Positions 1 to 64,000 of a stretch of DNA of 64,000 nt are shown in pieces. The DNA comes from Eledone cirrhosa (taxonomy: Eukaryota): contig OZ024741.1 in NCBI GenBank assembly GCA_964016885.1, forward strand, positions 176,948,001 to 177,012,000, read 5' to 3'. The position numbers were made by a program, and so were the translations under genes. The notes under the pieces are model-generated. The model had not been told where the DNA came from, made no database searches, and saw only the letters and a program-made list of their open reading frames with translations. Numbering within the stretch: position 1 is the first letter of the stretch; the number at the start of each line of letters is the position of its first letter.

Positions 1-560
1 GACGCGATGTGCTTTGTCCATGTTCATATTAGCACATTCGACCAATCCAATCGGAACCTGTCAGACAGTTGGACGCATCTGAGTATATATGCGAGGCTTT
101 AACACCTCCCGTTTCTTATCCGCTAGAACCACACAGTCACAGCTTCCATCCACGATTCCGTTCCAATTCCCCATTAACCTTAAAGGGTGGGATTTTTCCA
201 GGAAGGTCTACAGTCGCCTGAAGAAATCAGGCCGTTCTGCATTTGGCAGCGTATAAACACCCACTAGACTGAACGCATAGCCATCGCTGTTGGTCACAGC
301 CAACGCCACCAACTTACCGCGTGAGTCCTGGAGGATTGTCCGTATCACGAGATGCAGGAATTTCCGAAACAACACAGCGATTCCGACCACAAATGCCAAA
401 CGGCGTCGTAACCGCCGAAAATGGGTGCGGGGCCGTTTGCCTCGGAAATTATGGCCTCGTTGATGGCCATCCCATCTATTTTCATTGTCCTGAGATCGTT
501 GAGCAGATCTTCTTGCTTCCATGACGACTCCAGGCCAGGAGCAATTACACTGCTTACTCT
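1..560 (-). mobile_element. Degenerate L1/Tx1-type LINE ORF2 fragment (APE endonuclease region)
   Basis: ORF 208..762 ends RGKLVALAVTNSDGYAFSLVGVYTLPNAERPDFFRRL, resembling the 'GR.......L..VYAPN...R..FF..L' block of L1/Tx1 AP-endonucleases; frameshifted upstream and runs off the window start. Confidence 0.55.
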
Positions 561-1077
561 GTGTAACGCCATGTTGAAAGAATAGAAGGAAAGGGTAGAT
601 ATGACCACTTACTTCAGTCCTGTGGAGGAAGGAAGATTCCCCATTCCTTTTGCTGGTTGTGGCTCTCTCTCCGAAGGAATTATTTGTATATCCGTCCCGA
701 AAGAGTTTCTCGGAAATCTCCAATGCCACTGAGGGATTTTCCTTGGATGGCCTATATTGCAAGTTATTTGGAAACTACAATAATACAAATAAGGATGTTA
801 AGTGAGCCACTGGGTCAGATATTTCGGGAGAAGGGAATGACGATTACATTGATCACAGAATTTACTAGTACTTAATGTTATCAAGCCGGGGATGATGTAA
901 GACTACGTTTGCCTCAGTGAGTTTAAAATTCAAAACGCAGAGAGCAGAACAATTTTCGGCTTGTATGCGACGCACCAACATATTTCCTATAGACACGCAC
1001 AGAAATACGCAAACACACGCACATTACCCCTATATAAATAAATAAATATTTAAACATATATATGTATATATATTTTC

Positions 1078-1690
1078 AAGACCTCCTTCTGTCAAGGCTG
1101 ACCATGGGTAGTATCCTGTTGTCAGCTCAGCTGGAGCAGCGTCTCCCTTGGCTAAACAAACCTATACGTGAGTGACAGTCTCTGTCACATTGGACACATA
1201 TGTATATGGTCTCAGATCTGTTGGATTTATTGCACTCCTTTCGTCGGGCTCTCCCGTCCACTGCTGCAGTCATCAAACTCTCCTCCGCTGATTTGAGGTG
1301 TTGATTCAATATGTGTTTCTCCATCTTGGCCGGTCAGCTGCGAGGCCTTCCCAGCACTCTGTATTCATCTCACTGGCCTTCATATCTCTCTTCATAATAT
1401 CCTTGTATCACAGCCGAGGTCGACCGGTGGCTTTCTTTCCAGAGGCCAGCTCACCTTATAAGATGTATTTTAGAATGCAGCGATCATTCATGCGCTGGGC
1501 GTTTCATAGCCAGCGAAGTCTGCACTGCCAGAGCAGGGTAAACATGCTGGGAAGGCCAGCGCGAATAAGCACATCGGCGTTGGGTACTCTGTCCTGCAGG
1601 GATATACCCAAGATACGGTACAAGCTTAACAGATGGAAAGTATTGATCGCATCTCCTGACTAACATATGGGAACCATAACGCACATGTGT
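1078..1690 (-). mobile_element. RTE-clade LINE, 3' fragment
   Basis: C-terminal C..C.RDCHSRIGLFS.GRRC motif (1127..1324) and upstream 'YLGYI..Q..V' / 'GELASGK...GRP.L' remnants typical of RTE thumb and C-terminus; stops and frameshifts present. Confidence 0.75.
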
Positions 1691-1696
1691 TATTTG

Positions 1697-1885
1697 CGGT
1701 GGATTGGCAGTATCGGTAGAGAGTCGGACACCATGCTTTCCAGCATAGTTACGTCCCTTTACGATCTGAGTTCAAATCCCGCCGAGGTTGACCTTGCCTT
1801 TCATCCTTACGGGGTCGATAAAATAAAGTACCAGTAATGCACTGGGTAATTTGCTGGCCTTGTGCCTAAAGTAGAAACAGTTATT
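1697..1885 (+). mobile_element. tRNA-derived SINE with Meta-type central domain
   Basis: A-box-like TGGCAGTATCGG, B-box GAGTTCAAATCC, then GAGGTTGACCTTGCCTTTCATCCTTACGGGGTCGATAAAATAAAGTACCAG; further copies at 12336, 12539 and 52042. Confidence 0.85.
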
Positions 1886-2232
1886 TAATCTTCTATAAAA
1901 CATAGTAGTGAGGTAAATATTGCAGAGAGTAGTCGTTGAAAAGCACCTCTTCAGAAATGCTATTCACTGAATTTGGCGAAACAGTTCTACGCGTAAACTG
2001 TCCGGGTACATGGTAGGTTCGTATATCTCAATTTATCCTTTGGAGTGGGTTCTGTGAACCTTACTATTTTAGTCAGTATTTTCTTCATCCTGGCGTTTAG
2101 ACCCTTGCGATTTGAACACATATTCTTATATATCTGTGTTCGTCTCTCCTTACTGTATTATAAGGGTCGGGAAATTTGGTTTCCTTGAGCTATTTTCATT
2201 ACAGGGGACTATTGAGATTGTTTAAACTCGAT

Positions 2233-2430
<198 letters not shown>

Positions 2431-2597
2431 TAACAAATAAAAGGTTGTGGTAAGGCACCAGGTAGACCATAACGCACCAGACTTCTCAACACTTAGTGTA
2501 GTAGAGTGGGTAATAGGAAAAGAGGCTAGAACCCGACGGATCTAGCTGTCGAAAAGGCCGGACCTCAGCCGCCGGGGTCCTCACTCATTTCCTAAAT
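2431..2597. mobile_element. Short inverted insertion of the PLE family-1 3' end (tail on -, partial hammerhead on +)
   Basis: 2431-2525 is the reverse complement of the TATTACCCACTCTACTAC...TTACCACA tail at 31252-31330 and 48085-48170; 2540-2595 matches the 3' half of the hammerhead at 3562-3600. Confidence 0.65.
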
Positions 2598-2634
2598 ATG
2601 TATATATATATATATATATATAGATAGATAGACA

Positions 2635-3488
2635 CTTTCACATAAGTCATAAATACCGCTCCATTATGAACCGACACAAAGTGAAACTAGCATACACCTG
2701 CGCTAAGATTATGAAGGCCCAAATCACCAACCGCGCTAAGAACAACACCCCACCAGGGCTCTCTTGCCGTAAGCCCGAAGCTTGTCACCTTTAACAGCAA
2801 TGCAACACACCCGTTGCAGTTTATGAAGCTGTGGTCACATCCACCCGACCAAATCAACAACAGGAGGTCCGATCTAAGGAACGCTTTATGAACCACCAAT
2901 CGACCTGTAGCTACCCGGACAGACATTCATCCACGAAACTTGCGAGCCACGTATAATCCCTCGTATAGTCCTTCAAGTATAGACTACTCCATTCAATGAA
3001 AATCCATCACTAAGTCCAAGCCATACGCAAGGGGCAATTCGTTGGGTGGACTGTATATTTATGAACGAATAAACATTCTAAAGAGATTACGCAACAGTGA
3101 TTGCATAAACACCAGAAATGAGTTCTTCACACGTTGTCCACACGACTGGAAACACCTCTTACATAACTACAAAGCTCCGGATTGAATTAGAACAACATCC
3201 TAATTTTCTTATGAACCAGAAACTTTCCGTCTTTCGCAGTTATCCCCCTTACACCTCTCGCTCGCAATTGAGTAATGCTTGTGTGAAATGATCGTTTCTG
3301 CGCATGCGCATTCGTACGTTTGTCCTTCCTGTTCCGTATAACCATGTCCATTACGAGCTGAGGATCCGCTAAGATGAAACAATTGTTCTCGGTATGGTGA
3401 ACTAACTGTTGTGTAACAACTTCTACCTAACTCGTCCCATGGATTGAGTGCTCTACCACTACGGATATTACCATCCAGTGTTCTGCCA

Positions 3489-3491
<3 letters not shown>
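2635..3491 (+). mobile_element. 5'-truncated degenerate PLE (GIY-YIG C-terminus + 3' UTR)
   Basis: ~2985-3185 reads ..SKPYARGNSLGGLYIYERINILKRLRNSDCINTRNEFFTRCPHDWKHLLHNYKAPD*, homologous to the end of ORF 4776..6734; hammerhead-like motif downstream; both ends in (TA)n. Confidence 0.65.
3354..3391 (+). ncRNA. Minimal type I hammerhead-like motif (weak stem II)
   Basis: cgag-CTGAGGA-tccgctaagat-GAAA-caattg-TT-ctcg; stem I cgag/ctcg, palindromic stem III. Confidence 0.55.
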
Positions 3492-3551
<60 letters not shown>

Positions 3552-3561
3552 AACCAGTAAG

Positions 3562-3655
3562 ACCCCGACAGCTGAGCTCAAGCCGTTTCGACGGCTAATC
3601 CTGGACTAAATGAAAATTTATCCTGGTATTTAAATAGCCGATCTTCTCAAGGGGT
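3562..3655 (-). ncRNA. Type I hammerhead ribozyme with U3-A8 core variant
   Basis: Minus strand: acccc-TTGAGAA-ga(t)cggcta...tagccgtc-GAAA-cggct tgagctc agctg-TC-ggggt; stems I-III all pair, triplet GUC. Confidence 0.75.
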
Positions 3656-3699
3656 AATTCCATATATGGTCAAAGTGATTGTCAAAAATCAGTAGTAAT

Positions 3700-3762
3700 C
3701 AGGTTTAGCCACCATCTCCCCTACTAATTGCAAATTAGTAGGGGAGATGGTGGCTAAACCTG
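3700..3762. repeat. Perfect 30-bp hairpin with 3-nt loop in the PLE-1 3' UTR
   Basis: caggtttagccaccatctcccctactaatt-gca-aattagtaggggagatggtggctaaacctg. Confidence 0.95.
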
Positions 3763-4775
3763 CCAGTAGGAGAAAGAGGGGAGGGGTGGAGTAGACCCAA
3801 TCAAGCGTTGGTAGTGCCAGCTACAGCTGGGCATGAGGTCAAAGAAGATACTGGGGAGGGGGAGGGGTATGAAGTCGGAACGGTAGGTAGAACAATGGGG
3901 GGTAAAAATATAAATGAAAGAAAAAATACTGAGAGTGAAGAAAAGCGAATAAGTGTAAAGAAAAAAGTAAAGCAAGTTCTACGACCTAGGTCTCTAGCTA
4001 TTGTTAGGCTAGAATAAATAAATAAATAAAGAAAGAAAGAAGTACAGAAATAAATAAAGAAATAACGAAATAAGTAGAAGAACTAGGTGGGACGAAATAG
4101 GCAAGGACCCTTTTTAAGAGGTATAAGTACGTAAATGATACGGTGACGGGTCAACAAAAGGGGCCAAAATACTAAAGAGACTACCACGAAATAAATAATA
4201 AAGGTTTCTAACCCGGTCACAATGCCAGCAACCACCCATGTCAGCAAAGTGAACTAGTACGAGATAATAATTCTGAGTCCCGAAAAAAATATATACTAAT
4301 GCTAACTCTAAAAGATCTAAAACAAGCTACATAAAAGTTCGTACGAAGTAAAGGTAGAATACGGAAAGATAAATTCAGAATCCACCCCGCCCAAAAGAAA
4401 AGCGAAGAAAGAAATACTGAAACGAAAAAAATAAGGCATAAGTGCCACTAAGAAATATAGAAGGCACGGCGAATAGTGGGAGCGGTCGGAAAAAGGGGGC
4501 AAGTATCCGGGGTCTAAACCAACTGCTATAAAAGGCGGAGTCCGCCAAATCTATCATAGACTAGGGGAGGGGGGGGGGGGGTACTAAGGCTACAAGGGGC
4601 CAAAGGGCAGCCTCGGGTGGGCGAGAAAAGACGCCGACAAAGGAGAAGAGCTGGGGTAGAAGGACTAAGGAGAGAAGGGGGAAGGAAATAAGGAAGCGAT
4701 AAAAGAATAAAAAGAAGATCTTACGTCTCCCTTGGCAAGCAGGGGTTACCCATTGCAAAATCGGCAAGTGGTGTG

Positions 4776-6734
4776 TTATAGCCCTAGTCTACCCCCCCCC
4801 CGGTCATTATGGGGTTTGAGGGCGAGGTAAGTCCTACGCAATCTATGTTTACATGCAGTAACCAGTTCATCTTTCTTGTTTAGGAGTTGGTCCGTCGAAA
4901 ACAGCATTTGTAAAGTTTCCTCCGAGCATAAATTGCACGGACGGCGTCCTCCCGTGTAAGAATTGGCTCTGGACAGTAATCTCCAAGTGAGATCATAGGT
5001 GATGTTGTTGTCCTTGAGGTCCCATATGTGGCCCGAAAGTGTAGTGGCGTGACGCCGGGCCGGGTTTCGGAAGGTATGTCTATGTTGGTATAGCCAGGTC
5101 TTGAAGTCACATGCGGTAAGTCCTATATAGGCTTTGTTGGAGGTATCCGTCCTCACGTTGCACTGGTAGATCACATTACGGTCTCTGCATCTATTGTCGA
5201 GTGGGCAAATGGATCTATCCGGACAGTTACACTTCCTGGTCGGTTCTCCACTGCTATTTAGGTTATTTCTGCCATCGGGGTTGAGTTTTTTGTTGTTAGA
5301 GGAGACGATGTTTTGTGCGAAGTTTGGTGTAGTGCTGTAAGAGAGTTTGATGGTATTTTTGTTAATTATGTTGTGGTAGCGGTGTTGTAATGGGAAGTGT
5401 TTTTCAATGAGCCTAAATAATAGTTTCCCGGTGGGAGTTGTCACCTCTGCATTGTGGGGAGGATTTAACCATGTTACATTGCGTGAGCGGCGGTGTCTCC
5501 TGCTGGTTCCGCTAATGGGAGCTGGACAGTAGGATATTTCCTCCCGGAAACCACTCCGCTTGAGGGCCTGGTTGTAATAAGGTGCATGTTCATCGAATAT
5601 CCGCTCATTAGCTGACAAACGGGATATGCGGAGGGAGATGGTTTTGACCAGGTTGTTTGTGATGTTCCTAGGGTGGTTTGATCGGCGGTTGATGTAGTGC
5701 AGATTGTCATTAGGTTTCCTGTATGGGTAGTACAGGTCGTTTTCGAGGTCGAGGGTCACGTCCAGGAAGTTTACTCGGGTCAGGGACGTTTGTAGGGTTA
5801 TTTTAAATCCCCAGTCGCGGAAGAATCTGATTAATTGTTTCCGGACCCGATCTGTACTACTGGGGTTGTACCCTTTAAGAGTAAGGAGCCCATCATCACG
5901 GTACAATCCACCACCGAATGCAGGAAACATATCAGTGAGTTTGGCTATTAGGAATAATCCTATAAGATCTGTGACCTCCGCCGAATCCGTGGCGCCCATG
6001 CTGACGTCGAAGGGTGAGTCGGGAGCTCTTTTTATCCATTTGGAGTCGTCAAAGAGTAAGACTGTCTTCCTGGCGTGGGGGAGGATTTTTCTTTCCTGGT
6101 CGGTGATGGGCACAAGTGTTTCGGCGAAGTCCAAGGCGGCAGTAAGTAGCGGTAAGGTGATTGAAGCATAGTAGCTCTCTATGTCGAACTGTATGAATTT
6201 AGTGTCTCGTTTATCCTCCATATTGCTGAACCATGAGATTACTTCCTGGGTGTTGATCCATAGGCTAAGTCGGGCATGTTGCTTGACTTTTGGTATCACG
6301 CGGTCTAGGATTTTTTTGATGATTCTCCCTATGTCGGACTTCGTTGGGTTAATAAGGCTGATAGAGGGTTTACGGTCAAAATCGGATTTATGGTCATTCA
6401 GTGTGAAGTATGGTGTCCGTGGGTCTAGAGGTTCCGTGCGGTCGGTGACCCCGAGGCTGGAGGTAATTTGTTGTCCATCTCGATTTATGTCCTCGATGCA
6501 AGAGTGGTTGGCCTTTTTATAGGTGGAGTTTAGGCTGCTCCTGATCAGTGTGTGGTATCTGTCAGGGTTGACAAAGTATAGGTTCCCAGTTTTATCCGAA
6601 TGCACCATGATGTCATTTGTGTTATCATACTCTGTTAAGTTGCTACGGAGTTTTTGTAGGAATCGGTTGTGTCTGGGTTTAAATTTAATGTTCTCGACCA
6701 GTTGGGAGAGGTCATTCTCGAAGGGGGAGAGCAA
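4776..6734 (-). CDS. PLE reverse transcriptase + GIY-YIG endonuclease (N-terminally truncated, uninterrupted frame)
   Basis: SDKTG motif; RT motifs [40 protein letters not shown]; Zn linker [15 protein letters not shown]; NVIYQC...AYIGLT; C-terminal [15 protein letters not shown]. Confidence 0.93.
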
Positions 6735-6840
6735 GGGGTTCGGGGGCGGAGATTTGTAGGTAATAAATCCGAATCTCTCCTTGATATATATTTATACATA
6801 CATATATATATTTATACATACATATGTATACATATATATA

Positions 6841-6941
<101 letters not shown>

Positions 6942-6943
6942 AC

Positions 6944-6977
<34 letters not shown>

Positions 6978-7361
6978 TTAGATGTGTTTATATATATATA
7001 TATGGGGGCGCTGTACGTGTAAGCATGGATCTGTGTTTTTGTGCTTTTATGTAGAGATATATGTATTTTTTTCACGCCGTGTTATGTATAGCACACATTT
7101 GTACGATCGAGAAATCTCGCGCCCTTTGCTAAATCTATTAACTGAACATTAAAACAAATATATAATTATCCAAACGAGCTTTTTAATGCAATAACACTTA
7201 GTTAAATAAATTAACGGCCAGAATAACATTACATTATGCTAATCAGGGAAAATGTTCTCATGAAATCATTATATTTAAGTGTACATAAGAGCTATATACC
7301 GTATCTCACTCCGTGGGAAGAAAATGCGTACAGGTTCATTCTGAATATATATATATATATA

Positions 7362-7958
7362 TAAGTTGAAAAAAAAAAAAATGAAAACGAAATTTCATTT
7401 CTCACTCTTAGTATGGCACTTACTTAAATGTAAGTATGTATGTATACGTACATACATATATGTATACAGACGTACAGTAGGATGCATATATATATATACA
7501 TATATATACATATATACATACAGGTACACATACATATATGCACGCATCAGTTTAGCGGACGCTTATTATAACGCCGCTTTGTTCGTTTGTAAACAAAACT
7601 GAACAGCCTGAATTTATGCCATACGGTGTTAAGGCAACCACGTCACCTTTTTGTTCAACACTGACACAGGAACGATGTACTACTTTCAAGCTTGTTAGCT
7701 ATCATCAGCACCGTTTACCCATCTGCCAGATAGTTGAACGTTCGAAAGTATATACTTTCCTTATGAAAATTAACGGCTGAGCAGCCTAATTTGCATATTG
7801 AGTGAGTTAAATCGGTCAGGCATACCGAAAACGATAAGTTGAAAAAAAAAAAAATGAAAACGAAATTTCATTTCTCTCTCTTAGTTTGGCACTTACTTAA
7901 ATGTAAGTATGTATGTATACGTACATACATATATGTATACAGACGTACAGTAGCATGC

Positions 7959-8021
<63 letters not shown>

Positions 8022-8487
8022 TATATACATATATACATACAGGTACACATACATATATGCACGCATCAGTTTAGCGGACGCTTATTATAACGCCGCTTTG
8101 TTCGTATGTAAACAAAACTGAACAGCCTGAATTTATGCCATACGGTGTTAAGGCAACCACGTCACCTTTTTGTTCAACACTGACACAGGAACGATGTACT
8201 AGTTTCAAGCTTGTTAGCTATAATCAGCACCGTTTACCCATCTGCCAGATAGTTGAACGTTCGAAAGTATATACTTTCCTTATGAAAATTAACGGCTGAG
8301 CAGCCTAATTTGCATATTGAGTGAGTTAAATCGGTCAGGCATACCGAAAACGATCAGTTGAAAAAAAAAAAATGAAAACGAAATTTCATTTCTTACTCTT
8401 AGTATGGCACTTACTTAAATGTAAGTATGCATGTATACGTACATACATATATGTATACAGACGTACAGTAGCATGCATATATATATA

Positions 8488-8553
<66 letters not shown>

Positions 8554-8677
8554 CATATATGCACGCATCAGTTTAGCGGACGCTTATTATAACGCCGCTT
8601 TGTTCGTTTGTAAACAAAACGGAACAGCCTGAATTTATGCCATACGGTGTTAAGGCAAGCACGTCACCTTTTTGTTC
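7362..8677 (-). mobile_element. Retrozyme-like tandem array A (~2.7 monomers, older and diverged)
   Basis: Same monomer as 32577-39987; units start near 7362, 7835 and 8355; hammerheads at 7671-7715 (GAAAG breaks stem III) and 8190-8234 (CTGATTA) each carry a substitution. Confidence 0.9.
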
Positions 8678-11545
8678 TGGTGGAAATAGAAATAGAAACA
8701 ACACAACTAACAATAACAATAGCACTAGTACACATAAAGCAGCAGCCTGGAACTCTACTTTTTATAATCCCTCCGATAAATCGTTCGACTTGCGACGAGC
8801 CCACGCCACGAATTTACCATTTAACAAACGCACGCAATTGCCGTCGCAGGTCGATGAACAAACAGAACCACAATTTAGTATAGCCAGATCCGAACTTAGA
8901 AATATTATAGAACAGTATAGCAAGAAGCATAATAGAATGGAGGCCCAGCAACTGGGAGAAAAATCTGCAAATGGCTTGCGTAAGCTCATGCAGCGCTCGC
9001 ATAATGGAGAGATAGCATGTTTTCCAGCAGACAAATCTGGCAGAATGTCGGTTGACAGTCTGCCAAACTACATTCAGGCAATACAACCCCACATCACCAA
9101 CACAAGAGAGGTAACACCACAGGAGCATGAGGATAGAGAAAAAGCCCTCAATGCCCATATGGTGATGTGAACGAATATAATGCAGCCCAACAAAAGGACT
9201 GCCAACAACTTCCAGGCCTGGAACAATGACGTGCCGGCGTTGTATGGGCTTCGAAAAGACCATAAAACGGGCAGTGACCCTGTCGCGGGACCACCAACAC
9301 GGCCAGTCCGTGGAGGTAACATTGCTAGTAACTACATACTGTCCTACTTCCTCTCCCTGTTCATACGCCCCATCATTGAAATGTCCCCAGATGTATGTGA
9401 CAGCACGGAGGACCTCCTCAGCAGAATCGGCGAGAGTAACCGATCTAGGGACCTAAAAGACTGCATAATATGTAGTATGGATGTTGTGTCCCTGTATCCA
9501 TCTATTGACGTGGATTTTGCTGTGGAGAAATGCGTAGAAATGATCAGTGAGAGCAATGTTGAGTTCCGTGGGATTGATACCAGTGAGCTGGGACTACTAC
9601 TTAAACTTACCTATAGTAATAATTACCTAGACACATATGACCTTAGCAACCTGTGCCCTACACGACCAGCAATAGGCAGACCACCTACCATTACTTCAAT
9701 GGCCAAGAAAACCCACACAGATAGATGGAACGGGTGGACGAGAGCCATACGGACACCCGAAAACAACGATAAACTGAAGAAAATGATTGCACATGCGGTG
9801 GGGGCCAGCATAAAACTAACCCTTAAGGAACATATGTTCAAATTTAATGGAAAAACATATGCCCAAGAGGAAGGAGCAGTCATTGGTGTTAGCATTGCAG
9901 GCGACATAGCTAACTTATTCATGGTATGGTGGGACAGTAGACTTAAACTTAAAGAACAATTAGAAGACCCCTTAACCCTGATAATGTACTCCCGCTACGT
10001 TGATGATATAAACATCGTAGTTAAGACACCCCCACTAGAGAAAAACTAGAGAAAAACACAATGGAAAGCATCCAGCAAATAGCTAACTCCATCCACTAGA
10101 GCATTAGAGTTACTATAGACTACCCAAGTAAACACCCCAACCATCGATTACCTGTACTAGACACAGAGCTCTGGTTAGATACCATTAATAACAAAAAACA
10201 AATCCTCCATTCCCATTATGCCAAACCCATGACTTCCAAACATCTGATTCACCGAAACTCGGCCGTTTCGGACCATACCAAAATCAACATACTGATTGCG
10301 GATTTGGTATGGGTGATGAGAAACGTGTCCCGCATGTGCAACACCGGAGAACTAGAGCGACACATACAACACTTCATCCACCGTATACAGTTCTCTGGCT
10401 ACAATCAGATAGATAAAATCAGAGTGTATAGAGGAGCTAGAACCAAATGGGAAAAAATGGTAAATAATGACACAAATGGGACCTGCCCCTTGTATAGGAG
10501 CAAATTTTGGAATAGAATAGAAAGAACTAGGAACAAGGCTAATAGAATAAATTCATGGTATGATAGCAATAAATACCAGAGTGTAATGTTCATCGATAGA
10601 ACCCCTAGAGGTGAATTAGCTTACAAATTTAGAAGGGCCCTAGATAAACATAAACTCGATATTAATATAGTAGAAAGACCAGGTACCTCCGTAAAAACAC
10701 TTATTAGCAAGACATACCCTTTTCAAAGACCCTCATGTATAGATAAGAAATGTATAACCTGCAAAATAAGCCCCCATATTAACTGTAAAACTAGAAATGT
10801 AGTGTATAGCATAAGATGTACTGAAGGACAATGTAGAGACAAACATATAGTGTACATAGGTGAGAGAGCTCGTAGTGTAGGAGAACGGATAAATGAACAC
10901 TGGCGAGACCTTCAAGATAGTAAAGAATCATCTGTACTCTACCAACATGCTAAAATAGAACACAAGGGTAAATTAGATAACATAGAAATAAAAATAGAAT
11001 CTACACACAGAAAAGACACAGAGGCAATGAACATAAAAGAATTACAACCAAAATTAAATAGAAAATATGAGTGGAACAGCAACATCACAACTTACAATTA
11101 AGGACAAAATGAATACACACACACACATAAAACAAACAACCAACCAGTAACATGTAAATAAAGAAATAAATAAATGAACATAAACACACACAGACACCCG
11201 GATGTTCTGCAGGCGCAGACTGAGCACACAACACACACACAGAAACAAAATGGCGTAGGACAACAAAGAGAGGCACAAAAACAAAGAAAGGAATCCCCAG
11301 TCACTGAAGAGGTCACAGAGTGTGTGACGAAAGAACTATGACAATATATAAACAACTATCTGGTTGTGGAACCAACCAATCGACCAGAAATTTATAAATT
11401 TATAAATTTATTATAAATTTATTAAGTGAATGCATGTGGTGCGTGTGTTTCTTATTGGCAACATAACCCTCCCAAAGTACAACAATATCGGTTTCAACAC
11501 ACGATTTCAGATAAAGAATCTTGCTAAACAAATTCAGAAACGAAA
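8678..11545 (+). mobile_element. Penelope-like element family 2, 5'-truncated and pseudogenised
   Basis: Broken ORFs 8678-9170 (PADKSG), 9180-10049 (DVVSLYPSI, QEEGAVIG, YSRYVDDI) and 10229-11101 (C..KKCITC, NVVYSIRC...VYIGE..RS..ER..EH); hammerhead in 3' UTR; same 3' terminus as the copy at 31379. Confidence 0.9.
11300..11342 (+). ncRNA. Minimal type I hammerhead in the PLE-2 3' end
   Basis: gtca-CTGAAGAG-gtcac agagtgt gtgac-GAAA-gaac-TA-tgac; triplet CUA; a degenerate copy lies on - at ~31588-31630. Confidence 0.7.
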
Positions 11546-11624
11546 TATATATGTATATATATTTATATATATATATGTGTGTGTGTGTGTGTACTGAATG
11601 AGTGTTTGTACACGCACACTCCCT

Positions 11625-11765
<141 letters not shown>

Positions 11766-12335
11766 TGTGTATAAAAGATGTTCTCCGCCATGGTTATGAG
11801 TTTACCATTTCCTTAAGAGACCAAGTGAATCTTATTTAATCACCTGTTTTAAAAGTATCTCCTCTGTTGTGTTATTAATATTGTATCGTCATATATAGAG
11901 ATCTATCACGAGGGAGATTCTGTAATCTGATGATGGAGAACAGAAAAGATAATGGTCGTGGAATTATATTAAAAGGATGAAAAATGAAAAGCGAACTTGA
12001 AGATGAAAACAAGAAAAATATATATATGGGAGTCTGTCTGTAAATCAATCAAGAATTTTATGTATATTATTGTAATTATTTACATTGGTACTTTATTGTC
12101 TAGGTCCTCAGTAAGGAAGATTTTCATGCAGGCATCGTGCGATGCTTAATATATGTTAGTTTGTCATCAACAGAATACACCTTTCAGTTACTCTGGTGAA
12201 TGTTGACCAAGGTAAAACCATACAGCATGGGACGCGTTCCATGCAATCTGTCTACTACATAACAAACATATTTTTCGACAAGGAACATCTACTCAACAAA
12301 AAGTATGAATAAGTTACATTATATAAATACTAATG

Positions 12336-12727
12336 GATGGTGGATTGGCAGTATTGATAGAGGGTCGGACGCCATGCTTTGCAGCAAAGAGTTACGTCCC
12401 TTTATGGTCTGAGTTCAAATCCCGCCGAGGTTACCTTTGCCTTTCATCCTTACGGGATCGATAAAGTAAAGTACCAGTTATACACTGGGATAATTGCTGG
12501 CCTTGTGCCAAATGTAGAAACAATTATATAAATACTAAGGGCGTTGGATTGGCAGTATTGGTGGAGGGTCGGACGCCATGCTTTCCAGCATAGTTACGTC
12601 CCTTTACGAACTGAATTCAAATCCCGCCGATGTTGAATGTGCCTTTCATCCTTACGTGGTCGATAAAATAAAGTACCAGTAATGCACTGAGTAATTGCTG
12701 ACCTTGTGCCTAAAGTAGAAACAATTA
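12336..12727 (+). mobile_element. Two tandem Meta-type SINE copies
   Basis: Copies at 12336-12526 and 12539-12727 match 1697-1885; the motif AAATACTAA occurs before, between and after them. Confidence 0.85.
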
Positions 12728-12739
12728 GGTAAATACTAA

Positions 12740-13760
12740 TTACATAACACTTACCCCAAAACCAAGCCCCTGCCCGACCACAGTTTTGAGAAAATCAACA
12801 TCTATAAATTTCACGCCGCACACACACACCACACCAAATCGACTCATACCACAAACAAATACTGTTGAAATGCACACCGCATACCGGATATAGACCCAAC
12901 TACACGTACAACAATCGAGAGAAGGCTGCATCAATAAAATCAACACAATCCTAAGACACTATCTACACAATTATCTTAAAGTAATTTGCACATTATGACT
13001 AATATAGGGAGGTCAAATATCGACACACATATTAGATCATATTTTTTAATACCATACAACTATTGCACTGACACTGCTAAAACCGTCTATATAGATTTAG
13101 GCATACACAACGATAGGTCTACATATGCACATCAAACCTAAAACATGTCACAGCCGTCAATCAAACTATCTTAAGGAAAGAGTTAGAAGACTATACACTC
13201 GCAAACACAGATACAGCTGCAAATTTATATTACCTGCATTTCAGACCTTCTTTCCCGGTGGAATAAGGCCTAAACATAATAGACAGAACAGCACAAACAT
13301 ACTGTCCGACACCCACACAAAATATACAAATAATATGCATTCAACAATACACTGGACCCATATCTAAAACAGTGCACAGAAGAATTGCCATACCAAGAAA
13401 ATAATTGATTGAATGTTGACCAATGGCTAAAGACAACCAAACGGATAAGTTGTCTGCTGGCCAGAACCTAAAACACACTGTCAAACGCAGCGACGAACAT
13501 TAAAACCACCTTAATGACGAAAAACGCCATAAACATTAAAATAGATAAAACACAAGTCAAAGGCTATAACCAACATCAAAGCCACCACTATTTACTTACA
13601 TAAACCCCACCATTTCTTTCTCCACCTATGTATATATTTTATCGTTTTCTTGTTTCGTTTCTTTTTTCCTCCTTTAATCTTTGCTCTGCCACGCCGTCTT
13701 TATTTTCCTTTTAAGAATATCATCAAAATGTCATCTTCCTGATAAGTCTCCTTACCTAAA
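12740..13760 (+). pseudogene. Highly decayed PLE RT/EN remnant
   Basis: Residual motifs 'QTNTVEM' (Q..G..MG), 'YIDLGI', 'HIKPKT' and a pyrimidine-rich 3' tail; many stops. Confidence 0.4.
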
Positions 13761-15790
13761 CAATGATGCTATAACCACACGCCAATGAGATACTTTGGAA
13801 ACAAGCTGAATAAACTTAGATTAGATTTTCATTTGATATCAGAACTGTAAACGCTTAACCGTAAAGCAGAACAATCCATATAAAATTTACATTCTTCTAT
13901 TCGTAAGTAGAATGTAGTAAGTTAATTATAGTCTTACCTGTTTAAACCAGTAACATTGCAGATATATTTATATATATTTAAAGTTATATCTGTCTATATA
14001 CAGTGTGAGCAAATCAGACGGCGCCAATGTGCTTAGAAACATACATAATTTCAATACATAGTGATGTACCCATACCAGAAATACGAATTTCTCTGTAAAT
14101 TGAAAACAATGATAAACACCTCAAGAGGTTTTCGAACCTATCTGGGTATTCATCGAAAGGTGTATATATCATCTAATCGGACACACAGAAACACAAATAT
14201 GTTTGATTGGCTTATATATACATTCGAATATAGAAGTATTCTGAAATGGAGGTACTCATTTGCATTTAATTATCGCACGTGTTTGTAGATACATAATGAA
14301 GTTCATGAAGCAGCCACAGTGTTCGTTAAAATAGAGTGGGTAACTTAGACTGTGACAAAGTCCATATACATATACCCATTTAATCATCTAAACATGACAG
14401 AAATACAGATTTCCCTATAAATAAAAAAAACTGATAAACACCTTTAATCCATAACCAGACCTCATTGGCACTTCGCCAGCAGGTGTGCATATGATGCAAA
14501 CACATACTAAGCAACACAAACGTATTTGATGGGATAAACATGTTATACACGTAGCAGAAAATAAACATCTTTGTCAAGCAGAAAGCTAATAATTGTGCTG
14601 GCTGATAGAAATCATTCGTGGTGATTGCGCAAATAGGGAAGCTTGTCTGGTATGATCATGGTTCCCCTCTACACCCCTTGTCTAAAACTATCTTTCAGGG
14701 CACTGTCAAGGGAAGGTGAAGGAGAGGCAGAAAAGAAAATCCTGGTCTGAAAACAACAAAGACTGAGCAGATCACAACACCGCGACCCTTCAACATATAA
14801 AGGACAATATAGAGACAGTGAGGGCAGACTGAGAAAGCATCTAGAGTGGTACCCCTACAACTGGCTGCATCAGTTGCGGGAACGTGATTAATTGATATAG
14901 TCATTTGTTTATCGTAATATTCTGATACGGGTGTATTAAATTACACTGGGTAATTGCTGGCCTTGTGCCTAACGTAGAAACAATTAATTTACATATAATT
15001 AGCACATGTATTGGTGGTTATTTAAAATATATTTTAAGAAGGGCACCAAGCAATTGATGTGTACGGTAAAATAGAGTGGGTAAACAAGGCTGAACCAAAC
15101 TGTATATATATACACAGTATACAGGTAAATATGCCAGAAATACAAATTGTCCTGTAAATTGAAAGTCCTAATTAGGTCTTTATAAATATGTGTATATGAT
15201 CTAAACAAACGCTAGGAAACCGGGGCGATTTGATAGACTTTAATTATGTAGGTATGTAAACATATTAGACATACGAATTTCCTTGTAAATTGAAAAGTTA
15301 AAAGACACAATAAATCATCGGCATCAGATGGCGGGTATATCATCGAAACAAACCCAAAGAAACGTGTATGTGATGGGCCTATATTCCCATTCGATTATAG
15401 TAATATTCTGAAGTTGACATACTAATGATGTAAATTCACATGCGTGTGTAAATATGTGTGTGCATCTGTGTTTATTTATGTTTGTATATATAAATACATA
15501 TACTTTCATATTGACACACACACACACACATACACATATATATCTATATTAAATATAAAGACTACCCCCTCCCTCCTTTGGTCAGGAATGATCATGGGAT
15601 TTTCACATAGAATGCGACCTTCGAGGCACAGTCAGCAATGAATACATGTTTCGTATTTCCACGTCACCTTCTTTCTAGCTTTAGGGGAAATAGTTTTTTG
15701 TTAAGGACTCAACGCATAACTCGTTCCGCAAATAGAACTCAACACCTCATGGGTGCAAGCCCAACACTACAATCACTAGTCCATGCAAAT

Positions 15791-15897
<107 letters not shown>

Positions 15898-16016
15898 GCA
15901 AAAGTTTTATTTAAAATTGTTGGGTTACAACAAGTAAATATTTTATAACTGATATAAAGCACTCGACAAGTTTTGGGAGTAGATATACGATATTAAACAA
16001 ATGGAAACTATATTGT
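15898..16016 (-). repeat. 3' tail of the hammerhead-bearing family also at 30775-31065 and 40152-40445
   Basis: Reverse complement of ..GTGCTTTATATCAGTTATA..CCCAACAAT.TAAATAGAA.TTT; abuts (TA)n. Confidence 0.7.
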
Positions 16017-16019
16017 ATA

Positions 16020-16822
16020 TATATATATATATATAACGTTGTATTCTTGTCTGTTTGTTTGTTTGTTCACGAACTACTCCTATGGTTTTGGAGATAGAGC
16101 CCCATAATCATATATATTCTGAAACTATATTGCCCAGTGTGCTTGGATAACTATATTTCATTTTAATCAAAGGGTTCCCCAGTGGCACAAACCCCCGCTG
16201 AATATATTTTCCCTTCAATTGATAAGAAATTTAAACCATACCTAAATGACAGGTTATGATACCTATTCACAAAATTTCAGTCAATTTAATTAATATAGAG
16301 ACACCGCAATGGTGGTTACACCCTCTATAGTGAAAATTGTGGCCAATAAATGGAACAACATTTCACGAACTCCTCCTATAGTTTTGTAGACAGAGCCCCA
16401 TAACCATATATAATCTGAAACTACATTGGCCAGGGTACTTGTATAAGTATATTTCATTTTAATGAAGCGGTTCCCCGGGAGCATAAAACCTCCGCTGAAC
16501 ATTGTTTCCCTTCGATTTGAATGAAATTTAAACCACAGGTAAATCGCAAGATCTGATGCCTATTCACAAAAGTTTTGAATTGATATTTTGGAAAAAAATA
16601 TTTACAAGAAACAAAATAGAAATATCATTTGATAATGTAATTTTGATGTGATATATTACCAAAAATGTTTTCCAATTTTTCATGCATTACATTTTACATT
16701 GGGTAGTATTGAATTGCAGGCAGAGTTTTTCTCCATAAATTATATCACTGATTTAAAATCAATCATCATTTTCTTACAAAAAATAATGTGTGAAACGCAG
16801 CAAGGTGCGGGTAATTCGGCTA

Positions 16823-16823
<1 letters not shown>
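16020..16823 (+). mobile_element. Probable non-autonomous Helitron
   Basis: Starts TATATATAA..(GTTT)n; internal direct duplication (~16070-16280 and ~16366-16575); ends with hairpin cgca-gcaagg-tgcg then CTAG|T at 16820-16823. Confidence 0.55.
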
Positions 16824-16850
<27 letters not shown>

Positions 16851-16858
<8 letters not shown>

Positions 16859-18190
16859 AAATAAATAAGTCAAATGTTTAAAATTTGGCTTCGTTTATTA
16901 CTGCTATATACATCTTTGGCTGACATCTTCAGGCTGTCCGAATTAGTGTGGTAGAGGCGAGTACAAATGTTGTTGAGGTGTATAACTTTGTCAATACTCT
17001 GATATGCCTAGTTCCTGGTTGGGTTGTTATTTCACTGAGGAACTGGAATCTTATGAATTCAAACAAACGAATTTCAGCGTCAAAGGACATCTCCCCCATT
17101 GGTCAGCTGTTAGAATATTCCTCAGTCAAAAGTCTATAGAAATTCGTTCTGAGGCAAGCCAGTCTGTAGTTGTTGTTCTTGTTATTGTTAGATACATCTG
17201 ACGTCTATTCTTGTGCTCGTAGTGGTGTTATTGTTGGAGTCAGCTAAAAAAAAAAGTGATAAAGTGGTAGAAGGAATAAGATGGTAAAGTAACAAAATAA
17301 AATAAAATAATCGAATAAAATGTGTATGTGTGTTATAACCATCTCAATTTTATAAAGATTCCCATTGGTCAGTATGAGAGCATTCCTCAGTACAAAGTCT
17401 ATAGAAATTCTTTCTGGGGTGAGGCTCCCTGTAGTCTTTGTCTTTGCTATCACAAACACAAACACAAACACTACATGGAGCCTCACCCCAGAAAGAATTT
17501 CTATTGACTTTGGACTGAGGAATGCTCTCAAAACTGAGCAATAGGAAGTTTGACCTTACAAATCTTTATAACATTGAGATGGGTATAACACATACACGCA
17601 TTTTATTCGATTATTTAATTTATTTTGTTCCTTTACCATCTTATTTCTTCTACCACTTTATCATTTTGTTTTTAGCTGACTCCAACAATAACACCACTAC
17701 CAGCACAAGAATAGAGGTCAGATATACCTAACAATAACAAGAACAACAACTACAGATTGGCTTGCCTCAGAAAGAATTTCTATAGACTTTTGACTGAGGA
17801 ATGTTCTAACAACTGACCAATGAGAGAAGAAGAGGCCCTTTGACTCTGAAATTCGTTTGTTTGAATTCATAAGATTCCAGTTCCTCAGTGAAATAACAAC
17901 CCAACCAGGAACTGGGCATATGAGAGTATTGACAAAGTTATACACCTCAACAACATGTGTACTCGTCTCTACCACACTAATTCGGACTGCATGAAGAGGT
18001 CACAGCCAAAGTTGGCTGTTGCCGAAATATATATAGCAGTAATAAACGAAGCCAAATTTTAGACATTTGACTTATTTATTTTATTTTATTTTACATTACT
18101 CCGGAGTAACCAAACCAACCTGCGCACTTCGTCGAGTGCTCCAATCTGCATACTGAGGTGTTGGTGTACAACCAACATATACTCAAAATT
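16851..18190. mobile_element. Fold-back (inverted) PLE-like 3' end, ~600-bp arms
   Basis: 16851-17445 is the diverged reverse complement of ~17460-18090; the right arm has an extra ~100-bp tail; hammerhead at 17986-18040; (TA)n on both sides. Confidence 0.8.
17986..18040 (+). ncRNA. Type I hammerhead (C3 mutated in this copy)
   Basis: actgc-ATGAAGA-ggtcacagccaa ag ttggctgttgcc-GAAA-tatata-TA-gcagt; the left-arm copy retains CTGAAGA but has lost GAAA. Confidence 0.65.
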
Positions 18191-18274
18191 TATATATATA
18201 TAGAGAGAGATATATATATATATTAAAAAGCCTTTGCTTGTACTGCCTCTCTGTTTTCATTCCCGTTTCAGGTT

Positions 18275-18326
<52 letters not shown>

Positions 18327-19379
18327 CATTTATATACGTCTGTGTATGTGCGTGTGTATAAATATAAATATATATATATAGAAAGATGGAGAGAGATAGA
18401 GAGAGAGAGACATAGACAGACATAGAGAGAGGGGGAAGACAGAGGTGGGGGTGACAGAGAAATATAAGAAAGACATTTGATGAAAGCAAACATTAATATT
18501 TACATCCTTACATAAAATACTATGTATGACAGGAGACCTTATTTCATAAATACTTTTCATTAGCTTTTACAGCAATAATAAAAACTGAAAAGCAGCTAAA
18601 AATAATTGAAAATATAAATATATAAAGAGAAATATGAAAATAGCTCTCTTACGCTACATGTATTTTCAATATATAGTATAAAGGTTACGAAAACTGGGTG
18701 TCGAAACGTTGAAATAAAAAGCAATCCTGAACCAACTCTATTTAATATATATTTTGAATAGCTTTAAGCTCAAATATAAAGATGAAAAACCACATTAATA
18801 CCGCTAAATTGTAGACATTCTTAAATTAATAAGTTTGTACAATGGCATACCCATTTCAGCCTGGATTTTTTTCAATCGTTTTATGGAATTTCTCATACGA
18901 GAGGAAATAAATATCACGTTAAAATGAGATCAAAGCCTCAACGCTTCTCATATAATGCTTGTTCCAATTAATCTCTGGAGAAATGTAGCCTCAACAGGAA
19001 AACAATATTCAATTTGCATTCCATCCAATAATAACAAATAATATTTATATAGTGCGTAGACTATTTAATTTGCCCGGGACCTGTGAATTCGTTTTGAATT
19101 GAGCGTCAGGGTTTGAAACATAAATGCTTTTGAATGGAAATTAATATATTTCAAACAACGTCTTTTTCTATAATCCTGTTACTTTCTAGAATTCTCTTAC
19201 TGCTAAAATCTTTCCTACTCTCATCGATTAGAAGGAGTGTAAACAGAAAGTCAAAAAAATATTCTCATGCATTTCAAATGGTTTGTGTACCACAGATAAT
19301 AAGCGTATTAATAATATCGAAATGATGGGCTTTGTTACTCAGGAGTTTCAGCTGTACAAACACACACACACACACAACC

Positions 19380-19537
<158 letters not shown>

Positions 19538-20029
19538 GTGAAGTCTTTTTACAAAATGAAAAAAACCGAGAGTATAAGGAAAAAAGATGAAATAGAAAAT
19601 GCAACTGGAGTCTTTTTCTTTTAAATATATTTATTTTGTTCATCAACCGGTTTCACAGTTCTTGTGCTTTTCAAAAGTAGAATTGAGATGGAGGTTTTGT
19701 TGTTTTCCTCACATCTCGTTGGTGTTTGAATGTTACTTCTGTTTTATATGGAAAAAGTGGCTCGAAATGCTAGGTTTTTAGAGAAGTAATTAGGTTGGTT
19801 GATGACTGTCATGTGAATAAGTATAATACATATCGCGCCAGTTCGCGTTACAATGTTCTTATCATATTTGCCTTCAAAAAAGGGGCTCTCAGATTATTTT
19901 TTCATATATGAGTGAAATTTTGTTGGTTGATCGGTCACGTATTAAGCACATCAGCTTTCGCGCCATTTTGTGTTTGAATTTCTTTTTACTTTAAAAAAAG
20001 TGGCTCACGATTCATTTTTTTTATAAGTG

Positions 20030-21185
20030 TAATTTGATTGGTTATAAATGAAATTATTACTGTCACGTGTCACGTGAACAAGTACATTAAATTTCGCGCC
20101 CGTATTTTGGAATATGTTTGTAGCCATTTAGAGAATGTTGTGCCGAACAAAAGATAATGTTCAAGAAAAAGAGGATGCGGAGATTTGTTCTGAGTATGAC
20201 TGATGTGCTGAAATGTAATTTGATTGGTTATAAATGAAATTATTCCTGTCACGTGAACAAGTACATTAAATCTCGCGCCCGTATTTGGGAATTTCTTTTT
20301 TAGCCTTTCAGAGGATTTTGTGCCAAACAAAAGATAATGGTCAATAAAAACGGAATGGGGAGATTTCTTCTGGTTCAGTGAAAATGGCTGGTGTGCTGGG
20401 GTGTCACAATTCAGACTTTCTATTGAAATAAAGAAAGTAGAGATATGTATGTTTATTTGTGGGCTGGTGTGTGTGTATGTGTGCGTATGTTTGTGTTGTG
20501 TGTGTGTGTGTTGTGTGTGTGTGTAGGAAGATGATTCTATTAGTAGAAATGGGGGAGGGAGTTGTGTGCATGGGTGTTATTTGTGTGTGTCGGATATGGT
20601 TAGCATGTTAAAATGGAGAGAATATATACATATTTTTGTGTGTGAGCGTGTGTGGCTGGTGTGGTTAGCATCTTAAGGTGTTAGAGTATTAACGTATATT
20701 AAGTTTTATTTAGCTCTGGTTTTTATTTTCGAAAATAGAAGGCGTCATGTGTGTGTGTATGTATGTGTCTCTTTGGATGGTTAGTATGTTATGGTGTTGA
20801 CATAATGTATATTAAACTATATTTAATGCTGGTCTATATTTTTGAATAAACATATTTTCCTTATTTATTCGTATTTGTTCTGTTGTATTGTCAGCGGAAA
20901 GATAAAATGGGAAGACTTGGAATTTGGGTGTCTTATCACTTGCGCATATGTCGAGATTTGCACTGAGTGGTATCTGTCTTGTGGTAGGGTCTCGTAATTT
21001 TTGGCGATGAATTGTTATTCTGTTTCTGAGTGTGAGTTTAGTTTGTTCTCTATAATCTTCATTGCATACTTTACATTTAATGGCATAAAGTAGATTTTTT
21101 GACGAGCAAGTGAAGTGATTTTTACAGCAAAATGTTGTCCTAATTGAAATGTATACGTGTTGCCTTCAATGAGGTGGGTGCAGGT
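20030..21185 (-). mobile_element. Degenerate PLE 3' part (Neptune-like GIY-YIG + 3' UTR with short tandem repeats)
   Basis: Minus strand ~21185-20880 reads TCTHLIEG..FTCSSKNLLYAIKCKVCNEDYREQTKLTLRNRITIHRQKLRDPTTRQIPLS..LDIC...FQVFPFY; ~185-bp duplication at 20030-20345. Confidence 0.65.
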
Positions 21186-21565
21186 CTCTCACTCACATCC
21201 ACACATACACTGACACACGTACACATACACACATATACACCACCTTCCACTCTCCCTTACGGACCCCTGTTTCCTGATCCCCTCTCCCTCCTCCATCCAA
21301 TAACCACCCCACCCCTACATGCCTCACACCCTTTCACCACTCGTTTTCATTTTAATTGCTTTACTTCCTTTTAAGCCCCACTTTAATGTCTTTCCACTAC
21401 ACCCCTCGCATCCTCGGAACTCTATTCCTTCCCTCTTTTCTCCTGATGAAGGGATTATGCTCGAAATATCCCCCCCACCCCACTCTCAAACCTGAACTTA
21501 ATACCAACACTGTTCGTACTGCACTCTTTCTTATTGTTTTTGTTTTTGTTTTTGTTTGTTTCTTA

Positions 21566-21602
<37 letters not shown>

Positions 21603-22367
21603 CAAGATTTTTAAAATAACACAAAGTCACAATTAAACAAAGTCTAGTTGTTTCAGTAATGGAATGTCTTAATGTATCCAAATTTAGTCCCTTACTAGGA
21701 TTCAGTGTAAAGTTAATAGAGGGAGAAGGTTCGAAGGTCGATGAAAAATAAAAGGTCGGTTATCAGGATGGATGAAGTGGACAGGTAAGTATGACTGCAC
21801 CTATGACTGGAGCACTGAGGTTATTGCGGAGCGTTAGAGTCTATCATTGATGTTGATATATGAGTGCAGATATGGTGCATTTTTTAGGGAAAAATGATGT
21901 TTTTAAATTTGATTAGTCTGTATGTGCGCGTTTATGTTCGTGTATGGGTGCCTGGTTGGTTTATATTTTGTTCGCTTATATTTATGTATGTGTCCGCTCG
22001 TGTGTGGTTTGGTATATGTGGTTCAGTTTATATGTATATATTTTGTGTATTGACAATAGAAGTGAGTGTGTCCGTGTACCCCTGTTCGGTAGCATCTGTG
22101 TTCTTCTGTGTGTGTATTTTCGTGTATGTAGGCTTTAGTCAGCGGCATTTTAATAGGTGTGTGTGTGTATGTGTATGTTCTTTTTGTGAGTTCATATATG
22201 AGTGTGGTTGCGTATATGCGTGTGTGTTTACGTGTGAATGTATGTGTGTGTGGGTGTGTGGTACTAGTGTGTGTGTATGAATCAGAGTGGGTTTGTTTAG
22301 GTTGTGAGAGTGAATATGCATAGGAGTATATATGTGTTTAAATCAACGTGTGTGCATGTCTGTCTGG

Positions 22368-22453
<86 letters not shown>

Positions 22454-23859
22454 GTGAGTGTGTACCTTATACGAGCTCCAATCTAAAGCCCTGTATTCTG
22501 TAAGATAGCGCAGGAATTGTTTGCATTGTTATTTAGTTTGTATCTTAAAACTTTTAAGTGAGGTATGGAATGCCACAGCTCTAATAGCATAATTCAAATT
22601 CAGAACTCGTTGTGGAACAAAATTACCCCGAGTGAAACAAATACATTTACAATCTACAGTGTCTGCTACACATCTTAAAATAGAACATTTCATACGCTAA
22701 CATCTGATATATTAAACATTCTTGGTTATGTTTTGTAGCACTTCGATGATATTTTATTTTCCACATTTTTACCAATGATCAGGCGCCTTTTGATAAACAA
22801 TAATACATACAATTTTAAAAATAATTCTTCTTTTAGAAAGAACAGAAAAAAAATACAGATTTTCTCTTCTGATAGCCCCATCGGAATTAAGATGCTAACT
22901 AAAAAATGTATTTCCCAAACATTTAAAACATACACAACAAATTCCTATTACCAGTTCAACAGAAGTTCAACTTTCCTGAAGAAGGCGTTTATATCTAGCA
23001 GACAATCTTATGAACATATTACGAATTCTCTTCTCATGGTATCGAATTGAATAATTGGTAGTGAATATATTCGATGTGATATGTATTTCGACAGGCTAAA
23101 AGAACTGGCTATTATATATGCGAGTGTATGATGGAGTGAGCGAGGAGGATCTATATAAAGACAGGCATATATGAGGTATGGAGATGCAAAGAGAGAATGC
23201 TGATGATACTGCATGATAGAGAATTGAGACCAGCAAGATACATATATAATTTTTCCCGTTATTAATAGAAATCTTTGGCCACAGTACATTGGCACCATTG
23301 TGCTCTCTTCGCTGTCGAGTAATTTGATGGAGTGTAAATGAAAGATAAAAAAGAAATAATAATACTATTTAATGGATATGAAAAAAATGAGAATGAAAGA
23401 ATAAAAATGTATATAGATGAAAGATGAGAAATTAAAGACAGACGTGAGGAATTGAACAGAATAGGAATATGAACCCAATCAGACACAGGAAAAAGAACCA
23501 GATCCCCCGAAATTGAGTGGTATGGTATAATTCCCCATTCTACGCCTGATTACGTAATAATTTGTCCTCGCAATTCCCCGGTATAATTGAGAGGTGCTTC
23601 TCAATCGAACATATGTATCACATAACATTTAATAGATATAATGTCAAGCACCCATACCCTACGACTGGAACCTTAGCTCTGAACATAGACTCCATAAACC
23701 GGAATTGAATAAGGAAAATACATACATCCGAAAAAGTAGTGTAGAAGAACTTCAAATAAAACACCAGCCCAGCAAATCCCACGCATATGACCCAGTAGTT
23801 ACATCTCTGGTAGGCAACCTTCTCTCGGACCAATACAACTGACAACTAAACATCTCAAG

Positions 23860-24045
23860 ATCAACAAAATTAAAATGGTAGTACCGTGTAGATCCCACCG
23901 CGTAGGCAAAATTTGTAATTGTAGGATACACGAGCTATGTCCCTTAGAAGGCGAATGTCTTGTTTAAAATAAAAATAGTTAATAAATGTACGGTTAGTAC
24001 TAGCAACAGAGTAAACACTTACATAGGTGCAACTGCAACTAAATA
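23860..24045 (+). pseudogene. PLE Zn-linker/GIY-YIG fragment
   Basis: CNCRIHELCPLEGECLV...KCTVSTSNRVNTYIGATAT, homologous to the PLE-1 linker and endonuclease. Confidence 0.7.
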
Positions 24046-24049
24046 TTGA

Positions 24050-25469
24050 AGCGAGGAAAATACCCTGATTTGGACAACATATACTGAGAAATTATCAAAG
24101 CTAGAGGTGAACCAATTACCAAAGCACTTCAACATATTTTTAAATGTATTATCACTACAGGAAAAAAGCCCGGACATGTTCAAGAGAGCATTAATAGTTG
24201 TACTCTACAAAAAAGGTAGCAGACCTGATTGTCGGAACTATCGTCCTATCAGCCTATAGAGTCACGTTTACATGCTTTTCATGAGTATCATTGAAGCACG
24301 AGAAAAGTCAGACCTTTACGCCTCATTTCCTGAAATACAAGCTGCGTAACAACCTGGAAGAGGTACTTTTGAGCAGATACTAGCCATTGAACAAACCATT
24401 GAGAAATCAAAAGTAATCAACAACCCTGTGCACATCACCTTCATTGACTTCACAAAAGCTTTTGACAATATGAAACTACCCATCTTGTGGCAACTCTTAA
24501 ACAAGACCTCAATACACAAACAAATCCATCAACCTACTGAAAGAAACTCAACCGCATATATCAAAACAGATTTTGGAACTACACGGTGTATATATATATG
24601 GAAGTTACACAGTGGGATGTACTATCGGCATTTCTTTTCTGTATAGTTATAGCTTCACTTATCTATCAAACTGAAGAATAATTCTCCTTTGCCTATCAAA
24701 TAGGAGGTGAATTCCTATCAAATCTTAGCTATGCATACGATCTGGCCGCCATGAGTTATTCTAGATTTGCAAGACCTTCTGAATGTACTGGCCAAACATT
24801 CACTAGAGGCTGGCTTGCGCATCAACATCTCCAAAACAAAGTGTATGACAACTAATAAAAACACTGCCAATCTCCAACTCACAATCTATAACCAGCAAAG
24901 TGCTCAAGTTACGGCGTTTGTATATCTCGGTCACAAACTATCATTAAACAACAATGGAATAGTTGCTGCGAAGTATCGCATCGCTCTGGTTTGGAAAGCT
25001 TTCAACAAGAACAAGATTTTACTTACATCAAAATGATGTTCCTATAGTTTAAAGGCTAATATCTTCGATACGTACATCCTACCAGTTGTGTTATATGGTC
25101 TTGACTCTGTTAATTGAACGACAAGGTCACTTCAGAAGCTCTTTACATTCCAGAACCACATCATGAGACTTATGACTGCGTATCTGCGTATTATGACCGT
25201 ATCTGTATCAGTGAGCTGTTCAACATTACCAGATTTAGACCAATTACATCAATTGTCAAGTCAATTATACTCAAACTATTTGGTCATATAAACAGATCAA
25301 CTCGAGGTGTGAGTAGGTTATGACTGGAAGGAGAGTTGGCTGGTAGGAGAAGCAGAGGCCGGCAGCCAAAACAATGGTTTGATAATGTCAACCTATGGAC
25401 TGGACTTGATCTTTCCTCTTTAAACTCTGATGATGATGCGGAGTCTGCAACTAGCGGAGTTTAGCGTGA

Positions 25470-25502
<33 letters not shown>
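24050..25502 (+). mobile_element. Degenerate RTE-like LINE (RT to 3' end) with (GTA)n tail
   Basis: YKKGSRPDCRNYRPISL, FIDFTKAFD, YAYDL (YADD), GLRINISKTKCM, FVYLG, LKLFGHINR, GRRSRGR; many stops. Confidence 0.8.
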
Positions 25503-25566
25503 GTATAACCACTATCATTCATTTAGCAGACGGGATATATATAATATATATATATATGCTTTCACC

Positions 25567-25608
<42 letters not shown>

Positions 25609-25794
25609 TTTCACCATATTTTTTACTAAAGAAGTTTTAGCCCGTATATGTACGTCAATACTCATTTTTTCCATTTCTCTGAGGGTTATAAACCCCACTA
25701 TCGGGCTAAAGTTTCTTTAGTCAAAAATACGGTGAAAGCTTATATTTCTACTTTCTAATTTCTAACTCGCTCACTGTTTCAAAACATACTTACT

Positions 25795-25830
<36 letters not shown>

Positions 25831-26885
25831 AGATAAATCTACCAAAAGTTTACGGTAGTGTCCAATCCGTATGAAGAACTCAATGTATTCCGGATATCAT
25901 GAAAAGAGAAGATACATTCAAAAACTACTTTCGGTGAAAAATAAACGGAAAACAGAGTCAAGATAAATAAATAAAATAATGAATAAACAAAGAAACAGTT
26001 CATTATATTAAAAAAATTCATCATTTTACGATCGTTTCTAGGATATATATGTGTTAGAGTTGGTATGCATATTCTATAGATCTATGTACAATATTTATAC
26101 AAACTATCAGAGGGAATATACATACCTACACATATATATATGCTGTCTTCAGAAATAATGATATTTGTTTATTGTAAAAAAACAAAGATTCAATACAATA
26201 GGTCTGTTTGGAAACAGGTTTTGAATTGACCAATAGAGAGATAGTGAGGGTCAAGATAGTAATATAGTAGTAGAAGAACCTTAAATTATGGGTAGAGGAA
26301 GGTAGATTTCAGTTTTGCATGGAAAAGAATATTATGAATGAAGGATTATTTTAGAGAAGAAATAGGTCTTATGCTGACCTCAGAAATAATTTTATTTGTT
26401 CATTGAATAAAACCAACAAAGATCTAATATATTCTGTCTGTTTGGTAAGAGGTTTAGAATTAACCAATAGAAAGTTAATAATTGGCCAAATGGTAAAATA
26501 GTTGTAATTGAAGCTTATTTTAGGGGTGAAAATAGATCAGGTGGTCAGTAAAAGGTATACAAGCAGTTGCTGTTATAAAATAGTAATGCCAATACAAATA
26601 TCTAAGGTGACTAAAGTTTTACGATAAGAATGTTAGTGAAAAAAATACATCTATGAAAAGAATATAAATTAATTTAATTGATTGGTATATTTATATTGAT
26701 AAAATTACACTAATACATATAGATATGATAAATAAAAGTTAGATGCAGTTGAAAAGTGTTGTTAAAGATGAGGGGAAATTAAAAGAATATAAAAATAATA
26801 TATATATATATACTTATATATATATATATATATACATATATATACAGTTACACACACACATATACACACATATATATATACATAT

Positions 26886-26924
<39 letters not shown>

Positions 26925-28211
26925 CATGCATATATACATACATACATATATATATGCACACACACATACACACATACATATACATATAATTATTGGGGGG
27001 GGGGCATTAAATTTATTAGTGAGAAATAATAATTATATATAGTTTTCAAGGAACATAGAGTCATAACCTGAAGTTAAAGCATTATATATATTTACTTAAT
27101 GGTATCAGTTTTAGGAAATGATAGTTGTAAGAAGGAAAGCAAAATTATGTAGTTCATCAGTAGTAGAATATTAATTATAGGTTAACTAAATTAAAAATAG
27201 TTTATATATTAATTTCTAAAGTGTATATTAATTAGGTTTATAATATTTAAAGGTTTTTCTCAGTTTATGATTACACGATATTATTAATTCCTGTCGCTTA
27301 TTTAATAGGATATCCTTAGATTTCATTATTTCAAAAAGTTCTTGGGAACATAATCTACATTCATATCTACTATTTTGATAAGGGGTGGCCCTTTTGAGCA
27401 CACTCCAGGTCAGGTCAAAATCTATATTCCTCTTTCTATAACTATTAATTATTTCAGCTAGAGATGTTGTATTAGCTAGTGCGCCATTTTTAAAACTATG
27501 TTTGTGGGTATTAATACGCACAAACAGTTTTAAAAATGCCGCACTAGCTAATAAAACATCTCTAGCTGAAATAATTAATAGTTATAGAAAGAGGAATATA
27601 GATTTTGACCTGTCCTGGAGTGTGCTCAAAAGGGCCACCCCTTATCAAAATAGTAGATATGAATGTAGATTATGTTCCCAAGAACTTTTTGAAATAATGA
27701 AATCTAAGGATATCCTATTAAATAAGCGACAGAAATTAATAATATCGTGTAATCATAGACTGAGAAAAACCTTTAAATATTATAAACCTAATTAATATAC
27801 ACTTTAGAAATTAATATATAAACTATTTTTAATTTAGTTAACCTATAATTAATATTCTACTACTGATGAACTACATAATTCTGCTTTAAATATTATAAAC
27901 CTAATTAATATACACTTTAGAAATTAATATATAAACTATTTTTAATTTAGTTACCTATAATTAATATTCTACTACTGATGAACTACATAATTTTGCTTTC
28001 CTTCTTACAACTATCATTTCCTAAAACTGATACCATTAAGTAAACATATATAATGCTTTAACTTCAGGTTATGACTCTATGTCCCTTGAAAATTAAATAT
28101 AATTATTATTTCTCACTAATAAATTTAATTCCCCCCCCCCCAATAATTATATGTATATGTAAGTGTGTATGTGTGTGTGTGTGTATATATGTATGTATGT
28201 ATATATGCATG

Positions 28212-28290
<79 letters not shown>

Positions 28291-28313
28291 ATATGTGTGT
28301 GTGTAAGTGTATA

Positions 28314-28345
<32 letters not shown>

Positions 28346-29096
28346 AGTATATATATATTATTTTTATATTCTTTTAATTTCCCCTCATCTATAACAACAC
28401 TTTTCAACTGCATCTAACTTTTATTTATCATATCTATATGTATTAGTGTAATTTTATCAATATAAATATACCAATCAATTAAATTAATTTATATTCTTTT
28501 CATAGATGTATTTTTTTCACTAACATTCTTATCGTAAAACTTTAGTCACCTTAGATATTTGTATTGGCATTACTATTTCATAACAGCAACTGCTTGTATA
28601 CCTTTTACTGACCACCTGACCTATTTTCACCCATAAAATAAGCTTCAATTACTACAATGTTACCATTTGGCAAATTATTAACTTTCTATTGGTTAATTAT
28701 AAACCTTTTACCAAACAGACAGAATATATTAGATATTTGTTGGTTTTATTTAATGAACAAATAAAATTATTTCTGAGGTCAGCATAAGACCTATTTCTTC
28801 CTTAAAATAATCCTTCATTCATAATATTCTTTTCCATCCAAAACTGAAATCTACCTTCCTCTACCCATAATTTAAGGTTCTTCTACTAATATATTACTAT
28901 CTTGACCCTCACTATCTCTCTATTGGTCAATTCAAAACCTGTTCCCAAACAGACCTATTGTATTGTATCTTTGTGTTTTTTCAATAAACAAATATCATTA
29001 TTTCTGAAGACAGCATATATATGTGTAGGTATGTATATTCCCTCTGATAGTTTGTATAAATATTGTAAAAAATCAATTAGATCAAACTATAAGTTA

Positions 29097-29173
29097 GTCT
29101 CCTGATGAATTTTAACACAGGACATTCCTATTATTTGGATGTCTAAAAATACGGATGAAACAATGGTAGAGAT
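29097..29173 (+). ncRNA. Type I hammerhead, diverged copy
   Basis: gtctc-CTGATGA-...ggat-GAAA-caatgg-TA-gagat. Confidence 0.6.
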
Positions 29174-29753
29174 ATAATCACGGTATGTACGCATTTCTTC
29201 TAAATATAATTTTACACCTAATGTGTATGTTTGATGATATATTTAGTCAGTTTCTACATGCTGTCGAAATGTTGGATAAATACTCGATTGGGGTCACCGC
29301 GAAGAGGCTACGTTCGGTTATTTGTCGGAGATTTCTCCATAAGAGCCTTTCTTCTTGTAGCTTGATCTAATTGATTTTTCATATGGTTAATTATGCTAAT
29401 TAGAAGAAGAAATAGTATATATTTTATCTGATGATTCTAAAGACATGATTTATGATATATTGCTCTGATTTTTAAATTTATTAATTATTGATAGAGCTTA
29501 AAAGTGACTAGTTGCAACATATATATATCTATAACTTTATGTATATGTTAACCTTTATATTTAATAATCTCCCGATAGGCTGAGTTTAAATTTGGCGATA
29601 TTTTGCTGCGCTTTCTAGCAGCAAATCTACCCGCCGTAAGCAACCAATCACATTCTTTCTGGCTTGACCACAGCCACATAGCGATTTTTAGCCATTTTTG
29701 AATCTATTTTTGGCGGGATCGGATTGAAAAACTAGATGTCTGATTTTGAGTTT

Positions 29754-29829
29754 GTCTCCTGATGAATCCTAACTCCCGAAATTCCTATTATTTGGATTCT
29801 AAAAATTCGGATGAAACCATGGTAGAGAT
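29754..29829 (+). ncRNA. Type I hammerhead with extended stem II
   Basis: gtctc-CTGATGA-atcc...ggat-GAAA-ccatgg-TA-gagat; palindromic stem III, triplet GUA. Confidence 0.8.
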
Positions 29830-30241
29830 ATAATTACGGTATGTACGCATTTCTTCTAAGTTTAATTTTACACCTAACGTGTATGGTTGATGATATTTTA
29901 GTCAGTTTCTACATGCTGTCGAAATGTTGGATAAATACTCGATTGGGGCCACCGCGAAGAGGCTACGTTCGGTTATTTGTCGGAGATTTCTCCATAAGAG
30001 CTTTTCTTCTTATAGCTTGATCTAATTGATTTTTTATATGGTTAATTATGCTAATTAGAAGAAGAAATAGTATATATTTTATCTGATGATTCTAAAGACA
30101 CGATTTATGATATATTGCTCTGATTTTTTAATTTATTAATTCCTCATAGAGCTTAAAAGTGACTAGTTGCAACATATATATATCTATAACTTTATGTATA
30201 TGTTAACATTTATATTTAATAATCTCCCGATAGGTTGAGAT

Positions 30242-30319
<78 letters not shown>

Positions 30320-31074
30320 AAAGAATAGAGGTGTAACACACGAGTTGTGATATATTAGTAAAAGGAAAAGAATGCTGACAAATTGTTCCCAGTGAAAAAT
30401 AGTTTAATTAGGAATAAGCAAAAATTAGTAATAAGTATTCGTTAGTATTCAGTTTTAGTTTTAATTTTTTACCGGTTGCGCATTTCTAATGCTTTTCAAA
30501 AATAATTTTGAGATAGAGCGCCCGTGATGTTGGCTCTAATCTGATCAGTTTTGGAAATTCTACCTGTTTTATGCGAAAAAAGTGGCTGCAGTACCTCTGG
30601 AGCCACTTTTTTCACAAGATATGACTTAGAGTTTTCGCTCTCTCTCCTTTCTCTTTCTCGTCTCTCTCTCTCTCTTTTTTCTCTCTGTTGTTCTGCTCTC
30701 TCTCTTTCTCTTTCTCCGTAACCCATCGGCTTATTTAAAAATATCCAATACTAACTTAGCTAATAGTATAATTAAAGATATATCTCCACTATCCGGGAGC
30801 TTCCAACAGTAATGGTTGCATTCTTTAAAGGTATTTCAATATTTATTAATAAAACTGCTCTATATTATATTTTATCTCATTAAAGTACACCATGATTTAA
30901 CTTGCTGTCCTTGAAATATGTATAATGAATAAAATATGGTTTTATAAATATTGTTTCCATTTGTTAATATCGTATTTTTACTCCAATTATTTGTTTTAAG
31001 TGCTTTATATCAGTTATAAAAATATTTGCTTGTTATATCCCAACAATTTAAATAGAACTTTTACATATATATAC

Positions 31075-31125
<51 letters not shown>

Positions 31126-31127
<2 letters not shown>

Positions 31128-31327
31128 AAAAAGTATGACTCCGATGGCAGAGCTCAAGTCGTTTCGACGGTTTTTTTCTGGACTATTTCAGTCCGTCCAG
31201 AAACAGCCGTCGAAATGGCTTGAGCTCTGCCGTCGGGGTCATAATTATTGCTATTACCCACTCTACTACCCTAAGTTTGGAGAAATCTTGTGCGTTATGG
31301 TCCATCTGCTTCCTTACCACAACTCCT

Positions 31328-31331
<4 letters not shown>
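31126..31331. mobile_element. Mini fold-back insertion of the PLE-1 3' end plus tail
   Basis: ~50-bp arms atgactccgatggcagagctcaagtcgtttcgacgg.. / ..ccgtcgaaatggcttgagctctgccgtcggggtcat around an ~11-nt spacer; between (TA)n tracts. Confidence 0.8.
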
Positions 31332-31378
<47 letters not shown>

Positions 31379-31380
<2 letters not shown>

Positions 31381-31815
31381 TTCTGAATTTGTTTAGCAAG
31401 ATTCTTTATCTGAAAACGTCTGTTGAAACCGATATTTTTATACTATGGGACGGTCTTGTTGCCAATCAGAAACACACGCACTAGTTGCTTTCACTCCACT
31501 TTATTATACATTAAATTATAAATTAAAACATTTATAAATTTCCGGTTGGTTGGTTAGGTTCTACAACCGGACGGTTGTTCATATATTGTCAAAGTTCTTT
31601 CGTCACAGATTCTGTGATCTTATCAGTGACCGGAGATTCTTTACTTTGTTTTGTGCCTCTCCTTTGTTCTGTCCTACGCCATCTTGTTTTTGTGTATGTT
31701 GTGTGCTTAGTTTGCGAATGTTGATAAGTTCGGCTATTTATTTACTAGGCTAAAAATTCTAATTTAGTTCAGATATAGGCTTGAGCTCTGATGTCGGGGT
31801 CATACGTTTTCCTAT
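31379..31815. mobile_element. Head-to-head chimera: PLE-2 3' end (-) joined to PLE-1 3' end (+)
   Basis: 31379-31716 is the reverse complement of ~11210-11540; 31721-31815 matches the sense strand of 3549-3650; (TA)n on both sides. Confidence 0.8.
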
Positions 31816-31827
31816 ATATATATATAT

Positions 31828-32328
31828 AACTTTGTCTCTATTTGCTAAATCTTGATTATATATATTCGGGCTCGTTAATTTATTGACCTGCCATAGAACC
31901 ACATTGCCATACGGTTGGATAATACTTGTGTACCTATATGCATTTTTTGCATGTTAGAAAACATACTTTATTATTATTAATCTCCCCTGCTCGAGATAAC
32001 ATTTTGGTCGTTTTAACTGCTGCTATTTCTAGTGGCAGTACATTGACCTTTCCGCCCTTGCCTTCAATCTTTACAGACGGCACTAGACAAGATTGTTTCT
32101 TCATCATACACTCTCATCCGGGAACAGTTCTGTATGGCGCCAGTTTGTGATTTGAACTCAGGCATTTTTTATTCTCCGAGTGAGAAGAACCCTCTCACGA
32201 AAGTCTTCTTCTCAATGGATTTCCGCATGGATTATCCATTTATTTTGAGACGCGGTAAGGGTAAATAGTAGGTACAGTAAACTCTTTAAAGTTTATTTTA
32301 AAACTTTTTCTCTATTTGCTAAACCTTG

Positions 32329-32335
<7 letters not shown>
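31828..32335 (+). repeat. Fragments of the hammerhead-bearing family at 42808-43290
   Basis: 31828-31975 matches 43150-43290 and 32168-32335 matches 43003-43180 (decayed core CTCACGA). Confidence 0.65.
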
Positions 32336-32376
<41 letters not shown>

Positions 32377-32545
32377 AATCAAAATTATGGGTGTCATGCC
32401 AGAAGGCATGCGCCATATCACCCGCATATTTTTGAAGTTCTAGTTAACTTAATTTAGTTACCTACCTAGATATGTGTGCTTACACACTTGTAAAATTATC
32501 TCCTGTGATTATTCATGTCTATTTATATGTTAATCAATCATTAGT

Positions 32546-40149
<7,604 letters not shown>

Positions 40150-40250
40150 TAAGATATTAAAAAATGGAAGACATCGTGATGTCTTCCAAAAGTAACGGTT
40201 GCATTTTGAAAGGGTATGTCAATATTTATTTATAAAACTGGTATATATTG

Positions 40251-40315
40251 TATTTTATCTGATGAAAGCATACCATAATTTAACATGGTATTCTTGAAAT
40301 ATGTATAATAAAATA
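40251..40315 (+). ncRNA. Type I hammerhead in a PLE-like 3' end fragment (40152-40445)
   Basis: tattttat-CTGATGA-aagcataccat aatttaac atggtattctt-GAAA-tatgta-TA-ataaaata; decayed copy at ~30868-30935. Confidence 0.78.
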
Positions 40316-40467
40316 GATATGGTTTCATAAATATAGTTTCCATTTGTTAATATCGTATAGTTACTCCAAATACTTGTCGAGTGCTTTATATCAGTTATAC
40401 AAATATTTGCATTTTGTATCCCAACAATCTAAATAGAATTTTGTATATATATATATATATATATGTA

Positions 40468-41409
40468 TATATGAAAAAGTAAGTCCTTCATCAGTGACCC
40501 TCCAACCGTCCCAGGCATTTCATCGCTTTAAGGGCCATATGCCTCAGGTTGGTGCGAACAACGGCTAAAAAAAGTCGTTGGGACACGTAAATAAAGGGGA
40601 CGTTAGGGTGAACAAACAAAATGGTTTAAGCAACAGAAAGTGAGAAGAAAGAGACAAGTGCCAGGTTTCTATGAATATAAACTCGGTGAAATCGGGAACA
40701 AGAGACAAAAGACCATCAAACCTGGTTGAAATGTGAGCAAGGAAGGAATTTCGCACATGTCTAACGGGGGGAAGAAGAAGGGGTCTGGTCTGCGAATTCG
40801 GTAAACATAAGTTCTGTGAAGTCGCGGACGAGAGAGAGAGAGAGAAAAAAGATGTCATACCGGCTTGGCCAAGAACGCGCGAGAAAAGAAATCGGACAGG
40901 TCAAGCGGGAAGAAAGAGGAGGAAAGAGGAGGAGGAGGAGAGGTAGTGACAGAGAATGAGTGAGTGAAAGTTGAGGAGGAGGCTAACAGAGAGAGAGACT
41001 GCTAGAAAGGGTAAAGATACAAAGAACGAAACAGACGGGTGGCAGCAGAGGAAAAAATATGTATAAATATGATAATAATGGAGCTGCGCGTTGCAAATGG
41101 GATACATATGAAAAAGTAAGTCCTTCACCAGTGACCCTCCAACCGTCCCAGGCATTTCATCGCTTTAAGGGCCATATGCCTCAGGTTGGTGCGAACAACG
41201 GCTAAAAAAAGTCGTTGGGACACGTAAATAAAGGGGACGTTAGGGTGAACAAACAAAATGGTTTAAGCAACAGAAATTGAGAAGAAAGAGACAAGTCCCA
41301 GATTTCTATGAATATAAACTCGGTGAAATCGTGAACAAGAGAAAAAAGACCATCAAACCTGGTTGAAATGTGAGCAAGGAAGGAATTTCGCACAGGTCTA
41401 ACGGGGGGA
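40468..41409 (-). repeat. Direct-repeat element (~300-bp repeats at 40468-40771 and 41105-41408), probable PLE pLTR
   Basis: Two near-identical copies separated by a purine-rich (+) tract like the PLE-1 3' UTR; bounded by (TA)n. Confidence 0.55.
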
Positions 41410-41417
41410 TATATATA

Positions 41418-42755
41418 TAAAGTTTAATGGGCTTCCACTGACGATTTATAAGTGCCCACCTAATTATATTCTTACATGAAAATATATTAGGCTTCTACAT
41501 AAACTGGAAATACTTATAATGAAACAATTGTTTGGAAAGAGAGATATATTTTAATTTTAATTATATCTCATATAAAATAATACAACTGGCTTTCCACAAA
41601 ATAGATATAGTTAGCACCCCAGACACTAAATTGGGTTTATACTAACGTATAAGCTAATGTTTGTTGAGTGAGATGGTTACCAGTCGGAGTTTAGCGTAAA
41701 GCTTTCTCTGTTATTGTATTAATATTTTACTCTTGATTTGGCCAGAGATTTTTATTTCCAGGTACCTTATAAACATGACTTTCCGTAATTCTTACTGTTA
41801 TGAGGTATTGTTGGTTTTTTGGTTATCACTTCTCTGTTTTTAGCCTAAGAAAATATCTATATGCGTGTGTAAATAATTACATGCATACATTTATTTTTTT
41901 TAATTAATTAAGTTCTTAACACGCGGAATTGATATTGGTTTTGAAATAACTAATTAACCCGCGTGTATTAGATATTTTACTCTTAATTTGGCCAGAGATT
42001 TACATTCCCAAATGTCTTTTAAGGCGTAACTTTCCGTATTTGTTACAGTTGTGAGATATTGTTCGTTATTCAGGTATCACTTCTCTGTTTTTAGCCTAAG
42101 AAAATATCTATATGCGTGTGTAATTAATACACGCATACATTTATTTTTTTAAAATTAATTGAGTTCTTAACACGAAGGATTAATAATGTTTTTGAAAAAA
42201 CTAATTAACCCACGTGTATATTATTTTTCTTTTCTCGTGACTCGTGATTGTCTCCCTTTCCCGCTTCGTGACGCTATGATACTTCGTCAGTCAAAGGACT
42301 GCTGGAATTTTAAATTTGGCGGTCATTCGATGCGTGAAGGGACAAATTAGCAGACACGAAAATTAACTGCGGTAAGAAATTTTTCTTATATCAAAGTTTA
42401 ATGGGCTTCCACTGACGAGTTATAAGTGCCCACCTAATTATATTCTTACATGAAAATATATTAGGCTTCTACATAAACTGGAAATATTCTCCCAGCTTGT
42501 AGAATACTTATAATGAAACAATTGTTTGGAAAGAGAGATATATTTTAATTTTAATTATATCTCATATAAAATAATACAACTGGCTTTCCACAAAATACAT
42601 ATAGTTAGCACCCCAGACACTAAATTGGGTTTATACTAACGTATAAGCTAATGTTTGTTGAGTGAGATGGTTACCAGTCAGAATTTAGCGTAAAGCTTTC
42701 TCTGTTATTGTATTAATTATATATATATATATAATTAATACAATAACAGAGATAG

Positions 42756-42760
<5 letters not shown>
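41418..42760 (+). mobile_element. Tandem pLTR-like element with two hammerheads
   Basis: Direct repeats 41418-41722 and 42393-42717; internal ~250-bp duplication (41722-41965 and 41972-42218); terminal inverted tail 42691-42760. Confidence 0.7.
42407..42531 (+). ncRNA. Type I hammerhead with branched ~75-nt insertion in stem II (second copy 41433-41537)
   Basis: ttcca-CTGACGA-gttataagtg...tacttataat-GAAA-caattg-TT-tggaa; triplet GUU. Confidence 0.75.
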
Positions 42761-42807
<47 letters not shown>

Positions 42808-42812
<5 letters not shown>

Positions 42813-43285
42813 CAAGGTTTAGCAAATAAGAAAAAGTTTCAAAATGAATTTTAAAAAATTAACTTTACTTACTATGGTTACCTTTATCGAATCGGTTTCG
42901 AGTCTCAAAAATAAACGGACAGTCCATATGGCATCCGTTGCAAGGATAAACTCTCGTCAGAAGGATCTTTTCACTCGGAGAATATAAAATTCCCGAGATT
43001 ATATTCTCCGAGTAAAAAGATCCTTCTGACGAGAGTTTATCTTTGCAACGGATGCCGTATGGACCATCCGTTTATTTTTGAGACTCGAAACCGATTCAGT
43101 AAATGTAATCATAGTAAGTAAAGTTAATTTTTAAAAAATTACTTTGAAACTTTTCCTTATTGGCTAAACCTTGATTATATATGTTCTGGCTCGTTAACTT
43201 ATTAACTTGCCATTGAACCACATTGGCATATGGTTGGACAATACATGTGTCCCTAAGCGCCTTGTGCGTGTAGGAACATATACTC

Positions 43286-43290
<5 letters not shown>
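42808..43290. mobile_element. Fold-back PLE-like 3' end (~180-bp arms) with mirror hammerheads and one-sided tail
   Basis: Arms 42808-42987 and 42999-43180 around spacer aattcccgaga; cctt-CTGACGA-gagttt...agactc-GAAA-ccgattcRR-TA-aagg at 42881-42964(-) and 43022-43105(+). Confidence 0.8.
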
Positions 43291-43370
<80 letters not shown>

Positions 43371-45292
43371 TAGATATAATTAGGTATAGATGCCTTCACC
43401 AAACAGTGAAGTGGTTCATTCTGAATTCCTGATGAATAGAACCGATATATATTACACATGGTAGTTGAAATGATGATCATAGAAATGTGTCTTCTAGCTA
43501 ATAGTATGACTGTTGAATAATACAAATTCTTATCTTTCACAGTATGACACCTGCATCGTGAAATGTAATCTTTATCTTTAAAGGCAATCTATCACCTTCG
43601 GTGAAGTGAACACCTTAACCACACAGCCATGTCTCTACCACTGCTCTCGTATCTGTTAATACACCTTTTTCTATGTAGAAAATAACTGTAAAAAAATATT
43701 AAATCCATATTCACATTGACATAAAGGTGGCAATTAGAAAAGTCACACTCTCCAACTGTCCGTATACCTACAGAGTCTTCTTTCCAACGATTATAATTTA
43801 ACCACCGAAGCTTCAGCTACTCAGAACAAGCGACTCTTTTATATAACTCTATATTTATAGACATACATGTCGGATTTATCAGTAATAAATATTTCCTACT
43901 TTCAATACAATTGCCACATTGATTGAATTCATAATTTGCACGTCAAACTATTGAAGTTGAAACAGAGCATCAACAAGATTGATCTAACTATGCTTTGGCT
44001 TCCAGCACCCAGTGTCCATTGAATTTCCCGAATAATGTGTATGTTTGTGTGTGTTTAGGGAGGGGGTGAATGCGTATGTGTTAGGAGTGAACGTGTGTGA
44101 GTGTATGTGTGGTCTATGTGTGTATATTTTGTGTATGTTTATATATTTTTAAAAAATTGTGTATTCATCTTGGAGTTTGCATAACTGTTTTTGATATGGT
44201 TTTATACTTTAATAGAATCACTTTTCGATTTATTGCAGTGGAACTGTAATTGAACTAATTGGTTTTACTCTGTGAATCTCCAATATGATGTTATTTTCCT
44301 TTCTAAATGTGTGTGTAATGTAAATAGCTTTTCCACTACTAGTTGCTAATTTAAAGATTACAATATTCTGCTTTATATATCAATGCATTTTCAAGGGTTA
44401 ATCAATTAAGAGTGTTCATATAATACATCAAATTTTACAGATCGCGTTCATTCTATGCGATTGAGTTGCTACTTAAGCACCCATTGCTGTAACATTAGAA
44501 AGTGGAATTAATAAATCAAACAGCGTCGAGTTGCAATCTGCACAACTAATAATAGTTTAGTGTTTGGGAAAGCATATTTAATGACTGAGAGATCAAGCAT
44601 CTCAAATGGGATGAAATATACTGTGTGAGAAAATTAACATCAATCGATATGGTATAATATTTTGTTCTAACTATTTTCGGCAGGTTATGGAGATATTTGC
44701 AGGCAAGTGTTGACAATCTTTAACATCTCAGCCGGAAGGGTAAATTCTACGTAGCATTCTGAGGAAAGAGTCGACTATTTGCTTTGTAAATATGCAGAAA
44801 TATGTTAGTATATGTTTACAGAGAGAAAGTATTTATAGGAAGTTGTTGCAATTAATAATTGTAGGTTTGTGCGAGAAACCACACATAAATCGAAGGTTTA
44901 TATATAAAGTTTCTACGCTTTTGTGAAGACATAGAAGGTAACTTCAATTAATCTGTATCTAATGAAATACAATGATTATTCGTTTTCAATGACTTTGAAT
45001 ACACTCACAAAATTGGAAAGTTTCAATAATATATCGAACCTACTCATTATTAAGTACAATTTCGAAGAATTACTTAGAATGATTCTTACAAAGAACTATG
45101 TTAGATTTTAGAGAAATATTAACAGATTGATACAACCGTTGCAGCAATTTCTAATAAAAGATTTGTGTATTATTTACAAATTATTTTGCACACAATTAAT
45201 AATAATTCTTCTTCTTCTTCTTCTTCTTCTTCTTCTTCTTCTTCTTCTTCTTCTTCTTCTTCTTCTTCTTCTTCTTCTTCTTCTTCTTCTTC

Positions 45293-47290
45293 TCATGTAT
45301 GTTATAAAAGCATCTTGCTCATGTGTCTGCTGCTGGGTCTCCTCCCCGTTGGTTTTAACCGTAAAATCTGTCCAATTCTTTCGCGAGACATTCTAATCCC
45401 ATATCTATAGTATCGGAGCTGTGATATCTCAATTCGGAGAAGTACCAGCTCTACATGGACCGACTCTCTCAACTCTGAACTATGCATTCCATAGAATAAA
45501 TTTATTCCAAAACCCTTAGTAGGAGCCCCATTTCGGCCGCTCCATTCGTAACCGTATTCTTTCAGTTATTACACAAGAGTCATTACAAAAGCTAAGGGTT
45601 GGCCCGAATACCGAATTGAATATAGTGGGTTTCACTTTTACACGTACCACCCTTCCTATAATTAACGAATCCGGAACCTGGCATATACTGCACCTAGTTC
45701 AGCCCCCTGCCTTCCACCACTCGTGTACATGGCCCCTAGATACTTGAACTTCTCCAACTTCCTTAGTGGGACTCCTTTCACATATAGAGTGTTCTGTGCA
45801 GGCGTACCTGAAGCACGATTGTCTCAGAATCCATATCACTGATTTTCATTCCAGCCTGGCAGCACTTAACATGAAACGTAACAAGTGCATTTCGGAGATC
45901 GCTTTCTGTCGAATGCAAATTTCAGCCGAATGATTTTACACTTACCAGTCGTGATACCACATCCAACACGGCTGCGCATGTCAATCCTGTTCAAAAAAGT
46001 AATGAACAGTAGAGAGTTTAATCGTTTTATCGTGTACACGAAAGGATGTTTTGATCGTGTTGAAGAGATGAGCAATGCATTATATCCACCTCTTGAGGAT
46101 GCACATCTCTGAAGAGAGCTGAACGTCACACGCATTCCTGATACAAGTCGGTAGATGATCTGCCAGAACACGTCAGGTTGTCCACCAATGTTTTAACACC
46201 CTCATTTTGAATGATTTTGATTTTGCACCATTTAGCCGAACCCCAATACACGGGTATTCGTATAGAAACACCATGAAATGAAGAAGCTGACCATCGATCC
46301 CATACTCCTGCAAAACCTTACACAAGGGTCCCTGTGGAACGCGGTCATATCTATTTTCGGTGTATACAATTCTAGAATACATCTCTTGATAGTACTCTAA
46401 CGATTTCTAGAAGACCTACTTGTTTATTTAAAATGTTAACATCTCAGGTAGAGTTTTATCTTTCCCTGTGGCCTTGCTACATTTGAGGTCGTTAAGTGGT
46501 TTTGTGACCGCAGACTCTGAGAGTTTAATCGTTTCATCGTGTACACGAAAGGATGTTTTGATCATGTTGAAGAGATGAGCAATGCATTATATCCACCTCT
46601 TGAGGATGCACATCTCTGAAGAGAGCTGAACGTCACAGGCATTCCTGATACGAGTCGGTAGATGATCTGCCAGAACAAGTTAGGTCGAATTCCAACATAA
46701 CCGGAATGTCCACCAATGTTTTAACTTTGGACGCATTTGCCGTCTCTGATTCTATTCTGGTTTTCTGCTTCTACAGCTAGTGCAAGAAGGCGGACTTATT
46801 TTCAAGCCAGGCTTTGTATGTCTCCTTCTTTGCTCAGATGGCATCTTTGACATCTTTCTTGAACCAAGGGGTCATTCTGCCATCCAGCACCACGCCAAAA
46901 CTCTTTCTCCTGCTGCATTTAACAGCTGAATCAGAAACTGTTGCGCTGAACAATATGCACACTGTCTCAACTCCCTCAGTTTGCTCAGGGAGTTCTCTGA
47001 ATTTGGATGCAATAGTATCTGCATACCTGACCTTGACGTTTTCATCCACCTACGCTTAAAAATCTATCCTATAGCTCACCTTTGATGGGTTCTTTGACGT
47101 TTGGTAGTCTCAACACTGCAGATAACTAGATTTGGATCAGTTGACATTTCAGCCCCTCTCTTAACACGAACACCCAGCAGCGAATCAAAAAGATTAGAGA
47201 AATAACAAAATCAAATACTGATCGCTGTACCTGATACTCCGTGTATATTTATGAGTGTCTCTGTGCTGGCAGAAGGTGTACATAATATAG
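45293..47290 (-). mobile_element. Degenerate RTE-like LINE ending at (GAA)n; internal duplication
   Basis: EN end 'RGAEMSTD..LV', TPWF, YDRVP..L.KVLQEYGIDG.LL, LLFITFLNRI, FKYLG; 46010-46198 is duplicated at 46518-46727; (TTC)n at 45206-45292. Confidence 0.75.
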
Positions 47291-48077
47291 ACAATGGTTC
47301 TTAATTAAGATTATGATGGATAATCTTAGATGAATTTAAATACTTTAAAACAAACAGTTTCGTATGATAAAACTTGAGGTGGTGCCAGGTGATGTAGTAT
47401 CAAATGGCATTAATCCCTACTAAGAAACTTCAGGTAGGTCGACGCTTCTCCAATAGGTGATAAGGATTAACCAACAAATTGTAACATAAATACAGAGAAA
47501 TGCAAATTATCATTTTCTACTGCAAAGTGGATATCTTTAGATGTGAAATAATTCTGAAACCCTATCTACAGGACAAATATTTACTACAGTGAGTGAAGGA
47601 GTATATTTCATTGTTGGAAAATGAGAATTTAAAATAACATTATTTCGATTAATTGTAAATTTGTGTCGTATATTCGGCTTTGCGTTGATTAAATTATGAC
47701 AGTAGTATATACGATAGGGATTATATTTGAATTATCATATTTAATGAATCGCCTTCAGTTATGAGATTTCAATACATTTCAAATAATTAGTTAATGTCTG
47801 AAATTGCTATAATTTGTATTTATATACGCTAATAAAAATAATGAAGCTAATAAAGGTAATGAAGTCTTACATTCCTTCCTTGCGGTTCATCTTTATAAAT
47901 ATGTGACGTACCAGTTTGTGAATGCCATGTGTGTATTCACTTAAACAATGTTGAATGTTCTTAAGAAGCCAAATCATTCTGATTTCGATGACACCGCGTA
48001 GTTATTTGAATGCGCAACTATTAAAATTGATTCGTGGTCAACGAAAATGCGTGTGGGTTAATTCAGTACACGCAACA

Positions 48078-48172
48078 CCTGACTCTTTTCCTATTACCCA
48101 CTCTACTACCCTAAGTATCGAGTACTCTGGTGCATTATGGTCCAACTGGTATCTTACCACACCTTCTTTGTT
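48078..48172 (+). repeat. Isolated PLE-1 3' tail
   Basis: Matches 31252-31330 and the reverse complement of 2431-2525; followed by (TA)n. Confidence 0.65.
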
Positions 48173-48248
48173 ATATATACATATATATATACAATGAGTA
48201 TAAACGAAGTTGCAGTCGATTTATATATATAAATATGCGTGCGCGCGC

Positions 48249-48283
<35 letters not shown>

Positions 48284-49255
48284 TGTGTGTGTAGAAGTAA
48301 CAGTATATATTTACGAACATAATTGTGTGCTGTCTGTGACAAAACTGTAACATACCTCTTCGATAAATCTAGAATGGTCGAAATATGTTGCATACTAAAG
48401 GATATATAAACACTCGTGTGCACATAATAAAGCAAATAATTTGTGAGCAGTACCCCAGGATGGCAATAGCATAGACGGATAAAACGAATAATAGTAAAAA
48501 AAAAAATGACCAATTTAACAACGTTTTCATAATATAGATGCTTATAAACCTCCCATAGGAAATATATTGGCAGAGGTAGTCATTTCACACGCCATTTAAA
48601 AGTATTTTATTTATAAATTCCACTCAACATCATATTATTCAATAGCGTAACAATATAAAAAAATACTGATAGAAGTAAAAATATACATCTAAAAATAAAA
48701 CGACTTATAAACATACATTCTACCCCGATGGCCTTTTAATAAGAGGGAGATAGGAAAAGGAATATTTCGTTTCAATTTAGTCAAATTCATTGAACTGCGT
48801 AATTCAAACAAGTTTCAGTAGATGCCAATCTAAACTAAAAACGTTGAAGCATGACAATGACACTGAATAGATATACCATTTGAATTATATATATGATATA
48901 AATATCAGAACAAACGACATCTGATGATATTTATATAGGGATTTTAAGTAGAAATAGACATATAAATGATAAATCACATTTTAGTCGTAATAATCGTAAT
49001 AGTAAAAATATTCAGAGACGCAATTGTCATCGGTATACAATTGATTGTGTTTGTTCCATCCAAAAATATAAACACAGTTCGCTGCAAAACTGAATATACA
49101 CATAAAATGAAATGTCTCATATATCATTGTATTCTTGCTTTCTATAATCACATTCATATGTAAATCAAACCGAATTTCAATGAGCATTATTGCAAACAAA
49201 CATAAATGTTTGACAATGAATACATATAAATATATAATCATCTAGCCTTGTTTCC

Positions 49256-49288
<33 letters not shown>

Positions 49289-51961
49289 CGCGCGTGTGTG
49301 TGTATGTGTGTGTATGTGTCTGTATAAGTGTTTATATGTGTGCGTGTGCGTGTGTGGCGGGGGGAGGGGCGTATGTTATTGTCCGTTTACAACATTACAA
49401 CGTAAATTCAAGTTTCAATTCTCAGCTAGCCTAAGTTATCAAGGGGAATTAAGGTACTAAACTATAATTGTCGAAAATATGTTAACCTTCGAGTTTTACC
49501 TACATGGTAAAATGATTTAAATGATAGAATATTGATTTCTGATTTAGGTACAGATATCCTAGATAATGTTTATATTAAAGTTATTAACTATTAGTGAAAA
49601 GCTAAACTAATGTTAATTAAATTTTGTTAATTGTTTCCTTTACAGCAAACCATAATAGAGACCCTATTATATTTTTCAGAGGCTGTCGTCTGTTCATAAG
49701 AACATAATTCCTTATATCAATCTTGCTGCGAATAGGATTTAGTATCTGAATTGGTTCCAACATGCTATGGCCAATGTGTTCATAGATTGTAGCTTAATGG
49801 GGGAGATTGGACAAAGTCCTCAGAGTGTTCGGTAGAAAACATACTTTATTCATTCTGAATCTCTCTGCTCTGATTTAAGATATCGCCAAAGTCAACTTTG
49901 CATTTCATGGTTTCGAGGTGGATAAAAACAAATCTAGTATTGGAGTAGATTCTTCTTTTATATCCTTTCCTCATTCCCTATATATATATATCACACTCCC
50001 TTCATCGCTAGAAGAATTCAGATGTATTCCGACCTGGAGAGAGATGGTCTCTTCCTGGTTTAAAATGCACAAAGTACATCCAATGACACAACAGAACTCC
50101 TACAAATTCATCAGGAATTAAGTGTCCATACATTCATACATACATTTTGCAGCATCTAAGCTAGCAATTCTGTTGTTATAAGGTTACGAACTTATTGTGT
50201 TTAGAAATGTTGTCCACACTCAATATTTAGCTGTGAACACTTCTATAAGCACACTAAACTCTTTTTCTGTTAGCGTTACCTAAATGTCTATTTAAAAAAA
50301 AACAACTTTTTATTAGACATCAATCACGATCCCTGTGTAGGCTAGAAGCGAATGATTTATTTTACATAAAACATCCTTATTTGTGTTCTCAAACTCTTTT
50401 TCTTATTCTATTTCTATGGTATATGTCCCTCTTTCCCTTTATCTTTCATTGTGTCTGTTCAACTTTCATATTGATAAAGACTGATATATCATTTATTTTA
50501 GTTATGTTCAATTCTTCTCTTATGGTTGTAGTGCTCATTATTTGCTTGGGCAAAATACACTGTATTAGTAAATTTGGAAAACAAAAGTTGTCTTTTGCGA
50601 TTGATATAGCGACTGCATATATTATCTGAGTTAACCTAGTGATATTCATGGCCACATTTGTCTTAACTACAACTAAAATGAACTGGCCGTGTTTCTTTTC
50701 CCATTGTTCTTTACTATTTTATCTCTACGCTGTATATTTAGGAATCTATAGATTTCGATTCTTTAAATATTCTTCTCTTGATTATAATCATAGTCAACCG
50801 TTTCATCTTCAGTACTTTCGATTCTAAAATGTCTCACATACCCGTTTCTGTTTGTACTTTTGTTTGTGTAGTTTAGGTTCGGCGATTATTGGTTAATATT
50901 GTGTTGATTTGATATCTGTTAGATTGTTATTCACTGGGTATGATTTATGCGTCTAATGTTGGTAATTTAATATTTTTTTTTTTTGGCTTTTGTCTTCTTT
51001 TTAGTCATACATTTCAATGTATGATATCCTTTGATGTATTGTAAAGTGTCTTCTGGCAGAATGTAATATGTGTGGATCCAAAGTTTCTTTAGGATAAGGG
51101 TTATTTGTATCCAGATATTATACGTGCTAGATGTTATAAGATATCGGGTGTAGAGTATTGCAAGAAGATATACTAGTAACACTAATGAGATGGAAATATA
51201 TCCCGCTCATGACAATATATATTCAGTGTTTGTTTATATTTTGGTTGTGAGAACTGAAGATTAAAAACCGACTGTGCATTTATTAATACTAATAATGTTA
51301 CCTGCCGAGGTTAAAATTGCCTTTCATCCTTACGGGGTTAATAAAATAAAGCACCAGTAATTCACTGGGATAATTGCTAGCCTTGTGAAAAAATTAGATA
51401 CAATTGTTATTCTTTCCTGGATGCCAACACATTTGCTTTTTTGCCGATGCAGTATACCGCATATTCTATGTTTTTTTTATTATTTTCACGCACTACATTG
51501 GATGTAAGCATTTATTTTGAACATTGGGCCGAACGGTTTCAGTTTCATTATTTTGATAATTTCTTTCTCTTTTGGTCTTCTGCTAAATATCTTTAGAATT
51601 AATTTGTCTATTTGTGTTTTTAAAGGTGGGCGCTAATCCTTGATGGGTACGAATAGTTCTAAAATACTAAATATGATTTTTTAAACAATAGAAATGTGGC
51701 GCCAATCACCACATGATGACATTTTTCTCACAACATAGAACAAAAGAATGAATGCTAGCCTGCTACTGAATACAAAATAAGAACACTGTTTGATTGGCTT
51801 TAGGCGATGTTTCTCCTCAACGGAATGCTGCATCTTATGCATGCTTTCACATTTAATTATTTTTTTCATTCATTCTATTTGAATACAATTTCTGTGGCCA
51901 GTCTTTATAAGACCCTCTTATGTGTGGATATTGTGTTAAATAACATATATGGTTATCATTC

Positions 51962-52007
<46 letters not shown>

Positions 52008-52041
52008 ACTTCTTCTTCTTCTTCTTCTTCTTTTTCTTCTT

Positions 52042-52230
52042 GCGGTGGATTGCGCTATCGGTAGAGTGTCGGACGCTATGCTTTGACGCATAGAGTTACG
52101 GCTTTTGCCATTCTGAGTTCAAATCCCGCCGAGGTTAACTTTGCCTTTCATCCTTACGGGGTCGATAAAATAAAGTACCAGTAATGCACTGAGTAAATTG
52201 CTGGCCTTGTGGCAAAAGTAGAAACAATTA
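52042..52230 (+). mobile_element. Meta-type SINE (partial or diverged copies also near 14930, 49800, 51297 and 56640 on -)
   Basis: Same sequence as 1697-1885. Confidence 0.85.
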
Positions 52231-52245
52231 TGATTATTAATATTG

Positions 52246-52600
52246 TTCTTTGAGTCTCAGTCATTGATCTTATTTAACGGCAAAGTTTGTTGAAATGAAT
52301 ATCAAGCCACTACCTGCAGCCTCAAATATTCAGGACGTATCGCAGGGTTCTTGCAGTTCCCAGCATGCATGCCTTTTGAAGTGTTCCAAAAAGCGGGGCT
52401 GGACTAATTTTCTTTAACCATCCTTGAAAACTCTTTGAGATAGTACCTAGGGCGTCTATGACAATCGGGACTACTTTGACTTCATGGTAATTCCAAATCC
52501 TTTTTACCTCCCACTTTCCTGGTATCGGTTGATTTTCTCCCTCTCCTTCTCTTGCACACTCGTGTCGAATGGGCAGGCCACATCCACAATCAGGCACGAT
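52246..52600 (-). mobile_element. R4/Dong-type LINE 3' fragment (second subfamily)
   Basis: PD..VVD...KWEVKRIW...VKVVPIVIDALGTI...LQKACMLGTARTLRYVL, the restriction-like endonuclease C-terminus; flanked by (TAA)-like repeats. Confidence 0.75.
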
Positions 52601-52601
52601 C

Positions 52602-52635
<34 letters not shown>

Positions 52636-52636
<1 letters not shown>

Positions 52637-55600
52637 AGTTGCATTTATCTTGCTTTATGTTCATACGAGTTATGAACAAGTCACAACCAGTGACCTCAAG
52701 AGACAACAAGGTCCGCCCTGTTCAAGAAAGAACATACATATTCACACATGCATCTTTAGTGTTTAGACTTGTGATGTACTTATATTGACAGAATCGTCCT
52801 TAGTATATGGGCAGTTCCCATTAGTACTATCTTTTGTATTTCTCCTATACGCGGGTTTCCTGGGATTTGCGATATGTAATCATTAGACCCCTTAGGTATC
52901 ATTCCCAGAGCGCCTACAACAACTGGTATTGTTTTAGTTCTCAATTTCCACATTTTTCCAATTTCTATCTCCAGGTCCTTATACTTGCTCAATTTTTCAA
53001 ATGTTTTTATAGATACATTCTTGTCTATTGGAACAGACATATCAATTAGCAGGCATACCCTCTTTTGAAAGTCTTTCAATATTATATCAGGTCTGTTTGC
53101 ATCTATTTTCGGTCTGTTTGGATGCTAAAGTTCCACAAGATTGAGATGTGATCTTTTTCAAGTATGGGAGGTGGTTGATGCTCCCACCAATTCTTTTGAT
53201 GGGGCAGGTCAAAATGCTTACACATTATCCAATGTATGTATTGTGCAGCTCTGTCATGCCTGTTTAGGTATTCGGTTGGAGCTATAGGACTGCACATTAA
53301 AATTATATGGTCAATGGTCTCTGGTTGTTTTTTGCATACACGGCATAATGGGCTGCACCCATTTTTTATTATGTTGGCCTTGGTAATTTTTTGTTGGCAG
53401 ACACTGATCTTGTGCCGATATAATCAGTCCTTTAGTCTCCAATTTCAGTCCAGAGGATGCCAACCACTGATGGGTTAAAGTTTTGTCAACATCAGGATTG
53501 TTAGCTCTTTCTGGGTATTTTCCATACAGAGGCTTTTCTTGCCATTTCTTAGCCAGTTTCTGTAGAAGTTCTTTCTTTGCAGTTACTTTTACCTGCTTTG
53601 CTTTTTCTGTGTTTTCCATTTCAGCAGTAAATGGGACTTCTGAAATCTGTAGTCCATTACTGTATCTTTGTGCATCTTTTGTAATGGAATATGATCTTTT
53701 GATGCTTTCGTGTTTCAAAACGAGTTTGATCATCCAATCATGTGATTCCCTTAGATATGTAGATAATCCAATTGTTGCAGTTTTCAACGCACTGTCTAAC
53801 TGGATTAACCCACGTCCTCCTTCTTTCCTAGGGAGATATATTCTATCTATATCTGCCTTAGGGTGATGCATTCTGTGCATGGTTAAACATTTTCGAATTT
53901 GTGTATCGAGCCTACGGATCTCTGTGCTTGACCAGTTGATGACATTGTAACTGTAGGTTACTACTGGTATGGCAAGCGTGTTTATGGTATCGATCCTATT
54001 CCTTGCATTCAATTCCGTTCTTAAGATTGCTCTTACTCTGCGGTAACATTCCTTCCTTATCCTTTCCCTCATTGTCTAGTGCTTGATTCCGTCTCCTTCA
54101 CAAACACCTAGATATTTGTAAGTTTTTTCTTGATCAAGTTCTCTTATCATGTTCCCCTGATCGTGATTAATGTCTGAACTCTTCAGCAGCTTTCCTCTGG
54201 TGAACGTTGCTTTGGCGAATTTATCTAGTCCAAACTCCATTTTAATATCATCACTGAACTGCTTCACAGTGGATAATAGCCCTTGCCCTTGTTCATCATT
54301 TTTTGCAAATAGTTTCCGGTCATCCATGTAGAACAAGTGATTAATGGTTTTGTCATAGACTTTATATCCATGTTTTGTTTCATTGAGCATTTTACTTAAT
54401 GGCATAAGTGCGATGCAGAATAAAAGCGGTGATAAAGAGTCACCCTGAAAAATTCCACAATTAATATTAACTTCTCCAGCTTCCAGTGATATTGTTTCAC
54501 TATTCAAAAGGAGAGGCGTTTTCCATGTCTTCATACTGAATGACAAAAAACCTCCTGACAACGGGGGATATTTTGAAAATCTCTAAACATTTTTCAATCC
54601 AATTGTGTGGCAAACTATCGAATGCTTTTTTATAATCTATCGAAGCAATCGATAGATTTTTGTGTCTATTATGACAATCTTCTAGTATCATTTTGTTAAC
54701 CAAAAGCTGATCCTTACAGCCATATGAGCCTCGTTTACACCATTTCTGCTCAATGGGAAATAGGTCATTTGTTATCAGGTGGTCAGTTAGGACTGATGTT
54801 AAAATGTTATACATTGTGGTCAAGCAAGTTATCGGTCTGTAATTTTGGGGATTGTTTGTCTCATCATTCTTCGGAAGCAGGAATGTAATGCCGTTAATTA
54901 GCCATGATGGTATCTTTTCTGGCTCCTTAACTATTTCATTGTAAAGTTGGGCTAACAACTCATGAGACTCTGCGAAGGCATTTATCCAAAAATTTTGTAT
55001 TTTGTCTTTTCGAGGGGATTTCCATTTGCTGGTTTTTCTTAGAGCCAAGCGCAACTGTTCAACTGTTATATTTTCCCATATTTGTTCCTCAAGGTGAGCT
55101 GTATCTTTCATTTGTCTGTCTATCCATGGGGCATGTATGTTATGAACTTTTTCTTCGGCCCAGATCTTTTCCCAGAATTCTTGCACTTCCTCCTTGGGTG
55201 GTATTGATTTAGCAGTTATTGTTGACTTACCAATTTTGCTCTAGAAGTTTCTTTGGTTGTTTTTGAACATATTATTGTCCTTATAGAATCTAGATCGTTT
55301 TTCAAAGCGCCTTATACGAGCAGCTTTGGCCGACAATTTTTGCTTGATTATTTCTATCAGCATGTCTATGTCACTTGTTGATTTTATACTGTACTTTCTT
55401 TTCAATTTTCTAAGTTTAGTTTGTTTAACATGTTCACCTACTTTATAGTTTGTTAAAATTTCTGTCAGATCGGAGAAGGTTTATTTGGCGATTGATGTTC
55501 TCTTGCCAAGTGGATTTCTTGTTGGAATTCCTTTGTTTTTCATCTTCACTCCACACAAGTGAGTGGTGAATTTAGCCGATGCATAATAGAGATGTATTAA

Positions 55601-56600
55601 ATCAGTAATGTTTAGTTTGTTTGTGATGATAATGTTTTTGAGAATTATGTTAGTCTTGTGTATTATCTTTTGGTTCTGTTTGGATCTTCTGGATCTTAGG
55701 GAGGGTGTCTCGTTGCCCCATGTCAGATTCTTTCATTTTCATCCATTTGATCATAATTTCATCCTTCAAGTTGGCTAGTTTATTCTCATTCATTTCTTTA
55801 TCATTTACGATCTCATTATTTTCATTTGGGTTTCATCTTGAGCATGCATTCCCTCCACTTTTTCGATCCTTTCTTTAATTTGTTCTGTTGCCAGTGATTC
55901 CGCCCCAACCCTGGGATTCGAAGTGTTACACTTTACCTCGTTTTCACTGACACATATTTCATTTTCTCTTCGCTGACTTTGTGCTAATAGCTTGATCTGA
56001 TCAATTTCTATATCAGTTAGTAACTTTTTTCTTACGATATTTCTTCGTATATTGGCTAGTTTGTTACTGTCAATATAGCCCCTGTTTTCGGGATGTTTCT
56101 TTTTCCAGTTGATATATGTCTGTTCTGTATTCGATGTATTTGATGGGCAGTACATGGCAGTGTAGAAATCTCAAGGACTTCTTTATTATCTTCCCTTGAC
56201 CATTTTTCTCTCTTTTTCTCTGGATTTCTTGGTGGTGAGCATGGAGGGCCAACAGTAGGAGTATTCCGGTTATGGGAGGTCTCCAGCTCCGAAGTGATGG
56301 GAAGGTTTGAACCATTAGCTGATTTTTCGACCCCTGTCTGGTTTCTCTCTGAGGGCCGCGGCCCTTTTTTACCCGGGTGACGGCCGATCCGGTATGAGAT
56401 TTTATCATTAGACATTTACTTTATTTTGTCGCGTTTTATCTTTATCCGGCAAGGGGTAATCATTTCGTGTTACCACTTCTAGAACGAGTGTCAACCAAGA
56501 CTAGAGGGGTCGTTCTCCCCTAGAGACACGGCTATTCCCCGCCGGCCGCCATCCCGGTATTTCATGGTCAAGGGGTTTTCTTTTTTGTTGTTTTTTTTAA
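52636..56600 (-). mobile_element. Near full-length R4/Dong-clade non-LTR retrotransposon (RT + restriction-like endonuclease), frameshifted
   Basis: ORF pieces 56415-52780: NYRPITCL, DYKKAFDS, GIFQGDSLSPLLF, LFYMDD, YKYLG, EGGRGL, RHD..H, PD..D..VP, EK..KY.DL, IPVVVGALG; 3' end abuts (TAA)n at 52602-52635, the known Dong target. Confidence 0.9.
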
Positions 56601-57568
56601 TTGTTATTATCATGAGTGGTTCCTTAATGTGAGCATTGCGTGGCTTAAGAATGAAATTATTAATAATTGTCTCCACTCCAGGCACAAAGCCAGCAATCAC
56701 CCAGTGCATTACAATACTATAATATACTTCTTGCTGAAGTTGCCTGTTATTGTTATTGGCTATGTCGTTGGTGGTGCTGGGGCTTTTTATATTTGTTGAT
56801 GGAGAAGGGGGAGCCAGCAGTGCCATAGTTGGTGACGTTTGGCCGGTGGCCGGGTCACTAAGTCAATCTATTTATATCTTTTGCTAGCCTCTCCCTTGTC
56901 TAGTGATACCGCCACCTTCCCCTTTCTTAAGTTAACAGGGGAATAGTGGTGGTAGCAATGAAGGAGTGGTGGCGGCGGTGATGGGATAGTGGTGGTAATG
57001 ATGGATGGAGTGGTGTCGGCGGTAGCGTTGTCGTTACTGAGTTTTGTTTGATCTGTAGTATCTATGAGTTTGTGTCGCGTATGTTTAATATATGTGTTGA
57101 CATATTCTCTTAATATTGGAATTAAACATTTTGTTAAAACTTGAGACAATAATAATAGTAATTATTATTATGATGCTGGGATTGGTGGTGGTGGTGGTGG
57201 TGGTGAAATTGCCGTTATCTGGCTGTTATATTTAGTGTACACAGCGGGGTGTTGGGGTAGGTTGTGTATCTACTTTCTGGTGTTGGTGAAATTGCTGTTA
57301 TTTGGCTGTTCTATATAGTGTAGACAGAGGGGGTTTCTTCCATTTATACCCATTTTCTTTTTTGAATATAAAATGTATAATACAAAATTGAATATTTGAG
57401 CGATATAACAATATATTATGGATCCGAATTTTTATGAGACTTGATTCGGTGATTTATTCATCATTTGTACTAAGAATTGTTATTTCACAATTGATTTAAA
57501 TATGTTAAAAATCAAAAACTTACGGGAACGATTTCATGACCTTCTACCACCATGTGCGTTATCTTCCC

Positions 57569-57639
<71 letters not shown>

Positions 57640-59930
57640 GTTGGTGAAGCCACGCTTCTTATCTCCTGCAGTTTTTATTTCAACGTTTTACCTCGTTTTC
57701 AACCCTTCTAAACCTTTTATTCAAGTTTTAAATTTGATAAAAGTTTAGAAGAATTTACCCACCTAATACAGGGGTTCACTCGTAAATAATACGGCACCCC
57801 TTTACGGGGTGTCGTATTTGTGTAAAAATATTTTTTGAAAAATATTTCAACATGGATAATACAAGAAACAGAGAGAGCGCTGTCAGACAACACAGTGAGA
57901 GGGAGACTTTATCAGCATATCAACAAGACAGCGTTCTAGAGGAAAAGAAGATTGTTACAGATTTAAAATTACCAAATATCTCTAACACAAACAACACCAA
58001 CAATAACACCAACAACAACACCAAAAACAACACCATCAATAACAACAGCAACAACAAAAATAACAGTGGTAAATTCGAGAACGACAATAACAATGACAAT
58101 AACAACAGCCACAACAACAATAATAGTAGGAACAGTATAAACAAAAACAACAATAATAACAACAGCCACAATAACAGTAACAACAGTAACAGTAGCAACG
58201 AAAACAACACCAACAACACCTACAACTGTACCAACGAAAACATCAACAATGACATCGATACCTGTAACAGCGATCTCAGCACCACCAGTAAGACCAGTAG
58301 CGGCAGCAATAGTGGTGTTGCTGAAAAAGGGACCACTTCTTTTGCAGGTGTCGCCCGAAATATCGAGACAGTGTTAGTCACAGAGGAGGAGATGGCAGTA
58401 GCAAGGGCCATGGTGACAAGAAGCGCCAATAGGGTCTCCCTGAAATCTCCACCCGATTTTTTTAACTACCAGCAGCTACGGACAGTGACTTACCGCACCG
58501 TAAGCAAAATGTCACATCGAGTGGAGAGAGCCACGGAGGCTCAAATCCAAAGTGCCTTGAGGTGCGTCTGGGCACGCAAAACCCATGTCACCAGAGGCAG
58601 AAAGTACGCCGCAGTAGACGTACTTTTCGCCACCCCCGGGAAGCAAAGTCTCACTCTTTGGAAACCCTAAAGAATGATGAGATAGTCTTGGTGCCCTCCT
58701 ATTGCGGGCAGAACATTGTGAGGGTCAAAATGGCCCAGGTCCCACGGACGTGCCCATACCTTGGCTGGCCGCGTCTGTCCTTGTTGGAATCGAGGACAGG
58801 ACGACCATCCTGCAAGTAGAGAAAATAGGGAAAGAGAACTGGTCAGGTATAGGCATGCAAATGCTTATACAAACTGACCAGGAATGTATCGACGCTATCC
58901 CCGATATCATAGACATCGAGGAAGGACTCGAACTCCCTATAAGCGTTGAAGGAAGACGGCCAAAATGTTATCTCTGTGGGTCGAGGGGACACCTAGGGGC
59001 ATTTTGCCCGCAGAAGACAGCGAATAAGGAGGCCCCTCTCCTTCGAATACCTGGTCCGCTGCTGAAGCCCCTTCCACGGTGAGTAGAATGGCAACGTCCT
59101 TGGCACCCGTACAAAGGCCACGGACAACTAAAGCAGCAGCATCAGTGGCGGCAACGCCAATAGCTACATTTGAAGTAGCTATACCAGCAACAACATTGCC
59201 GAAGAGGGCTCCACTACCACCACCAACAGCCGTGGAACACATACCCTTCCCAGATGCCACGGAATCCGACATGGAGTTTAAGGCGGGAGTGAAGTCGCAA
59301 ACGGTCTGCCACAACAAAAAAAAGAAAAAAACCCTTAGATTCACCCTCCAAAAGCGAAGGCACACAAAGAGGGGTAAAGGCAGCAAGGAAACTTGCAGCA
59401 ACACCAACATCATCACCATCACTACCACAAGCACTACTGACAACCATAACTAAACCAACACCAGCATCACCAAAAACACCAACAACGCAAACAAAACAAA
59501 ACACACACACAAAACAGCAACAAGAAGAAAACAGCAACAAAATCACCCCCCCCCCCCCCCCCCAAAAAAAAAAGATCACAGCCATAAACATGGCAAAAAA
59601 AGAACTCATACAATATATAAAGCAGCACACAAACATCACAGAAAAAAACTACTACACCCCACCAACACCAAGAACTCTCCCGACAAACATAAGCATCATT
59701 GAAATCTCAATAGAACAATACAAACCTTTAAAACAAAAATTGCCCAACGCAGTTGGAGACTTCAGAGGGTTGGTTACCAAGAGGATATACACTGACGTCC
59801 TCTTGGAATCACCCATGACCAGCCAAATGGACGGTTCTACTGTCCCTTCACCAAACAATCAAGGTAAGTGACCCTTTCTCACTTGCCCCGTTTCTCATCC
59901 AACATGGCGGTACTCAGAATAGGCAATAAA
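57640..59930 (+). mobile_element. L1/Tx1-type LINE 5' part: frameshifted ORF1 with Asn-rich N-terminus and CCHC knuckle, truncated at the ORF2 start
   Basis: 57852-58670 and 58702-59082: VEGRRPKCYLCGSRGHLGAFCP; probable ORF2 start CCAACATGGCGGTACTCAGAATAGGC (MAVLRIG) at 59904. Confidence 0.65.
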
Positions 59931-59933
59931 AAT

Positions 59934-62200
59934 GCAGTAAATGGAACTTCTGAAATTTGTAGTTCATTACTGTATCTTTGTGCATCTTTTGTAATGGAGT
60001 ATGATCTTTTGATGGTTTCATGTTTCAAAACAAGTTAGATCATCCAATCATGTGATTCCCTTAGATATGTAGATAATCCAATTGTTGCAGTTTTCAAAGC
60101 AATATCTAACTGGATTAATCCACGTCCTCCTACTTTCCTAGGGAGATATGTTCTATCTGTATCTGCCTTAGGGTGATGCATTCTGTGCATGGTTAACAAT
60201 TTTCTAATTTTTGTATCGAGCCTACGGATCTCTGTGTTTGACCAGTTGATGACATTGAAACTGTAGGTTACTACTGGTATGGCAAGCGTGTTTATGGCAT
60301 CGATACTATTACTTGCATTCAATTCCGTTCGTAAAATTGGTCATACTCTGCGGCAACAGTCCTTCCTTATCCTTTAACTCATTGTCGAGTGCTTGAATCC
60401 GTCTCCTTCACAAACACCTAAATATTTGTAAGTTACCTCTTGATCAATTTCTCTTATCACATTTACCCGATCAAGATTAATGTCTGAACTTCTCAGCAGC
60501 TTTCCTCTGATGAACGTGGCTTTGGCGCATTTGTCTAGTCCAAACTCCATTTTAATATCATCACTGAACTGCTTCACAGTGGATAATAGCCCTTGCAATT
60601 GCTCACCATTTTGCAAATAGTTTCAGGTCATCTATGTAGAACAAGTGATTAATCGTTTTGTCATAGACTTTATATCCATGTTTTGTTTCCTTGTGAATTT
60701 TATTTAATGGTATATGTGCGATGCAGAATAAAAGCGGTGATAAAGAATCACCCTGAAAAATTCCACAATTAATATTAACCTCTTCAGCTTCCAGTGAAGT
60801 TTTTTTTTAATATTCAAATGGAGTGTCGTTTTCTATGTCTTCATACTGAATTTACAGGAACCTCCTGACACCGGGAGATATTTTGAAAATCTCTAAACAC
60901 TTTTCTTCAATCCCACTGTCTGGCAAACTATCGAACGCTTTTTTGTAATCTATCCAAGCAATTGATAGATTTTTGTGTCTATTGTGACAATCTTCCACTA
61001 TCATTTTGTTAACCAAAAGCTGATCTTTACAGCCATATGAGTCTCGTTAACGCCCTTTCTGCTCATCGGGAAATAGATCATTTGTTATCAGGTGATCATA
61101 TGTATATTTATTTAGGTCTGATGTTAACATTTCATACATTGTGGTCAAACATGTTATCGGTCTGTAATTTTTGAGATTGTTTGTCTCATCACTCGGAGGT
61201 AGAATGTAATTCCGTTCATCATGGCATCTTTTCTGGCTCGTTAACCATTTCATTGTAAAGTTGGGCTAACAGCTCATGAAACTCTGTTAAGTCACTTATC
61301 CAAAACTTTGGTATTTTGTCTTTCTCTGGGGATTTCCATTTGCTGGATTTTCTAAGAGCTAAATGCAAATATTCAAGTTATATTTTCCCATGTTTGTTCC
61401 TCAAGGTAAGTTGTATCTTTCATTTGTCTGTCTATTCATGGGGCATGTATATCATGAACCTTTTCTTCGGCCCAGATCTTTTCCCAGAATTTTTGCACTT
61501 CCTCCTTGGGTGGTATGGATTTAGCAGTTATTATTGACTTGCCCATTTTTCTGTAGAAGTTTCTTTGGTTGTTTTTGAATATATTATTTTCCTTATAGAA
61601 TCTAGATCGTTTTTCAAAGCGCATTATACAAGCAGCTTTGGCCGACAGTTTTTGCTTGATTATTTCTATCAGCATGTCTATGTCACTTGTTGATTTTATA
61701 CTGTATTTTCTTTTCAATTTTCTAAGTTGAGTTTGTCAACATGTTCACCTATTTTGTAGTTTGCTAAACTTTCTATGTCAGATCGGAGAAGTTTTATTTG
61801 GCGATTGATGTTGTCTTGTGAAGTAGGTCTTTTGTGGGAATTCCTTTGTTTTTTTTCCTTTTCACTCCACATAAGTGAGTGGTGACTTTAGCTGATGTAT
61901 AATAGAAAGGATTGAGATCAGTAATGTTTAGTTTATTTGTGATGATAATGTTTTTGAGATTGATGTACTATCTTTTGGTTTTGTTTGGGGTTCTGAATCT
62001 TAGGGAGAGTGTCTCGTTCCCCCATGTCTGATTCTTTCATTTGCATCCATTCGATCATAATTTCATTCTTCAATCATAATACGATCATGAATTCATTCCT
62101 TTTTTTGATCATTGACGGTCTCATTGTTTTCATTTTGTGTTTCATCTTTAGCATGCACTCATTCCACTTTTTCGATCCTTTCTTTAATTTATTCTGCTGT
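59934..62200 (-). mobile_element. Second, more decayed R4/Dong copy, truncated at both ends
   Basis: Colinear with 53623-55890 (GLLSTVKQFSDDIKMEFGLDKCA, NYRPITCLTT, KVGGRGL); ends at (AGT)n 62202-62355. Confidence 0.88.
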
Positions 62201-62202
62201 CG

Positions 62203-62276
<74 letters not shown>

Positions 62277-62308
62277 CGTAGTAGTAGCAGCAGCAGCAGC
62301 AGCAGTAC

Positions 62309-62356
<48 letters not shown>

Positions 62357-64000
62357 AGTTGGAATATTATTATTATCTTCGGACATCTCTAATCTTAAAC
62401 ACTAACGCTCCATATGTTTACACCGAGTTTCATGAATTTCTTAACGAAAGCCGGCGTTATTATTGTTAATATTTAAGCGACCCTTGAATATAAAGTTAGT
62501 TTAAAACCACTCAACGTGTATGAACGGAAATACGTGAGGTGTCTATTTTCGCTGTAGCTTCAGTCATCGGACAAGCATTTTTATTAAATACGTCAACAAT
62601 TTTGATATCTCAATAGGTTTGTGCAGCAGGATAGAACGATGACAGCTCTAGTGATAAAAATAAAACCGTCATTTACCTTGACAATTTCTTTAAGTCAAAG
62701 CGAAAATGTGTTTATTCTAAAGATGTTTCCAAGAAATATAACAAATGCATTGGTGTTCAGTATGATAAGATTGATAATGCTATGGTTAAACACTGCAATG
62801 AAGCGGAAAAGAGCACTGGTATAAACAATAGCAAGAAAAACAAAACCATTAAGACTAATGGGAGATAATACAACAGAAATGGCAACTAGAAAAAATGAAA
62901 GAAAAAGGAACACAATGGGAGTTGGAAAATATTTTTTCGAATGTTACCATTAAGTAGACCAACAAAAATAAGTTTCAGAATGTCAGCAGAATATCGAAGG
63001 GAAAATGTGACAACTCCATCAAAATCATTATCAACATAAAATAAAAATGAAGACATTAAACCTAAAAATGTTGCCTGTCACAAGAAGAAGAGTTAAGGAG
63101 GAAACATTATGATCTGTGAACAAGACATTTTCTTCCACGTTATTCCACTCCATCCAGTTTGCAAACATGATGTGTATCTGTAATTCAAAGAGCCTGCATT
63201 TCTACAGGCTCTATCCTATGGAATCTCTTTTAGAAATGCATTAACCGAATACTTGTATGTAGAATGCCCCGCCAATTGCATGTTTATTATTATAAGCATA
63301 CTGTTCCATTGATCGAAAATCTGTAATAATCGACTTTGGAACCGTGGAAGTCCAACAATAAGAATATATGTGCCCATATACATGCTGAATGCAAGTATGC
63401 TGACCATTGCAGTTTGAATATGTAGGGAAGAATCTATATGAAATAGATATGTGATGAAATGTATATGCAGCATATTGAGAAACTACAAAGAATTTGCAGA
63501 CGTTAAATTGAACGGACTGTTTGTGGATAAATAAATGACAAGTTTTCCAAAGTATATTTCATAAAGCTTAGAATACAAATATAATGGAAATACAATGGCT
63601 ATCAATGCCTGCACCAGAAGTTTGATAGCTATACACCTGGGATATTAAAAGAATAGCGAATGGGAAAGTTATTAACAATGCATGACAAATCCAACGGATA
63701 TGTCTACGTTAGTGTAGGAAAATTGATCCGATTGTTCGATTAGTTACAAATATTCTCTGAAGCAGAACGTTTACAGGTTTTGGTCGAATTTTAAGGGGTT
63801 ATTTAATATTATCTATTAAAAAGAATGTATTTTATGATTAAATAGTTCTGAAAGATGAAGAAAAGGTTAGTGACGAAATAGATACCTATTCATCTGAGTA
63901 CATGATTTAAAGGCAGGTGGGAGATGATCATAGTTACGGAAGATAATCTAATAAAGGATAATTACAGTAAGGATTCTGCAGCTTACATTATTTCTTATGA

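Follow-up and report, generated by a model that had tools for sequence, protein, structure and literature searches.

Paired long and short ends point to mobilization by Penelope-like elements of a retrozyme found fused head-to-head with one such element

Whether the point at which two mobile elements meet can reveal the enzyme that moved them is the question raised by a compound insertion at positions 7362 to 11545 of the window, the 64,000-nt stretch of a 3.0-Gb genome analyzed here. Its left part is a retrozyme-type tandem array, and its right part is a 5'-truncated Penelope-like element (PLE), PLE-2. The original prediction held that the two target strands had primed reverse transcription on different RNAs and that the junction nominates PLE-2 as the mobilizer of the retrozyme. 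Its structural description proved correct: the monomer, on the minus strand, switches at 8677/8678 into PLE-2, on the plus strand, without a spacer, the join being blunt with 0 bp of microhomology and no filler, and both 3' ends of the fusion face outward into (TA)n (left tract, 7345 to 7361; right tract, degenerate, 11546 to 11576). It had also been stated that each outer end recurs elsewhere. Indeed, the retrozyme end was found at 678 genomic sites and the PLE-2 end at 11,537, but the copy at 31379 that had been cited for PLE-2 is a relative belonging to another subfamily, because it is only 83% identical to PLE-2.

The array (7362 to 8677, minus strand) comprises 2.7 monomers of 471 bp and an internal (TA)n tract, stops at the long 3' end described below (E1), and is without an inverted arm. 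The unit is tandem and non-coding (no ORF of note), and its period falls within the size range of about 50 to 1,000 bp of retrozyme units. On the minus strand, the full monomer carries a 7-bp helix I, a CUGAUGA box, a 4-bp helix II, GAAA, and a 2-bp helix III, a combination that we take to define a minimal type I hammerhead. Two cores of this type lie in the array on the minus strand, each with a private substitution, which breaks a helix III pair in monomer 1 (7684 to 7708) and alters the CUGAUGA box in monomer 2 (8203 to 8227). A young self-inverted array of the same retrozyme at 32574 to 39987 served as the reference case; it extends from a short end at 32574 to a long end at 39987, with the inversion point at 37575/37577, and has 15 intact hammerhead cores, with helix I/II pairing present in 15 units, and the array at 7362 to 8677 is 91 to 92% identical to it, TA-length differences included. 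An Rfam search gave no match at the gathering score, and the minimum-energy fold differs from the hammerhead fold (z of −0.8 to −1.2). Called on motif and pairing only, the retrozyme hammerhead is a candidate ribozyme.

The retrozyme is dispersed, with the 678 long-end sites next to TA belonging to subfamily A and 1,746 pattern matches genome-wide, some counted twice, to subfamily B. In young arrays the monomers are identical within the array. Related retrozyme sequence is carried by two other organisms, as found in public contigs and reads compared with positions 7004 to 7950 (7335 to 7538 being skipped as repeat). The flank adjoining the left tract (7004 to 7346) is single-copy, and no second haplotype was found for it. 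At two loci, L003 and L004 (C2:362.2 and 362.5 Mb), one retrozyme insertion and its flanks are present twice, by either segmental duplication or a haplotig. By inspection, non-inverted retrozyme 5' ends seem clustered at monomer positions 320 to 393, around and just upstream of the hammerhead (L022, L031, L067, L069, L075, L076, L085, L087, L089, and L095). Another foldback family, at L163:2087-2634, bears a hammerhead and an upstream segment like those of the retrozyme and has a 67-nt tail with a similar hairpin; it is a possible relative or a possible link to the parent PLE.

As far as the accessible parts of the two reports go, the retrozyme resembles metazoan non-LTR retrozymes in being a non-coding tandem repeat, each unit of which bears a candidate type I hammerhead, and in its presence as many scattered copies alongside PLEs (PMC7229834; bioRxiv 10.64898/2026.07.22.740005). 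It differs from them in that its candidate hammerhead is of the minimal, PLE-type form and in that it inserts into (TA)n as inverted pairs whose long and short ends are fixed, a pattern not found in the accessible text of either report; the words "tail," "inverted," and "microsatellite" are absent from that of PMC7229834. No homology of the retrozyme to a PLE pseudo-LTR was found among the fetched loci. Moreover, a literature search that took in few subscription journals returned no paper on paired retrozyme ends or retrozyme-PLE fusions. The retrozyme is probably of a kind already known, and the fusion is probably an ordinary one.

The PLE-2 half begins with an ORF remnant (8678 to 11101, plus strand) that is 5' truncated and encodes a reverse transcriptase (RT) plus a GIY-YIG domain at the C terminus, with a CX4CxxC linker; the RT motif lies at 9996 and the GIY-YIG region near 10853. 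The frame has decayed by a stop at 9168 to 9170, a frameshift near 10042, and an in-frame deletion near 11017. Downstream are the minimal hammerhead of the pseudo-LTR, recognized by motif (11304 to 11338, plus strand), and a tail that separates the short end, E2, from E1 by about 60 nt (11485 to 11545, plus strand); the copy stops at E1. In Pfam, the window copy gave a weak RVT_1 match below the cut-off (E value of 5e-5), intact PLE ORFs, including that of PLE-2, gave no useful match, and a PDB sequence search with the RT piece gave none. In a naturally intact PLE-2 copy, the DKS, YVDD, VVY..YIGET, and linker motifs could be read by eye. PLE-2 has the features by which PLEs are recognized, namely, a single ORF with a PLE-type RT and, at the C terminus, a GIY-YIG with internal cysteines, a pseudo-LTR with a hammerhead, tandem or inverted copies, and a tail at one end. 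Going by the motifs given in the accessible part of PMC8557442, PLE-2 appears to be of the Neptune/Nematis type, and PLE-1 (another PLE of the window) and families F4, F5, and F8 of the Hydra type, by motif only. These elements share with the endonuclease-bearing PLEs of that report an RT with C-terminal GIY-YIG, a pseudo-LTR hammerhead, 5' truncation together with inverted 5' copies, a tail at one end, and (TA)n targeting.

The retrozyme and PLE-2 each have two 3' ends beside (TA)n, the long end E1 and the short end E2, located 55 to 60 nt upstream. How these ends are combined was scored by eye from BLAST output and printed junctions. For subfamily A, 100 listed E1 sites of the 678, from chromosome C1 and the start of C2, comprised 68 self-inverted insertions, 23 ending in TA, 7 joining other DNA directly, and 2 running off; the far arm of the self-inverted insertions stopped at E2 in 56 cases and at E1 in none, 12 being unreadable because they were interrupted, were cut, or ran off. 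For subfamily B, the first 40 distinct E1 sites gave 24 self-inverted, 10 TA, and 6 direct cases, with far arms at E2 (18), at E1 (0), or unreadable (6). Altogether, 92 of 140 retrozyme sites were self-inverted, and every readable far arm (74/74) was at the short end, 55 to 60 nt short of the full end. Reciprocally, among 22 distinct retrozyme E2 sites (30 loci, 8 duplicates dropped), 16 reached E1 on the other arm, none stopped at E2, 2 were unreadable, and 4 were not inverted. The PLE-2 sample, 40 of the first 44 listed of its 11,537 E1 sites (4 overlapping fetched loci were skipped), held 23 E1+E2 pairs, 1 E1+E1 pair, 4 other inversions, 5 ends in TA, and 7 direct joins. Long-plus-long self-inversion does therefore occur in PLE-2, at L279 and, outside the 40-site sample, at L018.

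Tail length, that is, the spacing of the two ends, is a family trait. A survey of TA-flanked foldbacks in the fetched loci gave 35 tail clusters, several of them spurious, and the recurrent tails were family-specific: 58 to 60 nt in PLE-2 (21 foldbacks), about 80 nt in PLE-1, 83 to 93 nt in F4, mostly 79 to 96 nt in F8, and 97 and 130 to 137 nt in other families. The retrozyme tail of 55 to 60 nt is thus like that of PLE-2, while the common Hydra-type families have about 80 to 90 nt; two further families have tails of 58 to 60 nt, with a single example each. The likeness to PLE-2 is one of length alone, since BLASTN of the monomer against PLE-2 within the window gave no match and hence no shared 3' end sequence. 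Unlike the tails of 30 to 40 bp in the accessible part of PMC8557442, those observed here span 58 to 137 nt and are family-specific. A RAGTRCT-like word occurs within the tails of many families; it is absent from PLE-2 and has a loose match only in the retrozyme.

In the accessible part of PMC11167929, a PLE protein is shown to cut both strands and to extend them, with initiation at two sites, and the intervening tail is given as a signature specific to PLEs. Like Poseidon PAc in that study, the elements described here have two start sites with a tail between and extend both strands; unlike Poseidon PAc in vitro, for which no start-site difference between strands was reported there, the arms here nearly always use different sites. 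Because retrozyme insertions carry this PLE tail signature, there is good evidence that some PLE mobilizes the retrozyme, which we consider very likely on the pattern of its ends. PLEs had been called strong candidates for retrozyme mobilization (PMC7229834), and the case had been argued from co-occurrence and pseudo-LTR homology (bioRxiv 10.64898/2026.07.22.740005), as far as the available portions of these papers show. In addition to that earlier basis of shared ribozymes, co-occurrence, and pseudo-LTR homology, the paired ends supply mechanism-level support: the PLE tail signature is present on the retrozyme insertions themselves, at hundreds of sites and with near-strict long/short pairing. 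The pairing also marks out two places on the retrozyme RNA as start sites, which makes the question of the partner testable in vitro. Hence, the proposed link between the retrozyme and PLE machinery stands, supported by the paired ends, whereas the junction does not name PLE-2 as the mobilizer. Similarly, priming of both target strands does occur in this genome, although the claim that it happened in one event at this junction is weakly supported.

The latter point follows from a comparison with other junctions. Recurrence of retrozyme-PLE-2 junctions was not borne out: no retrozyme site was fused to PLE-2 in either sample (0/140 long-end and 0/22 short-end sites). A search for loci with both retrozyme and PLE-2 ends returned retrozyme arrays only, with no PLE-2 fusion in 29 overlapping loci, which were excluded from the 140 and 22 counted. 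The exact junction was found once, in a genome search in which 40 of 1,255 candidates were scored. One further retrozyme-PLE-2 fusion, L017, was present among 9 long PLE-2 copies; its ends are E1+E2 and its join has 3 bp of microhomology. Head-to-head partners of the retrozyme in the sample were F4 twice (L069 and L095) and F3 or an F3-like family twice (L074 and L317); F4, for which 14,877 long ends were counted, is a PLE of the Hydra type. PLE-2 is likewise joined head-to-head, at L259, to an AP-endonuclease-like ORF (Pfam PF14529; E value of 4e-4, below the cut-off), and within the window a spacer-free head-to-head fusion without retrozyme lies in (TA)n at 31379 to 31813, where a long PLE-2-related 3' end (minus strand) meets a short PLE-1-related 3' end (plus strand). 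With that fusion included, five of seven head-to-head hetero-fusions are E1+E2 and two of seven E1+E1; the five fit single events and also chance, so that genuine two-RNA events may exist, but not with PLE-2 alone. Neither enriched junctions nor a shared 3' sequence, the two features that would specify PLE-2 as mobilizer, was observed.

Spacer-free joins are nothing out of the ordinary, occurring at 13 of 140 retrozyme sites and 7 of 40 PLE-2 sites, where PLE-2 5' ends join unrelated DNA directly (three LINE-like by eye and one with the weak AP-endonuclease match). Direct head-to-tail joins of the retrozyme into PLE ORFs (L031, L092, and L167) are about as common as head-to-head ones and were not twin-primed, because twin priming cannot produce that orientation. 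Where a genome is rich in (TA)n, a single spacer-free junction is thus poor evidence for a partner. At L167:1500-2950 and at L031, the retrozyme is joined in sense into a Hydra-type PLE ORF, and the PLE next turns back on itself as far as its long end. Of the two, L167, which looks age-matched and has short-plus-long outer ends, is a candidate for a template jump. Insertions nested within the TA tract of the retrozyme itself were found at L063, L064, and L066. L095 was considered as proof of sequential insertion and rejected, as the flanking retrozyme parts come from different arrays (about 30 differing sites). Short templated or snap-back filler occurs at the inner junctions of L003, L044, L069, L074, and L095, similar to what polymerase-theta end joining leaves.

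The two halves of the window fusion also seem to differ in age, with a divergence of 2.1 to 2.4% for PLE-2 and 1.0 to 1.1% for the retrozyme. In the PLE-2 half, 68 of 2,804 sites differ from the majority of 9 relatives, 59 of these being shared with none; a genome search with 501 bases gave a best match with about 16 mismatches in 499, and no sister of this copy was found among 40 scored of 2,188 candidates. The three monomers have 11 to 12 private changes in 1,091 sites. For all substitutions, the halves differ with a Fisher P value of 0.008 to 0.044 (0.02 to 0.06 after a rough spectrum correction); transversions alone do not separate them (9/1,091 for the retrozyme versus 29/2,804 for PLE-2, P = 0.72), so that the gap rests on transitions. 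RNA editing and CpG decay were rejected as sources of the excess transitions, since these show no bias between strands and only 3 of them are at CpG. As a control, all 10 self-inverted PLE-2 arm pairs examined agreed in divergence (P of at least 0.08). A greater age of the PLE-2 half is therefore suggestive only. The mismatch is reversed in L017, whose retrozyme seems older (8/238 versus 31/2,842, P = 0.008). The retrozyme looks younger in five of six head-to-head fusions, a trend that may be biased, as the retrozyme was measured partly within its array and the partners against a sample; at L074, the comparison of 1/1,224 with 3/180 (P = 0.008) is weak, as just one of the changes is wholly private, and the others gave P values of 0.01 to 0.08 (L095), 0.08 (L069), and 0.10 (L317).

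We favor, at a probability of roughly 0.6, an origin of the fusion by two separate insertions in the same (TA)n neighborhood and a deletion, after or during them, that removed the inner ends. Many hammerhead- or tail-bearing families stack in (TA)n tracts, and the normal insertion consists of two inverted arms, one with the long 3' end and the other with the short one. In general, a PLE protein would cut both (TA)n strands, and reverse transcription would start at two fixed sites 55 to 60 nt apart on one template, which for the retrozyme is probably a circular RNA, giving identical tandem monomers. At this locus, PLE-2 may have inserted first; the retrozyme would then have used the TA tract on the 5' side of PLE-2, and end joining would have lost the inner short-end arms of both insertions. 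If the locus arose by such stacking and deletion, the junction does not identify the enzyme, and the paired ends point to some PLE. A single double-strand cut in (TA)n, extended on one side on retrozyme RNA and on the other on PLE-2 RNA, with the cDNAs then end-joined, is a serious but doubtful alternative. In its favor, each outer end coincides exactly with a family end in (TA)n, and the halves are bluntly joined; purified PLE protein, modeled as a dimer, cuts and extends both strands (PMC11167929); and, in the accessible parts of the reports, opposite-orientation LINE-1 insertions from two RNAs are described (PMC11702581, PMC13174262), in which, as in twin priming, two reverse-transcribed sequences stand head-to-head in one target site. 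For those LINE-1 chimeras, validation came from target-site duplications or from capture de novo, whereas duplications are hidden here because the target is (TA)n, and, unlike the adjacent pieces of LINE-1 twin priming, the arms of ordinary insertions here overlap in sequence. The second retrozyme-PLE-2 fusion, L017, is long plus short, but the window ends are long plus long, against 74/74 retrozyme and 23/24 PLE-2 pairs that are long plus short, so the pairing of a single event is lacking. The apparent age mismatch in both fusions and the absence of PLE-2 from 162 sampled retrozyme ends, with F4 and F3 fusing too, also speak against a two-RNA event. Furthermore, one template is the default, because the two arms within a self-inverted array resemble each other more than separate loci do (at most 2 mismatches in 7 of 12 pairs, against 12% between loci, with 2 pairs left out as separate insertions).

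Even a two-RNA event would name PLE-2 only if one complex, a PLE-2 dimer, did both sides, in which case E1+E2 would be expected; with two separate complexes at one cut, the junction names no mobilizer. The match in tail length is the sole independent hint of PLE-2, countered by the two other families with tails of 58 to 60 nt. A wider scheme, in which PLEs prime both (TA)n strands at two fixed RNA sites, always long plus short and with family-specific spacing, the retrozyme has adopted the spacing of the Neptune-type PLE-2, its mobilizer, and some hetero-fusions, possibly that of the window, are one-complex captures of retrozyme and PLE RNA, seems unlikely to us. Improbable, too, is that one part was brought in from elsewhere by ectopic recombination, by gene conversion, or in the repair of a break or that a read-through transcript of an already fused locus was retrotransposed as a unit. 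The blunt junction, the abundance of both families, and templated filler at other junctions (L003, L044, and L069) agree with such an origin, but neither a second copy of the junction nor a sister of the PLE-2 copy was found among the candidates scored in the searches above, and a single transcript cannot yield two exact outward-facing 3' ends. An assembly artifact joining two repeats is most improbable: although both sides are repeats and the junction is known from the assembly alone, private variants lie close to it in both halves, the flank on the left is single-copy, and many loci have comparable joins.

Upstream of the fusion, PLE-1 (3550 to 6783, minus strand) is a second 5'-truncated PLE, flanked by (TA)n. 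Its open frame of 671 aa is of the Hydra type by motif, shares 41% identity with family F8 across 518 aa, and could not be aligned to PLE-2. More TA-flanked foldbacks lie at 16851 to 18089, 25606 to 25797, 26087 to 29067, 31123 to 31330, and 42804 to 43306; in at least three of them, one arm carries a tail, of 58, about 80, and 131 nt, respectively. Finally, two copies of an RT-bearing element with RVT_1 matches, 88% identical to each other, are present at 53311 to 55890 and 59934 to 62199.

Follow-up and report, generated by a model that had tools for sequence, protein, structure and literature searches.

The region analysed here is a stretch of 64,000 nucleotides of the Eledone cirrhosa genome (assembly GCA_964016885.1, contig OZ024741.1, forward-strand positions 176,948,001 to 177,012,000; hereafter, the window), in which a tandemly repeated monomer of 469-477 nt, its length varying with that of an internal TA run, occurs in two places. 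Monomer positions are numbered such that position 1 is the first base after a predicted hammerhead ribozyme cut. Array A (7362..8677, minus strand) is a single arm of about 2.8 monomers with its 5' end at position 22 (8677) and its 3' end at position 313, which we call the long site, joined at 7361/7362 to a (TA)n tract at 7346-7361. Array B consists of two arms arranged head to head. The left, inverted arm (32577..37575, minus strand; about 10.5 monomers) begins at position 11 (37575) and ends, joined to (TA)n, at a short site at positions ~247-251 (at 32577), and the right arm (37577..39987, plus strand; 5.1 monomers) begins at position 251 and ends at the long site, joined to (TA)n at 39985-40151. 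The short terminus (~251) and the long one (313) are separated by roughly 62 nt, a 'tail' (39925..39987, plus strand). The 5' end of array A abuts the middle of a Penelope-like open reading frame without microhomology and may, for this reason, be a secondary breakpoint. The monomer is non-coding, the only long frames being those that run through the TA repeat. Like animal non-LTR retrozymes, the repeat is dispersed, present in high copy number, without LTRs and without a coding frame, and it lacks the RT and GIY-YIG open reading frame of its own that characterizes an autonomous Penelope-like element.

Sequence inspection and pattern scan revealed a type I hammerhead motif in each monomer, AACGGUG-CUGAUGA-stem II-GAAACUAGUA/CAUCGUU (the slash marks the predicted cut), in which CAUCGUU pairs with AACGGUG to form stem I. 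One such copy in array B (38227..38271, plus strand; predicted cut between 38264 and 38265) comprises, according to the pattern scan and folding, a 7-bp stem I, CUGAUGA, a 4-bp stem II, GAAA, a one-pair stem III and a palindromic ACUAGU. The core is intact in 15 copies in array B, and the two hammerheads of array A carry one substitution each (CUGAUUA and GAAAGUAGUA); an Rfam scan of the window produced no matches at the gathering score. The core string is unchanged in 283 of 310 units, and conservation of the catalytic core reaches 99.5%, compared with 96.7% elsewhere in the monomer. When the motif of a free monomer is folded, a misfold that pairs the core (-9.5 kcal/mol) is predicted to be preferred over hammerhead-like folds (-7.4 and -2.0 kcal/mol). 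The palindrome in the hammerhead loop can pair between two motifs (predicted -6.8 kcal/mol), and such pairing is described for the weak amphibian hammerhead type (PMC7229834).

The sequence joined head to head with array A belongs to a 5'-truncated, broken Penelope-like element (8678..11548, plus strand), which encodes an RT with a DKG motif, a Cys-rich linker and a GIY-YIG-like end. Its RVT_1 match (E = 4.7e-5, below the Pfam cut-off) is the sole Pfam match among four neighbouring frames. The element has its own minimal hammerhead (~11300-11342) and comes from a family that is young, its copies being 98% identical over 283 nt among the 40 scored out of 1,716 candidates, and that includes a 1,017-codon frame in another locus (L215). 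In 11 other copies, the family continues upstream with other sequence. Family copies end at the equivalent of window position 11488 or 11548, 60 nt apart and each at (TA)n, and five loci (L058, L099, L116, L147 and L155) contain one of each end, head to head. A second Penelope-like RT/endonuclease frame, from a different family (4779..6791, minus strand; 671 codons), was recognized by its motifs by eye, with no Pfam match. The 3' end of this family lies at (TA)n near 3549, short paired end copies are common in the fetched loci, and a pattern search found no hammerhead core in 3549-4778 or 4779-6791. Comparison of the monomer with the ends of these two neighbouring Penelope families detected no significant likeness, and no pLTR relative of the retrozyme family was found among the two; therefore, the element at 8678..11548 exemplifies the layout but is not a proven partner of the retrozyme. 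Both this element and array A carry the long end of their family, unlike the usual pairing of a long with a short end, so their join may represent two insertions brought together by a deletion, or a two-template event. Elsewhere, in locus L041 (4357-4400), a second retrozyme long arm is directly joined to a 44-nt inverted end of the Penelope family at 3549-6791, possibly, as a two-template insertion. Six-frame translation, read by eye, additionally identified fragments of a LINE-type RT frame (53314-56170, minus strand) and of an Asn-rich gag-like frame (57786-59868, plus strand).

Exact matches across the 3.0-Gb genome number 10,529 for a 22-mer taken from the monomer and 793 for the junction ..CAACTTA/(TA)n, the latter bearing out the 3' terminus at CAACUUA predicted in a preliminary description of this locus. 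From the matches listed, all on one contig (C1), we drew 179 loci, namely, 49 clusters from the 22-mer list, 90 regions from the junction list and 40 from a short-end pattern, and retained 178 after dropping L154 as a duplicate of L153; no locus was selected by its 5' end. The members of this pair, and likewise those of the pair L004/L005, have the same arm layout and are likely segmental duplications. The short-end pattern matched 4,755 times compared with 1,268 for the control, but this number is an overcount, given that about 9 of the 40 loci chosen by it contained no arm of the 470-nt retrozyme family at the anchor. Arms were aligned to the monomer with BLAST, and chaining bridged the TA run.

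Array A and the right arm of array B were confirmed to share a 3' end, both terminating at position 313 followed by (TA)n. The fixed internal priming site deduced from this coincidence is supported by the genomic sample, although as one half of the arrangement only: there are two sites, ~313 and ~251, one for each arm. Among the 49 loci that were not picked by their end, 40 of 75 3' ends fall at positions 301-313 and 27 at 236-258. An inverted, head-to-head, 5'-truncated copy accompanies 74 of 117 long-end insertions, the other 43 having no detected partner arm. The 118 head-to-head pairs include 87 that combine a long with a short end, none with two long ends, and two with two short ends, both doubtful; the remaining 29 have an end in the inner TA run, at another position or at the edge of a locus. 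Outside the long class, 94 of 111 TA-joined ends map to 241-258, whereas no more than 15 fall at the RNA's own TA run, which matches the target best, so that the sites appear to be chosen by the enzyme and not by pairing alone. Folding places the short site in the loop of an ACUUAC/GUAAGU hairpin and the long site just past a second hairpin and a U run (z -3.2). The copies are joined to (TA)n, in keeping with the AT-rich or (TA)n targets of Penelope-like insertions, and a target-site duplication would be indistinguishable within (TA)n.

Instead of a second DNA end priming on the RNA, the second arm could stem from the first cDNA, which would either fold back and prime itself or serve for second-strand synthesis; an antisense template, as has been proposed for Penelope (PMC3846280), is a further variant. 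Palindromic junctions at four loci (388/388 in L040, 214/214 in L058, 244/244 in L084 and 204/204 in L096) are of the kind such a process would leave, and the common haplotype of the arms of an insertion, discussed below, is compatible with it. Nevertheless, we consider this origin unlikely: most junctions join unrelated positions, the lengths of the two arms are uncorrelated (rho 0.02, 89 pairs), and the inverted arm has a fixed (TA)n-joined end of its own. Furthermore, an inverted arm that exceeds the direct one in length, such as that of array B (10.5 compared with 5.1 monomers), cannot come from fold-back copying.

In classical twin priming, known from L1, a second primer binds wherever homology happens to occur and thereby blocks the first cDNA. 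Array B appears to conform to this scheme, the outer end of its left arm (~247-251) exactly meeting the start of its right arm (251), and 11 partnered long arms end at 241-262, in excess of the 5.0 expected (P = 0.014, uncorrected). However, the second site is fixed, as opposed to being set by chance homology or by the RNA's own TA run, and the long arm extends beyond it in 75 of 89 pairs. Twin priming of this type is thus largely excluded as a general rule and, overall, quite improbable, although blocking may account for the other 14 of the 89 pairs, where long arms are at most 70 nt. The exact fit in array B was considered as a family rule and rejected on the same count.

Turning to the 5' ends, the preliminary description had correctly placed that of array A 21 nt and that of the left arm of array B 10 nt past the predicted cut, and both ends are confirmed; a third, however, at 37577 in the right arm of array B, had been overlooked, and it lies at position 251, far from the cut. 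For the window ends alone, the chance of two out of two falling in 25 of 469 positions is P = 0.003, and that of at least two out of three is P = 0.008, values that lose weight because the near-cut zone was picked after the fact and the pattern does not replicate in the genomic sample. The main test covered 234 TA-joined arms with at least 90% identity; masking of the low-complexity positions 126-222 set aside 63 ends and left 171, for which expected counts assume a uniform stop rate per base copied. These ends are scattered, without a peak just 3' of GUA in the 178-locus sample: 5 of the 171 fall in +1..25 (11.7 expected), one falls in +1..10 (4.6 expected), and none falls in +1..8. A narrower mask (174 arms) gave 5 ends in +1..25 compared with 8.5 expected, and the 46 tightest young junctions gave 3 of 81. 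Moreover, the arms pass the cut site 292 times, 152 of the 234 crossing at least one cut and 54 at least two. A linear RNA cut at both ends cannot yield arms that cross the cut; hence the footprint of in vivo self-cleavage that the two window ends had been taken to represent is absent, save for a possible minor class considered next.

It is accordingly highly improbable that the hammerhead cuts in vivo and sets the template's 5' end, with the cDNA running off just after the cut. The conserved catalytic core and the window ends at positions 11 and 22 count in favour of such run-off, as does a small cluster at +9..14 (a 7-nt window that takes in 6 of 192 ends, older copies included), which contains the end of array B and covers all three sub-+26 ends of the tight young junctions. 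However, 17% of 7-nt windows hold at least six ends, the fullest (251-257) containing 11, and the predicted preference of the free monomer for the misfold also counts against run-off. As the dominant effect, run-off is refuted by the deficit of ends near the cut and by the many crossings; run-off ends, cut back by about 10 nt, could make up no more than a few per cent of the total. The closeness of the two window 5' ends to the cut is chance. Elsewhere on the monomer, 21 5' ends fall in the bin 51-75 (12.6 expected, P = 0.02) and 3 in the bin 426-450, over the 5' strand of the hammerhead (11.2 expected), both uncorrected for the roughly 15 bins examined.

Variation among arms and units bears on the nature of the template. 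On average, the sequence difference is 1.7% between the two arms of one insertion, compared with 5.9% to other insertions (42 pairs); an arm's own partner is the closest or tied in 24 of the 42, and an arm of another insertion is closer in 18. Units differ by a median of 0.67% within an array and 3.2% between arrays (36 arrays), and the 17 mapped units of array B show three single differences. Two haplotypes alternate strictly as ABAB in L084 (507-6501) and roughly so in L151 (848-2916), making these arrays candidate records of a dimeric RNA circle. Several arrays are internally mixed: within-array difference reaches 2-5% in eight of the 36, mixing is seen in L165, L194 and L087, and in L165 and L194 minor variants are common to both arms. 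Judging from these patterns, the homogeneous and ABAB arrays would fit a monomer or dimer circle that is copied repeatedly, and the mixed arrays would fit a linear multimeric template better than a monomer circle. We lean slightly towards a monomer or dimer circle as the template; an uncut linear multimer is a serious candidate, with odds somewhat short of even. Rare variants common to the units of one insertion show more A>G than T>C changes in the RNA sense (20 compared with 8, P = 0.03), hinting weakly at a stage in which the RNA is edited; among singleton variants the numbers are 31 and 32, and a per-column A>G test gave P = 0.15. That the arrays are a DNA-level satellite generated by slippage or unequal exchange with recombinational inversion, or else assembly artefacts, is scarcely credible, for although common variants arranged in blocks, seen in L133 as well as L169, and a three-unit spacing that recurs in L165 suggest some local duplication, the arrays are short and dispersed, with two fixed (TA)n ends and a strict long-plus-short polarity, and a coding Penelope family has the same layout.

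Taken together, the arrays carry the insertion signature of Penelope-like elements, that is, two fixed sites combined with scattered 5' truncation. We conclude, with a probability of roughly 75%, that they represent a non-LTR retrozyme whose RNA, circular or an uncut multimer, is copied by a borrowed RT of the Penelope type. Under this scenario, the array would be transcribed, and the hammerhead would either cut rarely or release a product that closes into a circle, which in both cases could provide a template without a fixed 5' end. A Penelope RT-endonuclease would nick both strands of AT-rich DNA, as in vitro work suggests (PMC11167929), and the RT would likely use both ends of the cut (TA)n target for priming, each end at a different one of the two sites on a single RNA. 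In keeping with what is seen in the genomic copies, one arm would start at ~313 and its counterpart at ~251, each with a (TA)n junction, and the arms, of one haplotype, would cross the cut freely and stop at scattered positions. The two cDNA ends would then be joined head to head, producing the inverted layout.

A more specific version, which we offer tentatively, is that a dimer of the Penelope-type enzyme on a single ribozyme-made RNA circle primes the two DNA ends at the two fixed sites, and both arms are made by rolling copying. If so, the long-plus-short pairing, the single-haplotype arms and the ABAB arrays would constitute a genomic record of circle-templated retrotransposition, and the Penelope tail would reflect a division of labour between two subunits.

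These features can be compared with those of several known systems. Animal retrozymes were defined, and copying of their circles by Penelope-type enzymes was proposed, in PMC7229834, and a recent preprint ties retrozymes to pLTRs by sequence (bioRxiv 10.64898/2026.07.22.740005). Like the non-LTR retrozymes in these descriptions, the family reported here is built of tandem monomers that are non-coding and contain a single type I hammerhead; it occurs in thousands of copies and in a genome that also contains Penelope-like elements, and its weak stem III and palindromic loop resemble the axolotl and newt type. It differs from the animal retrozymes described there in its 470-nt monomer with an inner TA run. 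For animal retrozymes, RNA, cleavage and circles have been demonstrated, whereas the present family is described from its genomic copies; conversely, the termini, inverted arms and two fixed ends mapped here are unmapped in the accessible text of the two retrozyme descriptions. A literature search covering the main texts of openly available articles found no mapping of retrozyme termini or inverted arms.

Penelope-like elements, for their part, are described as forming partial tandems with an inverted 5'-truncated copy and a 30-40-bp tail that is often one-sided (PMC8557442, PMC3846280). The arrays resemble those elements that bear an endonuclease in their partial tandems, head-to-head inverted copy, one-sided tail, (TA)n targets and hammerhead, and differ in the lack of an open reading frame, in a tail of about 62 nt as opposed to 30-40, and in arms many monomers long. 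The counts given above, 87 long-plus-short and no long-plus-long pairs, put a number on the one-sidedness of a Penelope-type tail. Because the layout was already known for Penelope-like elements, the gain in this respect is modest.

The closest biochemical parallel is Poseidon of Anolis (PAc), for which PMC11167929 reports that, in vitro, the protein cleaves AT-rich DNA on both strands and extends each of them, that two internal RNA start sites near a stem-loop define the tail, and that hammerhead mutants insert equally well, with no RNA reads ending at the cut. An AT-rich target, extension of both strands and two internal start sites near a stem-loop fit the arrays here as well, and the arms cross the cut. 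PAc, however, is autonomous and the present retrozyme is non-coding; furthermore, the PAc start sites are alike on both strands, whereas the two arms here almost always use different sites, so that the strict long-plus-short pairing is unexplained by the in vitro results as reported in PMC11167929. The missing 5' footprint agrees with the dispensability, in vitro, of the hammerhead cut for Penelope reverse transcription. The counts of ends link an animal retrozyme to the Penelope machinery by insertion structure and not by sequence likeness, and they single out the RNA sites at ~251 and ~313, together with (TA)n as the target, on which priming could be assayed directly.

Two observations on other repeats concern the same ends. 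An older family, related at 80-88% identity and differing in its inner segment, is present in L059, L115, L166, L167 and L202; its long end lies near position 303 (..TTTTCC..), and L202 contains at least nine tandem units. In five further loci (L170, L173, L196, L201 and L205), other short repeat families end in ..CATACTTACAT(T)TA/(TA)n, like the short site, and this end may be a shared priming signal.
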